In this document: piece by piece, positions 1 to 64,000 of the stretch
How positions within the stretch are numbered: position 1 is the stretch's first letter
Layout: every line of letters starts with the position of its first letter
Assembly (NCBI GenBank): GCA_963821235.1
Contig: CAWGCS010000001.1
Location: 616,119 to 680,118, forward strand
Direction of reading: 5' to 3'
DNA length: 64,000 bases
From: an uncultured Chloroflexia bacterium
GTDB lineage: Bacteria; Chloroflexota; Limnocylindria; Limnocylindrales; CSP1-4
The notes under the pieces: generated by a model
Database searches by the model: none
The model's input: only the letters and a program-made list of their open reading frames with translations
Told to the model about the DNA's origin: nothing
Translations under genes and position numbers: made by a program

Positions 1-1449
1 ACCGACCAGGGAGAGCAGATGCTGGCCATCCGCTCGATCGCGACCGGCCAGCTGACCCTGCTGGGGCCGCCGACGTCCACCGGGGGGCTCCACCACGGGC
101 CGGTCTTCTACTACCTGGGGGCGCTCTTCGCCCTCCCGACCGGCGGCGACGACCCGACGGCTGTGACCTTCGGCATCGCCCTGGGCGGCATCGCCACCGT
201 CGGCTTCGTGTGGTGGCTCGCCCGGGCCGCCGGCGCCGGGCCTGTCGGGGCCGCGGTCGCCGGCCTCCTTGCCGCGGTCTCAGCCCAGATGATCGACGCG
301 TCCGTGCGCCTCTGGAACCCGGCTTTCGTGGCGCCGGGGGCGGCCCTGGCCCTCGCCGCCGCGCTCGAGGCTCGCCGCCGCCAGGATCCTCGCTGGTGGC
401 TGCTCGCCGCCGTCGGCTTCGTCGTCGCCGCCCAGTCGCACGTCCTGGCCTGGATCCTCGCGGTCCCGGTCGGCATCCTCGCCATCGCCGAGCTGCGCCG
501 CATGGGCCGCCGCGCGGTCCCGTGGCTGGCCGGGGCCGGGCTCCTCGTCGGCCTCACCTTCGTGCCCGTCGCCATCAACGAGCTGACGACCGGCTTCAGC
601 GAGATCGCGGCGCTGCTCCGGGCTCGGGCGGGGGTCGCCACCGACGAGGCTCCGCCGTGGCTGATCCGGGCGATCTTCGTGCCGATCCGCATCCTGGCGG
701 TGCCGCTCGTCCGGGACGTGGTCGCCTCGCTGGTCGCCACGACCGCCGCCGTGGGGCTGGTCGTCGGGGCGGTGGCCCTCGCGTCACGGCGCAGCGAGGC
801 GGCGGCGCCGGTGGCGCGCATGCTCGCCGTCGGGCTGGCCGTCGGGATCGTCGGCCTCGTGATCGGCGCCCCGTGGCTCTCCACCGTCACGCCGCTCTAC
901 GTGGACCACTACCACCTGGCCCTGGACCCGATCGTCTTCGCCCTGCTGGGTCTCGGGGCGGGCGTCCTCTGGCGGCGGGCGGTCGGGCGGGCGGTGGTGG
1001 CCGTCGTGGTCGGTGGGATCGTGGCCTGGAACCTCGTCGTCGTGCCCCTCCCGCCGGTCGACGCCGACGGCGGCTGGCCGGCGGGGCTGGCGGCCGGGCA
1101 GCGCGTCGTGGACGACCTGGGCGGAGCGCCGACCGTGGTGATCGGCGTCCCGAAGTTCAAGAAGACGACCGCCGTCAACTACCCGATGACGACCCTTGGG
1201 AACCCGCCGGCGAACGCGGGCCTGGACCCGGCGCTGGGCGGGGACGCGGCCGCCGGCGTGAAGGCGGGCGCGACCCGCGTCATCGTCCTCTGCGACCGGC
1301 TCTTCGAGGATGTCGTCGGGCAGGCCTGCCTGGGTCCGGCGGAGGCGACGCGGCTGGCCGAGGTGGGGATCGCGGCGGGCAGGATGCTGGACCGCTTCGA
1401 GGCCGCGCCGGGCCGCTGGGTCTCCGTCTACGAGATCGCCGCGCCCTGA
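1..1449 (+). CDS. GT-C fold (ArnT/PMT-like, GT39-type) membrane glycosyltransferase, probably 5'-truncated by the window edge
   Basis: Frame open from base 1 (TDQGEQMLAIR); GPPTS..HHGPVFYYL motif followed by many hydrophobic segments. Confidence 0.65.
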   Translation, partial: TDQGEQMLAIRSIATGQLTLLGPPTSTGGLHHGPVFYYLGALFALPTGGDDPTAVTFGIALGGIATVGFVWWLARAAGAGPVGAAVAGLLAAVSAQMIDASVRLWNPAFVAPGAALALAAALEARRRQDPRWWLLAAVGFVVAAQSHVLAWILAVPVGILAIAELRRMGRRAVPWLAGAGLLVGLTFVPVAINELTTGFSEIAALLRARAGVATDEAPPWLIRAIFVPIRILAVPLVRDVVASLVATTAAVGLVVGAVALASRRSEAAAPVARMLAVGLAVGIVGLVIGAPWLSTVTPLYVDHYHLALDPIVFALLGLGAGVLWRRAVGRAVVAVVVGGIVAWNLVVVPLPPVDADGGWPAGLAAGQRVVDDLGGAPTVVIGVPKFKKTTAVNYPMTTLGNPPANAGLDPALGGDAAAGVKAGATRVIVLCDRLFEDVVGQACLGPAEATRLAEVGIAAGRMLDRFEAAPGRWVSVYEIAAP

Positions 1450-1487
1450 AGGGGCCGCGGGACCGGGCCAGGCCAGGCGGCGGACAG

Positions 1488-1524
1488 AGCGAACGCCGGC
1501 GCCCCAGTAACGCCGGCGTTCGCT
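1488..1524. terminator. Hairpin between convergent genes
   Basis: Perfect 14-bp arms AGCGAACGCCGGCG / CGCCGGCGTTCGCT with a 9-nt loop; no U-tract. Confidence 0.55.
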
Positions 1525-1579
1525 GTCCCCGAGACCCGGGAGAGGAGGGCACTCCCGGGAGCGGTCTGTTGTGCGGTGG

Positions 1580-2101
1580 TCAGGGCCTCCCGGGCGGGCG
1601 GCGCCCGAGGATGGAGGCGGGGCGGACGGTGGTCACCCGACGGTCCGTCGGCAGGCCGACGACCGAGGCGAGGGGCGTGCTGGAGACCCGTGCCATCGGG
1701 CGGTCCGGGAGTCCCGGCCGGGGCACCGCGACCGGCGCCGGCCGCGCGAAGCGGCGCATCCGGACGGCGAGGTAGTACTCCATGACCTGGCGGACCTGCG
1801 GCTCGGCAAGGGCGTCGTCCGCGCGAAGGGCGTACTCGACGCGCGCGGCCGGGTTCATCGTCGCGCCGCTGGACACGAGGCCGAGGTACTGCGGAGCGTC
1901 CGCGTCGTCGCGAAGCTCGCGCAGCCCCTTGGCCAGCTTGGTCGCGGTCCCCAGTGATGGGGTCCTGTCGCCGCGGACGAGGCGGGAGATCGTCGAGTGG
2001 TCGACGCCCGACGCCTGCGCCAGCTGGCGCTGCGACATCTTCTTGGCCTTGAGCTGTGCGCGCAGCCACTCGTTGAAGGGCCGGCCGTTCTGCTCAGTCA
2101 T
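1580..2101 (-). CDS. XRE-family helix-turn-helix transcriptional regulator
   Basis: FNEWLRAQLKAKKMSQRQLAQASGVDHSTISRLVRGDRTPSLGTATKLA is a typical HTH_3 domain; start uncertain (ATG 2101 or TTG 2149). Confidence 0.85.
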   Translation of the reverse strand: MTEQNGRPFNEWLRAQLKAKKMSQRQLAQASGVDHSTISRLVRGDRTPSLGTATKLAKGLRELRDDADAPQYLGLVSSGATMNPAARVEYALRADDALAEPQVRQVMEYYLAVRMRRFARPAPVAVPRPGLPDRPMARVSSTPLASVVGLPTDRRVTTVRPASILGRRPPGRP

Positions 2102-2259
2102 TCCTCGGTGGGCGCTCCGTGGGGTCCGCGGCAGCTCCGCGTGCGCCAACTATCGAGAGTGGCGCATTCGGGAACCATGACCCGTTCGTACCCCGGGTCA
2201 TGCCATGGCCGGAGCGGAGGTACCAACGCTCGCGCGAGCGCGGTCCACGCCTGACCGGC

Positions 2260-3369
2260 TCAGGCCTCGGCGGCGGCCCTCCCGGGCGGCTCGGGGATGC
2301 GGCCTTCGCCGCGCGGCTTGGCCGACAGGACGTAGGCGATCGACCCCAGGACGATGATCGAGAAGACGCTGATCACGCGGTCCAGGAGGGCGATCGCGGT
2401 GGCCTCGGCGAGGGGGACCTTGTAGGCGACCGTCAGGACGCCGACGATGCCAGCCTCCACGATCCCCAGCCCGGCCGGGCTGAGCGGGACGGCCGTCAGC
2501 AGCGAGCCGATGAGGGCCACGAAGACGGCCCCGGAGAGGCCCAGCGAGACGCCCGGGAACCCGAGCGCCTGGACGACGAGCCAGAGGCGGATCGACTCCG
2601 ACGCCCAGATGAGGCCCGTGATCACGAGGAGGCGCGGCAGTGCCCGCCAGCCGATGGCGCCGAAGACGCCCTGCTCGAAGCGGTCGTACAGATCGAGGAC
2701 CGTCTCCTTGCGGGGCAGGGGCAGGGCCGCCAGCACCCGGTGGCCGGCGCTGCGCAGGAAAAGCAGCCCGACGGCCAGGACGACGACGACCCCCACGCCG
2801 ATCGCCGCCACGACCTGGATCTCCGGCGGGAGGCCCGTCCGGAAGCTCCAGAAGCCCGCGGCGAGACCGAGGCTCGCGATCGCGAACAGGTCGAGGACCC
2901 GCTCCATGAAGACGGTCCCGAAGGTCCGCGAGAGCGAGGCGTGGCTGTTGACCTTGAGCAGGTAGGCCCGGTAGACGTCGCCGAGCTTGGCCGGGACCAC
3001 GCAGTTGACGAGCCAGGACAGGAAGATGATCTCGGTCGCGTCCCTCGTCGGGCAGTAGAAGCCGGTGCCGCGCAGGAGGAGCGCCCAGCGGTAGCCGCGC
3101 AGGGGGAAGCCGAGGTAGTAGATCGCGAACGCCGCCGCGACGAGGAGCGGGCTGGCGTTGAGGATCAGCCCCGGGACCTTGGCCAGCTGGTCGCGGTTGA
3201 GGCCGATGAAGATGGCGATGATGACGAGCGGGACGAGGATCGAGACGATCGTCCGCGGCTGGCGCAGCCGGCGCCCGAGGGAGACCTGCTCGACCGTGAC
3301 CTCCCGTTCCGCGGGCGGGGCGGGCTCGCCGGGAGCGGCGTCGAGGGAGGCGCCGGGCGAGGTGCTCAC
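2260..3369 (-). CDS. Lysylphosphatidylglycerol-synthase TM domain / flippase-like protein (UPF0104)
   Basis: Multi-TM protein with RGYRW, VVPAKLGDVYRA, ERVLD and PLSPAGLGIVE motifs. Confidence 0.85.
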   Translation of the reverse strand: MSTSPGASLDAAPGEPAPPAEREVTVEQVSLGRRLRQPRTIVSILVPLVIIAIFIGLNRDQLAKVPGLILNASPLLVAAAFAIYYLGFPLRGYRWALLLRGTGFYCPTRDATEIIFLSWLVNCVVPAKLGDVYRAYLLKVNSHASLSRTFGTVFMERVLDLFAIASLGLAAGFWSFRTGLPPEIQVVAAIGVGVVVVLAVGLLFLRSAGHRVLAALPLPRKETVLDLYDRFEQGVFGAIGWRALPRLLVITGLIWASESIRLWLVVQALGFPGVSLGLSGAVFVALIGSLLTAVPLSPAGLGIVEAGIVGVLTVAYKVPLAEATAIALLDRVISVFSIIVLGSIAYVLSAKPRGEGRIPEPPGRAAAEA

Positions 3370-4100
3370 CGTCCCGGGCCTGCGACCGGCCGGATCCGGC
3401 CGTTCCCCCGCGCCCGCTGGACGAGCTTGGCCACCGGCGTGACGGCGCGCACGAAGTAGGTCGCCCGGCCGGGGATGGGCTGGGCCGAGGCGAGGGCCGC
3501 GAGGAGCCCGGCCGCCGTGGACGGGTCGCCATTCAGGCGCGTCGCGGCCACCCCGACCTCGAGGAGGGAGTGGGCGTCGGAGACGGCGACGCCGGGGATC
3601 CCGGCCGACCGCGCGAGGGCGGCGGCGCGCTCGTTCCCCTCGCGGAAGACGACCCGGGCGTTGAAGGCCTCGATCCAGTCGACCAGTGCGGCGAGCTCGC
3701 GGATGTCGTCCTCCGTGTTGCCGATGGACCCCCGCTGGCGGTCGAACGGGTGGGGGATCCCGACGAGGCCGCCCTGGGCGCGGACGCGGGCGATCGCCTC
3801 CGCCGGCGCGAGCCCCGGCGGGATCGGCGCCTCGAGGAAGAGGGCGATGAGGTCGCCGCCGGTCGTCTTGACCTCCTCGCCGACGATCACGGTGAGGCCG
3901 GGCACCGCCGCGTCGCGGGCGCGCAGCGCGCCGTCGATCCGATCGTGGTCGGTCACGGCCAGGTGGGTCAGGCCCCGGTCGCGGGCGGCGCGCGCCACGC
4001 GGGCCGGATCGGCGAGGCTGTCGAAGCTCGCGCTCGTATGGCAGTGGAGGTCCATGAACGCCACGCCGGCGGCCGGTCGGCGTCCCTCGTCGCGTTCCAT
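3366..4100 (-). CDS. PHP-domain phosphoesterase
   Basis: DLHCHT, AVTDHD, GEEV, PHPF and SDAH motifs. Confidence 0.9.
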   Translation of the reverse strand: MERDEGRRPAAGVAFMDLHCHTSASFDSLADPARVARAARDRGLTHLAVTDHDRIDGALRARDAAVPGLTVIVGEEVKTTGGDLIALFLEAPIPPGLAPAEAIARVRAQGGLVGIPHPFDRQRGSIGNTEDDIRELAALVDWIEAFNARVVFREGNERAAALARSAGIPGVAVSDAHSLLEVGVAATRLNGDPSTAAGLLAALASAQPIPGRATYFVRAVTPVAKLVQRARGNGRIRPVAGPGR

Positions 4101-4108
4101 CCGGGTGG

Positions 4109-5107
4109 TCAGACCTGCTGGACCAGGGACTTCTTGAAGAAGTCGAAGTGCTCGAGGGCGATGCCCGTCCCGAGGGCGACGCAGTTGAGGGGGTTCTCCG
4201 CCACGTGGCAGGGAACGCCGGTCACCTGGGTCAGGAGCTTGTCGATGTTGCGCAGCAGCGAGCCGCCGCCCGACATCACCATGCCCTTGTCGATGATGTC
4301 GGAGGAGAGCTCGGGCGGCGTCTGCTCGAGGACCCCGCGCACGGCCGCGACGAGCTGCTGGAGCGGCATCTCGATCGCCTCCATGACCTCCGACGAGGTG
4401 ATGGGGATCGTCCGCGGCAGGCCCGCGATGAGGTCGCGTCCGCGGACCTCCATCTGCAGCTCGCGCTCCAGCGGGAGGGCGGTGCCGATCTGGATCTTGA
4501 CGTCCTCGGCCGTCCGGTCGCCGACCATCAGGTTGTACTTCTTGCGGATGTAGCTGGCGATCGCGTCGTCGAAGCGGTTCCCGCCCACCCGCAGGCTGTT
4601 GCTGACGACGATCCCGCCGAGGGCGATGACCGCGATCTCGCTCGTCCCGCCGCCGATGTCGATGATCAGGTTGCCGGACGGCCCGCTGATCGGCACGTTG
4701 GCCCCGATCGCGGCGGCCAGCGGCTCCTCGATGAGGAACGCCTCCCGCGCCCCGGCCTTGAGGGCCGCGTCGCGCACGGCGCGCTTCTCCACCGACGTCA
4801 CGCCGGCGGGGACGCTGATCATGACCTCCGGGCGGCTGAGGGCGATGGTCCCCTTCCGGGCGCGGCCGATGAAGTAGCGGAGCATCGCCTCGGTGATGAC
4901 GTAGTCGGCGATGACGCCGTCCTTCATCGGGCGGATGGCCTGGATGTTGCCGGGCGTCCGGCCGATCATCTCGCGGGCTTCCTCGCCCACGGCGACGATC
5001 CGGTTGTCCTCGCTCACCGCCACGACGGACGGCTCCTGGATGACGATGCCGCGCCCCTTGACGTAGACGAGGACGTTGGCGGTGCCGAGGTCGATGCCGA
5101 TCTTCAT
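4109..5107 (-). CDS. mreB: Rod-shape determining actin-like protein (MreB/Mbl)
   Basis: [34 protein letters not shown] motifs. Confidence 0.95.
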
Positions 5108-6450
5108 GAAGGCGTGCTGCTCACCTGCTCCGGGAGGCGCTCGATGCGAGCGCCGAGGTCGTGGAACTTGCGGTCGATGTTCTCATAGCCGCGCTGCACG
5201 TGATGGGCGCCGTGGATGGTGGAGGTCCCCTCGGCGGCCAGCGCGGCAAGAATGAGCGATGCGCCGGCCCGCAGGTCGCTGATGTCGACCTCGGCCCCGC
5301 GAAGGTGGGCCGGCCCGCTGATCTCGGCGTGGTGCGAATCGAGGATCGCGACCGCCGCGCCCATCTTGCGCAGCTCAGCCAGCCACTCCAGGCGGTCCTC
5401 GTAGATCGTCTCGTGGAGGCGGCTGGTCCCCGCGCCGCGGGTCATGAGCACGCTCGTCGGGGACTGCAGGTCGGTGGCGAAGCCCGGGTAGGGCCCGGTC
5501 TCGACGTCCGCCGCACGGTAGGCGCCGCCGCCCGGGGCGATCCCCTCGACCTCGATCGTGTCCTGCCCGCAGGCGACCTGGACGCCCATCCGCCCCATCA
5601 CCTCGACGAACGAGCCGAGGAACTCGCAGGGCGCCCCCTCCAGGGTGATCCGCCCGCCGGCGACCGCGGCGGCGACCACGAACGTGCCGGCCTCGATCCG
5701 GTCGGGGACCACCCGGTGCTCGGCGCCGCGCAGCCGGCGCCGACCTTCGACCGTGATCGTGTCGGGAGCGGTCCGCTCCACCGCCGCGCCCATCTTGCGG
5801 AGGAACGCCAGGAGGTCGTCCACTTCCGGTTCCTGGGCTGCCGGGCGGATGACGGTCGTCCCCTCGGCCAGGGTGGCGGCGAGCATCGCGTTCTCCGTGC
5901 CCATCACGGAGACGAAGGGGAAGGTCACCGCGCCCCCGCGAAGGCGCCCTGGCGCCTTGGCCAGGTAGTAGCCGTTGCGGTACTCGATCTGGGCGCCCAG
6001 TGCCCGCATGGCGTCGACGTGGAGGTTGACCGGGCGGCGCCCGATCCGGTCGCCGCCGGGGTTGCTGATGATGACGTGGCCGAAGCGGGCCAGGAGCGGG
6101 CCGAAGAGGATGAAGCTGGCCCGCATCTTGGCGGCGGCCTCGAGCGGCACGAAGAGCCAGTCGACGTCGCCGGCGGCGATCTCGTAGACGCCGTGGTTCG
6201 GATGGTCGACCACCACGCCGAGGTCGGCGAGGGTCTCGGCCATGACCCGGACGTCCTCGATCTCCGGGACGTTGGTGAGCCGGCAGCGCTCGCCGGTCAG
6301 GACGGCGGCTGCGAGGAGCTTGAGGGCGGCGTTCTTCGCGCCGCTGATCTGGACCGTGCCGGACAGGGGCCGGCCGCCCTCGACCCGGAAGACCTCCCGG
6401 GCGACGGGGTCCGGGGTGAACTCCCAGTGGAACGGGCGGGCGTCCGCCAT
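5104..6450 (-). CDS. murA: UDP-N-acetylglucosamine 1-carboxyvinyltransferase
   Basis: [39 protein letters not shown] motifs; ATG 6450 with GAGGA SD. Confidence 0.95.
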
Positions 6451-6477
6451 GGCGATCCTCACGCGGTCGGGCGGGCG

Positions 6478-6906
6478 CTACCCGCGCCGGCGCGACCCCT
6501 CCCGGTGGCGACGCTCGGCGACCCGGATCCGGACCAGGGCGGCCTGCAGCGCCGCCCGGGCCTGGGCAAGGTCGGCCGGCTCGACGAAGCCCGCCTCCAG
6601 GGCCCGCTCCGCGTCGCGGCGGGCCTCCTCGGCCCTCTCCAGGTCGATCTCCGCGGCCAGGTCGGCCGTCTCCGCCATCACCACGACCCGGTCGGGGCGG
6701 ACCTGGACGAAGCCGCCGACGATCGCGAACGACTCCTCCGTGCCACCCTTGCGGATGCGCAGCTCCCCGACGCCGAGCTGCGAGATGAGGGGAGCGTGAT
6801 GCGGCAGGATCCCCAGCTCGCCCTCGCTGCCCGGCAGCACGACGGAGTCGACGTCGTCGCTGTAGGCCCGCTTCTCCGGGGTGACGATCTCGAGGTGGAT
6901 CGGCAT
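6478..6906 (-). CDS. atpC: ATP synthase F1 epsilon
   Basis: LEIVTPE..GELGILPHHAPL; position in atp operon. Confidence 0.95.
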   Translation of the reverse strand: MPIHLEIVTPEKRAYSDDVDSVVLPGSEGELGILPHHAPLISQLGVGELRIRKGGTEESFAIVGGFVQVRPDRVVVMAETADLAAEIDLERAEEARRDAERALEAGFVEPADLAQARAALQAALVRIRVAERRHREGSRRRG

Positions 6907-6917
6907 GCTCGCGTCCC

Positions 6918-8357
<1,440 letters not shown>

Positions 8358-9209
8358 TCAGCGCGCCTGGGCGCCGGACGCGATCTCGATCATCTCGCTG
8401 GTGATGTTGGCCTGGCGGACCTTGTTGTAGGAAAGCGTCAGGTCCTCGATGAGGTCCTCGGCGTTCTCGGTCGCGTTCTTCATCGCCACCATCTTGCTCG
8501 ACATCTCCGAGGCCGTGGTCTCGAGGACCGCCTGGAAGACGCGCGTCGCGACGTAGCGCGGGAGGAGCTGGCGGAGGACCGTGGCCGGGTTCGGCTCGAA
8601 GATGAACTGGCCCCCGGGGATCCCCTTGGTGTCGGCCGCCGGGCGGATGGGGAGGATCGGCTCGAGGACCGGCCGCTGGACCAGGGTCGAGACGAACTGC
8701 GGGAAGACGAGGTCGATCTGATCGTGGGTCCCGGCCAGGAAGTCGTCGGTGATGAGGCGGGTGAGCGGCGTCACGTCGGCGAAGCTGGGGCGGTCCCCGA
8801 AGCCGGCGAAGTGAGCCTCCAGGGGGAGGCGGGCGCGGCGCAGGGCGTCGCGGCCCTTGCGGCCGACGGTGACCACGCCGACGCCGCCCTCGTGGTCGAG
8901 GATCTCCTTGAGGGCGAAGCGGACGGTGTTGGTGTTCAGCGGCCCGGCCAGGCCCCGGTCGGTCGTGATCACGACGAAGAGGCGCCGGCCGCCGTCGTGG
9001 CGGGCCAGCAGCGGATGGTGGTCCGCATCGAGGACGGCCGCGAGGTCGGCCAGGACTTCGTCGATCAGGTCGCTGTACGGGCGGGCGGAGAGCGTGGCGT
9101 CCTGGGCGCGCTTGAGCTTCGACGCGGCGACGAACTGCATCGCCCGCGTGATCTGCTTGATGTTCCGGACGGCGCCGATGCGCCGGCGGATGTCGCGCTG
9201 GCTGGCCAC
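8358..9209 (-). CDS. atpG: ATP synthase F1 gamma
   Basis: QITRAMQFVAASK, DRGLAG, RQANITSE. Confidence 0.97.
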   Translation of the reverse strand: MASQRDIRRRIGAVRNIKQITRAMQFVAASKLKRAQDATLSARPYSDLIDEVLADLAAVLDADHHPLLARHDGGRRLFVVITTDRGLAGPLNTNTVRFALKEILDHEGGVGVVTVGRKGRDALRRARLPLEAHFAGFGDRPSFADVTPLTRLITDDFLAGTHDQIDLVFPQFVSTLVQRPVLEPILPIRPAADTKGIPGGQFIFEPNPATVLRQLLPRYVATRVFQAVLETTASEMSSKMVAMKNATENAEDLIEDLTLSYNKVRQANITSEMIEIASGAQAR

Positions 9210-9232
9210 GCTGTGCTCCCGGCTCCGGCGGG

Positions 9233-10768
<1,536 letters not shown>

Positions 10769-10828
10769 TCAGTGCTCCAGTCGGTGGCGCAGCGGGCCGG
10801 CGGGCGACCAGCGCGGCGCGGGGCGGGG

Positions 10829-11374
10829 TCAGCGGGCTCCTGCGACGATGCGGTCGCGGAGCCGCTCCAGGCGTCCCCGCACGCTGGCATCGATGAGACG
10901 GTCGCCGATGCGGACCGTGACGCCCCCGATGAGGTCGGGGTCGATCGCGGTGGCGACCTCGGCCCGCGCGCCGGTCATCTCCCGGACACGGGCGCCGATC
11001 GCCTCGAGCTCGGCGGGCTCGAGCTCGACCGCGCTCGTCACGGTCGCCACGACGACGCCGCGCTCGCGATCGACGAGCCGCTTGTACTCCGCGGCCACGG
11101 CGGGCACCGACGAGAGTCGGCCCTGCTGGGCGAGGAGGAGGGTCAGGTTGTGGGCCTGCGGCGAGATCCGCGACCCGAGGAGGCGGGCGAGCACGTCGCG
11201 GCGGGCCGCCAGGGGGATCGTCGGGTTGTCGACGACGCGGGCGACGTCCGGCTGGGCGACGACGTCCGCGGCGACGCGGAGGTCGTCCAGCCATCGGTCG
11301 AGCGTCCCGTCCCGCCGGCCGAGCTCGAAGACCGCCTCGGCGTAGCGGCGGGCCGCCGCCGTCGGGCGGGGCAT
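10829..11374 (-). CDS. atpH: ATP synthase F1 delta
   Basis: MPRPTAAARRYAEA...DPDLIGG...IDASVRGRL; ATG overlaps the atpF stop. Confidence 0.95.
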   Translation of the reverse strand: MPRPTAAARRYAEAVFELGRRDGTLDRWLDDLRVAADVVAQPDVARVVDNPTIPLAARRDVLARLLGSRISPQAHNLTLLLAQQGRLSSVPAVAAEYKRLVDRERGVVVATVTSAVELEPAELEAIGARVREMTGARAEVATAIDPDLIGGVTVRIGDRLIDASVRGRLERLRDRIVAGAR

Positions 11375-11940
11375 CAGGCCTTCGCCCCCGGGACGCCGGG
11401 CTCGGCGAGGAACTCCTCGACGAGGCGGCGCTGGCGCTGGCCGTCCATGGTTTCGCGGACGACGCGTCCGGCCGCCGCAAGGGCGAGGTCGGCGACCTCG
11501 GCTCGCAGGTCGGCGATGGCGCGCCCCTTCTCGGCCTCGATCTCGGCGGCCGCCCGGACCCGCATCCGCTCCAACTCGGCGCGGGTCGCGGCCATGTCCG
11601 CCTCGCGCGTCTCCTGGGCGACCTTCTGGGCCCGCTCCACGATGTCGCGGGCCTCGCGCCGCGCAGCGGCGAGCTGCTCGGCCGTGGCGGCGGCGGCGCG
11701 CTCGAGGTCGAGGCGCGCCTGCTCGGCGTTCTTCAGCCCCTGCTCGATCCTCGCCCGCCGGTCGTCGAGGATCCGGGTGACCGGGTTCCACGCGAAGACC
11801 GTGAGGATCGCGAGGAACAGCACGAAGTTCGTGGCGACGACGATGATCCAGAACACGTTGATCTGGATCCCGGCCCCGCCTTCGGCCGCCACGGCGCCGG
11901 CTGCGGCGGTGATCGCCGAGCCGGCCGCGTACAGGTCCAC
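11374..11940 (-). CDS. atpF: ATP synthase F0 subunit b
   Basis: N-terminal TM (NFVLFLAIL...PV..ILDDR) then a charged coiled coil; GGAGGAG SD. Confidence 0.93.
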   Translation of the reverse strand: MDLYAAGSAITAAAGAVAAEGGAGIQINVFWIIVVATNFVLFLAILTVFAWNPVTRILDDRRARIEQGLKNAEQARLDLERAAAATAEQLAAARREARDIVERAQKVAQETREADMAATRAELERMRVRAAAEIEAEKGRAIADLRAEVADLALAAAGRVVRETMDGQRQRRLVEEFLAEPGVPGAKA

Positions 11941-11967
11941 GGCGTTCTCCTCCGGTCCGGTCGCGGA

Positions 11968-12195
11968 CTAGGCCGCGGTGCCGCCGCCGAGCAGGATCGC
12001 GAGGATGCCGACGACGATCGCGAGGACGCCGAGGCCTTCGGCGAATGCCGCGCCGATGATGAAGGTGGCGCGGATCTGGGGCGCCGCCTCCGGGTTCCGC
12101 CCGATCGCCGCCGTGGACATCCCGGTCAGGATCCCCACCGCGAGGGCCGGGCCGAGCACGCCGAACGCGGCGAGACCCGCTCCTAGGTTCTCCAT
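11968..12195 (-). CDS. atpE: ATP synthase F0 subunit c
   Basis: Helical hairpin with RNPE loop and FAEG carboxylate. Confidence 0.95.
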   Translation of the reverse strand: MENLGAGLAAFGVLGPALAVGILTGMSTAAIGRNPEAAPQIRATFIIGAAFAEGLGVLAIVVGILAILLGGGTAA

Positions 12196-12269
12196 GCTGT
12201 TCCTACCTCCCTGCCTCCGGCGCCCCGATGGTCGGGGCGACCGGGCTGTTCCGTTGTTGACTGGGGTGC

Positions 12270-13247
12270 TCAGGCCGCCTGGACTTCCTCGTGCTGCTCG
12301 GAGTGGCCCTCGATCGCGAGCATCGTGAAGATGAGGGTCAGGACCGAGAAGATGAGGGCCTGGACGAACCCCACGAAGGTCTCCAGGCCGACGAGGAGGA
12401 CGGGGACGAAGGCGACCGTGAGCGAGGTGATGACGGCGAGGGCCAGCTCACCGCCGTAGATGTTGCCGAACAACCGCATCGCCAGGGTGATCGGTTTCAC
12501 GAACTCGAGCAGGAACTCCATCAGCCCGACGAAGAGGGAGATGAGCCCGGCCGAGACCCCGTTCCTGAACTCGCGGAGGCTGAAGAACTTCCCGAAGTAT
12601 CCACCCACCCCCAGCGAGCGGATGCCCGACACGTGGAAGGTGAGGAAGCTGACGATCGCCAGCCCGAAGGTGACGTTGATGTCGCTGGTGGGGGCGCGCA
12701 GGAGCTCGATCTTGCCGACCGGGGGAATGAGCCCGCTCCAGTTCGACAGGATGATGAGGACGAAGAGGCTGGCGAAGAGAGGGATGAAGGCTTTCGCCCT
12801 CGGCCCGCCGAGGGCCGTGCCGAAGCCCGACAGGCTCTCATAGACGTACTCCACCGCGTTCTGGAGGCGGCCCGGGACCTCGCGGCGACCGCGCGTGCCG
12901 GCGATCACCAGGACGGTGGCCACCAGCATCACGATCCACAGGGTGACGATGGTGTTGGTGATCGTGAGGTCGAAGAAGACCATGTCCTTGGGGCCCGGCG
13001 CGCTGGTGGGGTCGAGGTCGAGCACGACGTGCGGGGGGATCGGCTCCAGGTTGCCCCTGATCGCGTCCGCCGGGAACGAGTACGGCTTGGTCGGGTCGGC
13101 GGCGTTCTGGGGCGGGAAGAGGACGAGGGCGAGGGCGTCGATCAGGATGACCGCGAGAAAGGCGCCGATCCAGAGGTTGCGCCGCCGCTTCGAGGCCGCT
13201 CGGGGGGCCTCGACGGTGCTCGCCGCCGTCTCCTGCTCGCTCGTCAC
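12270..13247 (-). CDS. atpB: ATP synthase F0 subunit a
   Basis: PTSDINVT, KPITLAMRLFGNI, VQALIF; N-terminal extension with an extra TM segment. Confidence 0.95.
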   Translation of the reverse strand: MTSEQETAASTVEAPRAASKRRRNLWIGAFLAVILIDALALVLFPPQNAADPTKPYSFPADAIRGNLEPIPPHVVLDLDPTSAPGPKDMVFFDLTITNTIVTLWIVMLVATVLVIAGTRGRREVPGRLQNAVEYVYESLSGFGTALGGPRAKAFIPLFASLFVLIILSNWSGLIPPVGKIELLRAPTSDINVTFGLAIVSFLTFHVSGIRSLGVGGYFGKFFSLREFRNGVSAGLISLFVGLMEFLLEFVKPITLAMRLFGNIYGGELALAVITSLTVAFVPVLLVGLETFVGFVQALIFSVLTLIFTMLAIEGHSEQHEEVQAA

Positions 13248-13296
13248 GGTCGCTCCACGCGAAGGGGCGCGACCGTCGTGGTCGCGCCCGCGATGC

Positions 13297-13521
13297 TCAT
13301 TGGTCGGTGCTGGCCAGGAACCGCCTGATCAGCCGCAGGACTGCCACCCATCCCACCGCGAGCCCGGCGAAGAAGCCGCCCAGGGTCAGGATGGGGATCG
13401 CTCCCAGCTGCTCGCCGGCCCAGTAGCCGAGGAGGGCGCCGCCGAGATTGGTGACGAGCAGGATCAACCCGACCTGGGAGAAGAGCGCGAAGTACGCGCC
13501 GGCCCGTCCGAGCCCGCTCAT
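13297..13521 (-). CDS. AtpZ/AtpI-family small membrane protein
   Basis: Two TM helices with GALLGYW motif directly upstream of atpB; TATACT -10 at 13545-13550 (minus). Confidence 0.75.
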   Translation of the reverse strand: MSGLGRAGAYFALFSQVGLILLVTNLGGALLGYWAGEQLGAIPILTLGGFFAGLAVGWVAVLRLIRRFLASTDQ

Positions 13522-13612
13522 CGCCAGCCTGTCACGGCGGCGGCAGTATAGCAAAGGGTTGCGGAGCGGTCGCGAAGGTGGCCGGGGCCGCGGATGGGGA
13601 ATCGACGAGGGA

Positions 13613-14311
13613 TTATGGAGCGGGCGGCGGGCTCACGACGACGGGCGTCGGCGCCGCCGTCGGTCGTGGCGTCGGTCGTGGCGTCGGTCGTGGCGTGGGT
13701 CGTGGCGTCGGCCTGGGCGTGGGCTTCGGGGTGGGCCTGGCGGTGGGCTTCGGGGTCGGCGCCGCGGTCGGGGTCGGGCTCGGCGAGGGGCTCGGCGTCG
13801 GGGTCGGCGTCGGGGTCGGTGCCGGCGTGCGCGTCGGCGTCGCGGTCGGCGTCGCGGTCGGGCTCGGCGAGGGGGTCGGTGCCGGCGTGCGCGTCGGCGT
13901 CGCGGAGGGGAGGGTGGCCGGGGCCGACGAGGCCGCCAGCACGTTTCCGTCCGCCACGCCTCCTCGCGGCCAGACCGCGACGACGGCGACGACGGCGATC
14001 ACCCCGACGAGCAGCACGACGGACGTGGCGCGCCAGCGCTGGCGGCGCGCCGAGACCGCCCAGGTGGCATCGTCCGACGCCGCGGCGAGGGCAGCTTCCG
14101 GCGTCGGGAGATCGGGTCGGGGGGGCGGGCTGTCGGTGCGCCCGGTGAGCCAGGCCAGGCGCTCCATCGCCACCCGCTCGCTGGCCCGCACCGCGGCGGC
14201 GTCGGCCGCGCGGCGGCGGGCCCGGACGTGACGGCCCTCGCCCAGGGCGATCGAGAGCAGCAGGACCGCGACGAGGATCCCGATGGCCAGGAGCGGCACC
14301 TCCAGCGCCAT
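13613..14311 (-). CDS. Membrane-anchored Pro/Thr-rich protein
   Basis: Two hydrophobic segments then a long (PT)n/(RPTP)n tail; start abuts the upstream gene stop. Confidence 0.7.
13655..13905. repeat. Coding tandem repeats of the PT-rich tail
   Basis: 12-bp GTCGGTCGTGGC-like units in tandem plus a ~33-bp block duplicated at ~13813 and ~13873. Confidence 0.8.
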
Positions 14312-14314
14312 CGC

Positions 14315-15388
14315 TCAGTCGCCGTCCGACGCCCGCTCGTCGACGGCCCGGTCCAGGAGGAGGATGGCCAGGCCGAAGACGACGAAGGCGCCCAGGAACG
14401 CGTACAGCTGGCCGCTGCCCGACAGGAGCAGGGACAGCGCGCCGAGCCCCGCGCAGATGGCGTAGATGAGGAGGACGGTCTGGGTGTGGGAGAGCCCAAG
14501 GTCCAGGAGGCGGTGGTGGATGTGGCCGCGATCGGGCGAGAACGGCGAGCGACCCCCGAGGAGGCGCCGGACGATGATGTAGAACGTGTCGATGATCGGG
14601 ACGCCGAGGACGAGGAGGGCGACGGCCACCTTCGCGCTGCCGAGGATCGAGAGCAGGGCCAGGGTGTAGCCGACGAAGACGACGCCGCTCGTGCCGATGA
14701 AGATCGAGGCCGGGTGGAAGTTCCAGCGCAGGAAGCCGAGGAGGGCGCCCGCGAGCGTCACGCAGACGAGGGCCACGACGGGCTGGGTGTTGGGCCCGGT
14801 CAGGCTGATGATCCCCAGGGTGACGGCCGCGATGAGGGCCACCCCGGAGGAGAGCCCGTCGAGCCCGTCGATGAAGTTGATGCTGTTGATCATCCCCACG
14901 ATCCAGACCACCGCGAAGGCGGCCCCGAAGATGCCTTCGAGGCGGATGGCGCCCGGCCCGAACGGGTTGGCGACCACGCCCACGCTGATCCCCAGCACGA
15001 CCGGGACGAGGGCCACGAGGACCTGGCCGCCGAGCTGCCAGCGGGCCCGCAGGTCGAAGCGGTCGTCGAGGAGCCCGACCCCGACCGCCACGATCCCGCC
15101 CGCCAGGAGCGCCGCGAGCCCAGGGCCCGGGATGGCGTCGCGCGGCTTCCAGATCCCCACGGCCGCGTCGATGGCGAGCAGGCCCCCCACGACGGCGAGG
15201 TAGGCGACGGCGACCGCCACGCCGCCGCCCCGCGGCACGGGGCTGGTGTTGACGCGGCGGGCATCGGGAAGGTCGACGGCGTCGACGCGGCGGGCGAGAC
15301 GCCGGACGAGCGGCGTGAGGCCGAACGAAAGGGCGGCTGCCCCGAGGAACGCGACGACCGCGGGGACGAGGAGGTCCGCCGTGGTCAC
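14315..15388 (-). CDS. WecA/TagO-like polyprenyl-phosphate GlcNAc-1-P transferase (MraY/GT4 family)
   Basis: PRGGG, GLLDD, NSINFIDGLDGL, WNFHPASIFIG, DRGHIHHRL. Confidence 0.9.
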   Translation of the reverse strand: MTTADLLVPAVVAFLGAAALSFGLTPLVRRLARRVDAVDLPDARRVNTSPVPRGGGVAVAVAYLAVVGGLLAIDAAVGIWKPRDAIPGPGLAALLAGGIVAVGVGLLDDRFDLRARWQLGGQVLVALVPVVLGISVGVVANPFGPGAIRLEGIFGAAFAVVWIVGMINSINFIDGLDGLSSGVALIAAVTLGIISLTGPNTQPVVALVCVTLAGALLGFLRWNFHPASIFIGTSGVVFVGYTLALLSILGSAKVAVALLVLGVPIIDTFYIIVRRLLGGRSPFSPDRGHIHHRLLDLGLSHTQTVLLIYAICAGLGALSLLLSGSGQLYAFLGAFVVFGLAILLLDRAVDERASDGD

Positions 15389-15410
15389 CGGGTCCTCCCC
15401 GGGGTCTCCG

Positions 15411-16685
15411 TCACGCCTCGGGCAGGCCCGGGACCGGGAAGCGGGCGCAGATGTCGCGCACCTCGGCGCGGATCCGGGCGTGCTCCGCCGGCTCGTCCCG
15501 CGTCTGGAGGGCCTCCACGAGCAGGCGGCCGACCTGGCGCATCTCCGCCGGGCCGAAGCCGCGGGTCGTGGTGGCGGGCGTCCCGACGCGAATCCCGGAG
15601 GTGACGTTGGGAGGCGCGGGATCGAAGGGGATGGTGTTCTTGTTGACGGTGATCCCGACGTCGTCGAGGAGTCGCTCGGCGTCGCGGCCGGTCGTCTCGA
15701 AGGGCCGCACGTCGATCGAGAACACGTGGGTGTCGGTCCCGCCGGAGATGATCCGGCCGCCGCGGGCCGCGATCTCCTCCGCCAGGACCCTGGCGTTCTC
15801 GACCGTCCGTCGCTGGTCCGCCCGGAACTCCTCCGCGGCGGCCAGCCGAAGGGCGACCGCCTTGGCCGCGATGACGTGCATGAGCGGGCCGCCCTGGATG
15901 CCGGGGAAGACCGCCCGGTCGACCGCCGAGGCCAGGCCGCTCGAGGCGAAGATGAGCCCGCCGCGCGGCCCGCGCAGGGTCTTGTGGGTGGTCGTGGTCA
16001 CGAGGTCGGCGTCGGGGAAGGGCGAGGGATGGACACCAGCCGCCACGAGGCCCGCGATGTGGGCCATGTCGACGAGGAGGAGGGCGTTCACGCCGTGGGC
16101 GATGGCGGCCAGGCGCTCGAAGTCGAGGATCCGGGAGTACATGCTGGCGCCGGCGATGAGAAGCTTCGGGCGGACCTCGCGCGCCTGCCGTTCGAGTGCG
16201 TCGTAGTCGATCGTCTCGGTGGCCGGGTCGAGGCCGTAGTGGTGGGCCTCGAACCACTTGCCGCTGAGGTTCACCTTCAGGCCGTGGGTCAGGTGGCCGC
16301 CGTGGTCGAGGCGGAGGCCGAGGATGCGATCTCCCGGGGCCAGCACGGCGAAGAAGGCCGCCTGGTTCGCCTGCGCCCCGGAGTGGGGCTGGACGTTGAC
16401 GTGGGCCGCGCCCGGGAAGAGGGCCAGGGCCCGCTCCTGGGCCAGCCGCTCGACCACGTCGACCCACTCGCAGCCGCCGTAGTAGCGACGGCCCGGCAGG
16501 CCCTCCGCGTACTTGTTGGTGAGCCACGAGCCCTGGGCCTCCATGACCGCCGCGGAAGTGTAGTTCTCGCTCGCGATGAGCTCGATCTTCCAGCGCTGGC
16601 GCTCGCCCTCGCCGCGCATCGCCGCCCAGACCTCGGGGTCCACCTCCGCGACGGACGCCCAGGCGGTCCGCGGCACGCTCGCCAT
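15411..16685 (-). CDS. glyA: Serine hydroxymethyltransferase
   Basis: [34 protein letters not shown]. Confidence 0.97.
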
Positions 16686-16794
16686 GCTCACTCGCGACTC
16701 CTTCCCGCCCGGTCGATCCCGCACGCGTCCGGCTGCGCCCATTCTGGCCCAAGGGACCGGCCGGCGTCCCCCGGGGTGGCGCCGACCCGGGCGC

Positions 16795-17634
16795 TCACGA
16801 CGGCCGGCGACCTCCGAGGACCAGCTCCTCGAGCACCTGCGCGGCACCCTCCTCCGCCAGCGGTGGGGCCACGACCCGGGCGACCGACCGCACGGCGTCG
16901 GGCGCCCCGGCCATGGCGACTCCCGTCCCGGCCTCGGCGATCATCTCCAGGTCGTTGAGCTGGTCGCCGATCGCGAGGGTCGCCCGGAGGTCGACACCGA
17001 GCCGGCGAGCGAGGTATCGCAGGGCGCCGCCCTTGTTCACGCCCGGGGCGAGGAGCTCGAGGAACATCGGGTGGCTCACGGTGGGGTCGGCACGGCCGGC
17101 GAACGCCGCCCGAGCAGCCTCCAGGGATGCCTCGGGCAGGGGGGGAGGCCCGACGGAGATGATCTTGGTGACCGGGCCGCGGATCCACGCGTCGAGGTCC
17201 GGCACCAGGACCACGCGCCCGAAGTTCCAGCGCGAGTAGTCGTCGGCGCGCGCGTCGGCGGCCGGGACGACCATGCGCTCGAGGTGGTTCAGGTGGGGCG
17301 CCAGCCCCGCCGACCGGCACCAGGCGAGCGCGTCGCGGGCGACGGCGGCGGGCAGCGGGCGGTGGAGCAGGAGCCGCCCCAGGCGGTTGCTGCCCGCGGG
17401 CGGCATCTCCCGGACCAGCGCCCCCTGCAGGCCGACGAGCGGGTCGCGGAGCCCCAGCTCCAGGGCGTACGGAAGGGCCGAGCTGGTCATCCGGCCGGTC
17501 ACGATGGCGACGTGGACGCCGCGCGCCACCACCGCCCGGACCGTCGCCCTGGTCCTCGGCGGGAGCCGGAGATCGTCGCCGATCAGGGTCCCGTCCAGGT
17601 CGAGGGCGACGAGACGGATGCGGCTCCGGCTCAC
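16795..17634 (-). CDS. Cof-type HAD hydrolase
   Basis: [23 protein letters not shown]. Confidence 0.92.
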
Positions 17635-18554
17635 GCGGGCGCCGCGAGGACGGCCACGCGGGGATGCCCCGCAAGGTCCGTCTCCACCCGCACGTCCCAG
17701 CCGGGGAGGCGCTCGGCAGCGGCCGCGTGGACGGCGCCACCCTGGTCGCTGCCGATCTCCAGGAGGGCGGTGCCGCCGGCGACCAGTCGGTCAGGCAGCG
17801 CCAGGAGGAGGCGCCGCAGGACGTCGAGGCCGTCGGGGCCGCCGTCGAGCGCGGCCGGGGGCTCGAACGAGGCCGCCACCGCCAGCACCGGCACCACGTC
17901 GCTGGGGATGTAGGGCAGGTTCGCCACCACGATGTCGAAGCGCGCCGGGACCGTCAACAAGCCGGCCGAGCGTCCGGCGGCGGGCAGGAGGTCCGCCTCG
18001 GTTACCCCGACCCGGTCGGCGACCCCGTGCCCGACGGCGTTCTCGCGGGCCAGGGCCGCCGCGTCGGCGGAGGCGTCGGAGGCGACGATCTCGACCTCGC
18101 CGAGCATGCCCCGCCGGCGCAGCCCCACGGCCAGGGCGACCGCGATCGCGCCGCTCCCCGTCCCCACGTCGACGACGGCGAGGGGCGCGGTCCCCGGCGG
18201 CCGCGGCGCCCGGCCCAGGCGATCGCCGATCTCGGCGACGGCGAGGTCCACCAGGACCTCGGTCTCGGGTCGCGGGATCAGGGCGCGGGCGTCGACGGCG
18301 AAGGCGAGGCCGTGGAACTCCTTGATGCCGCGGATGTAGGCCACCGGCTCGCCGGTCACGCGCCGCCGGAGGTGATCGGCGAAGCGCGCGGCGGCCTCGG
18401 GGCCGACGAACGCCTCGGGATGGGCCAGGATGGCGGTCCGGTCCACGCCGACGGCGTGGGCCAGCAGCAGCTCCGCGTCCAGGCGGGCGCTCTCGGACCC
18501 GCCCTCGCGGAGGCGGTCCACCGCGTCGCGGAGCAGCTCGCCGGTGGTCGCCAT
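17631..18554 (-). CDS. prmC: Release factor glutamine methyltransferase
   Basis: LIPRPETE, DVGTGSGAIA, ANLPYI; downstream of prfA. Confidence 0.95.
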   Translation of the reverse strand: MATTGELLRDAVDRLREGGSESARLDAELLLAHAVGVDRTAILAHPEAFVGPEAAARFADHLRRRVTGEPVAYIRGIKEFHGLAFAVDARALIPRPETEVLVDLAVAEIGDRLGRAPRPPGTAPLAVVDVGTGSGAIAVALAVGLRRRGMLGEVEIVASDASADAAALARENAVGHGVADRVGVTEADLLPAAGRSAGLLTVPARFDIVVANLPYIPSDVVPVLAVAASFEPPAALDGGPDGLDVLRRLLLALPDRLVAGGTALLEIGSDQGGAVHAAAAERLPGWDVRVETDLAGHPRVAVLAAPA

Positions 18555-18590
18555 CGCGGGGTGCCGCGGGGCCCGGGCTGCCGCCCGCGC

Positions 18591-19688
18591 CTACGCGGCG
18601 CCGTCCTCCTCGGTCAGGCTCCGCAGCTTCTCGGCCTGGTCGGTCTCGGCGAGCGCGTCGATGAGCCGGTCGAGGTTGCCGTCGAGCACGCCGGGCAGGT
18701 TGGAGAGATCCATCCCGATCCGGTGGTCGGTGACCCGGTCCTGGGGAAAGTTGTAGGTCCGGATCTTGTCCGCCCGGTCGCCCGAGCCGACCATGGAGCG
18801 GCGCACGGCGGAGTCGGCCTCGCGCTGTCGCGATCGCTCCGCGTCGAGGAGGCGCGCCCGCAGGATCGCCAGCGCCTTGGCCTTGTTCTTGTGCTGGCTG
18901 CGCTCGTCCTGGATCTCTACCACGAGGCCCGACGGCAGGTGGGTGATGCGGACGGCGGAGTCCGTGGTGTTGACGCCCTGGCCGCCCGGCCCCGACGCGC
19001 GCTTGACCTCGATGCGGAGATCCCGCTCTTCGTCGATCTCCAGGTCCGCCTCCTCCGCCTCGGGGAGGGCCACCACGGTGGCGGTCGAGGTGTGGATGCG
19101 ACCGGAGGACTCCGTGGCCGGGATGCGCTGGACGCGATGCGTCCCGCTCTCGTACTTGAGGCGGCTGTAGGCCCCGTCGCCGATGACCTGGACCACCGCC
19201 TCCTTGACGCCGCCGATGCCGGTCTCGTTGAGGGCCATGACCTCGGCCCGGAAGCGGTGGCGCTCCGCCCAGCGGAGGTACATCCGGAGGAGGTCGCCGG
19301 CGAAGAGGGCCGCCTCCTCGCCGCCCGCACCTGCCCGGATCTCGAGGATCACATTCTTGTCGTCGCTCGGATCCCGCGGCAGGAGGAGGACCTTGAGCGC
19401 CTCCAGCGCCGTCGCCTCGGCTGCCTCCAGCCGCTCGACCTCCTCGCGGGCCATCGCCCGAAGCTCATCGTCGCTCTCGCCATCCCGCATCTCGCGGGCC
19501 CCGGCCAGCTCGGCGCGCGTCGCCTCGAGGCCGCGGAAGGTCCGCACGACGGGCTCCAGGCGGGCCATCTCCTTGCCCAGGCGCCGCAGGGCATCAGGGT
19601 CCGAGGCGACCCCCGGGACGGCCAGCTCCGCCTGGAGGGACTCGTACTGGGCCACCACGGCCCGCAGCTTCTGGTCGAGCGAATCCAC
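18591..19688 (-). CDS. prfA: Peptide chain release factor 1
   Basis: PAT recognition tripeptide and GGQ motif. Confidence 0.97.
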
Positions 19689-19691
19689 GGG

Positions 19692-20678
19692 TCAGCCCTC
19701 GGCAGCCGGGGCCGGCGGCGCTCCAGCGAGGATGAGCGGCGAGCGGACGATCCCGCCGCTCCCCGGGGGCAGGGACTCGCCGTCGGCGGCCATCGCCTGC
19801 TCCATGCTCACGATCGCGACCTCGATCATCTCGTCGGTCGGCTGCTTCGTGGTGATCTTCTGGACCCAGATCCCGGGCTCGAAGAAGACCCGGACCAGGG
19901 GGTTGGGGCGGTGGCGGGCACCGAAGCGGAGCAGCTCGTAGCTGACCGCCGCGATCAGCGGGATGAGGATCACCCGGCTGGCGATCGTGACGAGGATCTC
20001 CTGTCGTCCGACGATCGAGAAGGCGAGGATCGAGACGAGGATCACCACGACCAGGAACTCGGTCCCGCATCGCGGATGGGCGGTCGGGTACTTGCGGATC
20101 TCCTCGACCGTCAGCGGGTCGCCGGCCTCGAGCGCGTGGATCGTCATGTGCTCGGCGCCGTGGTACTGGAAGGTCCGCCGGACGTCGCTGGTCCGCCCGA
20201 TGAGGATGAGGTAGCCCAGGAAGATCGCGACCTGGACGACGCCCTCCACGATGCGCTCCACCACGCCCGGCTGCCCGCCAGCCACGAAGCGGGCGATGAG
20301 GAGGGGCAGGAAGAAGAAGAGGCCGACGCCGAGGACGAGGGTGAGGACCAGCATCAGGGCGACCGAGCCCTTGCCGAGGTCCGCCGCGTCGGCCGGGCGA
20401 CCGTCGGCGGTCGTGGCCGGCGGGAGCTCGTCGGCCGCGGCCACGCCGGCCGAGCGGACGAGCCAGCGGGTCCCGATGACGAGCGTCTCGTAGAGGACCA
20501 CGAGCCCGCGCAGGAGTGGCAGGCGGGCCCAGCGGGTGCCGCGGAAGCCGGTCCCCAGGCGCTCGTCGGACCAGACGATCCGGCCGTCGGGGTGGCGAAG
20601 GGCGACCGCGATCGCGTCGCGACCGCGCATGAGGACGCCCTCGATGAGCGCCTGGCCGCCGTACGAGAACCGAGCCAT
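19692..20678 (-). CDS. DUF1385 membrane protein
   Basis: YGGQALIEGVLMRG, FQYHGAEH, HPRCGT; usual rpmE-DUF1385-prfA context. Confidence 0.9.
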   Translation of the reverse strand: MARFSYGGQALIEGVLMRGRDAIAVALRHPDGRIVWSDERLGTGFRGTRWARLPLLRGLVVLYETLVIGTRWLVRSAGVAAADELPPATTADGRPADAADLGKGSVALMLVLTLVLGVGLFFFLPLLIARFVAGGQPGVVERIVEGVVQVAIFLGYLILIGRTSDVRRTFQYHGAEHMTIHALEAGDPLTVEEIRKYPTAHPRCGTEFLVVVILVSILAFSIVGRQEILVTIASRVILIPLIAAVSYELLRFGARHRPNPLVRVFFEPGIWVQKITTKQPTDEMIEVAIVSMEQAMAADGESLPPGSGGIVRSPLILAGAPPAPAAEG

Positions 20679-20769
20679 CGGTTGGGAGTCTACCGGCCGG
20701 GAATCAGGACGGCGGGCCTGGTGGCCCGCCGTTCGATCGCGTGGGGTCCGGGCGTCGGTCGATCCGGGC

Positions 20770-20985
20770 TCAGCGGCCGCTCTGGGCGCGGTCGAGGCGG
20801 CGCTGGAAGCGCTCGACCTGGCCGGCCGTGTCCATGATCATCTGCTTGCCCGTGAAGAACGGGTGGCAGCTGCTGCAGACGTCGACGCGGAGCGTCTCGC
20901 GGGTGGAGCCGACCTCGAACTCGGTCCCGCAGGTGCCGCAGTGGACCTTCGCCTTGTAGTACTTGGGGTGGATGCCCTGCTTCAT
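20770..20985 (-). CDS. rpmE: 50S ribosomal protein L31 (four-Cys form)
   Basis: MKQGIHPKY..CGTCG..CSSCHPFFTG. Confidence 0.97.
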   Translation of the reverse strand: MKQGIHPKYYKAKVHCGTCGTEFEVGSTRETLRVDVCSSCHPFFTGKQMIMDTAGQVERFQRRLDRAQSGR

Positions 20986-21007
20986 CGGTGAACCTCGGGT
21001 CGGCGCG

Positions 21008-21325
21008 TCAGGCGCCTGCGGGGGCGCTCTCGGCCGCGATCGGCGCCTCGGCGACCGCGGCGGCCTCCGTGGCGACGGGCTCGATGCGGACGCGCTTCTT
21101 GCTGCGGGTCTGGTGCTCGAAGCGGACCCGGCCCTCGACGGTGGCGAAGACCGTGTAGTCGCGCCCGAGCCCGGTGCCCGTTCCGGCGATGAAGGTCATG
21201 CCGCGCTGGCGGACGAGGATGGAGCCGGCCGGGACGAGCTGGCCGTCGCCGACCTTGACGCCCAGCCGCTGGCCGACGGAGTCGCGGCCGTTCTTCGAGC
21301 TGGAGCCTGCCTTCTTGTGGGCCAT
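21008..21325 (-). CDS. rpmA: 50S ribosomal protein L27
   Basis: [21 protein letters not shown]. Confidence 0.98.
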
Positions 21326-21328
21326 CGA

Positions 21329-21913
21329 TCAGTCTTCCTTCTTCGCGGCGCGGGTCCGCTTCGGCTTGGCCGGGGCCTCCGCCCCGGCGCCCCCCGACGC
21401 GTCCGCCTTCGGGGCGCGCGTCCGGGTCCTGGTCGGCTTCTCCGGCGCGGCGGGAGCTGCCTTCGCCTCGGCCTTCGCCGCGAGCTTCGCGGCGAGCTCC
21501 GCGTCGGCGGCCGCCTGGGCCGTTGCGGCCTCCTCGAGGCGCATGCGCTCGGTCCGCCTGGCCTCGGCGGCCTTGCGGGCCTCCTCCGCGGCGCTCTTGC
21601 CGTTGAGGGCCACGTCCGTGATCCGCAGGACCGTCTGCTCCTGGCGATGGCCCTTCTTGACCCGTCGGCGCGCCTTGGGCTTGTACTTGAACGAGATGAC
21701 CTTGTCGGCGCGGTCGTTGCGGAGGACCGTCGCGCTCACCGTCGCCCCGTCGACGACCGGCCGGCCGATGGCCGCCTCGTCGCCGTCTGCCACGAGGAGG
21801 ACGCGATCGAGCGTGATCTCCTGGCCTGCTTCGACCTCGAGGAGCTCGACGCTGAGCTCGGTGCCGACCTCGACGCGGTACTGCTTCCCGCCGGTCTCGA
21901 TGACTGCGTACAT
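21329..21913 (-). CDS. rplU: 50S ribosomal protein L21 with Ala/Lys-rich C-terminal extension
   Basis: MYAVIETGGKQY...KKGHRQ. Confidence 0.96.
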   Translation of the reverse strand: MYAVIETGGKQYRVEVGTELSVELLEVEAGQEITLDRVLLVADGDEAAIGRPVVDGATVSATVLRNDRADKVISFKYKPKARRRVKKGHRQEQTVLRITDVALNGKSAAEEARKAAEARRTERMRLEEAATAQAAADAELAAKLAAKAEAKAAPAAPEKPTRTRTRAPKADASGGAGAEAPAKPKRTRAAKKED

Positions 21914-22087
21914 GGATCTCCGGGGTTGGGCCGTCGCGCGGGCGCGGGCCGCGGGTGAAGCGGCCAGTGGGCCGCGGGTGGCACGACGAGGCGTCCGGTC
22001 TCGCCGGGCGCGAATGAGGAGTGTACGGCCGACGGCCCCATCGCGCAACCGGCGGTGCCCGCGGTCGTGGGTCGATCCGGCCCGCTG

Positions 22088-22891
22088 TCAGGCCAGGAGG
22101 TCGCGCCGCCGGAAGAGCAGGAGCGCGGCCAGCCAGCCGGCGACCGCGACCCCAGCGAAGGCGACGATCCCGACCCAGTCGACGATCCCCTCGTCGATCA
22201 GCCTGGAGAACATCAGGTACTTGAAGGCCGAGAGGTCGCCAAGCCATGCCAGGCTGGGCTGGAGCTGGGCGATGACGTTGACCAGGTACATGGCGATGAG
22301 GATCCCTGCCGTCGCGCCCGCCGCGATCCCCCTGCTCAGGGTCAGGACCGCGATGAGGGAGGCCACGCCGGCGATGGCGCAGCCGAAGAGGAAGAGGATG
22401 ACCCCGCCCGCCAGGAACCGAGGCGCGTCGAAGGACGCGCCGACCAGGGCGGCCACGACCAGCACGCCGAGGACCGTGGCCAGGGCCAGCATGGCCATGG
22501 ATACGACCTGGCCGCCGATCGAGGCCAGCATGTGGCTCGTCCGCGTGAGCGGCGTCCCGAGCGGCATCTCGATCCAGCCCCGCTCCGTGTCCGCGGCGGT
22601 CGCCCGGGTGGCCCCGACGATGGCCGCGATGGCGGCCACGACCGGCCACAGGAAGCTTCCGATGTAGGTCGAGAAGAAGACGCCGGGGTCGGAGAGGCTG
22701 CCCGTCATCCCGAAGGCGGCCATCATCTCCTTCGGGAAGAGCTTCATGTAGTCATCGATCATCGCCGCGTTGTCGACCATGATCGGGTAGAAGGCGGCCA
22801 TGATCGCGCCGTAGGCCAGCACGATCACGGCCAGCCAGCCGACGACCGCGCGGCTGCGGCGGAGCTCCAGGCGGAGCGAGCGGGCGGTCAT
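22088..22891 (-). CDS. ABC-2 type transporter permease
   Basis: Multi-TM protein with ERGWIEMPLGTPLTR; ATGA overlap with the ATPase stop. Confidence 0.85.
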   Translation of the reverse strand: MTARSLRLELRRSRAVVGWLAVIVLAYGAIMAAFYPIMVDNAAMIDDYMKLFPKEMMAAFGMTGSLSDPGVFFSTYIGSFLWPVVAAIAAIVGATRATAADTERGWIEMPLGTPLTRTSHMLASIGGQVVSMAMLALATVLGVLVVAALVGASFDAPRFLAGGVILFLFGCAIAGVASLIAVLTLSRGIAAGATAGILIAMYLVNVIAQLQPSLAWLGDLSAFKYLMFSRLIDEGIVDWVGIVAFAGVAVAGWLAALLLFRRRDLLA

Positions 22892-23853
22892 GACACCACC
22901 TCCGGGGACGCGGCCGGCTCCTGGCCGGTCGACGAGCCGGCGGCCGCTTCGAGGCGGCCGTTCGAGCCGGCGACCGTGCCGTCGTAGTAGCGGAAGAAGA
23001 GATCCTCCACGTCCGGCGTGGAGATGGCGATGTCGCGGACGTCGAGCTCCGCCAGCCGCCTGAGGATGGGACCCACCTCGCCGCGAACCATGAGGTGGAC
23101 GTCCTGCCCGGTGCTGGAGAGGACCGTCACGCCGGGCAGGTCGAACGTGCCGTCGTCGGCGGGCCGGCCGAGGAGCAGGTTGATGGCACGGGTGTGATCC
23201 CCGACCAGGGCCTGGACGGTGGCCACCTTGACCAGCTTCCCTTCCCGGATGATCGCCACGCGGTCGCAGGCGCGCTCGACCTCCGTCAGGTTGTGGGACG
23301 AGAGGAAGACCGTCCGGCCGGCCTGGCGCGCCTCGGCCACGAGGGCCAGGAACTCGCGCTGCATGAGCGGATCGAGGCCGGTGGAGGGCTCGTCCATCAC
23401 CAGCAGCGGCTCGGTCCCCATGAAGACCTGGACCACGCCCACCTTCTGGCGGTTGCCACGCGACAGCTTCCTGACCTGCACGCCGGGGTCCAGGTCGAGG
23501 CGCTCCGCCAGCGGGCCCCAGACTCCCTTTGGCAGCCCCCGCAGGGCGCCGACGTGGTCGAGCAGCTGGGCGGCGCTGAGATCCCCCAGGTAGCCTGGAT
23601 CGCTGCCGAGGTGGGCCAGCGTCCGGTGGACGGCCGGCGCGTCCCGCCACGCGTCGCGTCCCCAGATCGTCGCCGTCCCGACGCTCGGCCGGATGAGGCC
23701 GAGGAGCATCCGGATCGTCGTCGTCTTGCCTGCCCCATTGGGGCCCAGGAAGCCGAAGACCTCCCCCTCGTGGACCGTGACGTCGAGGTCGAGCACCCCG
23801 CGTCGACTGCCGTACCACCGCGTCAGGCCGCGAAGCTCGATCGCGTCGGCCAT
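22888..23853 (-). CDS. ABC transporter ATP-binding protein
   Basis: GPNGAGKTT, LSRGNRQK, MDEPSTGLDP. Confidence 0.93.
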   Translation of the reverse strand: MADAIELRGLTRWYGSRRGVLDLDVTVHEGEVFGFLGPNGAGKTTTIRMLLGLIRPSVGTATIWGRDAWRDAPAVHRTLAHLGSDPGYLGDLSAAQLLDHVGALRGLPKGVWGPLAERLDLDPGVQVRKLSRGNRQKVGVVQVFMGTEPLLVMDEPSTGLDPLMQREFLALVAEARQAGRTVFLSSHNLTEVERACDRVAIIREGKLVKVATVQALVGDHTRAINLLLGRPADDGTFDLPGVTVLSSTGQDVHLMVRGEVGPILRRLAELDVRDIAISTPDVEDLFFRYYDGTVAGSNGRLEAAAGSSTGQEPAASPEVVS

Positions 23854-24011
23854 GGCGCACCTCCGTCCATGTCACAGGGGCGCGGTGCGCCGGGTCGGGC
23901 CCGGACCAAGGGCTCGCCCGCACCGCCAACGGCCCACGGTGAGCCCCACGGTGGGAGCGGGCGAGAGCCGCTCGGCATGATCGGATCGGGACGGACGTCC
24001 CGACCGGAATC

Positions 24012-24752
24012 TCACCCTGGCGGCGCGTCCGGGTCGTCGGCGAGCACGAGCCGCGCGCGGGTGATGGCGCGCACCTCCAGGGGTCCCGCCAGCGGAGGCG
24101 CGGGCGGCTCGCCGAGCGCGGCCATGACCTCCTCGGGGCGCCCCACCGCGTCCGTCGCCTGCCGCAGCCGCATGGCGAGCGTCACGCCGGCGCCGCCGGA
24201 GGCGCGGACGGAGAGGCCCAACAGCAGGGATCGCAGGTCGTAGGACGTCACCTTCTTCTCCCGCCGCCGCTCGCGCGGCAGCGTGGCCGCGGCCAGCAGG
24301 GCGAGCGCGGCCCCTTCGAGCGCCCAGCGGGGCGCCCCCGTGACGAGCACGCGGTAGTCGGCTGCCACGACAGCCGAGGGCGCCGAGGGCGCTCCCACCC
24401 AGACGTCGTGGAGGTCCACCAGGGACCAGCCCGGCGGGAGCGCGGTGCGGACCGCGTCGCGGACCACCGTGACGGGCAGCCGCTCGGTGAGGAGGATGTC
24501 GACGATCTCCCGCTCCCCGCTGATCCCCAGGGGGAGCGGCGCGGCGACCACGAACCGGCCGCGCCCGACCCCCTCCCCGGCCAGCGGAAGCCGGCTGGCC
24601 TCGAGGATCGCCGGCCAGGGCGAGCCGGCGGAGCCGTGCTCCGGCGGCGCGGCCACGGCCGGCATCGCCAGGAAGAGGCGCCAGCGCCGGCGGGCTGGCG
24701 CCGGACGGGCGGCGGCCGGCGCGTCGGGGGAAGGCTCGGTGGGGTTCGTCAC
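24012..24752 (-). CDS. DUF2344 / radical-SAM-associated protein (TIGR03936-like), divergent
   Basis: APLPLGISGERE..DI, ALPPGW, YDLR, GRPEEV; GTG 24752; the longer ORF-track call is a shadow frame. Confidence 0.7.
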   Translation of the reverse strand: MTNPTEPSPDAPAAARPAPARRRWRLFLAMPAVAAPPEHGSAGSPWPAILEASRLPLAGEGVGRGRFVVAAPLPLGISGEREIVDILLTERLPVTVVRDAVRTALPPGWSLVDLHDVWVGAPSAPSAVVAADYRVLVTGAPRWALEGAALALLAAATLPRERRREKKVTSYDLRSLLLGLSVRASGGAGVTLAMRLRQATDAVGRPEEVMAALGEPPAPPLAGPLEVRAITRARLVLADDPDAPPG

Positions 24753-24773
24753 GTCTGCTAGTCTGCCGGAACG

Positions 24774-26081
24774 ATGGAGGCTCCCGTCGCAACGCCCGCC
24801 CCTGCCGGCCTTCCGGTCCCATCGCGGCGGGTGCTCGTCCTGATCGGCGGGGCGCTCGTCCTGGCGACCGTCCTGTGGTTCGGCCGGGACGTCCTGGCGC
24901 CGTTCATCGTCGGCCTCCTGCTCGTCTACCTCCTCGACCCCGTCGTCGAGCGCCTGGCCCGGATCCGCGTCGCCGGCCGGGGAGCTCCGAGATGGTTCCT
25001 CATCCTGCTCGTCTACGTCGTCGTCGTCCTCGTCCTGGCCGAGCTGCTGCTCCTCCTGGTGGGCCCGCTCATCGAGCAGGTCCAGGCGTTCATCCAGGAT
25101 GCCCCCGGCTACCTGGAGACGGTGAACCAGCGCCTCTCCGAGGCGTTCTCGTGGTGGAACCGCCTCGACCTCCCGGCCGACGTCCGGGCGGCGATCGACC
25201 AGGCGCTCCGCGACCTCCCGGCCACGATCGCATCCTTCATCCCGTCGCTCGTGCGGCCGGTCTTCACCTCGGTCGTCGGGCTGGTCGGCTCCGTCTTCGG
25301 CTACCTCATCATCCCCGTCTGGGCCTTCTGGATCCTCAAGGATCGGCCGGCGATCACCCGCGCCTTCGACCGGGCGGTCCCGGCCCCGTGGCGCGCGGAC
25401 ACGTGGGCCACGCTGGGGATCGTCCGCCGCGTCTTCGGCTCCTGGATCCGCGGCCAGATCGTGCTGGGGCTGGTCGTCGGGATCGCCACGTTCATCGGCC
25501 TGGTCTTCCTCGGCGTCGCCGTCGACCCGGTCTTCGGCCGCTACTCCGTCCTCCTGGCGGTGATCGCCGGCGTCCTCGAGCTGCTGCCCATCATCGGCCC
25601 GATCATCGCCGCGATCCCGGCCGTCCTCCTGGGAGCCACCGCCGGCACGCCGGGGATCATCGCCGCGCTCGTCCTCTACTTCGCCATCCAGCAGCTGGAG
25701 AACAACATCCTCGTCCCCAAGATCCAGGGCGACGCCACCAACCTCCACCCGGCGGTCGTCATCTTCTCGCTCATCGTGGGCGGCGCGATCGCCGGCCTCC
25801 TCGGGGCGATCCTGGCCCTGCCGGTGGCGGCCACGATGCGGGACCTCTACATCTACGCCTTCCGCCGCGCCGGGGGCATGACGCCGGAGCAGGCGGCGAC
25901 GGGAAACGCCCGGACGTCCGACGAGGCGGTTCCGGCCGCGAGCCGGCGCCCGGCAGGCGCCGTGCCACCGGTCGGTTCGTCTGCGCCCCAGGCCACGCCG
26001 CCCGACTACCCGGTCACGCCGCCAACGCCCGACATCGAGGTCCGGCCGGCCAACGTCGAGGCAGAGCCTGTCGAGCCCTAG
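24774..26081 (+). CDS. AI-2E family transporter
   Basis: YLLDPVVERL, IRGQ, LPIIGP, QQLENNILVPKI, LHP. Confidence 0.92.
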   Translation: MEAPVATPAPAGLPVPSRRVLVLIGGALVLATVLWFGRDVLAPFIVGLLLVYLLDPVVERLARIRVAGRGAPRWFLILLVYVVVVLVLAELLLLLVGPLIEQVQAFIQDAPGYLETVNQRLSEAFSWWNRLDLPADVRAAIDQALRDLPATIASFIPSLVRPVFTSVVGLVGSVFGYLIIPVWAFWILKDRPAITRAFDRAVPAPWRADTWATLGIVRRVFGSWIRGQIVLGLVVGIATFIGLVFLGVAVDPVFGRYSVLLAVIAGVLELLPIIGPIIAAIPAVLLGATAGTPGIIAALVLYFAIQQLENNILVPKIQGDATNLHPAVVIFSLIVGGAIAGLLGAILALPVAATMRDLYIYAFRRAGGMTPEQAATGNARTSDEAVPAASRRPAGAVPPVGSSAPQATPPDYPVTPPTPDIEVRPANVEAEPVEP

Positions 26082-27340
26082 GCCGGCGCCGGTGCGGCCG
26101 GGCCGGCGCCCGCCGCGTCCGCCTCTGCCGCCGCCCGCGGGATCACCAGACCGAGCAGGACGGGCGCCGCGATCGTGGTCAGGACGACCGCCACGAGCAC
26201 CGCGCTGAAGAGGTCGGCGCTGAGCAGCCCGAGACCCAGGCCGAGGGTGACGACGACGATGCCGACCTCGCCGCGGGGCGCCATCCCGACGCCGACGGCC
26301 AGCGAGGCCCACGACCCGGCGGAGCGGGCCCCGATGATGCCGCCCAGCACCTTGGTGAGGATCCCGACGAGGGCGAGGACGACCGCGGCGACCGCCAGGC
26401 GCGGCTCGAGCAGCGCCCCGAGATCGAGCTGGGCGCCCGTCACCGCGAAGAAGAACGGGGCGAAGACCTGGGCCAGGGGCTGGATCTCGTGCTCGATCTC
26501 GTCCTGGGCCTCCGTCTCGGCGACGATCAGGCCCGCCACGAAGGCGCCGATGATCGCGGCCAGGCCGACGAAGCCGGCCAGGATCGCCAGCCCCAGCATC
26601 AGCATGAACCCGGGCACGAGGGGCGTGTCGGCGAAGAGGGGCCAGGTGAAGACCTCGCGGCCGACCCCCCGGGCACGCCGGGCGATCGCGAAGCCCAGGC
26701 CGACGAAGCCGAGCCCGCCGACGACGAGGCCGAGCGTCGCGATCGAGAGGTCGCCTTCGGCCGCGCCGGAGACGATCCCGATGAGGATGAGGGCGAGCAC
26801 GTCGTCGATGACGGCGGCCCCGATGATGATCCGGCTGAAGCGCCGGTCGAGGACCCCGAGCTCCGCCAGGACGCGGCTGGTGATCCCGATGCTCGTCGCG
26901 GCGAGGGCGAGTCCCACGAACGCCGCGGTGGCCGGCGACTCCCCGGTCAGCAGCGCGTAGGCCGACCCGGCGGCGATGGGGAAGACCACGCCCAGCACGG
27001 CGGTGACGGCGGCCGGCCGGCCCACCTGGAGTAGCTCGTCGGTCTTGATCTCGAGGCCAACCGCGAAGAGGAGGATCACGACCCCGATCTCGGCCAGGAC
27101 GTTCGCCGTCTCGCCCGGCACGACCAGGCCGAGGGCGAAGGGTCCGACCAGGAAGCCGCCCGCCAGCTCGCCGATGACGCCCGGCTGCCGCAGGCGCCGG
27201 AAGACCTCCTCGCCGACCTTCGCCGCGACGAAGAGGACGAAGAGCCCGACGATGATCTCGAGCGTTCCGGACGAGCCGGCCGCCTGGGGTGGCAGCGGGG
27301 CGGGGCGGGCGGGATCGAGCCCGACGAGGAGCGGGGTCAT
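26078..27340 (-). CDS. Cation:proton antiporter (CPA2)
   Basis: QPGVIGEL, ATSIGIT, AVIDD, PRGEVG. Confidence 0.9.
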   Translation of the reverse strand: MTPLLVGLDPARPAPLPPQAAGSSGTLEIIVGLFVLFVAAKVGEEVFRRLRQPGVIGELAGGFLVGPFALGLVVPGETANVLAEIGVVILLFAVGLEIKTDELLQVGRPAAVTAVLGVVFPIAAGSAYALLTGESPATAAFVGLALAATSIGITSRVLAELGVLDRRFSRIIIGAAVIDDVLALILIGIVSGAAEGDLSIATLGLVVGGLGFVGLGFAIARRARGVGREVFTWPLFADTPLVPGFMLMLGLAILAGFVGLAAIIGAFVAGLIVAETEAQDEIEHEIQPLAQVFAPFFFAVTGAQLDLGALLEPRLAVAAVVLALVGILTKVLGGIIGARSAGSWASLAVGVGMAPRGEVGIVVVTLGLGLGLLSADLFSAVLVAVVLTTIAAPVLLGLVIPRAAAEADAAGAGPAAPAPA

Positions 27341-27412
27341 GGCCGGGAACGATACCGGGCCGCTCGCCAGCGAGCTCCCGTCCGGGCCCGGTCGCCGACG
27401 GCGACCGGGCGG

Positions 27413-28573
27413 TCACCACTCGGCGCGGCGTTGCCGGATGGAGATGCTCTGCAGGACCCCCAGGCCGATGGCCATGCTGACCAGCGAGGACCCTCCGTGG
27501 GTGATGAACGGGAGCGGGATCCCCGTGATCGGCATGATCCCGAGGACCATCCCCACGTTGACAGTGATCTGGAAGAGGACCAGGGAGGCGATCCCCGCCC
27601 CGGCCATCAGGCCGAACGGGTCGCGCGACCGCCAGGCGATCGCCAGCACCCGCCAGATGAGGGCGGCGAAGAGCAGGAAGACGACGACGCAGCCGACGAA
27701 GCCGAGCTCCTCGGCCAGGATGGCGAAGACGAAGTCGGTCGTCTGGACCGGCAGGAGGTCCGCCTGGTTCTGGGCGCCGTTCGTGAGACCCGCTCCCAGC
27801 CATCCGCCCGCCGAGACCGCCTTCTGCGCGGTGAGCAGCTGGAACCCCGCGCCCAGGGGGTCCTTCGCCGGGTCGAGGAAGCTCGTCAGCCGCTCGCGCT
27901 GGTAGTCGTGCAGCACGTAGGTCCAGACGAGCGGCAGCGCGGCCAGCCCCGCCGCGCTCAGGGCCCCGAGCCAGCGGAGGCTGGCGCCCGCCATGAAGAG
28001 CATCCCGCCCAGGATGGCGAAGAAGACGAGGGACGTGCCGAGGTCCGGCTGGAGCATGACGAGGACCCACGGCGGGCCCATCACGAGGCAGGCGCCCAGG
28101 ATGGAGGTGAGCGAGTCCAGGCGCTTCTCGCGGTCGGCGAGGTAGCGGGCCAGGACGAGGATCATCAGGATCTTGGCGAGCTCGCTGAACTGGAACTGGA
28201 ACCCCAGGATGGAGATCCAGCGTGCCGACGCGGCGTCGGAGTCGCCAAGGGCCAGGGTGGCCGCCAGCAGGCCCAGGTTCACGAGGTAGATCGGCCAGGT
28301 GAGGGTGCGGAGCCAGCGATAGTCGAAGGCCGTCGAGACCGCGTAGACCACGAGGGCGATGCCCGCCCAGATGAGCCCGCGGGTGAAGGTCGTCCCGGCG
28401 ACGAGGGCCTCGCCGAGCTGGGCCGTCGTGTTGCTGTAGGCCATCGCCAGGCCGATCGCCGCCAGGAGCACCGCGTAGACCGTCAGCTGGATGTCGTAGT
28501 CGCGCCAGGCGACGCCGGACGTCCGGGCCGCGAGGCCGGTCGCGGCAGCCCGTTCGACGCGCAGGACGCCCAT
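27413..28573 (-). CDS. rodA: SEDS peptidoglycan glycosyltransferase RodA
   Basis: SELAK, QPDLGT, TDFVF..EELG, PITGIPLPF; follows PBP2. Confidence 0.92.
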   Translation of the reverse strand: MGVLRVERAAATGLAARTSGVAWRDYDIQLTVYAVLLAAIGLAMAYSNTTAQLGEALVAGTTFTRGLIWAGIALVVYAVSTAFDYRWLRTLTWPIYLVNLGLLAATLALGDSDAASARWISILGFQFQFSELAKILMILVLARYLADREKRLDSLTSILGACLVMGPPWVLVMLQPDLGTSLVFFAILGGMLFMAGASLRWLGALSAAGLAALPLVWTYVLHDYQRERLTSFLDPAKDPLGAGFQLLTAQKAVSAGGWLGAGLTNGAQNQADLLPVQTTDFVFAILAEELGFVGCVVVFLLFAALIWRVLAIAWRSRDPFGLMAGAGIASLVLFQITVNVGMVLGIMPITGIPLPFITHGGSSLVSMAIGLGVLQSISIRQRRAEW

Positions 28574-30501
28574 CAGGTGCGGCCCTGGTAGAAGTTGGTC
28601 CGCTTGAGGAGCTGGGGAAGGCGGTAGTCCTGGTCGATCTTGTAGTGGAGCTGGAGGTAGTACTTGGCGACCTCGGTCGCCACGTTGCCGAGCGTCCGCG
28701 AGTCGTAGGTGAAGACCGCGAACGCGAGCTGCGAGTCGGGCTTGGAGACGTCGCCGGTGGGGTTGTCCTTCACCCAGGCGTTCTTCGGGACGAAGCCGGC
28801 GAACCAGTGGCTGTAGGGGAGCACGCCGTTCTTGTCGCGGACCCCGAACTCCGCGGTGCCCGTCTTGCCGGCCACGACGATCGGGAGATCCACCAGGTTG
28901 TACGTGTGACGGCTGGTGACGACGCGCCTGGCTGCCTTGCGCATGGCCGTGAGGACGGAGGCAGGAGCCTTCATCTTGCGGATCAGCTTCGGCTCGAAGG
29001 GGCGCACGACCGTCCCGTCCGGGGCCCGCACCTCGCGGACCACCTGGGGCTGGTAGAGCTTCCCGCCGTTCGCCAGCGCCGCGTACGCGTTGGCCAGCTG
29101 GAGGACGGTTGCCAGGTCATAGCCCTGCCCGATCCCGGCCTGGAGGACCTCGCCGCCGTAGACCTGCTGGCCGAAGGTGTCCATCTTCCACTGCTCGGTC
29201 GGGACGAGGCCGGCGGACTCGTTGGGCAGGTCGATCCCGGTCGTGCGCCCGAAGCCAAACTGGCGAGCCCAGTAGGCGAGGCGGTCCATCCCGACCTGCT
29301 GGGCGAGCTGGTAGAAGAAGGTGTCGCTCGAGTGGCCGAAGCCGTCGTAGATGTCGAGCGGGCCCCACCCCTGGCGGTTCCACTCCCAGAACTTCGTCTG
29401 GCCCAGCTGGACGTACGGCTTGCTCAGGACGGTGGAGGTGGTGGTGATGACCTTGTCGGCCAGCGCCGCCGTGCCGGTCACGAGCTTGTACGTGGAGCCC
29501 GGTGGCTGGATGTCCCCGATGGCGTGGTTGATGAGGGGCTTGTTCGGGTCGTCGAGGAGCTTCTTGAACTGGGCGTCCGAGATCCCCCGCGAGAAGAGGT
29601 TGGCGTCGTAGGTCGGGTAGCTGACCATGGCCAGCACCTCGCCCGTCTGGGGGTTCAGGACGACCATCGCGCCGCGCTTGAGGTTGGCCTTCTCGAGGCC
29701 CCACAGGAGGGCCTTCTCGGCCAGCTCCTGCTCCTTCGTGTCGATGGTCAGCACGAGCGAGCTGCCGGCGGTCGGCGGGGTCTCCGTGCCGACGACGCGG
29801 ACCGTCCGGCCGGTGGCGTCCTTCTCGACGCGCTGGGTGCCGTACGTGCCGCGGAGCTCCTTCTCGTAGGTGAGCTCGACGCCCGCCTTCCCGATCCGGT
29901 CGTCGGCGAGGTAGCCGGACCCCTTGAGCTCCGCGTAGCCCTCGGCCGAGACCGGTCCCGTGTAGCCGACGATCTGGGTCATCAGGGTGCCGCTCAGGTA
30001 GTCGCGCCGAGGCTCGACCGTGACTTCCACGCCGGGAAGGGTCAGGCCATCCTCGGAGATCAGCCGCGCCGTGGCCTCGGGGACGTCGTGGGCGATGGCC
30101 ACGGCGTCGAAGCGCGAGGTCGCCCCCGCGTCGATCGTCGCGTTGATCGTGCCCGGCGTCGTGTCGAGGAGGCCGGCGAGCCGCTCGACGACCTCCGGCC
30201 GCCGCGAGAGGGGGAGGTCGGCCGGTCGCACGCGGACGGTGAAGGTCGGCACGTTCTCGACGAGGGGGCGCCCGGCCCGGTCATAGATGAGGCCCCGCGT
30301 GGAGGCGATCGGCTCGAGGGCCGTCGATCGCGACTCCCCGACCGGCGCAGCGGGCACCGCGCCGGTCGTGCCGCTGTCGGCCAGCTGCATCGACGAGAGG
30401 CGGAGCGTCAGGCCGCTGAGCACGACGACCACGGCGATGCCGAAGATGACGAAGCGCCCGGGTCGGCGCTCGCGGGCGAGGGGCTGCTCGATGACGCTCA
30501 C
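28573..30501 (-). CDS. mrdA: Penicillin-binding protein 2
   Basis: RGLIYDR, STYK (SxxK), SSD, KTG; GTG 30501 overlaps the mreD stop. Confidence 0.92.
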   Translation of the reverse strand: MSVIEQPLARERRPGRFVIFGIAVVVVLSGLTLRLSSMQLADSGTTGAVPAAPVGESRSTALEPIASTRGLIYDRAGRPLVENVPTFTVRVRPADLPLSRRPEVVERLAGLLDTTPGTINATIDAGATSRFDAVAIAHDVPEATARLISEDGLTLPGVEVTVEPRRDYLSGTLMTQIVGYTGPVSAEGYAELKGSGYLADDRIGKAGVELTYEKELRGTYGTQRVEKDATGRTVRVVGTETPPTAGSSLVLTIDTKEQELAEKALLWGLEKANLKRGAMVVLNPQTGEVLAMVSYPTYDANLFSRGISDAQFKKLLDDPNKPLINHAIGDIQPPGSTYKLVTGTAALADKVITTTSTVLSKPYVQLGQTKFWEWNRQGWGPLDIYDGFGHSSDTFFYQLAQQVGMDRLAYWARQFGFGRTTGIDLPNESAGLVPTEQWKMDTFGQQVYGGEVLQAGIGQGYDLATVLQLANAYAALANGGKLYQPQVVREVRAPDGTVVRPFEPKLIRKMKAPASVLTAMRKAARRVVTSRHTYNLVDLPIVVAGKTGTAEFGVRDKNGVLPYSHWFAGFVPKNAWVKDNPTGDVSKPDSQLAFAVFTYDSRTLGNVATEVAKYYLQLHYKIDQDYRLPQLLKRTNFYQGRT

Positions 30502-31004
30502 CAGTCCACCCGCTCGGCTTCGTCGACGCGAGCCCGCCGCCCCACGGCGAGGGCAAGAGGTGCGGCGAGGGCGGCGACCACCGCCGCGAGGAGCGCCGAG
30601 GTCGCGACGCCGGCCATGGGATCCACGCCCGCGGGGACGGCGCGGAGGGCCCGGTAGACGATGACGGTCAGCGGGCTGGCGATCGCGGCCAGCACCGTGG
30701 CCGTCGCGACGACGACCGGATACGGCGCGCGCGTGAGCATGCGACCCAGCGCCCAGGCGGCGCCGACGGCCAGGAGGTCGATGAACGCGGTCAGCCCCAG
30801 CGGCCGCATCAGCAGTACGTCGATGACCAGCCCTCCGAGGAAGGCCCACACGAGGCCACCCTCGAGGCCCAGCGCCATCGTCCACACGACGGCGATGACG
30901 AGGACGAGATCGAGGCCACCGCCGCCGGGAGCGGCGAACGGCAGGATGGTTGCCTGGACGAGCGCAGCCACTGCGGCACCGACCGCGGCGAGAACCAGGC
31001 TCAA
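30498..31004 (-). CDS. mreD: Rod-shape determining protein MreD
   Basis: Hydrophobic protein with DLVLV..W, GLVWAFLGGLVIDVL..PLG; TTG start with GAGGAA SD. Confidence 0.8.
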   Translation of the reverse strand: MSLVLAAVGAAVAALVQATILPFAAPGGGGLDLVLVIAVVWTMALGLEGGLVWAFLGGLVIDVLLMRPLGLTAFIDLLAVGAAWALGRMLTRAPYPVVVATATVLAAIASPLTVIVYRALRAVPAGVDPMAGVATSALLAAVVAALAAPLALAVGRRARVDEAERVDW

Positions 31005-31227
31005 GACGGTCGTTTCCTCAGTTCGCCCGCGGGCGCCGGAGCGACCCGGTCGGACCACGGGGTCTGCCGGCCGAGTATACCGACCCCCCTCGAACTCGGG
31101 CAATGGACGGCCGGCCGTCGATCCGAAGCAGCACAAAGGTGCCGGAGGCTGGGCGGCAGGCGCGGTCGCGGCCGATCCGAAGGGGCGCGGGCATGCCCGA
31201 CGCGGGCCGGGCGCCGTGTGCTCGGGC

Positions 31228-31302
31228 CGTGGCCCCGTCTTCCGTGGCTCGTGGCCCGTCTTCCGTGGCTCGTGGCCCCGTCTTCCGTGGCTCGTGGCCC
31301 GT
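31228..31302. repeat. 21-22-bp tandem repeat, about 3.5 copies
   Basis: CGTGGCCC(C)GTCTTCCGTGGCT repeated in the mreD-parA intergenic region. Confidence 0.9.
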
Positions 31303-31526
31303 GACCGGCGCGACGGTCGCCCCCGATCTCGGTGCCGCCTGGGCGCGCGGCGCAGGCGGTCCAGTCCCCGGGCGGCTGCCGCTCGCCGATCCGCCGGTCG
31401 ACGGGGACGGTGTCGTCGCGGGTCACCCGCGGATTGCCCGCGTGCGTGGACTCTCCTTCGCGCCGAGGCGCCGCAACGCGGCACAGCTCCCGGCAGGTCA
31501 CGGTAGGTGAAGGCGGCCGCTGGGTA

Positions 31527-31542
31527 TGTTTCACGTGAAACG
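31527..31542. promoter_or_regulatory. parS: parS centromere-like site
   Basis: TGTTTCACGTGAAACG matches 15/16 of consensus TGTTTCACGTGAAACA, ~280 bp upstream of parA. Confidence 0.9.
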
Positions 31543-31823
31543 GAGCGCCGGGGGGGCCGGGAAGCCGCGGTTGAGCCCCAGGTGAGCCTCGCGTGCCAGA
31601 CTCGACCCGGCCCTTCGCACGGCACCGCACAGGCAGCGGCGGCCCGAGTTCCATGAGGTCGCTCGAGGGACGCTCCGCGGTGGCCGATGGACCGCCCAGC
31701 CGAGCGGCGATCGATCGTCATGGACGCTCGCCGGACAGGCGACGAGGGGATGCCGCCAGAGGAAGGATCAGGCCCGCAATGGTAGACTTCACGATCGTGA
31801 TCCCTGCTCAGACTGGTCGGTAA

Positions 31824-32608
31824 GTGGGCCAGACGATCGCCTGCGCCAACCAGAAGGGCGGCGTCGGGAAGACCACCACCGTCGTCAACGTCGCCGCCTA
31901 CCTCGCGGCGGATGGGGCGCACGTTCTCGTTGTCGACCTGGACCCACAGGGCAACGCCACGAGCGGCCTCGGCGCCTCCCGAGCCGAGGATGGTCGGTCC
32001 GTCTACGACGCCCTCATCGGCAACGTGCCGCTGTCCGACCTCGCCAGTCCGACGGAGATCGCCGGGCTCGAGCTGATCCCGTCGTCGATCGCCCTCGCCG
32101 GCGCTGAGGTCGAGCTGGCTGGTCTGCCCCAGCGAGAGCGACGCCTGGCGCGGCTCCTTCCCGCGATCGCGGGCCAGTACGACTACGTCTTCCTCGATTG
32201 CCCGCCGTCGCTCGGCCTGCTCACCGTCAATGCCCTCACGGCGGCGGACGCCGTGCTGGTCCCCCTGCAGTGCGAGTACTACGCCCTCGAGGGCCTCAGT
32301 CAGCTCATCGCCACGATCCACCTCATCAGGGACAACCTGAACCCGTCACTGGCGGTGAACGGCGTGGTGCTCACCATGTTCGACGCCCGCACGAACCTCT
32401 CTGCCGAGGTCGCCTCCGAGGTTCGCCGGCACCTCGCCGACGCGGTCTACGAGACGGTTGTGCCGAGAAGCGTCCGGCTCGCCGAGGCGCCCAGCCACGG
32501 TCGGCCGATCGCCCAGTACGCCCCCGAGAGCCGCGGCGCCGCGGCCTACCGAGCCCTCGCCACGGAGCTCCGCGGCCGTCACGCCCGTGCCGCGGCGGGG
32601 AGCGTGGC

Positions 32609-32612
<4 letters not shown>
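31824..32612 (+). CDS. parA: Chromosome partitioning ATPase ParA/Soj
   Basis: NQKGGVGKTTT, DLDPQGNA, DCPPSLG, QCEYYALEG. Confidence 0.96.
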
Positions 32613-35928
<3,316 letters not shown>

Positions 35929-35932
<4 letters not shown>

Positions 35933-36903
35933 CCGCCGCCACGGCGGACCGCCCGGCAAGCGCCGCCACCGCGGCGGCCCGCGCGCTCGTGGCGGACCGC
36001 CTGCCCGCGGCGCGGACCCTCGGTGCGGGCCTCGCCGACGAGATCGACGATCCCGCCGCCTTCGTCGCCGCGGCCCGCGACCGCCTTGGCACCATCGCCG
36101 ACCCCGCCTGCCGCGACGGCCAGCGCCTCGTCGCGCCGGGGATCGGGCCGACCCTCGGCATCCGCCAGCCCCTCCTCGGGGCGGTCATGGCCGGGCTGCG
36201 CCATGCGCTGCGCGGCGTCCGACCCGCGCGCATCCTGGTCGTCGCCGACGCGCTCGCCAGGGACGAGGTCCGGGAGCTGCGCTGGATCGCGATCGGCCTC
36301 CTCCGCCTCGTCCTCGCCCAGGACCCGGAGCGAGCCTGGCAGGTGCTTCGCCGCATCGGGCGGGAGGCGGACGACTGGATCACCGTGGACACGCTGGCCG
36401 GCGCCGCTGCCGCCGGGATCGTGGGCGAGCCCTATCGCTGGGCAGAGCTCGAGCAGCTCGTCTTCAGCCCCATCCGCTGGGAGCGACGGCTCGTCGGATC
36501 GACGATCGCCACGATCCCGCACGTCGACCACCGTGCCGGGCGTACCGAAGAGGTGATCGGCCGCAGCCTCGAGCTCGTCGGCCAGCTCATCGGCGACCCG
36601 GAACCCGACGTCCAGAAGGCCCTGTCGTGGGCGCTGCGCGAGGTAGCCCGGATCGACGCCGCGCGGGTGGCCGCGTTCTGCCGCGCCGAGGCGGAACGGG
36701 CCGCGGCGACCGACGACGGCCACCGGGCCTGGGTCCTCCGCGACACGCTGGCCAGGCTCCCGGACGCCGATGCCGACGCCGTCCGCTCGGCGCTGCAGGG
36801 GATCCGCCGCCGGCCGGGCGCCCCGTCCACCTCGATCGCCGCGGCCACCGCGACCGCCTTCGCCTCCGCGGGCCTCGGGCGCCGGCTCCTCGAGGCTCCC
36901 TGA
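35929..36903 (+). CDS. AlkD-like DNA alkylation repair protein
   Basis: DDWITVDTLA, WERR, VQKALSWALRE HEAT-like motifs. Confidence 0.8.
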
Positions 36904-36948
36904 CATGAGCCGCCGCCCCGCCGCCGACGACAGCCGGAGAACGCGACC

Positions 36949-39507
36949 GTGACCGACAACCTGGGCGACGTCCGCTCCATCCGCATCGAGGACGAGATGC
37001 GGACGTCCTACCTCGACTACGCGATGAGCGTGATCGTGGCCCGCGCCCTGCCCGACGTCCGCGACGGCCTCAAGCCCGTCCACCGCCGGATCCTCTACAC
37101 GATGGGGGAGATGGGGCTCTCCGCCTCGAGCTCGTACCGCAAGTGCGCGGCGATCGTCGGCGAGGTGATGGGCAAGCTCCATCCCCACGGCGACGCGGCG
37201 ATCTACGACGCCCTCGTCCGGCTGGCCCAGGACTTCTCGATGCGCTACCCGCTCATCGACGGGCAGGGCAACTTCGGGTCGGTCGACGGCGACTCGGCTG
37301 CGGCCATGCGCTACACGGAGGCGCGCCTCGCGGCGATCGCGGCGGAGCTGCTGGCCGACATCGACAAGGCCACGGTCGACTACGCCGAGAACTACGACGG
37401 CCAGCACCGCGAGCCGACGATCCTGCCGGCGAAGCTGCCGAACCTCCTCGTCAACGGCTCCTCGGGGATCGCGGTCGGGATGGCCACCAACATCCCGCCC
37501 CATCACCTGGGCGAGATCGTCGACGCCGAGATCGCCCTCATCGACGACCCGGAGCTCACCTCGGACGACCTCTGCGTGTTCGTGAAGGGGCCCGACTTCC
37601 CGACCGGCGGCTCGATCTTCCGCTACGAGCAGCAGAAGAACGCGATCACCGGTGCCAGCGAGACGGTCGACGCCATCCGCCAGATGTACGCCCACGGCCA
37701 CGGCCGGGTCGTCATGCGGGCCCAGGTCGCCTTCGAGGAGGCCCGCCGCGACCGGGTGGCGATCATCGTCACCGAGCTGCCCTACCAGGTGAACAAGGCC
37801 TCGCTCCTCGAGAAGATCGCCGACCTGGTCAAGGACAAGCGGATCGATGGGATCGCCGACCTCCGCGACGAGTCCGATCGGGACGGGATGCGGATCTACA
37901 TCGAGATCAAGAACGACGCCAACCCGCACACCGTCCTGAACAACCTCTTCAAGCACACCCCGATGCAGCTGGCGTTCAACCTCAACATGCTGGCCCTCGT
38001 CGACGGCCAGCCCCAGACGCTGCCCCTGAAGTCGGTCATCGCCCACCACGTCGAGCACCGCCGCCAGATCGTCCGGAGGCGGACCGAGTTCGAGCTCGGC
38101 AAGGCCCGCGAGCGGGCCCACGTCCTCGAGGGCCTCAAGATCGCCCTCGACCACCTCGACGAGGTGATCCGCACGATCCGCGAGTCGGCGGACGTCGAGA
38201 CGGCGCGCAACAACCTCATCGAGCGCTTCGGGCTCTCCGAGATCCAGGCCCAGGCGATCCTCGACATGCGCCTCGCCCGGCTCGCCGCCCTCGAGCGCAA
38301 GAAGATCGAGGACGAGTACCTCGCCGTCATCCAGCAGATCGCCGAGCTGGAGGACATCCTGGCCAACCCGGCCCGGGTCCTCGCGATCATCAAGGACGAG
38401 CTCCTGGAGCTGAAGCGGCGGTACGCCGGCGAGCGGCGGACGCGGGTCGTCGACGACTCCAGCCGGGAGATGACGGACGAGGACCTGATCGCCGACGAGG
38501 ACGTCGTCGTGACGATCAGCCGGCGCGGCTACATCAAGCGCCAGCCGGTGGCGACGTATCGCCGCCAGGGCCGGGGCGGGAAGGGGATCATCGGCCACGT
38601 GACGCGCGAGGAGGACGCGGTCGACTCGCTCCACGTCGCCAACACCCACGACTGGGCCCTCTTCTTCACGAACCGCGGACGCGTCTTCAGCGCCAAGGTC
38701 CACGCCGTGCCGGACGCCAGCCGGCAGGCGAAGGGGATCCCGATCATCAACCTCCCGGGCGTCCAGGTCGAGGCCGGCGAGGTCCCGACGGCCACCCTGG
38801 TGGTCCCCGACTTCAAGGCCGGCAAGTACCTGGTGATGGCGACCCGGCAAGGGATCATCAAGAAGACGCCGCTGGAGCAGTTCGAGAAGGTCCGCTCGTC
38901 GGGGATCCGGGCGCTGACCCTCGCCGAGACCGACGAGCTGGCCTGGGTCGACGTCGCCGCCGGCCGGGACGACGTGATCATCGCCACGGCGCTCGGGAAG
39001 CTCGCCCGCTTCGCCGAGACAGAGGTCCGGGCCATGGGCCGCGACGCGGCCGGCGTGATCGGCATCCGGCTCGCCCGGGCCGGAGACGAGGTCGTCTCCA
39101 TGAGCGTCGTGCAGCCGGAGCGGGACCTGCTCGTGCTCACCGAGACTGGCTACGGCAAGCGAGTGGCCCTCTCCGAGTTCCGGCGCAAGCACCGCGGCGG
39201 CCAGGGCGTGATGCTCATCCCGCTCGAGGGCCGCAAGACGGGCCGCGTGGCCGCCGTCCAGCAGGTCACGGAGGCGGACGACGAGCTGCTCCTCATCAGC
39301 GCCGGCGGCCAGGTCGTCCGGACGCAGACGAACTCCATCAACCGCTACTCCTCCGGGGCCCGAGGGGTCATCACGATGCGCCTGAACGAGGGCGATCGGG
39401 TGGTCGGGATCGCCGCCTTCAGCGAGGGGCTGGCGGAGCGGGGGGGCATGGGGGACAATGACGACCCCGATGCGGGCCCGAGCTCCGGGAGCGGCCCCGC
39501 CTCGTGA
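36949..39507 (+). CDS. gyrA: DNA gyrase subunit A
   Basis: [10 protein letters not shown] catalytic Tyr; GyrA-box QGRGGKG. Confidence 0.97.
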
Positions 39508-39533
39508 GGGGGTTCGGTGCGGAGGAGACGCCC

Positions 39534-40688
39534 GTGTACTCCGACTCGTTCGACGTCTACAGCGGGAACGCCAACCTGGGCCTGGCGCGGAAGATCTGCC
39601 GCTACCTCGGGCTGCCCCTCGGCCAGTCGGAGGTCTTCTCGTTCGCCAACGAGAACATCTTCGTGAAGATCCTGGACAACGTCCGGGAGAAGGACGTCTT
39701 CCTCGTCCAGCCGACCTGCCGGCCGGTCAACCAGTCGATCATGGAGCTCCTGATCATGATCGACGCCTTCAAGCGGGCGAGCGCGGGGCGGATCACGGCC
39801 GTCGTGCCCTACTACGCCTACGGCCGCTCCGACAAGAAGGACCAGCCGCGGGTCCCCATCACGGCCCGGCTCGTCGCCGACATGATCACGGTGGCCGGGG
39901 CTGACCGGGTCCTCTCGCTGGACCTCCACCAGGGCCAGATCCAGGGCTTCTTCAACATCCCCGTCGACGAGCTGACGGCCGTCCATCTCCTCTCCAACTA
40001 CTTCCGCCAGAAGCAGATCCAGAACCCCGTCGTGGTGACCGACCTCGGCTTCGCCAAGCGGGCCCGCACCTTCGCCGAGCTGCTGGACGCGCCGCTCGCG
40101 ATCATCGAGAAGCGCCGCGTCGGGAACCTGGACCGGGCCGAGGTCATGAACGTCATCGGCGAGGTCCGCAACCGGCGGGCGATCATCGTCGACGACGAGA
40201 TCGACACCGCGGGGACCCTGCTGGAGGTCGTCCGCGCGCTCCAGCGCGAGGGGGTCGACGAGATCTGGGCGTGCGCCACCCACGGCGTCCTCTCCGACCC
40301 GGCGATCGACCGGATCGCCGCCTCCGGACTGCGCGAGCTGGTCCTCACCGACTCGATCCCGCTGCCCGTCGAGAAGCGGCTCCCGCAGATCACCACGCTC
40401 TCGGTGGCCCCGCTCATCGGCGAGGCCATCCGGAGGATCCATCGCGGCGAGTCGGTCGGGGCCCTCTTCTCGTCCGAGGTGACGCTCACCCAGGAGATGA
40501 TCCTGTGGGAGGACGGCGTGGAGCACCTCATCGACGCCCGCACCGGGGCCCACCTCGAGGCGGGCGTGCTCGCGCCGGAGCGCCATGGCCGAGCCGACAC
40601 CGCGGAGCCCCCCGAGCCCGCCCCGGAGGCCGCCGCTGCAGCCACGCCCGCCGGCCGACGGCCGGCCAACGGCCCCGGAGACCGATGA
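39534..40688 (+). CDS. prs: Ribose-phosphate pyrophosphokinase
   Basis: PYYAYGRSDKK, DLH, DDEIDTAGTL; GTG 39534 preceded by GGAGGAG. Confidence 0.95.
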   Translation: MYSDSFDVYSGNANLGLARKICRYLGLPLGQSEVFSFANENIFVKILDNVREKDVFLVQPTCRPVNQSIMELLIMIDAFKRASAGRITAVVPYYAYGRSDKKDQPRVPITARLVADMITVAGADRVLSLDLHQGQIQGFFNIPVDELTAVHLLSNYFRQKQIQNPVVVTDLGFAKRARTFAELLDAPLAIIEKRRVGNLDRAEVMNVIGEVRNRRAIIVDDEIDTAGTLLEVVRALQREGVDEIWACATHGVLSDPAIDRIAASGLRELVLTDSIPLPVEKRLPQITTLSVAPLIGEAIRRIHRGESVGALFSSEVTLTQEMILWEDGVEHLIDARTGAHLEAGVLAPERHGRADTAEPPEPAPEAAAAATPAGRRPANGPGDR

Positions 40689-40915
40689 CCCTCCAGCTCC
40701 ACCGGCCCGACGGCCAGGGCGGCCTCGAGCCACAGACCGAGACCCCGAAGGACTGGCGCGACCAGCTCGAGTCGCCCCGCTGGAACCCGGCGCCCCTGAA
40801 GAACCCCGAGATGAACCCGACCCGGACGTCCGTGGCGGTCATCTTCTGGCTGGCGCTCGGCGTGCTGACCTTCGTCCTCCTCGTGGCCGGGTACGGCAGC
40901 GGCTTCTGGAAGTAG
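40685..40915 (+). CDS. Small protein with C-terminal TM helix, unknown function
   Basis: ATGA overlap with the prs stop; ends in a hydrophobic helix followed by GYGSGFWK. Confidence 0.7.
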   Translation: MTLQLHRPDGQGGLEPQTETPKDWRDQLESPRWNPAPLKNPEMNPTRTSVAVIFWLALGVLTFVLLVAGYGSGFWK

Positions 40916-40999
40916 CGGCGGTCAGCGCTCGCGACGGCGGGCGACCGGCGAGGCTCCCCGACGGCCCTCGCCCGGACCCACCCGTATACTGACCCGGCC

Positions 41000-43951
41000 A
41001 TGGTTCTCGGATTCCTCTCCCGTTTCGTCGATTCCAACGACCGCGAAGTCAAGCGGATCCAGCCCCTCGTCGACGCCGCCAACGCGCTCGAGCCGGACCT
41101 GAAGGGCGAGTCCGACGCCGAGATCCGGGCCCGCGCGAACGAGATCCGCGCCGAGCTCGCGGAGCTGCAGGCCACCTTCCGTCCGACGCAGGACGAGCTC
41201 GACCAGCCCGATCGGGAGCGCCGCCGCGACCTCGAGAAGGCCCGCCGCAAGGAAGAGAACGCGCGCCTCCAGGCGGCCATGGACGACGTCCTGCCGGAGG
41301 TCTTCGCCTGCGCCCGCGAAGCGATGCGGCGGACGCTCGGGATGCGCCATTTCGACGTCCAGCTGATCGGCGGCGCGGTGCTCCACCAGGGCAAGATCGC
41401 CGAGATGAAGACGGGCGAGGGCAAGACCCTCGTCGCCCCGCTGGCGGCCATCCTCAACGGCCTGACCGGTCGTGGCGTCCACATCGTGACGGTGAACGAC
41501 TACCTCGCCCGGCGCGACGCGCAGTGGATGGGGCCGATCTACCACTTCCTGGGGCTGTCGGTCGGGATCATCGTCCACGACACGGCGTACGTCTTCGAGC
41601 CGGGCTATCCGACGACCGACGAGCGGCTCATCAACCTGCGCCCGGTGACCCGCCGCGAGGCGTACGCGGCCGACGTGACCTACGGCACCAACAACGAGTA
41701 CGGCTTCGACTACCTCCGCGACAACATGGTCACCGAGCTCGACCAGCGGGTGCAGCGCGAGCGCTACTTCGGGATCGTCGACGAGGTCGACAACATCCTC
41801 ATCGACGAGGCCCGGACGCCGCTCATCATCAGCGGCCAGGCCGAGGAGTCGGCCGACCTGTACTACACCTTCGCTCGCCTGGTCCCGAAGCTCCTGCCTC
41901 GCCCCGAGGGGGCCGAGGAGGGCGGCGACTACTTCGTCGACCTCAAGGACCGCGCCGTCTCCCCGACCGAGGAGGGCGTGGACAAGATGGAGCGGCTCCT
42001 GGGGGTGCCCAACCTCTACGACGCCGACCCCCGGCTGGCCCGCCACTTCGAGCAGGCGCTTCGCGCCCATGCCCTCTACCGCCGCGACAAGGACTACCTC
42101 GTCAAGGAAGGCGAGATCGTCATCGTCGACGAGTTCACCGGCCGCCAGATGCCGGGTCGCCGCTGGAGCGAGGGGCTCCACCAGGCGATCGAGGCCAAGG
42201 AGGGCCTGCGCGTCCAGCGGGAGTCGGTGACGCTGGCGACGATCACCTTCCAGAACTACTTCCGCCTCTACGAGAAGCTGGCCGGCATGACCGGCACCGC
42301 GATGACCGAGGGCGAGGAGTTCCACAAGATCTACAGCCTCGAGGTCGTGGCCATCCCGACCAACGAGCCGATGATCCGGCAGGACGACGCCGACCTCGTC
42401 TTCCGCAACGAGAACGGCAAGTTCAGCGCCCTGATCGACGAGATCGAGGAGATGACGGCGGCCGGGCGGCCCGTCCTCGTCGGCACCGTCTCGGTGGAGA
42501 AGTCGGAGATCCTCGGCGAGCTGCTCCGGCGGCGCGGCGTGAAGCACGAGGTCCTGAACGCCAAGTTCCACGAGAAGGAGGCGGGGATCGTCGCCCAGGC
42601 GGGACGCGGCGGCGCGGTGACGATCGCCACGAACATGGCCGGCCGGGGGACCGACATCCAGCTCGGCGGCAACCCGGCCGGGCTCACCTCGGAGCTGCTC
42701 CACCAGCGAGGCATCAACCCGGCCGAGGTCGACCAGGCCACCCACGACGAGGTCTTCCGGGAGGCGAAGGCTCGCTGCGACGCCGAGCACGAAGTCGTGG
42801 TCGCAGCCGGCGGGCTGCACATCATCGGCACGGAGCGCCACGAGAGCCGGCGGATCGACAACCAGCTCCGCGGCCGCGCGGGCCGCCAGGGCGACCCCGG
42901 CTCGTCCCGCTTCTACCTGTCCCTCGAGGACGACCTGATGAAGCGGTTCGCCTCCGATCGGGTGGCGGGCCTCATGGAGCGCCTCGGCCTCGAGGACGAC
43001 GTCGCCATCGAGTCGCGCCTGGTCAGCAAGACGATCGAGAGCGCCCAGAGCCGCGTCGAGGGCTTCAACTTCGACATCCGCAAGCGCGTCGTCGAGTTCG
43101 ACGACGTCATCAACAAGCAGCGCGAGACGATCTACGCGGAGCGCGACAAGGTCCTCCACAACGAGGACCTCACCGACACGGTGCGGGCCTTCCTCGACGA
43201 GGAGATCGAGGCGCTCCTCGACCAGTTCTGTGCCGGCGAGCACACCGACGACTGGGGTATCGAGGGCCTGGCCCAGGCGCTCCGGGCGATGGGCCTCGAC
43301 GGGCCCGGGACCTCCGAGGACGACCTCTGGGAGGTCGGCAGTCGCGACGCCCTGGCGACCCACCTGCGCGAGCTCGCCGATGCCCGCCTCGACGCGAAGG
43401 AGGCCGAGGTCGGCGAGGCCGACTGGGCCATGGTCGAGCGGCTGGTCCTCCTGCGCACCATCGACGCGCTGTGGGTCGAGCACCTCACCGAGCTCGACGA
43501 CATGCGGCGCGGCATCGGTCTCCGCGGCTATGCCCAGCAGGACCCGCTCAACGAGTTCAAGAAGGAGGCCTTCAGCCTCTACGACCAGCTCGGGTCCCTC
43601 ATCCGGCACCAGGTCGCGACGACCATCTTCCGGGTCCAGATCGTGAGGGAGCCGGCACAGCCGACGCCCGACGAGTCGCAGCTGGCGGCTAGCCTGGCGG
43701 CCGGCGCGACGGCGCTCGCCGCGGGCGGCCGGCGGCCGCGCCGGGAGCCCGCCGCCGCCTCGACGACGAGCGCCGGGGGCGTCACGGCGCGGGGACTCCC
43801 CAGCGGCCCGGCGATCCGGGCCATGCAGCAGCAGGTCGGCGACCGCGCCGCGGCGCCATCCGCCGGCGGCGGCCCGGGCGCCAAGCTGGGCCGCAACGAC
43901 CCGTGCTACTGCGGATCGGGGCTCAAGTACAAGAAGTGTCACGGCCGGTGA
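41000..43951 (+). CDS. secA: Preprotein translocase ATPase SecA
   Basis: MKTGEGKT, DEVD, RAGRQGDPG, C-terminal SEC-C motif GRNDPCYCGSG..KKCHG. Confidence 0.98.
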   Translation: MVLGFLSRFVDSNDREVKRIQPLVDAANALEPDLKGESDAEIRARANEIRAELAELQATFRPTQDELDQPDRERRRDLEKARRKEENARLQAAMDDVLPEVFACAREAMRRTLGMRHFDVQLIGGAVLHQGKIAEMKTGEGKTLVAPLAAILNGLTGRGVHIVTVNDYLARRDAQWMGPIYHFLGLSVGIIVHDTAYVFEPGYPTTDERLINLRPVTRREAYAADVTYGTNNEYGFDYLRDNMVTELDQRVQRERYFGIVDEVDNILIDEARTPLIISGQAEESADLYYTFARLVPKLLPRPEGAEEGGDYFVDLKDRAVSPTEEGVDKMERLLGVPNLYDADPRLARHFEQALRAHALYRRDKDYLVKEGEIVIVDEFTGRQMPGRRWSEGLHQAIEAKEGLRVQRESVTLATITFQNYFRLYEKLAGMTGTAMTEGEEFHKIYSLEVVAIPTNEPMIRQDDADLVFRNENGKFSALIDEIEEMTAAGRPVLVGTVSVEKSEILGELLRRRGVKHEVLNAKFHEKEAGIVAQAGRGGAVTIATNMAGRGTDIQLGGNPAGLTSELLHQRGINPAEVDQATHDEVFREAKARCDAEHEVVVAAGGLHIIGTERHESRRIDNQLRGRAGRQGDPGSSRFYLSLEDDLMKRFASDRVAGLMERLGLEDDVAIESRLVSKTIESAQSRVEGFNFDIRKRVVEFDDVINKQRETIYAERDKVLHNEDLTDTVRAFLDEEIEALLDQFCAGEHTDDWGIEGLAQALRAMGLDGPGTSEDDLWEVGSRDALATHLRELADARLDAKEAEVGEADWAMVERLVLLRTIDALWVEHLTELDDMRRGIGLRGYAQQDPLNEFKKEAFSLYDQLGSLIRHQVATTIFRVQIVREPAQPTPDESQLAASLAAGATALAAGGRRPRREPAAASTTSAGGVTARGLPSGPAIRAMQQQVGDRAAAPSAGGGPGAKLGRNDPCYCGSGLKYKKCHGR

Positions 43952-44604
43952 GCGCCGCCGGCCGCCCGTCGGCCGGCCGTACGCTCGCCGCGGTCGCGAT
44001 CCTCGGCGTCCTGGGCGCGGCCGCCGTGACCGCCTACGCCACCGTGCGCATCTGGCAGCGCGGCGAGGTGGACGAGGCCGCCCAGGTCGGGACCGCCGAC
44101 GCGATCGTCGTCCTCGGCGCGGCCCAGTACGACGGGCGTCCGTCCGCGGTCCTCAAGGCGCGGGTCGATCACGCCGTCGCCCTGTGGCGGGAGGGCCGCG
44201 CCCCCGTCCTGGTCATGACCGGCGGCGGACGCGAGGGCGACCGGACGACCGAGGCGGCCACGGCGCGCGACTACGCGATCTCGCAGGGCGTGCCGCGCGA
44301 GGCCGTCCTCATGGAGGACCAGGGCCGCTCCACGCAGGAGTCGCTCGAGGCCGTGGACAGGATCCTCCGCGCGCGCGGGGCGGGGCCGACCCTCTTCGTC
44401 TCGGACCGGATGCACATGCTGCGGGTGCTCCGGATCGCCAAGGACCTGGGGATCGACGCCCACGGCTCGCCGGCGACCGACTCGCCCTCCGACAGCACGG
44501 TGGAGCGCCGGCTCGACGCCGCGCTCCACGAGCTGGGCGCGCTGGCCTGGTACGGCATCGTCGGCCGTCCGACGCCGGAGCTGTCGGCAGCCACCAGCCC
44601 CTGA
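43948..44604 (+). CDS. YdcF/DUF218 family protein
   Basis: DAIVVLGA, TGG, EDQGRSTQE, HMLR; N-terminal TM. Confidence 0.88.
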   Translation: MSAAGRPSAGRTLAAVAILGVLGAAAVTAYATVRIWQRGEVDEAAQVGTADAIVVLGAAQYDGRPSAVLKARVDHAVALWREGRAPVLVMTGGGREGDRTTEAATARDYAISQGVPREAVLMEDQGRSTQESLEAVDRILRARGAGPTLFVSDRMHMLRVLRIAKDLGIDAHGSPATDSPSDSTVERRLDAALHELGALAWYGIVGRPTPELSAATSP

Positions 44605-44720
44605 GGGCGGGCGGGGCTGCGTCCCGGCCCCCCACGGCTCCTGCGACCGCCGTCGTCAATGGCCGTCCCGGCGCCGCGGCAGCGGTGGTCAAGGGCCGTC
44701 GCCGGGCTGAAAACTCCCTC

Positions 44721-44749
44721 TTGGCCGGTCGAAGTTCCGCGCCTATACT
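44721..44749 (+). promoter_or_regulatory. Sigma70-type promoter for the Cys-rich ORF/prfB
   Basis: TTGGCC-N17-TATACT. Confidence 0.65.
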
Positions 44750-44849
44750 CCAACCGATGCTGCGCACGCATGCGGCGAGCGCACCCGGTGACCCCAGCTG
44801 TCGGGCCGCCGCTTCGCCGCACGCCGAAACCCGTCGAAGCGAGGGAGTC

Positions 44850-45074
44850 GTGAAGCAGGTCGAGGACGCCACCTTCGTCGATCTCATCGCGTGCGAGCGC
44901 GACTGCCGCTCCTGCAGCTACGCCGCCGCCCTCGACTGCGACGGCAACTGCGGCGTCTGCCCGCACAACGGCTACTGCCCCTGCGTGAACCCCGTCGTCG
45001 CCCGCAGCAAGACAGCGCTCCGGCTGATCGAGCTGCGGCCGATCCTGCTCCAGGACGCGCGAGGCCGGATCTAG
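44850..45074 (+). CDS. 74-aa Cys-rich protein of unknown function
   Basis: GAGGGAG then GTG; GC3-rich codons; 8 Cys (CERDCRSC, CDGNCGVC, CPC); stop abuts the prfB start. Confidence 0.7.
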   Translation: MKQVEDATFVDLIACERDCRSCSYAAALDCDGNCGVCPHNGYCPCVNPVVARSKTALRLIELRPILLQDARGRI

Positions 45075-46197
45075 GTGGATCGGGCCGAGCTTCGCGACCT
45101 CGTCGAGCGGATCCGCGCGACCTCGGGGCGTCTTTGACCTCGCCGCTCGCGAATCCCGGCTCGCCGATCTCGAGGCCCTGACCGCGGGGCCGAGCTTCTG
45201 GGACGACCAGCAGCATGCCCAGAAGGTCCTTCGCGAGGCCGACGGCCTGCGCACGGAGGTCGAGCTGTGGCGCGATCTCGAGGCCCGCGCGACGAGCCTC
45301 GACGAGCTCTACGACCTCGCCTCGGAGGTCGACGACGCGGAGATGCTGGCCGAGATCGAGCGCGACGTGGCCGGCCTGCGGACGACCTACGAGCACGAGC
45401 GGACCGCCCTCCTCTTCTCCGGCGAGTACGACCGCGGCGGGGCCATCATCTCGATCAGCGCGGGCGCGGGCGGCACCGAGGCGACCGACTGGGCGGAGAT
45501 GCTGCTCCGGATGTACCTCCGCTGGGCCGAGCGACATCGCTTCCGGACCGAGGTCGTCGACCAGACGGAGGGCGAGCAGACCGGGCTCAAGAGCGTCACG
45601 GTCGAGGTCGACGGCCGCCGCGCCTACGGCTGGCTGCGCGCCGAGCGGGGCGTCCACCGGCTCGTCCGGATCAGCCCCTACGACGCCCAGAAGCGGCGCC
45701 AGACGACGTTCGCCCTCGTCGAGGTCCTGCCCGAGGTGGACGACGACGTCGAGATCGAGCTCGACTGGGACGAGGTCCGGGTCGACACGTTCCGCAGCCA
45801 GGGCGCCGGCGGCCAGCACGTCAACAAGACCGACTCGGCCGTGCGCCTGACCCACCTCCCGACGGGGATCGTGGCCCAGAGCCAGAACGAGCGGTCGCAG
45901 ACCCAGAACAAGGAGACGGCCGTCAAGGTCCTCAAGGCGCGGCTCCTGGAGCGCGCCCTCGAGGAGAAGGAGCTCGAGATCCGCCGCCTCAAGGGCGAGC
46001 ACGTGGAGGCCGGCTGGGGAAACCAGATCCGCAGCTACGTCCTCCACCCCTACCAGATGGTCAAGGACCACCGGACCGGCCAGGAGACCTCCAACACGGC
46101 GGCGATCCTCGACGGCGACCTCGACGTCTTCATGCAGGCCGAGCTCGAGCGGGAGGCGACCGGGGCGCCGCTTGCGGGCGCGATCGAGCCGGCGTGA
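45075..46197 (+). CDS. prfB: Peptide chain release factor 2 (programmed +1 frameshift)
   Basis: GTG 45075, 20 codons to CTT TGA C (45132-45138), then +1 frame DLAARESRL..FWDD..SPY..GGQ. Confidence 0.96.
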
Positions 46198-47168
46198 CCT
46201 CGATCGGCGGCGGGACGCCGATCGGCGGCGGGATCCGCGTCCGGCCGGCCGGTCGAGACGACCTGCCTGCCTGCGCCGACGTCTGGCGGGCCGGCCTGGA
46301 CGGCTACGGGCTCCGGGTCGGCCGGGCGCCGATGATCGCCGCCCCCGGACCCCTCGTCGCCCTCCTCGACCACCTCCGGACCACCGATCCGGAGCGCTTC
46401 CTCGTCGCCGCGAGGGAGGACGAGGGCGGCGGTCGCGTCGTCGCCTTCGCCTCGGCCGTGCGGCGGGCCCACGTCTGGTTCCTGTCGATGCTGTTCGTCC
46501 ACCCCGATGAGCAGGCCCGGGGCCTGGGTCGGGCGCTGCTCGACGCGGTCCTGCCCGCGCCCGGCGACGCCGCGACCCTGGCAACCTGCACCGACGCCGC
46601 GCAGCCGGTCTCCAACGCGCTGTACGCGCGGCACGGCATCGTGCCCCGCGTCCCGGTCCTCGAGCTGGTGGGGCGGCCGGACGGCCGCCCGCTCCCCTCG
46701 CTGCCCGCCGACGTGCGGGCCGTGCCGTTCGAGGTGCTGTCCGCCGGGTCGTCCGACGGCCCAGGGCCGCGTCACCTGGCCGCGGCCCTGGCGACCCTCG
46801 ACGTGGCCCTCCTCGGCTACGCCCATCCGGAGGACCACGCCTATCTCGGGGCGGCGGGCCGCCTCGGGTACCTCTACGAATTGGGCGACGGTACGGTGCT
46901 CGGGTACGGCTACACCTCGCCGGTCGGGCGCCTCGGGCCGGTCGCCGTCCGCGACGACGCCCTCTTCCCCGGCGTGCTCGGCCACCTCATGGGGGCGGTG
47001 ACGCCGGCCGGGGCCTTCTCGGCGTGGGTCCCGGGGGCCGCCGGGCCGGCTGTCACGGCGCTCCTCGGGGCCGGCCTGCGGCTCGAGGACTTCCCGGCCC
47101 TCCTGTGCTGGGACCGCCCGTTCGCCGACTTCGGGCGCTACCTGCCGATCACGCTCGCCGTCCTGTGA
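46194..47168 (+). CDS. GNAT-family N-acetyltransferase
   Basis: LFVHPDEQARGLGRALL acetyl-CoA motif; GTGA overlap with the prfB stop. Confidence 0.85.
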   Translation: MTSIGGGTPIGGGIRVRPAGRDDLPACADVWRAGLDGYGLRVGRAPMIAAPGPLVALLDHLRTTDPERFLVAAREDEGGGRVVAFASAVRRAHVWFLSMLFVHPDEQARGLGRALLDAVLPAPGDAATLATCTDAAQPVSNALYARHGIVPRVPVLELVGRPDGRPLPSLPADVRAVPFEVLSAGSSDGPGPRHLAAALATLDVALLGYAHPEDHAYLGAAGRLGYLYELGDGTVLGYGYTSPVGRLGPVAVRDDALFPGVLGHLMGAVTPAGAFSAWVPGAAGPAVTALLGAGLRLEDFPALLCWDRPFADFGRYLPITLAVL

Positions 47169-47195
47169 GGGCGGTCTCCGCCCGGCCGCGGCCGT

Positions 47196-47249
47196 CGGCG
47201 AGGTCCGCCCCTCCGGCGAGATCCGCCACTCCAGCGAGGTCCGCCCCGT
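47196..47249. repeat. 18-bp tandem repeat, 3 copies
   Basis: CGGCGAGGTCCGCCCCTC / CGGCGAGATCCGCCACTC / CAGCGAGGTCCGCCCCGT upstream of ftsE. Confidence 0.85.
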
Positions 47250-47288
47250 CGGCAGCACCCGGGCCGCGGTGGTAGCCTCGGGCGGATC

Positions 47289-48059
47289 GTGACGAGCGCC
47301 GCCCTCCCCCCGACGGCCGCCGCTCCCGCCGCCGGCAGCGACACGGCGCCGGGAGCGGGGACGGCCGCGCGCGCGGTCCTGGCCCTCCGCGGCGTCGGGA
47401 AGACCTACCCCAACGGCAAGGTCGCCCTCCGCGACATCGACCTGGCCCTCGGCGAGGGTGAGTTCGTCTTCCTGGTCGGCCCGTCGGGGGCCGGCAAGTC
47501 CACGCTCCTCCGGCTCCTCATCCGCGACGAGCTGCCGACCGCCGGCGAGCTCATCGTGGACGGCCAGGACCTCCTCCGCGTGCCCCGACGCCGGGTGCCC
47601 GAGCTCCGCCGCCGGATCGGCATCGTCTTCCAGGACTTCAAGCTGCTGCCGACGCGAACGGTGCGCGAGAACGTCGCCTTCGCCCTGGAGGTCACCGGGA
47701 CCCCGCGGGGGCGGATCGGGCCGGCCGTCGACCGCGCCCTCGCCGTCGTGGGCCTCAGCCCCCAGGCCGAGCAGCTTCCCACGACCCTCTCCGGCGGCGA
47801 GCAGCAGCGGACGGCGATCGCCCGGGCCCTCGTCCACGATCCGCGCCTGATCATCGCCGACGAGCCGACGGGCAACCTCGATCCCCTGATCTCGTGGGAG
47901 ATCATCCAGCTGCTCCTCCGCATCAACGAGCTCGGCGTCACCGTCCTCATGGCGACCCACAACGCCGATGTCGTGACCTCGCTCCGGCGGCGCGTCGTCG
48001 CCCTGGAGGAAGGCCGGATCGTCCGCGACGGGGTCGGCGGCTACCACCGCGAGGATTGA
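47289..48059 (+). CDS. ftsE: Cell division ATP-binding protein FtsE
   Basis: GPSGAGKST, VFQDFKLL, LSGGEQQR, ADEPTGNLDP. Confidence 0.92.
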   Translation: MTSAALPPTAAAPAAGSDTAPGAGTAARAVLALRGVGKTYPNGKVALRDIDLALGEGEFVFLVGPSGAGKSTLLRLLIRDELPTAGELIVDGQDLLRVPRRRVPELRRRIGIVFQDFKLLPTRTVRENVAFALEVTGTPRGRIGPAVDRALAVVGLSPQAEQLPTTLSGGEQQRTAIARALVHDPRLIIADEPTGNLDPLISWEIIQLLLRINELGVTVLMATHNADVVTSLRRRVVALEEGRIVRDGVGGYHRED

Positions 48060-48069
48060 GGAGCGCGAC

Positions 48070-48990
48070 CTGACCGCGATCGTCGGCTTCCCCCGCTTCC
48101 TGGCCTTCAGCATCGGTCGCGCGCTGCAGGGGATCCGGCGCAACGCGCTCATGAGCCTCGCCGCCATCGCGACGATGCTCCTGATGCTCCTCCTCCTGGC
48201 GGGTTTCTGGCTCCTCCAGGCGGGCCTCGTGGCCGGCGTCGCCTACGTCGAGGAGAAGGTCGAGATCGTGGCCGACCTGCGCGACGTCGCCGGGGCAGAC
48301 CCCGTGCTGGCCGTCCAGGCGCAGGCGCTCGCGGCCGAGGTGGCCGCCCTCCCCGAGGTCCGGACGGTGCGCTACGTCTCCAAGGAGGAGGCCCTGGCCC
48401 GCTTCCGGCAGCGCCTGCGGGAACGGAACCAGGTGGACCTCACCGGGTACCTCGACCGCAACCCGCTGCCGGCCAGCCTGGAGGTCAGCCTCGTCGACCC
48501 CCGGGAGTACCAGCCGGTGGTGGACCTGCTCTCGTCGCACGAGGAGGTCGTCGAGGACGTCGTCGAGGTCCAGCAGCTCATCCAGCGCCTGACGTCGGTG
48601 ACGGACGTCCTGCGGACCGGCGGCTTCGTGGTCCTCGTCCTGGTGGGCTTCGTCGTGCTCTTCATCATCGTGAACACGATCCGGCTCGCCGTGGTCGCCC
48701 GCCGCGAGGAGATCGAGATCATGCGGCTCGTCGGCGCCTCCGACGCCTTCATCCGCTGGCCGTTCATCTTCGAGGGGGCCATCGTCGGGCTCCTGGGGGC
48801 GGCCCTCGCGCTCGGCATCCTGGCCCTCCTGGCGCCCCCGGTCAGCGAGCTCATGTACGGCTTCTTCCGGGTCCTGCCGCTGCAGCTCGGGACGCTGGCC
48901 CGCGACGTCGTGCTCCTGGTGGGGGGAACGGGCCTCGGGGTCGGCGTCCTCGGCTCCTGGATCTCCGTGCGGAGCTACCTGACGAAGTAG
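48070..48990 (+). CDS. ftsX: Cell division permease FtsX (start probably CTG 48070; first ATG at 48151)
   Basis: RRNALMS, SKEEAL, NPLP, NTIRL..RREEIEIMRLVGA..FIRWPF..EG. Confidence 0.9.
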   Translation: MTAIVGFPRFLAFSIGRALQGIRRNALMSLAAIATMLLMLLLLAGFWLLQAGLVAGVAYVEEKVEIVADLRDVAGADPVLAVQAQALAAEVAALPEVRTVRYVSKEEALARFRQRLRERNQVDLTGYLDRNPLPASLEVSLVDPREYQPVVDLLSSHEEVVEDVVEVQQLIQRLTSVTDVLRTGGFVVLVLVGFVVLFIIVNTIRLAVVARREEIEIMRLVGASDAFIRWPFIFEGAIVGLLGAALALGILALLAPPVSELMYGFFRVLPLQLGTLARDVVLLVGGTGLGVGVLGSWISVRSYLTK

Positions 48991-49137
48991 CCAGCCGGAC
49001 CGGGTCGGCCGGCCGACGTTGGCGGCGGATCCAGTCCCAGGCACCCGGGCGACCGGCGCCCGAGGGCCCGTGGCCGACGGCCGATGTACGCTTCACCCTC
49101 GCGCCGACCGGCGCGCCGCACCCCCCAGGATCCGCCG

Positions 49138-50514
49138 ATGATCGAACCACAGGACCGCCAGCCGGGTGCGCCTGCCCAGGCTCCCGCCGCCGAGCTGCCG
49201 GCTGGCCAGCCGGCCCCGGCCCCCACCGCCGGGAACCCGGCCCGCCGGCGGATCGGGTCGCTGCAGGTCGCGATCGTCGTCGTCGCCATGCTGGCCGGCA
49301 GCGCCCTCTTCCTGTCCGGCTTCTCGCTGGGCGCCCGCACCGCGACCACCCCGGGGACCCCGGCGGCCGAGGCAGACCTGTTCGCCCCGTTCTGGGACGT
49401 CTACGAGTCGATCACCAAGAGCTACGTCGGCGAGATCGATCGCCAGAAGCTCGTCCAGGGCGCCATCGACGGGATGATCGGGGCGCTCGACGACCCGTAC
49501 TCCTCGTACATGAGCCCGGAAGAGCTCCAGAAGGCCCGCGAGGACGTCGCCGGCGAGTTCTCGGGGATCGGCGCGGAGGTGACCGCGCGTTCCACCGACG
49601 CCGGCGCGGCGACCTGCGCCACCATCGGCCCGACCTGCCGGATGGTCGTCGTCTCGCCGATCGACGGCTCCCCGGCGCAGCATGCCGGCGTGCTGGCGGG
49701 CGACGTCCTGACCGCGGTCGACGGGACGCCCGTGGACGGCCTGACGCTCGACGCGGCGATCGCGCGGATCCGCGGGCCCAAGGGGACGTCGGTCGTCATC
49801 ACGCTGGTCCGCGGCGACGGCCCGCCGTTCGACCTGACGATCGTCCGGGACACCATCGTCCAGCGCCAGGTGGAGGTCCGCGAGCTGGCCGGCGGGACGG
49901 TGACCTACCTGAGGATCGCGGGCTTCTCCGACAACGCGGCGCGGCAGCTGGAGACGGCCCTCCGGGCCGCCCGCGAGGCAGGCGTCGGCAAGTTCATCGT
50001 CGACCTCCGCGACAACCCGGGCGGCTACGTCACGGCCGCGCGATCGATCGCCAGCCAGTTCATCGGTCAGGGACCGATCTTCTGGGAGGAGGCCGCCGAC
50101 GGGACCCAGGTGGAGACCGACGCCGAGCCCGGCGGGGCGGCGACCGATCCCGGGATCCGGGTGGCGGTCCTGGTCAACGGCGGCAGCGCCTCCGCGAGCG
50201 AGATCGTGGCCGGCGCGCTCCAGGACACGAAGCGGGCGACACTCGTCGGCGAGACGACGTTCGGCAAGGGCACGATCCAGCAGTGGGTGGACCTCACGGC
50301 CGAGTCGGGCGGCTTCCGCCTCACGATCGCCAAGTGGCTGACACCCGACAAGCGCTGGATCCACCACACGGGCCTGACCCCCGACGTCGTCGTCCCGACC
50401 GCGAGCGCGGGGGCCGGCGAGCCGGGCTCGACGGGCGATCCCTATGTCGACGCCGCGCTCGACGTCCTCGACGCGGCGACGGGCTCGACGGTCGTCCAGC
50501 TCCGCGCGGCGTAG
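49138..50514 (+). CDS. ctpA: S41 C-terminal processing protease with PDZ domain
   Basis: DPYS, GIGAE, DLRDNPGG, SASASEIVAGALQD, TFGKG. Confidence 0.9.
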   Translation: MIEPQDRQPGAPAQAPAAELPAGQPAPAPTAGNPARRRIGSLQVAIVVVAMLAGSALFLSGFSLGARTATTPGTPAAEADLFAPFWDVYESITKSYVGEIDRQKLVQGAIDGMIGALDDPYSSYMSPEELQKAREDVAGEFSGIGAEVTARSTDAGAATCATIGPTCRMVVVSPIDGSPAQHAGVLAGDVLTAVDGTPVDGLTLDAAIARIRGPKGTSVVITLVRGDGPPFDLTIVRDTIVQRQVEVRELAGGTVTYLRIAGFSDNAARQLETALRAAREAGVGKFIVDLRDNPGGYVTAARSIASQFIGQGPIFWEEAADGTQVETDAEPGGAATDPGIRVAVLVNGGSASASEIVAGALQDTKRATLVGETTFGKGTIQQWVDLTAESGGFRLTIAKWLTPDKRWIHHTGLTPDVVVPTASAGAGEPGSTGDPYVDAALDVLDAATGSTVVQLRAA

Positions 50515-50537
50515 GCCGGCGCGGGGGGCCGAGGTCC

Positions 50538-50716
50538 TTGCCAGATTCCGCGGCTTCCTGTACGGTTCGCCCGACCGAAAGGAGGTGATGTGCAGTGACG
50601 GACAGTAGTCAGCGTCGTTGCACCACCTCGCAGGGAGCGGCCGCCTGACGGACGCCACCCGCGGGTGGGGCAACTTGAAACGCGTTCGAACGCCGGTCCG
50701 ATCGGACCGGCGTTCG
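50538..50716 (+). other. Candidate structured small RNA / 17-codon ORF unit
   Basis: TTGCCA-N17-TACGGT promoter, AAAGGAGGTGAT SD, GTG ORF 50595-50648, hairpin 50582-50629, 30-bp palindrome 50687-50716. Confidence 0.55.
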
Positions 50717-50789
50717 TGCGTCCGGGGATCGCCTGCGCCATGATGCGCGGCGTCCCGCCCGCACCACCGCCACCGAAGGAGCCCGACCG

Positions 50790-51254
50790 ATGGGCGAAGA
50801 GACGATCGCCCAGAACCGAAAGGCCCGCCACGAGTTCTTCATCGAGGAGACCTTCGAGGCGGGCATCGTGCTGACGGGGACCGAGATCAAGTCGATCCGG
50901 GCCGGCCACGTCAGCCTCCAGGAGGCCTACGCCCGGATCGAGCGGGGAGAGGCCTGGCTCGTCGGCGCTCACATCGCCCCGTACGCCGGCGGGAACCGGC
51001 TCAACCACGAGGCGAAGCGGACGCGCAAGCTGCTCCTCCACCGGGACGAGATCGACGAGCTGCTCGGCAAGACGAAGGCGAAGGGCCTGACCCTCGTGCC
51101 GCTGCGGCTCTACATCGATGACCGGAGCCACGCCAAGCTGGAGGTCGGCCTGGCCCGCGGCAAGCAGCTCCACGATCGCCGCCGCGACATCGCCGAACGC
51201 GAGGCCCGCCGCGACATCGCCCGCGAGCTGGCCGACGCCCGCCGAGGCAGGTAG
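50790..51254 (+). CDS. smpB: SsrA-binding protein
   Basis: NRKARHEF, EAGIVLTGTEIKSIR, RKLLLH, GKQLHDRR. Confidence 0.97.
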   Translation: MGEETIAQNRKARHEFFIEETFEAGIVLTGTEIKSIRAGHVSLQEAYARIERGEAWLVGAHIAPYAGGNRLNHEAKRTRKLLLHRDEIDELLGKTKAKGLTLVPLRLYIDDRSHAKLEVGLARGKQLHDRRRDIAEREARRDIARELADARRGR

Positions 51255-51272
51255 CGGCGGCGAGCCGCGAGC

Positions 51273-51839
51273 TCAGGCCTCGAGCGCCTCGGTGAATGCG
51301 GCCGGCAGGAGCCGCTCCACGATCACCACGTCGCGCCAGCGCCCGTCGAGGCGCCCGTGCCGCTCGTACGTGCCGACCTCGCGGAAGCTGAGTCCCTGAA
51401 GGAGCTGCCGGCTGGCCTCGTTCTCCACGAAGACGCGCGAGACCAGCTTCCAGAGACCCGCCTCGGCCGACGCTGCCAGGAGGGCCTCCATCGCCAGCCG
51501 GCCGACGCCGCGGCCGCGGGCCGCGCCGGCCACGTACACCGAGAACTCCGCCACGCCGGCGTAGCACGCCCGGGCGCGGTACTCGAAGGTGGCGGCGAAG
51601 CCGACGACCTCGCCGGCCGGATCCGCGACCACCACGACCGGATGGCGACCGTCGCTCCAGGCCGCGACGTCCTGCGCCGTCCGGTGCCGCGTCTCGAAGG
51701 TGGCGGTGCGCTCCTCGATCCCCTCGTTGTAGATGGCGGCGATGGCCGGGGCGTCGGCCGGTGTCGCCGCCCGGACGACGTGGCCGGCGTCCGCCCGGGC
51801 ACCGCGCCCGGCCGTCGGCCGGCCTGGCGACCCCGTCAC
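51273..51839 (-). CDS. Phosphinothricin/arsinothricin-type (ArsN1-like) GNAT acetyltransferase
   Basis: IAAIYNEGIEERTATFET, YRARACYAGVAEFSVYV, WKLVSRVF, WRDVVIVERL. Confidence 0.8.
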   Translation of the reverse strand: MTGSPGRPTAGRGARADAGHVVRAATPADAPAIAAIYNEGIEERTATFETRHRTAQDVAAWSDGRHPVVVVADPAGEVVGFAATFEYRARACYAGVAEFSVYVAGAARGRGVGRLAMEALLAASAEAGLWKLVSRVFVENEASRQLLQGLSFREVGTYERHGRLDGRWRDVVIVERLLPAAFTEALEA

Positions 51840-52315
51840 CGCGCCCGCGCCTCGCGAAGCGCCCGGGCGATCTGGGCGAGGTGCTGGACGTCGTGGGTGG
51901 CCATGTGGATGGCGTGGTTCTCCACCGTGATCCGGCCCTGCTCCTCGTGGCGGCCCGCCCGCGCCCACCCCGCCGGCTGGAGGGCCCGCAGGTCGGCCAC
52001 GACCGCCCTCCGGTGCGCGGTGAACGCGACGAACGCGCGGTGGAGGTCCTCGCCGGCATACCCGCGCTCGATCGCCCAGGCGTCCTGGTCGTAGGCCGGG
52101 AGGAAGGGCTCCCGCTCGTCGCGCATCGCCCGCAGCCGTTCGAGCGCCCGCTCCTCCGCGTCGCGCAGGTGGCAGACGACCTCGACGACGCTCCAGCCCT
52201 CGTCGCCGCCCCGGGCACGCCGAGCGAGGTCGTCGTCGACCACGGCGAGGAGCCCCTCCAGGGCGTCGGGTCCGGCCGCGAGGGCGGCGGTGAGATCGCT
52301 GGCGACGTCGTACAT
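51836..52315 (-). CDS. DinB family protein
   Basis: WSVVEVVCHLRDAE, HDVQHLAQI. Confidence 0.88.
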   Translation of the reverse strand: MYDVASDLTAALAAGPDALEGLLAVVDDDLARRARGGDEGWSVVEVVCHLRDAEERALERLRAMRDEREPFLPAYDQDAWAIERGYAGEDLHRAFVAFTAHRRAVVADLRALQPAGWARAGRHEEQGRITVENHAIHMATHDVQHLAQIARALREARAR

Positions 52316-52447
52316 CGGGCACCTCCGGCGTGTCGGACGGATGGTATCGCCGGCCCGCTGCCGGGGACCCCGACCGAACCCGGGGTAGAATGGGGACCGC
52401 CGGTCGTGAGGCCGGCGCGGGACGGCCGGTGCGCCGCTCCGATCGGT

Positions 52448-52821
52448 GGGGATGCGTGGTCTCGACGGGGCCCCGCAGCCCGGGAACGCGAGCCGAGGAT
52501 GCCGCTCTGGCCTCGACAAAAGGCGGCAAACCGAAGTACCTGCCAACAAGCAGCCTGCTCTCGCCCTCGCCGCTTAGGCGGTAAGGTGAGCGTGGAAGCG
52601 GCCTCCCCTCCGTGGGCCGTGGAAGCGTCACTCAGCGGAGGTGCAGCCCCGGCAAGCGCCGCGTAGCCGGGAGCGAAGCCCGATCTAGGGACACGTAGCT
52701 GGGCCGGTCAGCGCTCCTGCCGATGGGGGTGGGCCGGTCGAGATCAAGCATCGGACACGCTCGTAGTGGGTCCGGGTCACGGGTTTCGGACGGGGAGTTC
52801 GACTCTCCCCCATCTCCACCA
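52448..52821 (+). ncRNA. ssrA: tmRNA
   Basis: 5' GGGGATG pairs with 3' CATCTCC-ACCA with a G3-U wobble; GTTCGAC T-loop; tag ANKQPALALAA* at 52542-52577; TAGAAT -10 at 52386-52391; near smpB. Confidence 0.96.
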
Positions 52822-53129
52822 CTCCCTCCTGACGCCCGCCTCCGCGGGAGGATTGTCGGACTGACATTGACTTGGCCGCTGCGGACACCTGTCATGTCCG
52901 ATTGAAAGCGGCCATCGGTTCAGGCAGCGCGGCCGATCTCCCCGTCCTCATCTCCCAAGGCGAAGGGGCCCGAACGCCGAGCTGCGCCGAGCTGCATTGT
53001 GCAGGTGCGAGCCCCCCTTGACGGCGCGTTGTACCTTAGGCCGCGAGGGTCCCCACGCTATTTCGAGGTGGGTAACTTGACTCTTTACCAGCAGCTCCCT
53101 AAGGGGAGCGCATGACAGGTGCTCCGGAA

Positions 53130-53162
53130 AGGACCTCGCTGCTGCGGGGTCCTCTTCTTTTT
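53130..53162 (+). terminator. Intrinsic terminator
   Basis: AGGACCTCGC-TGCT-GCGGGGTCCT stem followed by CTTCTTTTT. Confidence 0.75.
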
Positions 53163-53329
53163 ATCGCATCAATCCCGCAGTGCAGCGGTGCAATGCGTGA
53201 TATATGCGAAGCACGACAAGACCCAGGCGAACCACGGTCTGTCCCGCAAGGACGCAGGAGCGGCCGTCCGCATCACGCCTCCGTCCCGGGTCTGCGGGCC
53301 AACTCCGGTTGTGTATCCGCGAGTCGCCC

Positions 53330-53842
53330 ATGAGGCCGAGAGACTCGCGGGCCTATGGCCTCCCGAGTGAGCTCGAACTGCGGCTGCTCCGCGACTGGAA
53401 GGACCATGCTGGTCACTCGTCAAACCACGCTCTCGAAGCCGCGGCATGCCTCACCGGACTGCACATCGACTCCGTTCGCAAGGCCTTCTGGCGGACGAGG
53501 TACAGGATCGACCGCGAGTGGGCGCACTGGGACCGGTCTGTGGAGCAGTACCGCGACTGGATCGAAGTCGGGGTTTTGCCCGGAGGGCGCGGCAGCAGTC
53601 TCCGCAAGCCGGCCGACATCATGGAGCTGCATGACCTTCTCGAGCTGAAGCTCGTACTCCCGTTTGTCGTGCTCGTCCATCGGCTGGAGAGACGGTACAT
53701 GGATCCGGTGATCCGAGCGTTCCTCCACGAGAGCGAGTCCCGAGTCAGATGCCCTCAGTGTGCAGGGGCATCCCCGAAGGCGGGGTTACGGCTTCGGAGG
53801 AGGCGCAACTACCCGGAGTTGAGACCGCCACGCACTCCGTGA
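53330..53842 (+). CDS. Hypothetical protein with a CxxC near the C-terminus
   Basis: Protein-like composition from MRPRDSRAYG; no family recognised. Confidence 0.5.
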   Translation: MRPRDSRAYGLPSELELRLLRDWKDHAGHSSNHALEAAACLTGLHIDSVRKAFWRTRYRIDREWAHWDRSVEQYRDWIEVGVLPGGRGSSLRKPADIMELHDLLELKLVLPFVVLVHRLERRYMDPVIRAFLHESESRVRCPQCAGASPKAGLRLRRRRNYPELRPPRTP

Positions 53843-54033
53843 CGCCACGCATCGGCGCCGACCGGCTGGGCGGCGATCACTGATCGCTCGACGGCGAACC
53901 GAAGGTGCGACCTGGCGCCTTGCGACGAGGGCCGGGTCGAGCGCCCGCTCTTCGGAGTTCTGCGATACCCCGATCGTCACCGCCCCGCAGCCGCTATCCT
54001 CGCCGCCATGGGGACCCTCGACCTGGCGCCCGG

Positions 54034-54207
54034 ATGACCCCCTCCGAGTTCGCCGCGAAGTGGCGCGGCGTGACGACCGGCGAGCGGGCCTCGGCCCAGT
54101 CCCACTTCGGCGATCTCTGCCGGATGCTCGGCGAGCCAACCCCGACCGATGCCGACCCGACCGGTTCCTGGTACGCCTTCGAGAAGGGGGCCGAGAAGCT
54201 CGACGGC
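54034..54207 (+). pseudogene. N-terminal fragment of an MmeI/YeeA-like type IIL restriction-modification enzyme
   Basis: MTPSEFAAKW..ERASAQSHFGDLCRMLG..DPTGSWYAFEKG resembles the family N-terminus; similarity ends after ~58 aa. Confidence 0.75.
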
Positions 54208-54239
54208 AGGCCGCAGGGCGGCGAGAGGGAGGCGCTGAC

Positions 54240-54405
54240 TCTCGCGCCTCGCGTCAAGATGCGGGGATAGCGACGCCCGGCGACCTCGGCCAGGCTCGGG
54301 CGCTCTCGGACGTGCCCTCGTAGCAGGCGCGACAGCCGCAGCCAGCGACCGAGACGCGCGAAGGCGTGCTCCACGCGGTAGAGCGGCGCGACCGGCGTGA
54401 AGCCG
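54240..54405 (-). mobile_element. IS5-family transposase C-terminal remnant
   Basis: GFTPVAPLYRVEHAFARLGRWLRLSR/(frameshift)CYEGTSESARAW resembles the IS5 consensus VERTFAWL.R.RRL.RDYE. Confidence 0.65.
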
Positions 54406-54570
54406 CTAGTGTCCCGCGTCTGACTCCCGTTTACGGGCGTGCGGCAGGATCTCGTCGGCCGTCCGGGTCCAGGTGAATGGGTGGCAGGCGCTCGTTCCAG
54501 CCGCCGATGAAGGTGCGGATCGCGGTGACGAGCTCCGGGACGATGGCGTACGAGCCACGGCGGATCCGGC
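54406..54570 (-). mobile_element. IS630-family transposase C-terminal remnant with right end
   Basis: IRRGSY..VPELVTAIRTFIGGWNER/(frameshift)CHPFTWTRTADEIL..GH*, ending in GGACAC-TAG. Confidence 0.75.
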
Positions 54571-54608
54571 CCCTGTGAAACCAGTGGTACAGCGGTCGGT
54601 CGGAGTCG

Positions 54609-54782
54609 GTGGTCGGCCGCGCGTTCAACCGCAGCGACGCCTCGATCCAGCTCAGGATCCGCCAGGGCCGGCTCATCGCCGAGCGAATCGGCACCGAACA
54701 CGGCATGTACCTGATCCGCGAGTCCGAGGTCCGCCGCGCGAAGAGGGCGATGGCGCCGAAGGGCGATATCCAGGACGACTGA
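54609..54782 (+). CDS. Excisionase-like (HTH_17/MerR-type) small DNA-binding protein, possibly 5'-truncated
   Basis: VGRAFNRSDASIQLRIRQGRLIAERIG..YLIRESEV; below the ORF-track length cutoff. Confidence 0.5.
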   Translation: MVGRAFNRSDASIQLRIRQGRLIAERIGTEHGMYLIRESEVRRAKRAMAPKGDIQDD

Positions 54783-54802
54783 CCGCGGGCGAGCCCGGCG
54801 GG

Positions 54803-56041
54803 CTACTCCTGCCCGGACTCGTCGGCCGACTTCTTGCGGCTCTCCTCGAGGCGTTTGACTAGGTCGCCATAGTCGGGCGGTGTCGGCTCGATCCTCACCA
54901 TCTTGCCGTCGACGAGCTTGTACTCCGGGGCGATGCCCGGGTCGTAGACGGTCTCGATCGGGCCCCAGCCGCCCGACGGAACCGCCGCCGGCGCGTCAAG
55001 ATCGCCGACCGGGAACTGGGGCTTGCCCATGAAGGGCGTGTTCGAGCCGATCGCGAAGCCCCTCGTCGCGGTCCCCATCGCTGACGGGCCGAGGTCGGGC
55101 CTCACGTGGGTCGGCCCCGGGCTCGCCGGGCGGATCGGGATGTGCGCCCGCAGCCACTTCGCGGCCTCACTCCGGAGCTGCGCGGCTGAGACGGTGCCGA
55201 CTGACTTCAGATCGTGGCGCTCGAGGTTGCCGGCGGTCATGTCATTGAGGTGCGGCGGATCGCCGCTCGACCACGCGATGTGGCCGAGGAAGAGCGACAG
55301 GCCGAGGCGCTCAGCAATGCCGATCTCCTCGCGCCAGCCAGCTTCGGGTCGTGAGACGTCGATGAGCCCGAGCGAGCAGCGCCTCATGAGGGCTTCAGAC
55401 TTCGGGTAGGCCTTGTCGAACTCCTCAAACTCGGCCACGACGACCGGCAGGAGCCCGACATCGCTGACGGCCTGGCGGAGGGCCACGATGCCCTCGGGCG
55501 ACGCGTAGCCGCCGCCGACGAAGACGAGCTGGCTCGCGTTGAGGCCATCGAGGATCTTGAGCTTGCGAATGCCCCACATCGCCCCGCCCCGGAACGGCGG
55601 GAGGTCGTCCTCGGTCGTCTCGTATCGCTCGGCCACAGTCAGCGGATCGTCGGTGTTGTCCCGGCCGAGCTCGGCGAGCCGAGCCAGCGCTGCGTCCGTG
55701 TCCCCCCAGAGCGCCTGGATCGTTCGGCGCGACGGCCACTGCTGCTCGGTGTCGTCGGGGAAGGTCCGGAGGTCCTCGACGTAGGCGCCGTAGAAGAACC
55801 GACGGGCCGCGGCGCTGTCGGCGGCGATGATCGCGGCGCCGCGGTTGTGCAGGGCGTGGCCCTTGTGAAACCGGTGGCCCGCCTCGCGCTCGGCCGCGCG
55901 GATCGCCTCGAGTTCCTCGAGCGCGAGCTCGGCGGCGCGCGACAGATCTCCGTCCATCGCCGCATCCGTCTCGAACGCGATCGTCGTCACCGCATCGGGG
56001 ACGGCCAACGCCGCGGCGCCCCGAGCCATCTCCAGGTCCAC
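54803..56041 (-). CDS. Hypothetical protein: helical N-terminus plus nucleoside 2-deoxyribosyltransferase/TIR-like domain
   Basis: LVFVGGGY...MRRCSLGLIDVSRPEAGWREEIGIAERLG. Confidence 0.6.
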   Translation of the reverse strand: MDLEMARGAAALAVPDAVTTIAFETDAAMDGDLSRAAELALEELEAIRAAEREAGHRFHKGHALHNRGAAIIAADSAAARRFFYGAYVEDLRTFPDDTEQQWPSRRTIQALWGDTDAALARLAELGRDNTDDPLTVAERYETTEDDLPPFRGGAMWGIRKLKILDGLNASQLVFVGGGYASPEGIVALRQAVSDVGLLPVVVAEFEEFDKAYPKSEALMRRCSLGLIDVSRPEAGWREEIGIAERLGLSLFLGHIAWSSGDPPHLNDMTAGNLERHDLKSVGTVSAAQLRSEAAKWLRAHIPIRPASPGPTHVRPDLGPSAMGTATRGFAIGSNTPFMGKPQFPVGDLDAPAAVPSGGWGPIETVYDPGIAPEYKLVDGKMVRIEPTPPDYGDLVKRLEESRKKSADESGQE

Positions 56042-56128
56042 GATCGGAGGCTACAGCAAAGATGGTCGCCGGGCTCCGGCTGGGCCTGCGCCAAGCGAGC
56101 TGGCCGCGGCGAGTCGTAGGCTCGACCG

Positions 56129-56332
56129 ATGACCGATCGCGATCGCGCCTGGGATCTGGTCTTGGAGGCGCTGCCGGCCCCGTGGATCGTGGGCGCGCCG
56201 AGCTTGACCCCGGGCCCCGGCGTGTGGTCCGTCGGCGCGATCGACGCTCGGACCACTGGACGTGGCAGGATGCCCCGCACGGTCAGCGGGACGGGCACCT
56301 CGGAGGTGACTCGCTATCCGTCGCCCCGGTAG
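56129..56332 (+). CDS. Small hypothetical protein, likely C-terminally truncated
   Basis: MTDRDRAWDLVLEALPAPWIVG...; end overlaps the convergent ORF. Confidence 0.45.
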   Translation: MTDRDRAWDLVLEALPAPWIVGAPSLTPGPGVWSVGAIDARTTGRGRMPRTVSGTGTSEVTRYPSPR

Positions 56333-57024
56333 ACCCACACGCCCGGGTCAACCTGACGTGTCCGGAACCCGCGAACGACGGCCGCATGCGTCGCGCCGCT
56401 GAAACGGATGGCACACCCTCGGTGCTGGCCATTGCCGTACGAGTGGTCATGCGCCACAACGGGATCCTGAAACAGCGAGACGAGCCACCGAAGATCGGCC
56501 GGCGGAAGAGGCGAGCTCCTGGCGAGGTTCGCTAGATCCTCTCGATCGGTCGAGGCCGAATGCTCGAGGATCCGGACGCTCTCGTCGGCGATCAAGCGCC
56601 AGTCCGCTTGGTGGTAGGGGCACGTCGCCCGATCGTCAGGGGTGAGGCTAGCGACGAACTGCTCGCCGATGACGGCGAGGTCCTCATTGCTGACGTGGGC
56701 GTCGCCGAGGTCGGCCTTCATCGCCTCGAACCGTGCGGCGAGGGCGCACTTCCACGGGGCGTGCGGTGGCGGCAGTGCGCCGACAGGGATGGCCTGGTAG
56801 ACAGGCTCCTCGATCTGATCCTCCAGATCGCCGCCAGCCGTCACTACGCGCCACAGGAGGTCGTCGTGCGGTGGTAACGGCGCGAGCCGTTGGCCGACCA
56901 CGTCCTCGATCTCGGCGATCGAAGCGTCGAGCCACCGCAACTCCGGCGCCACCTCGAACCGCCAAGCGAGGCATCGGTCCGGGTCCGCCGAGCCGCTCGG
57001 CATCACGATGTAGATCCATCGCAT
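56314..57024 (-). CDS. Hypothetical protein with a C-terminal NGQHR (ParB/Srx-like) motif
   Basis: Protein-like ORF, YGNGQHRGCAIRFSG; start uncertain. Confidence 0.6.
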   Translation of the reverse strand: MRWIYIVMPSGSADPDRCLAWRFEVAPELRWLDASIAEIEDVVGQRLAPLPPHDDLLWRVVTAGGDLEDQIEEPVYQAIPVGALPPPHAPWKCALAARFEAMKADLGDAHVSNEDLAVIGEQFVASLTPDDRATCPYHQADWRLIADESVRILEHSASTDREDLANLARSSPLPPADLRWLVSLFQDPVVAHDHSYGNGQHRGCAIRFSGATHAAVVRGFRTRQVDPGVWVYRGDG

Positions 57025-57161
57025 CGGCGAGTCGAGGGAGAAGCGTCGCTCGATCTCCTCTTGGTTGGCATTCCGTTCCGGCGCGTCGCGGCTGGCGCGC
57101 TGCCCGCGGGCGAGGTGTGGCGGCGGGCGTGCGCGCCGTGGATGGGCTGGGTGCGATAGGC

Positions 57162-57701
57162 GTGGCCGGCCCTCCCTCGGTCTTCGCCGCGGCCGCGCTG
57201 GAGGCGGACGGTCCTGTCGCGTGGGGCACACCCGTGCGCTGCCGGCGTCCGGGCGTCTACGTCATCGCGACCCCCGACCCGCTGCCCGCCGCGCCGATCG
57301 ACGAGCCCGCAGTGGAGGCGTGGATCAGGCGCGTGCCCGGCATCTGTGTCGACGGCGTGCCGGCCACGCTCGCGTCGCTCTGCTCCCGGCTCCGGGCGTT
57401 CTGATTCAGGGACGAGCGGGTGGTGTATGTCGGCCGGGCCGGCAAGGACGTTGGTGGGCGCATCGGCGACTTCTACGCGACGCCGCTCGGCGACCCGCGC
57501 CCGCATGCTGGCGGCCACTGGCTCAAGACCCTGTCGGTCCTCGCCGGGCTCGAGGTGTGGTGGGCCGAGTCGGGTGGCCCGACGGGGTCGGAGGCCGATC
57601 TGCTGGCGGCGTTCGCCGCTGAACACGGCGCCGAGTCGTTGCCTTTCGCGAACCGCGAGACCGCCGCCAAGATGAGGAAGTCACAGTCAATCGCCATTTG
57701 A
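57162..57701 (+). pseudogene. GIY-YIG-like protein interrupted by an in-frame TGA
   Basis: PGVYVI ... AF*FRDERVVYVGRAG ... E..LL..F..LPFAN all in one frame; TGA at 57402-57404. Confidence 0.65.
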
Positions 57702-57775
57702 CAGCAGGTTCATCCTGAGCAGCAGACGTGTGGGCACCACACCAGGCACGCCGACGAGCCGTCAGGGGGGAGACG

Positions 57776-59008
57776 ATGCAGCAGAAGCATTCCGGGCGGC
57801 CCACAGCCGGGTTCCTCAGTCTGACTCCGATCCTTGCGGCCGTGATCGTCGTGGTCGTGGTCGGACTCGCGCTGCAGGCCTCGTTCGCCGGGCCGGCGGG
57901 CCCGTCCCCGACCGCCGGCGCATCGGCCCAGGGATCGCCACCACCGGCCACGCCGGGGCTGCCAGCCACCGCCACCCCCGTCTCGGCACCGCCTACCCCG
58001 ACCCCGCCGCCGCTGCCGGAGGGCCTCACCAACCGCACGTGGGTCACCCTCAACGAGGTCGAGGGAGCCGGGTACGTCGCGGGGACCCTCGACGGACGCC
58101 ACCACTTCGTACTACCCGGGGGCGAGTTCCCCCTCGCAGCCTCCGCCGGTCGCGTCCTCAGCGTTCGCTACGGGGCGGCCGCTCCATCTGGCCTCGTGAC
58201 CTCCTCGACGGTGATCGTGCGAGACGTGTCCACCGGTGATGTGATCGCGTCGGCGGACCTCCCAGGCGCGATCGCAAGTGGGGTCATGGGTGCCGACACC
58301 GCATACGTCGCGGCACCTTCCACCGACAAGCCGGGCGTGGTGCCAGGCGTCGCGGCCATCTCGCTTGCGGACGGCGCCGTCAGCGAAGTCATCCTTCCGG
58401 AGTCGGTCACCGCCGACCCGAATGGTCCGACGCCCGCGCCCGGGACCCCCCTTCGCCACGCGCTGGTCCTGAGCCCCAGCGGTCGGACGCTTGGTTCCTG
58501 CATCTGGCGGAACGGCCTCTGCGACGTCCAGATCCTCGACCTCGAGAAGGGCTCGGCGAGGCGCGCCGTAACGGGGCTCGCGGGCGGCCTCTGGCTGCTG
58601 AGCGACGAGGTCCTCGTGGCCGTGGGCGATGCGGACACGTCGGGCTACGACATCGCGACCGGCACGTTGCTGTGGGCGCATGAAGGCGCCAGGGCGGAGA
58701 GCGGTGGCTACATCCTGAGCGACGGATCGACGCTGATCCAGGCCTACCAGGACATCGCTCGGTCCGAGCGCGTCGTCGCCAGCGTGGATCTCCGCTCCGG
58801 AGCGAGTCGCGAACTACTGCGTGTCCCCAAGACGGAACCCGCGCCGGATCTTTGGGCGGCTGCCTCGGACGACCACTCTGCGGTCCTGATCCCCGGGGGC
58901 CAGGGGTTCCCCGGCGCGTTCGCCGGGACCGGATCGTTCCTGGCGGACCTTCTCGACCTCTCCACCGGGAAGCTCGAGCGTGCGGCTCTGCGCGTTAGCG
59001 CGCGATGA
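57776..59008 (+). CDS. Membrane-anchored protein with PT linker and probable beta-propeller
   Basis: N-terminal TM, Pro/Thr linker, repeated D-x-x-T/S-G turns (DVSTG, DIATG, DLRSG, DLSTG). Confidence 0.7.
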   Translation: MQQKHSGRPTAGFLSLTPILAAVIVVVVVGLALQASFAGPAGPSPTAGASAQGSPPPATPGLPATATPVSAPPTPTPPPLPEGLTNRTWVTLNEVEGAGYVAGTLDGRHHFVLPGGEFPLAASAGRVLSVRYGAAAPSGLVTSSTVIVRDVSTGDVIASADLPGAIASGVMGADTAYVAAPSTDKPGVVPGVAAISLADGAVSEVILPESVTADPNGPTPAPGTPLRHALVLSPSGRTLGSCIWRNGLCDVQILDLEKGSARRAVTGLAGGLWLLSDEVLVAVGDADTSGYDIATGTLLWAHEGARAESGGYILSDGSTLIQAYQDIARSERVVASVDLRSGASRELLRVPKTEPAPDLWAAASDDHSAVLIPGGQGFPGAFAGTGSFLADLLDLSTGKLERAALRVSAR

Positions 59009-59043
59009 CGACCCTGCATCCAGGCGCCACAAGAGGGGCAGGT

Positions 59044-60123
59044 ATGAACCGTCGATCAGCTCCCGTCGCCCGGGCCACCGTTGCCGCCGTGGCGTTGCTG
59101 CTCCTAAGCGCGACGGTCGTCGCCGCCCACACGCCGGTCGCGGGCGCCGTCCGCGAGTATGGCCAGGACACCGCGCTCCAGTACAAGTGGGAGGGCACCT
59201 ACCCGTCGTGGTTCACGGGAGCGGCGGGCTCCGCCTTCGGGATCGACTGGACGAACAGCACATACAGCAACTCGCGGTTGCCCACCTTCAGCTACTCGGC
59301 CAGCGGGACCGGGACAGTCTCGTACAAATCGCCATCGGGAGTGCCGGCGTGCGACAGCGTCGCCTGGGTTGGCTGTTCGACTGCCTGGGGTTCGACAAGC
59401 TGGAGGGTGATCCTGCGCAACTTCTCGCAGGCACCCCTTCCCCCGTTCACGGGCACCTGGGTCCAGGCGACCGGGAGCTGCTCCAACACGTGCTTCGACG
59501 CGAGGCGGGTCGCCCTGCACGAGATCGAGCACGTGACCCTCGCCGTCTCTGGCCACGACGGCCAGGGCGAATCGAACACGATCATGGCGGCTACGACGCC
59601 ATCAAGCCCTACGACCGGCTGGGCCACGCACCACATCCAGAAGTGCGACCAGGCCGCTGCCCAACTGCTCTACGACCTCGCAGCCCTGGCGGGCGTCTAT
59701 GCGGACTGCTTCGACCACGTCACTGGCCACGGCGTCAGCGGCCTCGTCAGCTCCGCGACGGCCAGTGCCCCGGTCGCGTCGGCCTGCTACGGGACGGCGC
59801 TATCGATCAATGGACGCCTCGAGGTCCAGACAAACACCAACTACGGGACCCTGAGCGGCAACCCGCTCGCCTCCCGAACCGTGTACGTCGACCGCAAGCT
59901 CCACTCCGCCGGTACCTGGACCGTCGACTACGCCACCGCCGTGGCGAACAACAGCAACACCGGCAACAACTGGTCCCGGTCGTTCACCGAATCGGGAACG
60001 AGCGGCAGCGTCACCTACGACTTTCGAGCCCACTACAAGGGCGAGACGGGCGTCGATCCGGCGTACTCGGGGGTCGTGTCGCTGACATGGCGCTACCCGT
60101 GTCCGCTGAGCGGCAGCCCGTAG
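59044..60123 (+). CDS. Secreted metzincin-like zinc metalloprotease with a C-terminal beta-rich domain
   Basis: Signal peptide; HEIEHVTLAVSGH followed by NTIM (Met-turn-like); several Cys; alternative ATG 59005. Confidence 0.7.
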   Translation: MNRRSAPVARATVAAVALLLLSATVVAAHTPVAGAVREYGQDTALQYKWEGTYPSWFTGAAGSAFGIDWTNSTYSNSRLPTFSYSASGTGTVSYKSPSGVPACDSVAWVGCSTAWGSTSWRVILRNFSQAPLPPFTGTWVQATGSCSNTCFDARRVALHEIEHVTLAVSGHDGQGESNTIMAATTPSSPTTGWATHHIQKCDQAAAQLLYDLAALAGVYADCFDHVTGHGVSGLVSSATASAPVASACYGTALSINGRLEVQTNTNYGTLSGNPLASRTVYVDRKLHSAGTWTVDYATAVANNSNTGNNWSRSFTESGTSGSVTYDFRAHYKGETGVDPAYSGVVSLTWRYPCPLSGSP

Positions 60124-60897
60124 GGAGGTTCGAGGCCGTCGTCAGTTCGCAGCATTCCTACTTCTTGGCTCGTGCCTATCCGGCTGGCTCCGAGTCGCGC
60201 CGAGGCATGGCGTAGAAGGCCATCGATTTCGAAGGTGCCGAGACGACCGTGAAGAAGCAGCTCATCACACGAGATCAGCAGCAGCGTCGGTGTTCCGTTC
60301 CAGCGAGGCGCCACTGAGAGCCTGTAGCCGATTGTGGGTGCCGACGGCAACGGGCGACACGGGAACTGCGGAACCGAAGCGCGCACCGCGACGGCCTCGA
60401 CTACGGTCGCCTCGCCTTCGACCCCCCGGTTCCCGATCCGCGGGAGCCTTCGGTAGTGTGGGTGACACCAGAGACCTTCACTGGCCACGCGGAGGCAGAG
60501 GACTTCCAGCGCGCTGTCGCTGCCCGGGCCAACTACGCGGACGGCGACCTCGCGGTCTTCACGTTCGTGCGCCTCATCGATGAACTCTGGTGCGCCACCG
60601 CCGAGGTCCTGAGCCGGGGCGTTCGGGCGATCTTGTGGAGTGACTGGCGCTGGACTCGACGTGATCCGCGCTGGGGTCGAGACACCGCCCGCCCGTGGAG
60701 GACACGCACGCAGCGGGGAATTGGGGGATTGGGCGAGCCAGCGATGGAAGGTGAGACGGGACTGGGCGGCCACCTCCGCCGAGGCCCGGCCCGTCCCGGC
60801 TAGCCGGAGACGAGTAGCCGTTCCGCGAATTGGGTCGGGTTCGGTGGGCCGTCACGGTACGCTGGCATCCGGCGTCGGCCAGCCGACAGGAGGAACG

Positions 60898-61476
60898 ATG
60901 CGCAACCCGAAGGCCATCCCCGACTGGGTCGCTCGACTCGGCGCACAGCCGACCGACGCCACGCCTGCCGAATGGTCGCGGTGGAGAGCAGACGTCGCAA
61001 CGTATTTCGTGTCGTTCGATGCCTTCGGTCCGAAGCGAACCGCGCAGGGGCGGCGAGACCACTGGCACGAGGACTACGGCAAGGTCCTCCTGCGGCCGAA
61101 GGCAGCGGTCGAGCGGTCGGTCCCCGAGATTGAGGTCGTCGAGGCGTTCCGGGTGTCGGGTTGGGGCGCCCGATGGACGGATACCTTCCACAAGGCGCCG
61201 GGCTGGATGCGGCCGTGGATTCGGGTCGAGAACGTCCCCCGCACCGTGACCGAGGCCCTCAACGCCATTCGCGCCGCGTCTCCGACGGCGAAGGCGTGGG
61301 ACGTGCTCGCGTGGCGAGGTGATCGCGTCGTGTTCGTCGAGTGCAAGGCCGAGCGAGAGGGGCTCACAGATTCCGAGTTGGCCTTCCTCTGGGGTGCGCA
61401 CGAGGCTGGCATTCGCATCGACTGCTTCGCCGTCGTTCGCGGCGCCATCAACTACCCGGAGCGGCCATCCGAGTAA
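60898..61476 (+). CDS. PD-(D/E)xK nuclease, VRR-NUC-like
   Basis: AGGAGG SD; WDVLAWRGDRVVFVECK..EGLTDSE. Confidence 0.7.
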   Translation: MRNPKAIPDWVARLGAQPTDATPAEWSRWRADVATYFVSFDAFGPKRTAQGRRDHWHEDYGKVLLRPKAAVERSVPEIEVVEAFRVSGWGARWTDTFHKAPGWMRPWIRVENVPRTVTEALNAIRAASPTAKAWDVLAWRGDRVVFVECKAEREGLTDSELAFLWGAHEAGIRIDCFAVVRGAINYPERPSE

Positions 61477-61603
61477 GGTCAGTCACAGCAGGTTCCCGAG
61501 GATAGTGTCGAGCACGGTCGCAGATACGCGGGGTCCAGCAGGTCAGAGTCGGACCCAGCCGCTGCTTCGCCTGACCGGGTAGCAGACCTGACGATTGGGC
61601 CAG

Positions 61604-62080
61604 TCACAGCGATAGCGTTACCACCCAACCCGCTGCGTCCAACTCGTCGGCGGACCACGTCGGCCCACCGTGAAGCCCGATCTGGATGGAGTAGAACGCT
61701 GCGGGCAGGACGTTTGCGATCACGAAGTCGAACTGGCAAGCCCCGTCGACGTACTTGGGGTCGGAGTACGTGAGCGTCCCCTTGCCGACAGTCGACTTCG
61801 ACTGGTCGAGGAGGAGAACCTCGGCGCCCGGAGGCACCTTGGCTCTCGTCAGGCAGTACTTGGCGTCCGGCTGGGAGTTGGACTGTGCGTAGGCACCACC
61901 ACCGTCCGCCACGCTGATGTGCCCAACCAGGATCCGCCGGGGAGTCGCGGTGAGCGTGGCCGTCGGGGCGGGGGTCACGTATACGACGATGGGCGTCGGT
62001 GCTGGTGCCAGGGCGCATGCGCCAACGACGACAGTCGCGGCCGCAAGAGGCACGGCGACGGCGGTGATACCACGAAGCAC
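61604..62080 (-). CDS. Putative lipoprotein
   Basis: AAGGAGGA SD and GTG; lipobox-like VVGA-C, PT linker, two further Cys. Confidence 0.7.
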   Translation of the reverse strand: MLRGITAVAVPLAAATVVVGACALAPAPTPIVVYVTPAPTATLTATPRRILVGHISVADGGGAYAQSNSQPDAKYCLTRAKVPPGAEVLLLDQSKSTVGKGTLTYSDPKYVDGACQFDFVIANVLPAAFYSIQIGLHGGPTWSADELDAAGWVVTLSL

Positions 62081-62289
62081 GCCAGTCCTCCTTCTTGCGT
62101 CCCGATGGACGCGGCGACGATCTCGGAGGCCGACGCCAACCCCATGGTCGAGCTCTTCTGCTCTTCGAGCGTCGACTCGGCGATAGAGTGGTGTGAGGTC
62201 GAGTGATGTGGCGGATGGCGGGAGGCGTCTGGGCCGATGGGGCGTTCTGAGTTCCCTCCGGTTGGTGAGCGTCAGCCCGGGAGCAGGCC

Positions 62290-62681
62290 CTAGACCACGA
62301 CGCGGCGAAGTCTGACGTGGGCGCCGATGTACCAAGTGTCGTCGCTCAGGAGTCTGCCCTTGCTCCTTGTCTCCCATCGGACAGCGGCATCAAGCGGCCC
62401 GTCAAGGGACCAGCCTCGCTCAAGCATCTGGCTCAGTTCGTTTGTTGCTCGCCCCTCGGCTGCCGCCGTGGCTCGGACCTCACAGAGCGGGTGGCGGGCT
62501 TCTTCTCGGACTTGTACTTGATCCCGGAACGGCTCCAGTCGAGACACATCTGCCTGTACTCGAACCGAAGGCTCGGTGCCGACGGCGCTGCGATGGGTCT
62601 GTCTCCCACCAGTGACTACCCACATGCATCACAGAGCCGGGCATTCTCGCGGGCCTCATTGCCGCATGCGGGACAGAACAT
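62290..62681 (-). pseudogene. Zinc-ribbon protein pseudogene
   Basis: MFCPACG..ENARLCDACG* then coding-like sequence and an apparent frameshift. Confidence 0.55.
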
Positions 62682-63128
62682 CCCAACCCGCCCACTCGGC
62701 GCACTCAGGTGCTGGCTCAATGATGCTCCCGGATGCACGCATACGCCCGGTCGTTGAGGTCTCCTCTCGGGGAAGGCCTCTGGTCTTGAGGACGAGCCGC
62801 AACCGGCGGCGAACCTCCCGGTCGCCGGGCTGACTCTCCCGCCAGTGAGTCGGCGCTCCGTGCCGCTCGGCGCCGCTCCATGCCGGTCATTCGCAGTCGC
62901 CTGCGCGTCCGCGACAACGCGCAAAGCCTTGACGGGCTGGGGGCCGCGCCGACACTCCCCAATCGAAGCGGTCATGCGAGCTGGTAACTCGCCGAAAGAG
63001 GCCGGCCGGAATGTCGAATCGACGTGGCCGTCGATGCCGCGCGAGCACGACGACGGCCACGACCATTGTCTCGTGTAGGGTCAAGGTGAAGTGTGTTCGT
63101 CAAGGATGGATGGACGGCGAGCGCGTCC

Positions 63129-63563
63129 TCAGTCCGGTGCGGGTTCTTGTTGCATCTCCCGCTGCGCTCGCAGCTGTGTCCGGAAGATCCTGAGGGCGCG
63201 TTCGTCCAGGTTGGCGAGCCCCACCCTGTGCTGCGGGTCGGTGACCAGCTCCTCGTAGCCCCAGACGGCAATGGAGCGCGACCACAGGTCCCGCCCCGAG
63301 TAGGCGATGGCCTCGAGGAGCGAGAACCGCCAGTTGGATGGCAGCGGCTGGTCCCCGCAGTCGAAGAGTCCCGCCGGCAGGAAGTGCGGGTGACCCGAGT
63401 CGGTCTGGACGAGCAGGCAGAGGGTGGTCTCGACGATCCCCATCCCGAGGACCTCATACGGAGACCCGATGGTCAGGGGGAAGGTCTCATCGAACAACGT
63501 GTGGCGCCCGCGCTGGTGGTCGGCGAGCTGCGAGCCGCGATTGTGTATGCAGACCGCGATCAT
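63129..63563 (-). CDS. Hypothetical protein, possible immunity protein
   Basis: GGAGG SD; LTIGSPYEVLG, P..LF, WGYEELV.D..H...L. Confidence 0.65.
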   Translation of the reverse strand: MIAVCIHNRGSQLADHQRGRHTLFDETFPLTIGSPYEVLGMGIVETTLCLLVQTDSGHPHFLPAGLFDCGDQPLPSNWRFSLLEAIAYSGRDLWSRSIAVWGYEELVTDPQHRVGLANLDERALRIFRTQLRAQREMQQEPAPD

Positions 63564-63694
63564 GGTGGACCTCCGACGAGCTTGAACTGGTCCAAGGCTC
63601 CTGTGATCTCGTATTGAGGAACGCCCCCAGGAAGACCGCTGGGCGACATCCCGTCGAAGGCGGTCACCTGCATTGAGCCGCCGCCTTGCCATGC

Positions 63695-64000
63695 CTACGA
63701 ATCGCCGCGAGGAGGGCGACGCCGAACCGCGCTCTCCCCGGGCCTTCGGAGGACCTCGCCGGTGCGGTGGTCGAGTTGCCAGCCATCGATCATGGTCCCG
63801 TACAACGTCGTGTAGCCGGCCTGGCGCTCGCGAAGGCCCGTCCGGAGGGCGTTGATGAACCCCGACAGCCCGGCGGCGCTCAGGCCGAACACGACGACCA
63901 GGATCCCCAACATGGCGAGGTTCTTGAGAGGATCGGGAAGACCGGCGGCGAACCAGATCAGCGCCAGCATCGGCGCGCAGGCCAGGAGGGATGCGACGCC
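63695..64000 (-). CDS. Small membrane protein, 5' end outside the window
   Basis: Two hydrophobic segments then ERQAGYTTL..WQLD..TGEVLR. Confidence 0.55.
   Translation of the reverse strand, partial: GVASLLACAPMLALIWFAAGLPDPLKNLAMLGILVVVFGLSAAGLSGFINALRTGLRERQAGYTTLYGTMIDGWQLDHRTGEVLRRPGESAVRRRPPRGDS

Follow-up and report, generated by a model that had tools for sequence, protein, structure and literature searches.

A conserved, putative small transcription unit between ctpA and smpB

What is encoded in the short interval between ctpA and smpB in the genome of an uncultured bacterium of the class Limnocylindria (Chloroflexota)? In the 64,000-nucleotide stretch of DNA analysed here (the window), a gene for a CtpA/CtpB-like C-terminal processing protease of the S41 family with a PDZ domain (positions 49084-50514, forward strand; Pfam Peptidase_S41, 1.1e-48, with CtpB_N-like and PDZ matches) is followed by smpB (50790-51254, forward strand; Pfam SmpB, 6.1e-60). 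An initial annotation had placed between them an unannotated, self-contained unit with a sequestered Shine-Dalgarno (SD) sequence. The coordinates that it gave for a promoter, an SD sequence, an ORF, a hairpin and palindromes of 14 and 30 nt were all verified, and refolding reproduced the described hairpin.

The unit (50538-50722, forward strand) comprises a promoter, an extended SD, a GTG-started ORF, hairpins and a terminator. Full-length counterparts were found in 31 of 36 genomes of the same genus, with 80-92% identity over 50537-50724, while the flanking DNA had diverged; four of the 36, which are 54-86% complete, gave no match and one more only a weak match of 37 nt. In 30 genus sequences the conserved block is bounded by the -35 box on its 5' side and by the end of the terminator on its 3' side, and the proposal of a small, self-contained transcription unit with SD sequestration is supported. 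Conservation of the element exceeds chance, and the unit is conserved throughout the class Limnocylindria, almost always directly 5' of smpB. Pattern scanning detected it, one copy in each, in 84 of 401 Chloroflexota genomes, and the reversed pattern, run as a control, in none; other classes of the phylum carry diverged relatives, again single in each genome and mostly with a biotin-ligase gene downstream. Most of these wider collections were gathered with patterns that included the SD and the start codon, so that the invariance of both in those sets is by construction.

The promoter combines a -35 box TTGCCA (50538-50543), a 17-nt spacer and a -10 box TACGGT (50561-50566; all on the forward strand), from which transcription would start at about 50573-50575. 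Of 124 unique upstream regions from Limnocylindria, 121 have the corresponding pattern, TTGnnn-N17/18-TAnnnT ending 10-13 nt 5' of AAAGG, whereas shuffled sequences gave 0.4 per 124. At the other end, a predicted intrinsic terminator (50687-50722, forward strand) consists of the perfect 30-nt palindrome 50687-50716, forming a 13-bp stem, and a conserved tail GTGCGT. This helix (helix 5) is 92.6% paired and covaries, with seven pairs changed on both sides; its U-tract is poor (UUCGUGCGU), and the terminator could therefore be leaky. A simple sigma-70 promoter and terminator scan called neither signal; it looks for a TATAAT-like -10 box and for five consecutive T, and is ill suited to this G+C-rich genome. 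Contigs of 107-262 nt over relatives of the element were recovered from RNA libraries in all four runs inspected (four studies), with DNA carry-over possible; the libraries represent mixed communities, and one contig covers the promoter and extends beyond the terminator, so that we take these contigs as a weak hint of a transcript and not as proof of transcription or of its ends.

An extended Shine-Dalgarno sequence and a maintained reading frame

The extended SD, GAAAGGAGGTGAT (50577-50589, forward strand), has 13 nt complementary to the 3' end of 16S rRNA, as judged against the 3' ends of relatives (...GGATCACCTCCTTTCT in one genome of the same genus and in seven other genomes of the class), the 16S rRNA of this genome being unassembled. 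A direct sequence check placed the SD 12-mer AAAGGAGGTGAT at 50578-50589 (forward strand); a search of the 3,073,688-base genome gave this single occurrence and none of the reversed pattern used as control. In the genus, where copies were collected without the motif, the extended SD was unchanged in 30 of 30. Five nucleotides (GTGCA) separate the 13-nt complementarity from the start codon at 50595, and the SD lies 7-9 nt 5' of the start. The mini-ORF (50595-50648, forward strand) runs from this GTG through 17 codons (MTDSSQRRCTTSQGAAA) to a TGA stop at 50646-50648.

Several observations point to maintenance of this frame. Of 91 complete unique cores from Limnocylindria, 89 have an ORF of 14-17 codons, and the spacing from GTG to TGCACCACC is 15, 18, 21 or 24 nt, in frame in 89 of 89 sequences; as these are related, the conservation of frame rests on a small number of independent indels. 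TAG, TAA and TGA all occur as stop codons and interchange at a fixed position, and the start codon is ATG instead of GTG in 2 of 90 ORFs from Limnocylindria and in 6 of 29 from other Chloroflexota. A second SD-like motif, GGAG (50634-50637, forward strand), lies inside the ORF at a conserved position, 12 nt 5' of the stop; in 80 of 90 unique Limnocylindria ORFs GGAG or GAGG precedes the stop by 12-13 nt, and in 23 of 29 ORFs from other Chloroflexota by 14-15 nt. The three codon positions are equally variable (entropies 27.3, 29.5 and 26.8), with no periodicity. Since indels come in multiples of three and codon positions vary equally, translation seems more important than the peptide, and it is the reading frame, rather than the peptide, that selection seems to maintain.

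It is accordingly improbable, in our judgement, that the product that counts is the 14-17-residue peptide itself, for example as a ribosome- or protease-associated ligand whose synthesis the RNA features tune. The conserved start, frame and stop favour such a microprotein, as do a C-T-T-S core and a C-terminus, small or hydrophobic, that return in several peptides; the C-T-T-S codons, however, coincide with the anti-SD arm of the RNA hairpin described below and are invariant without any synonymous change, so that pairing explains their constancy, and the equal variation of the three codon positions also speaks against this reading. Peptides from other classes share no relation past the first residues, and those of five relatives (23-31 aa) had no match in Pfam or NCBIfam, the 17-aa peptide of the window being below the useful length for these and for protein searches. 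The alpha-proteobacterial small mRNAs rreB and rreR (rre, 'ribosome-regulated expression'; Hahn et al. 2016, RNA Biol 14:1353, PMC5711450) offer a precedent on both sides: in passages of that report, each of the two peptides, RreB and RreR, shows conservation inside its own clade, but the synthetic peptides are unstructured and their overproduction has no effect on growth.

The C-terminal -AAA, which the initial annotation had likened to the tmRNA degron, lends no support to a degron reading, which we reject. It is confined to the genus; elsewhere the peptides end in -MAV, -MTV, -IVA, -AGL and others, and the tag encoded by the local tmRNA is ANKQPALALAA.

Predicted folds of the RNA

Folding of 50567-50720 gave a minimum free energy (MFE) of -85.2 kcal/mol (z = -5.4), a value that none of 200 shuffled sequences equalled. 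In hairpin 1 (50581-50629, forward strand; MFE fold), the SD arm GGAGGTG..GTGCAGTGACGGAC pairs with an anti-SD mimic internal to the ORF, GTC..CGTCGTTGCACCACCTC: GAGGTG (50582-50587) with CACCTC (50624-50629) and GTGCAGTGACG (50590-50600) with CGTCGTTGCAC (50613-50623), capped by GAC-AGTA-GTC (50601-50610). The hairpin also appears in the RNAalifold consensus of 89 sequences, in which its arms are invariant or show G-C to G-U changes, with two A-C exceptions. Both the MFE fold and the alignment consensus leave CGAAAG free and GGAGGUG paired; among the MFE folds of single sequences, 49 of 89 show a paired SD. The C-rich anti-SD segment lies in a stem rather than in a loop.

Hairpin 2 (50637-50655, forward strand; GCG-G-CCG / CGG-A-CGC) is predicted to carry in its loop the TGA stop (50646-50648); of 89 MFE folds, 75 leave the stop codon unpaired within the loop of a hairpin. 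Compensatory changes accompany this helix, for example at alignment columns 73/98 (GC in 27 and AU in 17 sequences) and 75/92 (GC in 21 and CG in 15). Hairpin 3 (50655-50670, forward strand) is formed by the 14-nt palindrome 50655-50668 and contains GGGTGG (50663-50668), at least 90% conserved in alignment A1, which is an alternative partner, or candidate 'anti-anti-SD', for the ACCACC in the 3' arm of hairpin 1. When the 13-nt SD was blocked in the calculation, 79 of 89 sequences formed pairs between ACCACC and GGUGGU instead, for which the mean cost was 5.2 kcal/mol. The two states are both about 87% paired, as against 32-47% in slid controls, and pair counts fit either equally; the helices concerned are invariant in sequence, which places the two state-specific helices beyond confirmation by covariation. 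These models show two alternative folds to be thermodynamically feasible.

Sequestration of the SD by a hairpin had also suggested a type I toxin mRNA, and an RNA thermometer could be read from the same feature. We regard both as exceedingly improbable. The peptides, read directly, are hydrophilic, contain much Ser, Thr, Arg and Cys and have no membrane segment, and the alignments revealed no conserved promoter on the opposite strand, nor was any antisense partner seen, which led us to drop the toxin; moreover, the single-copy, housekeeping-like occurrence of the unit in class-wide fixed synteny suits neither a toxin nor a thermometer. To our knowledge, its 13-bp G+C-rich helix is also much more stable than those of known thermometers.

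The strength of the fold, together with a conservation that is higher at the nucleotide than at the amino-acid level, could instead suggest a non-coding, trans-acting sRNA or a 6S/Ms1-like RNA in which the ORF is incidental, and two resembling Rfam families, CC2171 and Ms_IGR-5, are indeed catalogued as sRNAs. An Rfam search including 6S and Ms1, which had been proposed as a test capable of refuting the proposal, yielded only sub-threshold matches on the element: at the gathering threshold, a tmRNA at 52448-52821 was the sole match in the whole window, and neither 6S RNA nor Ms1 nor any other family of Rfam 15 reached threshold on the element; on 17 loci of other Chloroflexota classes, nothing was found on the element. 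Beyond this, the in-frame indels in 89 of 89 sequences, the interchange of GTG with ATG and of three stop codons at fixed positions, an SD at 7-9 nt before the start and an anti-SD segment held in a stem instead of a loop all argue against a non-coding RNA, which we hold to be highly improbable. The proposal of an sRNA thus stands insofar as the element is a small unannotated transcription unit, and falls insofar as it would be purely non-coding, because the reading frame is conserved. Weak Rfam matches to P2, Scr6925 and microRNA families, which lay either on the other strand or over the terminator palindrome, were taken as chance.

Comparison with rre small mRNAs

The closest described system is that of rreB and rreR, and we read the element as a Chloroflexota variant of that kind. 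According to passages of Hahn et al. (PMC5711450), the extended SD of rreB is followed by a GTG-started sORF of 14 codons, and a hairpin leaves 5 nt single-stranded; the RNA co-sediments with 30S subunits, is weakly translated and decays in a start-codon-dependent manner. In the same passages, the hallmark of rre is an SD complementarity of 16-17 nt, a 14-nt version being mostly not bound to ribosomes, and the authors speculate that ribosomes trapped on rreB lead to mRNA cleavage and rescue. As far as these passages go, the element shares with rre an extended SD at the extreme 5' end (here of the predicted RNA) followed by a GTG-started sORF of 14-18 codons, a hairpin over most of the SD and the start codon that leaves the first nucleotides free, a single copy per genome and a peptide that is not conserved between clades; a stand-alone RNA with its own promoter and terminator, about 150-165 nt long as in rre, is predicted for it. 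Judged against the same passages, it departs from rre in several respects: its complementarity is of only 13 nt instead of 16-17, so that it fails the rre hallmark, and ends 5 nt 5' of the start codon, whereas that of rre takes in the start codon's first base; its anti-SD partner lies within the ORF, and GGGUGG permits a second fold; and it has an SD-like GGAG 12-13 nt before the stop, class-wide synteny with smpB and a home in the phylum Chloroflexota. Searches of the literature on rreB and Shine-Dalgarno returned nothing beyond Hahn et al. 2016, and those on small RNA in Limnocylindria returned no paper.

Our preferred reading, which we consider probable, is that the element is an autonomous mini-gene whose RNA of about 150 nt works like the rre small mRNAs. 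Among the roles that the initial annotation had listed, ribosome binding is likewise the one that reads best, by analogy with the co-sedimentation of rreB with 30S subunits reported in passages of PMC5711450; weak translation and any physiological output are also inferred. The 13-nt SD at the 5' end of the RNA would be hidden, all but CGAAAG, by the CACCUC of the 17-codon ORF. A 30S subunit may seed on these single-stranded 5' nucleotides and then invade hairpin 1, whereupon the freed ACCACC arm would pair with the downstream GGGUGG and lock the SD open. The over-long SD duplex would hold the ribosome while the short frame is translated inefficiently, with termination at the stop codon displayed in a loop, 12 nt past the second SD-like GGAG. 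Selection, on this model, would retain ribosome engagement and frame rather than a peptide.

In the literature searched, small mRNAs with an over-long SD were confined to alpha-proteobacteria; a structurally related single-copy unit is now found in a distant phylum. The conservation of frame and not of peptide, the class-wide placement before smpB and the occurrence of a relative in a distant phylum together suggest that ribosome engagement is the selected activity, and the placement before smpB provides a testable link to trans-translation.

Linkage to smpB

Among loci with visible flanks, 71 of 72 have the S41 protease gene upstream in the same orientation, and 68 of the 70 in which smpB is visible have it downstream, again co-oriented; smpB also follows in 19 of 19 loci of families f2, f3 and f4, two loci of f4 having no ctpA upstream. 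The terminator is 22-100 nt 5' of smpB in 51 of 68 loci, and the gap to the smpB start is at most 60 nt in 22 of 68 and at most 40 nt in 5. Given these short distances, read-through probably feeds smpB too, and a link of such read-through to ribosome rescue is possible.

These data bear on the proposal of a conditional leader, in which the element would act in cis on smpB: ribosome occupancy of the mini-ORF would set termination at 50687-50716 against read-through of transcripts begun at the element's own promoter or upstream, from ftsEX-ctpA. The near-constant orientation of smpB, the shortest gaps, which leave scant space for a separate promoter, and the poor U-tract of the terminator favour a leader, as does the location of relatives in other classes directly 5' of a same-strand gene. 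The arrangement also recalls trpL-type attenuators, in which a short translated ORF and then an intrinsic terminator immediately precede a gene, but it differs from them in that no antiterminator and no shared run of regulatory codons were found and the downstream gene changes between classes. Indeed, no structure competing with the terminator was found, the two predicted folds differ only upstream of it, and a ribosome at the stop codon would be about 40 nt away. Locus L077 carries the unit in reverse orientation between ctpA and smpB, and in L078 smpB itself is inverted, and thus convergent, while in other classes the downstream gene is birA-like (15 of 19), mreB (2) or, in family f16, greA; the co-orientation in that survey is partly a selection effect, same-strand ORFs having been picked in part of it. 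The context of rreB is not conserved in alpha-proteobacteria either, according to passages of PMC5711450. We therefore judge the leader unlikely, albeit the most serious competitor: its same-strand placement and short gaps hold, but the exceptions L077 and L078 and the neighbours in other classes argue against an obligatory role, and the autonomous, rre-like mini-gene remains our preferred reading.

Related Rfam families

CC2171 (RF01867), a Caulobacter sRNA in Rfam, gave the best Rfam match in the whole genome, and this match lay on the element (28.1 bits, the gathering score being 75; E-value 3.9e-4 on 501 nt and 5.7e-4 on the whole genome). The two have in common a 5' CGAAAGGAGGUGAU..CAGUG and a 3' terminator; they differ in that the middle of the model is unaligned and Rfam shows the SD of CC2171 as unpaired. 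A literature search found no paper giving a function for CC2171. For Ms_IGR-5 (RF02471), an sRNA of actinobacteria, passages of PMC8079986 and PMC8780764 report expression in Streptomyces. Its consensus starts with an extended SD (GGAAGGAGGUGGUCC) and includes ...UGU GAG GUG GCU GCC CGC UAG, so that, as in the element, GAGGUG stands a few codons before the stop; the likeness is architectural only, and the Ms_IGR-5 model (gathering score 45 bits) had no match on the element at E <= 10, also when run over the whole genome that carries the element. It appears likely that these two 'sRNA' families of Rfam are in fact small mRNAs of the same architecture.

That the element, rreB/rreR, CC2171 and Ms_IGR-5 form one ancient, cross-phylum class of single-copy 'ribosome-trapping' mini-mRNAs is a speculation that we consider quite unlikely. 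If it were true, the class would be characterised by a perfect 5' SD, a short frame and an SD-like motif before the stop, and would hold or probe 30S or 70S ribosomes and not make protein; in Limnocylindria, stuck ribosomes or terminator read-through would be coupled through smpB directly to the capacity for trans-translation. No CC2171 was found in the phylum of the genome that carries locus L057, whose genomes are of about 1 Mb. Among comparison sequences drawn from a pattern scan of metagenomes, rreB-type sequences (14 codons, beside a tRNA) scored 40-47 bits with the CC2171 model, and bona fide CC2171 members, with a GTG-started ORF of 21-29 codons, scored 73-95 bits.

Organization of the element and its neighborhood

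The element located between a protease gene and smpB is best described, on comparative sequence grounds, as a novel variant, found in Chloroflexota, of the small mRNAs with an extended Shine-Dalgarno (SD) sequence. On the + strand it comprises a promoter (-35 box TTGCCA, 50538-50543, separated by 17 nt from the -10 box TACGGT, 50561-50566), the SD AAAGGAGGTGAT (50578-50589), a 17-codon mini-ORF from GTG (50595) to TGA (50646-50648), a 14-nt palindrome (50655-50668) and a perfect 30-nt palindrome (50687-50716). Checking the sequence confirmed the positions that the initial annotation had assigned to all of these features and to the arms of a long hairpin, and the latter reappeared when the RNA 50567-50720 was folded (-85.2 kcal/mol, z = -5.4, equaled by none of 200 dinucleotide shuffles). 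The same fold further gave a terminator stem of 13 bp and a small hairpin whose loop holds the stop codon. The SD 12-mer occurs only once in the 3.07-Mb genome.

Pfam searches identified ftsE (47289-48059), ftsX (48151-48990), the S41/PDZ C-terminal processing protease (49084-50514) and smpB (50790-51254), the last two flanking the element as previously proposed. All of them, and the mini-mRNA between protease and smpB, lie in this order on the + strand (47289-51254). The 23 nt separating the protease stop codon (50514) from the -35 box show no terminator-like structure, so the unit may also be transcribed within a longer operon RNA. A tmRNA gene (52448-52821, +; 94.6 bits; tag ANKQPALALAA) is found 1.2 kb downstream of smpB, with a GNAT acetyltransferase ORF between them on the opposite strand (mechanical extent 51273-52631, -). 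Because about 180 nt of this extent coincide with the tmRNA gene, the real GNAT gene is probably shorter.

Conservation and distribution

A motif-free blastn search of 60 relatives with the 275-nt intergenic stretch retrieved full-length matches, spanning almost exactly 50537-50724, in 31 of 36 same-genus genomes (80-92% identity). Among the others, one had only a weak 37-nt match and four, which are 54-86% complete, had none. The initial annotation had made its reading dependent on conservation of the hairpin or ORF, and the element is indeed conserved in the genus. When the window was aligned with 29 of these copies, conservation extended from the -35 box to just past the terminator, with unalignable flanks; ACCGAAAGGAGGTGATGTGCAGTGA was invariant, and the protease gene (3′ end) and smpB (5′ end) bordered the element in 30/30 sequences.

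Scanning contigs of one genome per species for CGAAAGGAGGTGAT-N2-4-CAGTG gave at least 120 matches, and 73 of the 80 loci fetched belong to Limnocylindria according to record titles, among the matches listed. In a sample of 401 Chloroflexota genomes, the 20-mer AAAGGAGGTGATGTGCAGTG (up to 2 mismatches) matched in 84, once in each, and the reversed pattern in none. Matches were found in the four families of the class (f1, 21/22; f2, 4/4; f3, 13/17; f4, 2/2) and in other Chloroflexota families (f5, 5/6; f7, 4/4; f16, 5/5, including G098, a genome flagged unpublished, on which no conclusion depends by itself; f17, 8/12; f28, 6/11; f24, 4/28). Inspection of the DNA of 70 matches (L160-L229) revealed the same layout in 65, namely a TTGnnn-N17/18-TAnnnT promoter, a long SD, GTG or ATG as start codon, a short ORF (13-31 codons) and an intrinsic terminator. 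The other five (L160-L163 and L209) were ordinary or unrelated sites. These wider sets were gathered with an SD-plus-start motif, whose invariance in them is by construction. In loci L227-L229 (family f62) and L177 the start is an ATG moved 2 nt downstream (GCAGTATG or GCAGATG), with an ORF of about 24 codons, and the start position is thus, from these sequences, apparently tolerant of small shifts.

Genomic context of the relatives

Among the matches listed, 68 of the 70 Limnocylindria loci whose downstream flank is present have smpB downstream on the same strand. The only exceptions are L077, in which the whole unit is turned around between protease gene and smpB, and L078, in which smpB itself is inverted. 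It is also the next gene in 19/19 loci of f2, f3 and f4, 17 of which have the protease gene upstream; that gene is absent there from both f4 loci. In the 68 loci (among the matches listed), 22-433 nt (median about 65) separate the terminator stem from the smpB start codon, with gaps of at most 60 nt in 22 and at most 40 nt in five, so that in many genomes smpB transcripts must either cross the terminator or begin inside it. Outside the class, a scan of same-strand ORFs placed a biotin protein ligase gene directly downstream in 15 of 19 loci (f5, 4/4; f7, 1/4; f17, 7/7; f62, 3/3), the remainder comprising two mreB, one hydrolase and one gene without match. Pfam searches found the ligase also downstream in L170 and L176, and diverged relatives precede its gene in several families among L169-L179 and L210-L229. 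In f16 the downstream gene is greA (L164 and L168, Pfam), followed in L168 by a lysS-like class II (D/K/N) aminoacyl-tRNA synthetase; L166 and L167 resemble this arrangement by eye. A cis role of the element on smpB has, in our view, a low but appreciable probability.

Promoter and docking sequence

The assembly of the genome containing the window (95% complete, 2 contigs) includes no 16S rRNA gene, and the anti-SD sequence was therefore taken from relatives. In one genome of the same genus and in seven more from the class the 16S 3′ end reads ...GGATCACCTCCTTTCT, which makes the element complementary over 13 nt (50577-50589). In 121 of 124 unique upstream regions (0.4 per 124 in shuffles), AAAGG follows the -10 box at a distance of 10-13 nt, mostly 11; by this promoter layout, from which the start site is deduced, the SD should fall within a few nucleotides of the RNA 5′ end. 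Relatives of the element appeared as short contigs in 4/4 RNA libraries from four studies, a weak indication that establishes neither a transcript nor its ends.

RNA structure across relatives

In an alignment of 89 unique Limnocylindria RNAs, the RNAalifold consensus retained the hairpin formed by the SD arm and its anti-SD partner inside the ORF (hairpin 1) and the terminator. Paired cells amounted to 87.4% in the MAFFT alignment, against 34-47% with partners slid by 1-3 columns, a comparison that leans toward the tested structure because this was taken from the window's own fold. Changes on both sides occurred at 19 pairs, chiefly in the stop-codon hairpin (hairpin 2) and the terminator. 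The arms of hairpin 1 (GGAGGUG..GUGCAG and CUGCAC CACCUC) are invariant or vary from G-C to G-U only, so that covariation speaks neither for nor against them.

In 75 of 89 single-sequence minimum free energy (MFE) folds the stop codon stood unpaired within a hairpin loop, and the SD was buried in only 49; in the other folds ACCACC, from the anti-SD arm, pairs with a conserved downstream GGGUGG. Blocking 13 SD nucleotides, mimicking a bound 16S tail, led ACCACC to re-pair with GGUGGU in 79/89 sequences, at a mean cost of 5.2 kcal/mol. The second state fits the pair counts equally well (86.5% versus 87.4%), and the modeling suggests a two-state RNA, in which the second fold accounts for the conservation of GGGTGG. 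A second SD-like motif (GGAG/GAGG) precedes the stop by 12-13 nt in 80/90 Limnocylindria ORFs and by 14-15 nt in 23/29 ORFs of other Chloroflexota.

Conservation of the reading frame

In a set of 93 unique Limnocylindria cores, GTG and the invariant TGCACCACC lay 15, 18, 21 or 24 nt apart, in frame in 89/89. Of the 91 complete cores, 89 had an ORF of 14-17 codons and the two with 24 codons are of the type found in other classes; two further loci were cut by contig ends. The stop codons TAG, TAA and TGA were used 45, 24 and 22 times, respectively, and ATG replaced GTG in 2/90 Limnocylindria ORFs and in 6/29 ORFs of other Chloroflexota. The three codon positions varied equally (summed entropies 27.3/29.5/26.8; 68 unique ORFs in three length classes), the invariant C-T-T-S codons had no synonymous changes, and the peptides of other classes have little in common past the first residues. 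From the in-frame indels, the equal variability and the lack of synonymous change we infer that frame, start and stop are kept and the amino acid sequence is not selected as such, with few independent indel events behind the frame test because the sequences are related by descent. The element is thus both coding and structural, in a particular way. Readings of the element as a microprotein, a pure sRNA or a toxin are less likely than a cis role on smpB, the first because the codon positions vary equally, the second because the frame is kept, and the third because the peptides are hydrophilic and the alignments showed no conserved opposite-strand promoter.

Relation to known RNA families

The initial annotation had named a match to a known Rfam family as refuting its reading; a sensitive scan returned sub-threshold matches only. 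The one notable + strand match was to CC2171 (RF01867), a Caulobacter sRNA with no assigned function, at 28.1 bits (gathering score, 75); it covers the 5′ CGAAAGGAGGUGAU..CAGUG and the terminator and is the best CC2171 match of the whole genome. A metagenome scan with the CC2171-type 5′ motif gave at least 119 matches, of which 80 loci were fetched (L231-L310). Two main groups were apparent among the matches listed, one with 21-29-codon ORFs, scoring 73-95 bits as CC2171 in nine such loci of 20 scanned, and one with a 14-codon ORF adjoining a tRNA gene (40-47 bits). The 73-95-bit members, among the matches listed, carry a conserved GTG-started ORF often ending x-E-V-x-x-x-stop. Judged by its sequences, the CC2171 "sRNA" family resembles small mRNAs of the rre type.

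Two metagenomic loci with the same layout, L262 and L286, gave sub-threshold matches (31.7 and 38.1 bits; cut-off 45) to the actinobacterial sRNA Ms_IGR-5 (RF02471), whose model had no match on the window's element. The Ms_IGR-5 consensus has a long SD at its start and GAGGUG four codons before UAG, and its short frame ends C-E-V-A-A-R-stop. The architecture may be shared by a third phylum, a point that we regard as a lead only.

Most architecture is shared with the rre small mRNAs of alpha-proteobacteria, and no report of extended-SD small mRNAs outside that group was found in the literature searched. In Hahn et al. 2016 (PMC5711450), rreB of Bradyrhizobiaceae is a 165-nt mRNA adjoining tRNA-Gly, with a 14-codon sORF and a 17-nt stretch perfectly complementary to the 16S 3′ end and taking in the GTG start codon's first base, only 5 nt of it left single-stranded by a predicted hairpin. 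It co-sediments with 30S subunits and is translated very weakly, and its half-life rises from 10 to 37 min on changing GUG to UAG. The same study describes rreR (18 codons, Rhodobacterales) and analogues in Caulobacterales, Rhizobiales and Rhodospirillales, reports no growth effect of overexpression and no function, and suggests that tightly bound ribosomes are trapped, the mRNA cleaved and the ribosome rescued. The rre hallmark given there, a complementarity of 16-17 nt reaching the start codon, is absent from the element (13 nt), which on this account and by its scores was not assigned to rre, CC2171 or Ms_IGR-5. Features of its own with respect to rre are the anti-SD partner inside the ORF, the conserved GGGUGG switch partner and the SD-like motif just before the loop-displayed stop codon.

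By analogy, the element may work like an rre small mRNA, with 30S binding, translation and output as proposals drawn from anatomy, conservation and thermodynamics. The 30S subunit would seed on the free 5′ nucleotides and then invade the hairpin, ACCACC would re-pair with GGGUGG, the frame, with its unimportant peptide, would be translated slowly or self-limitingly, and probable read-through of the terminator would feed smpB.

In 50712-50744, the tail past the terminator (TTCGTGCGT) is at least 90% conserved across the 89 Limnocylindria RNAs. A (C/G)ATGAT motif, present about 17 nt after GTGCGT in roughly half of the genus copies, could from its sequence be a candidate smpB promoter overlapping the terminator.
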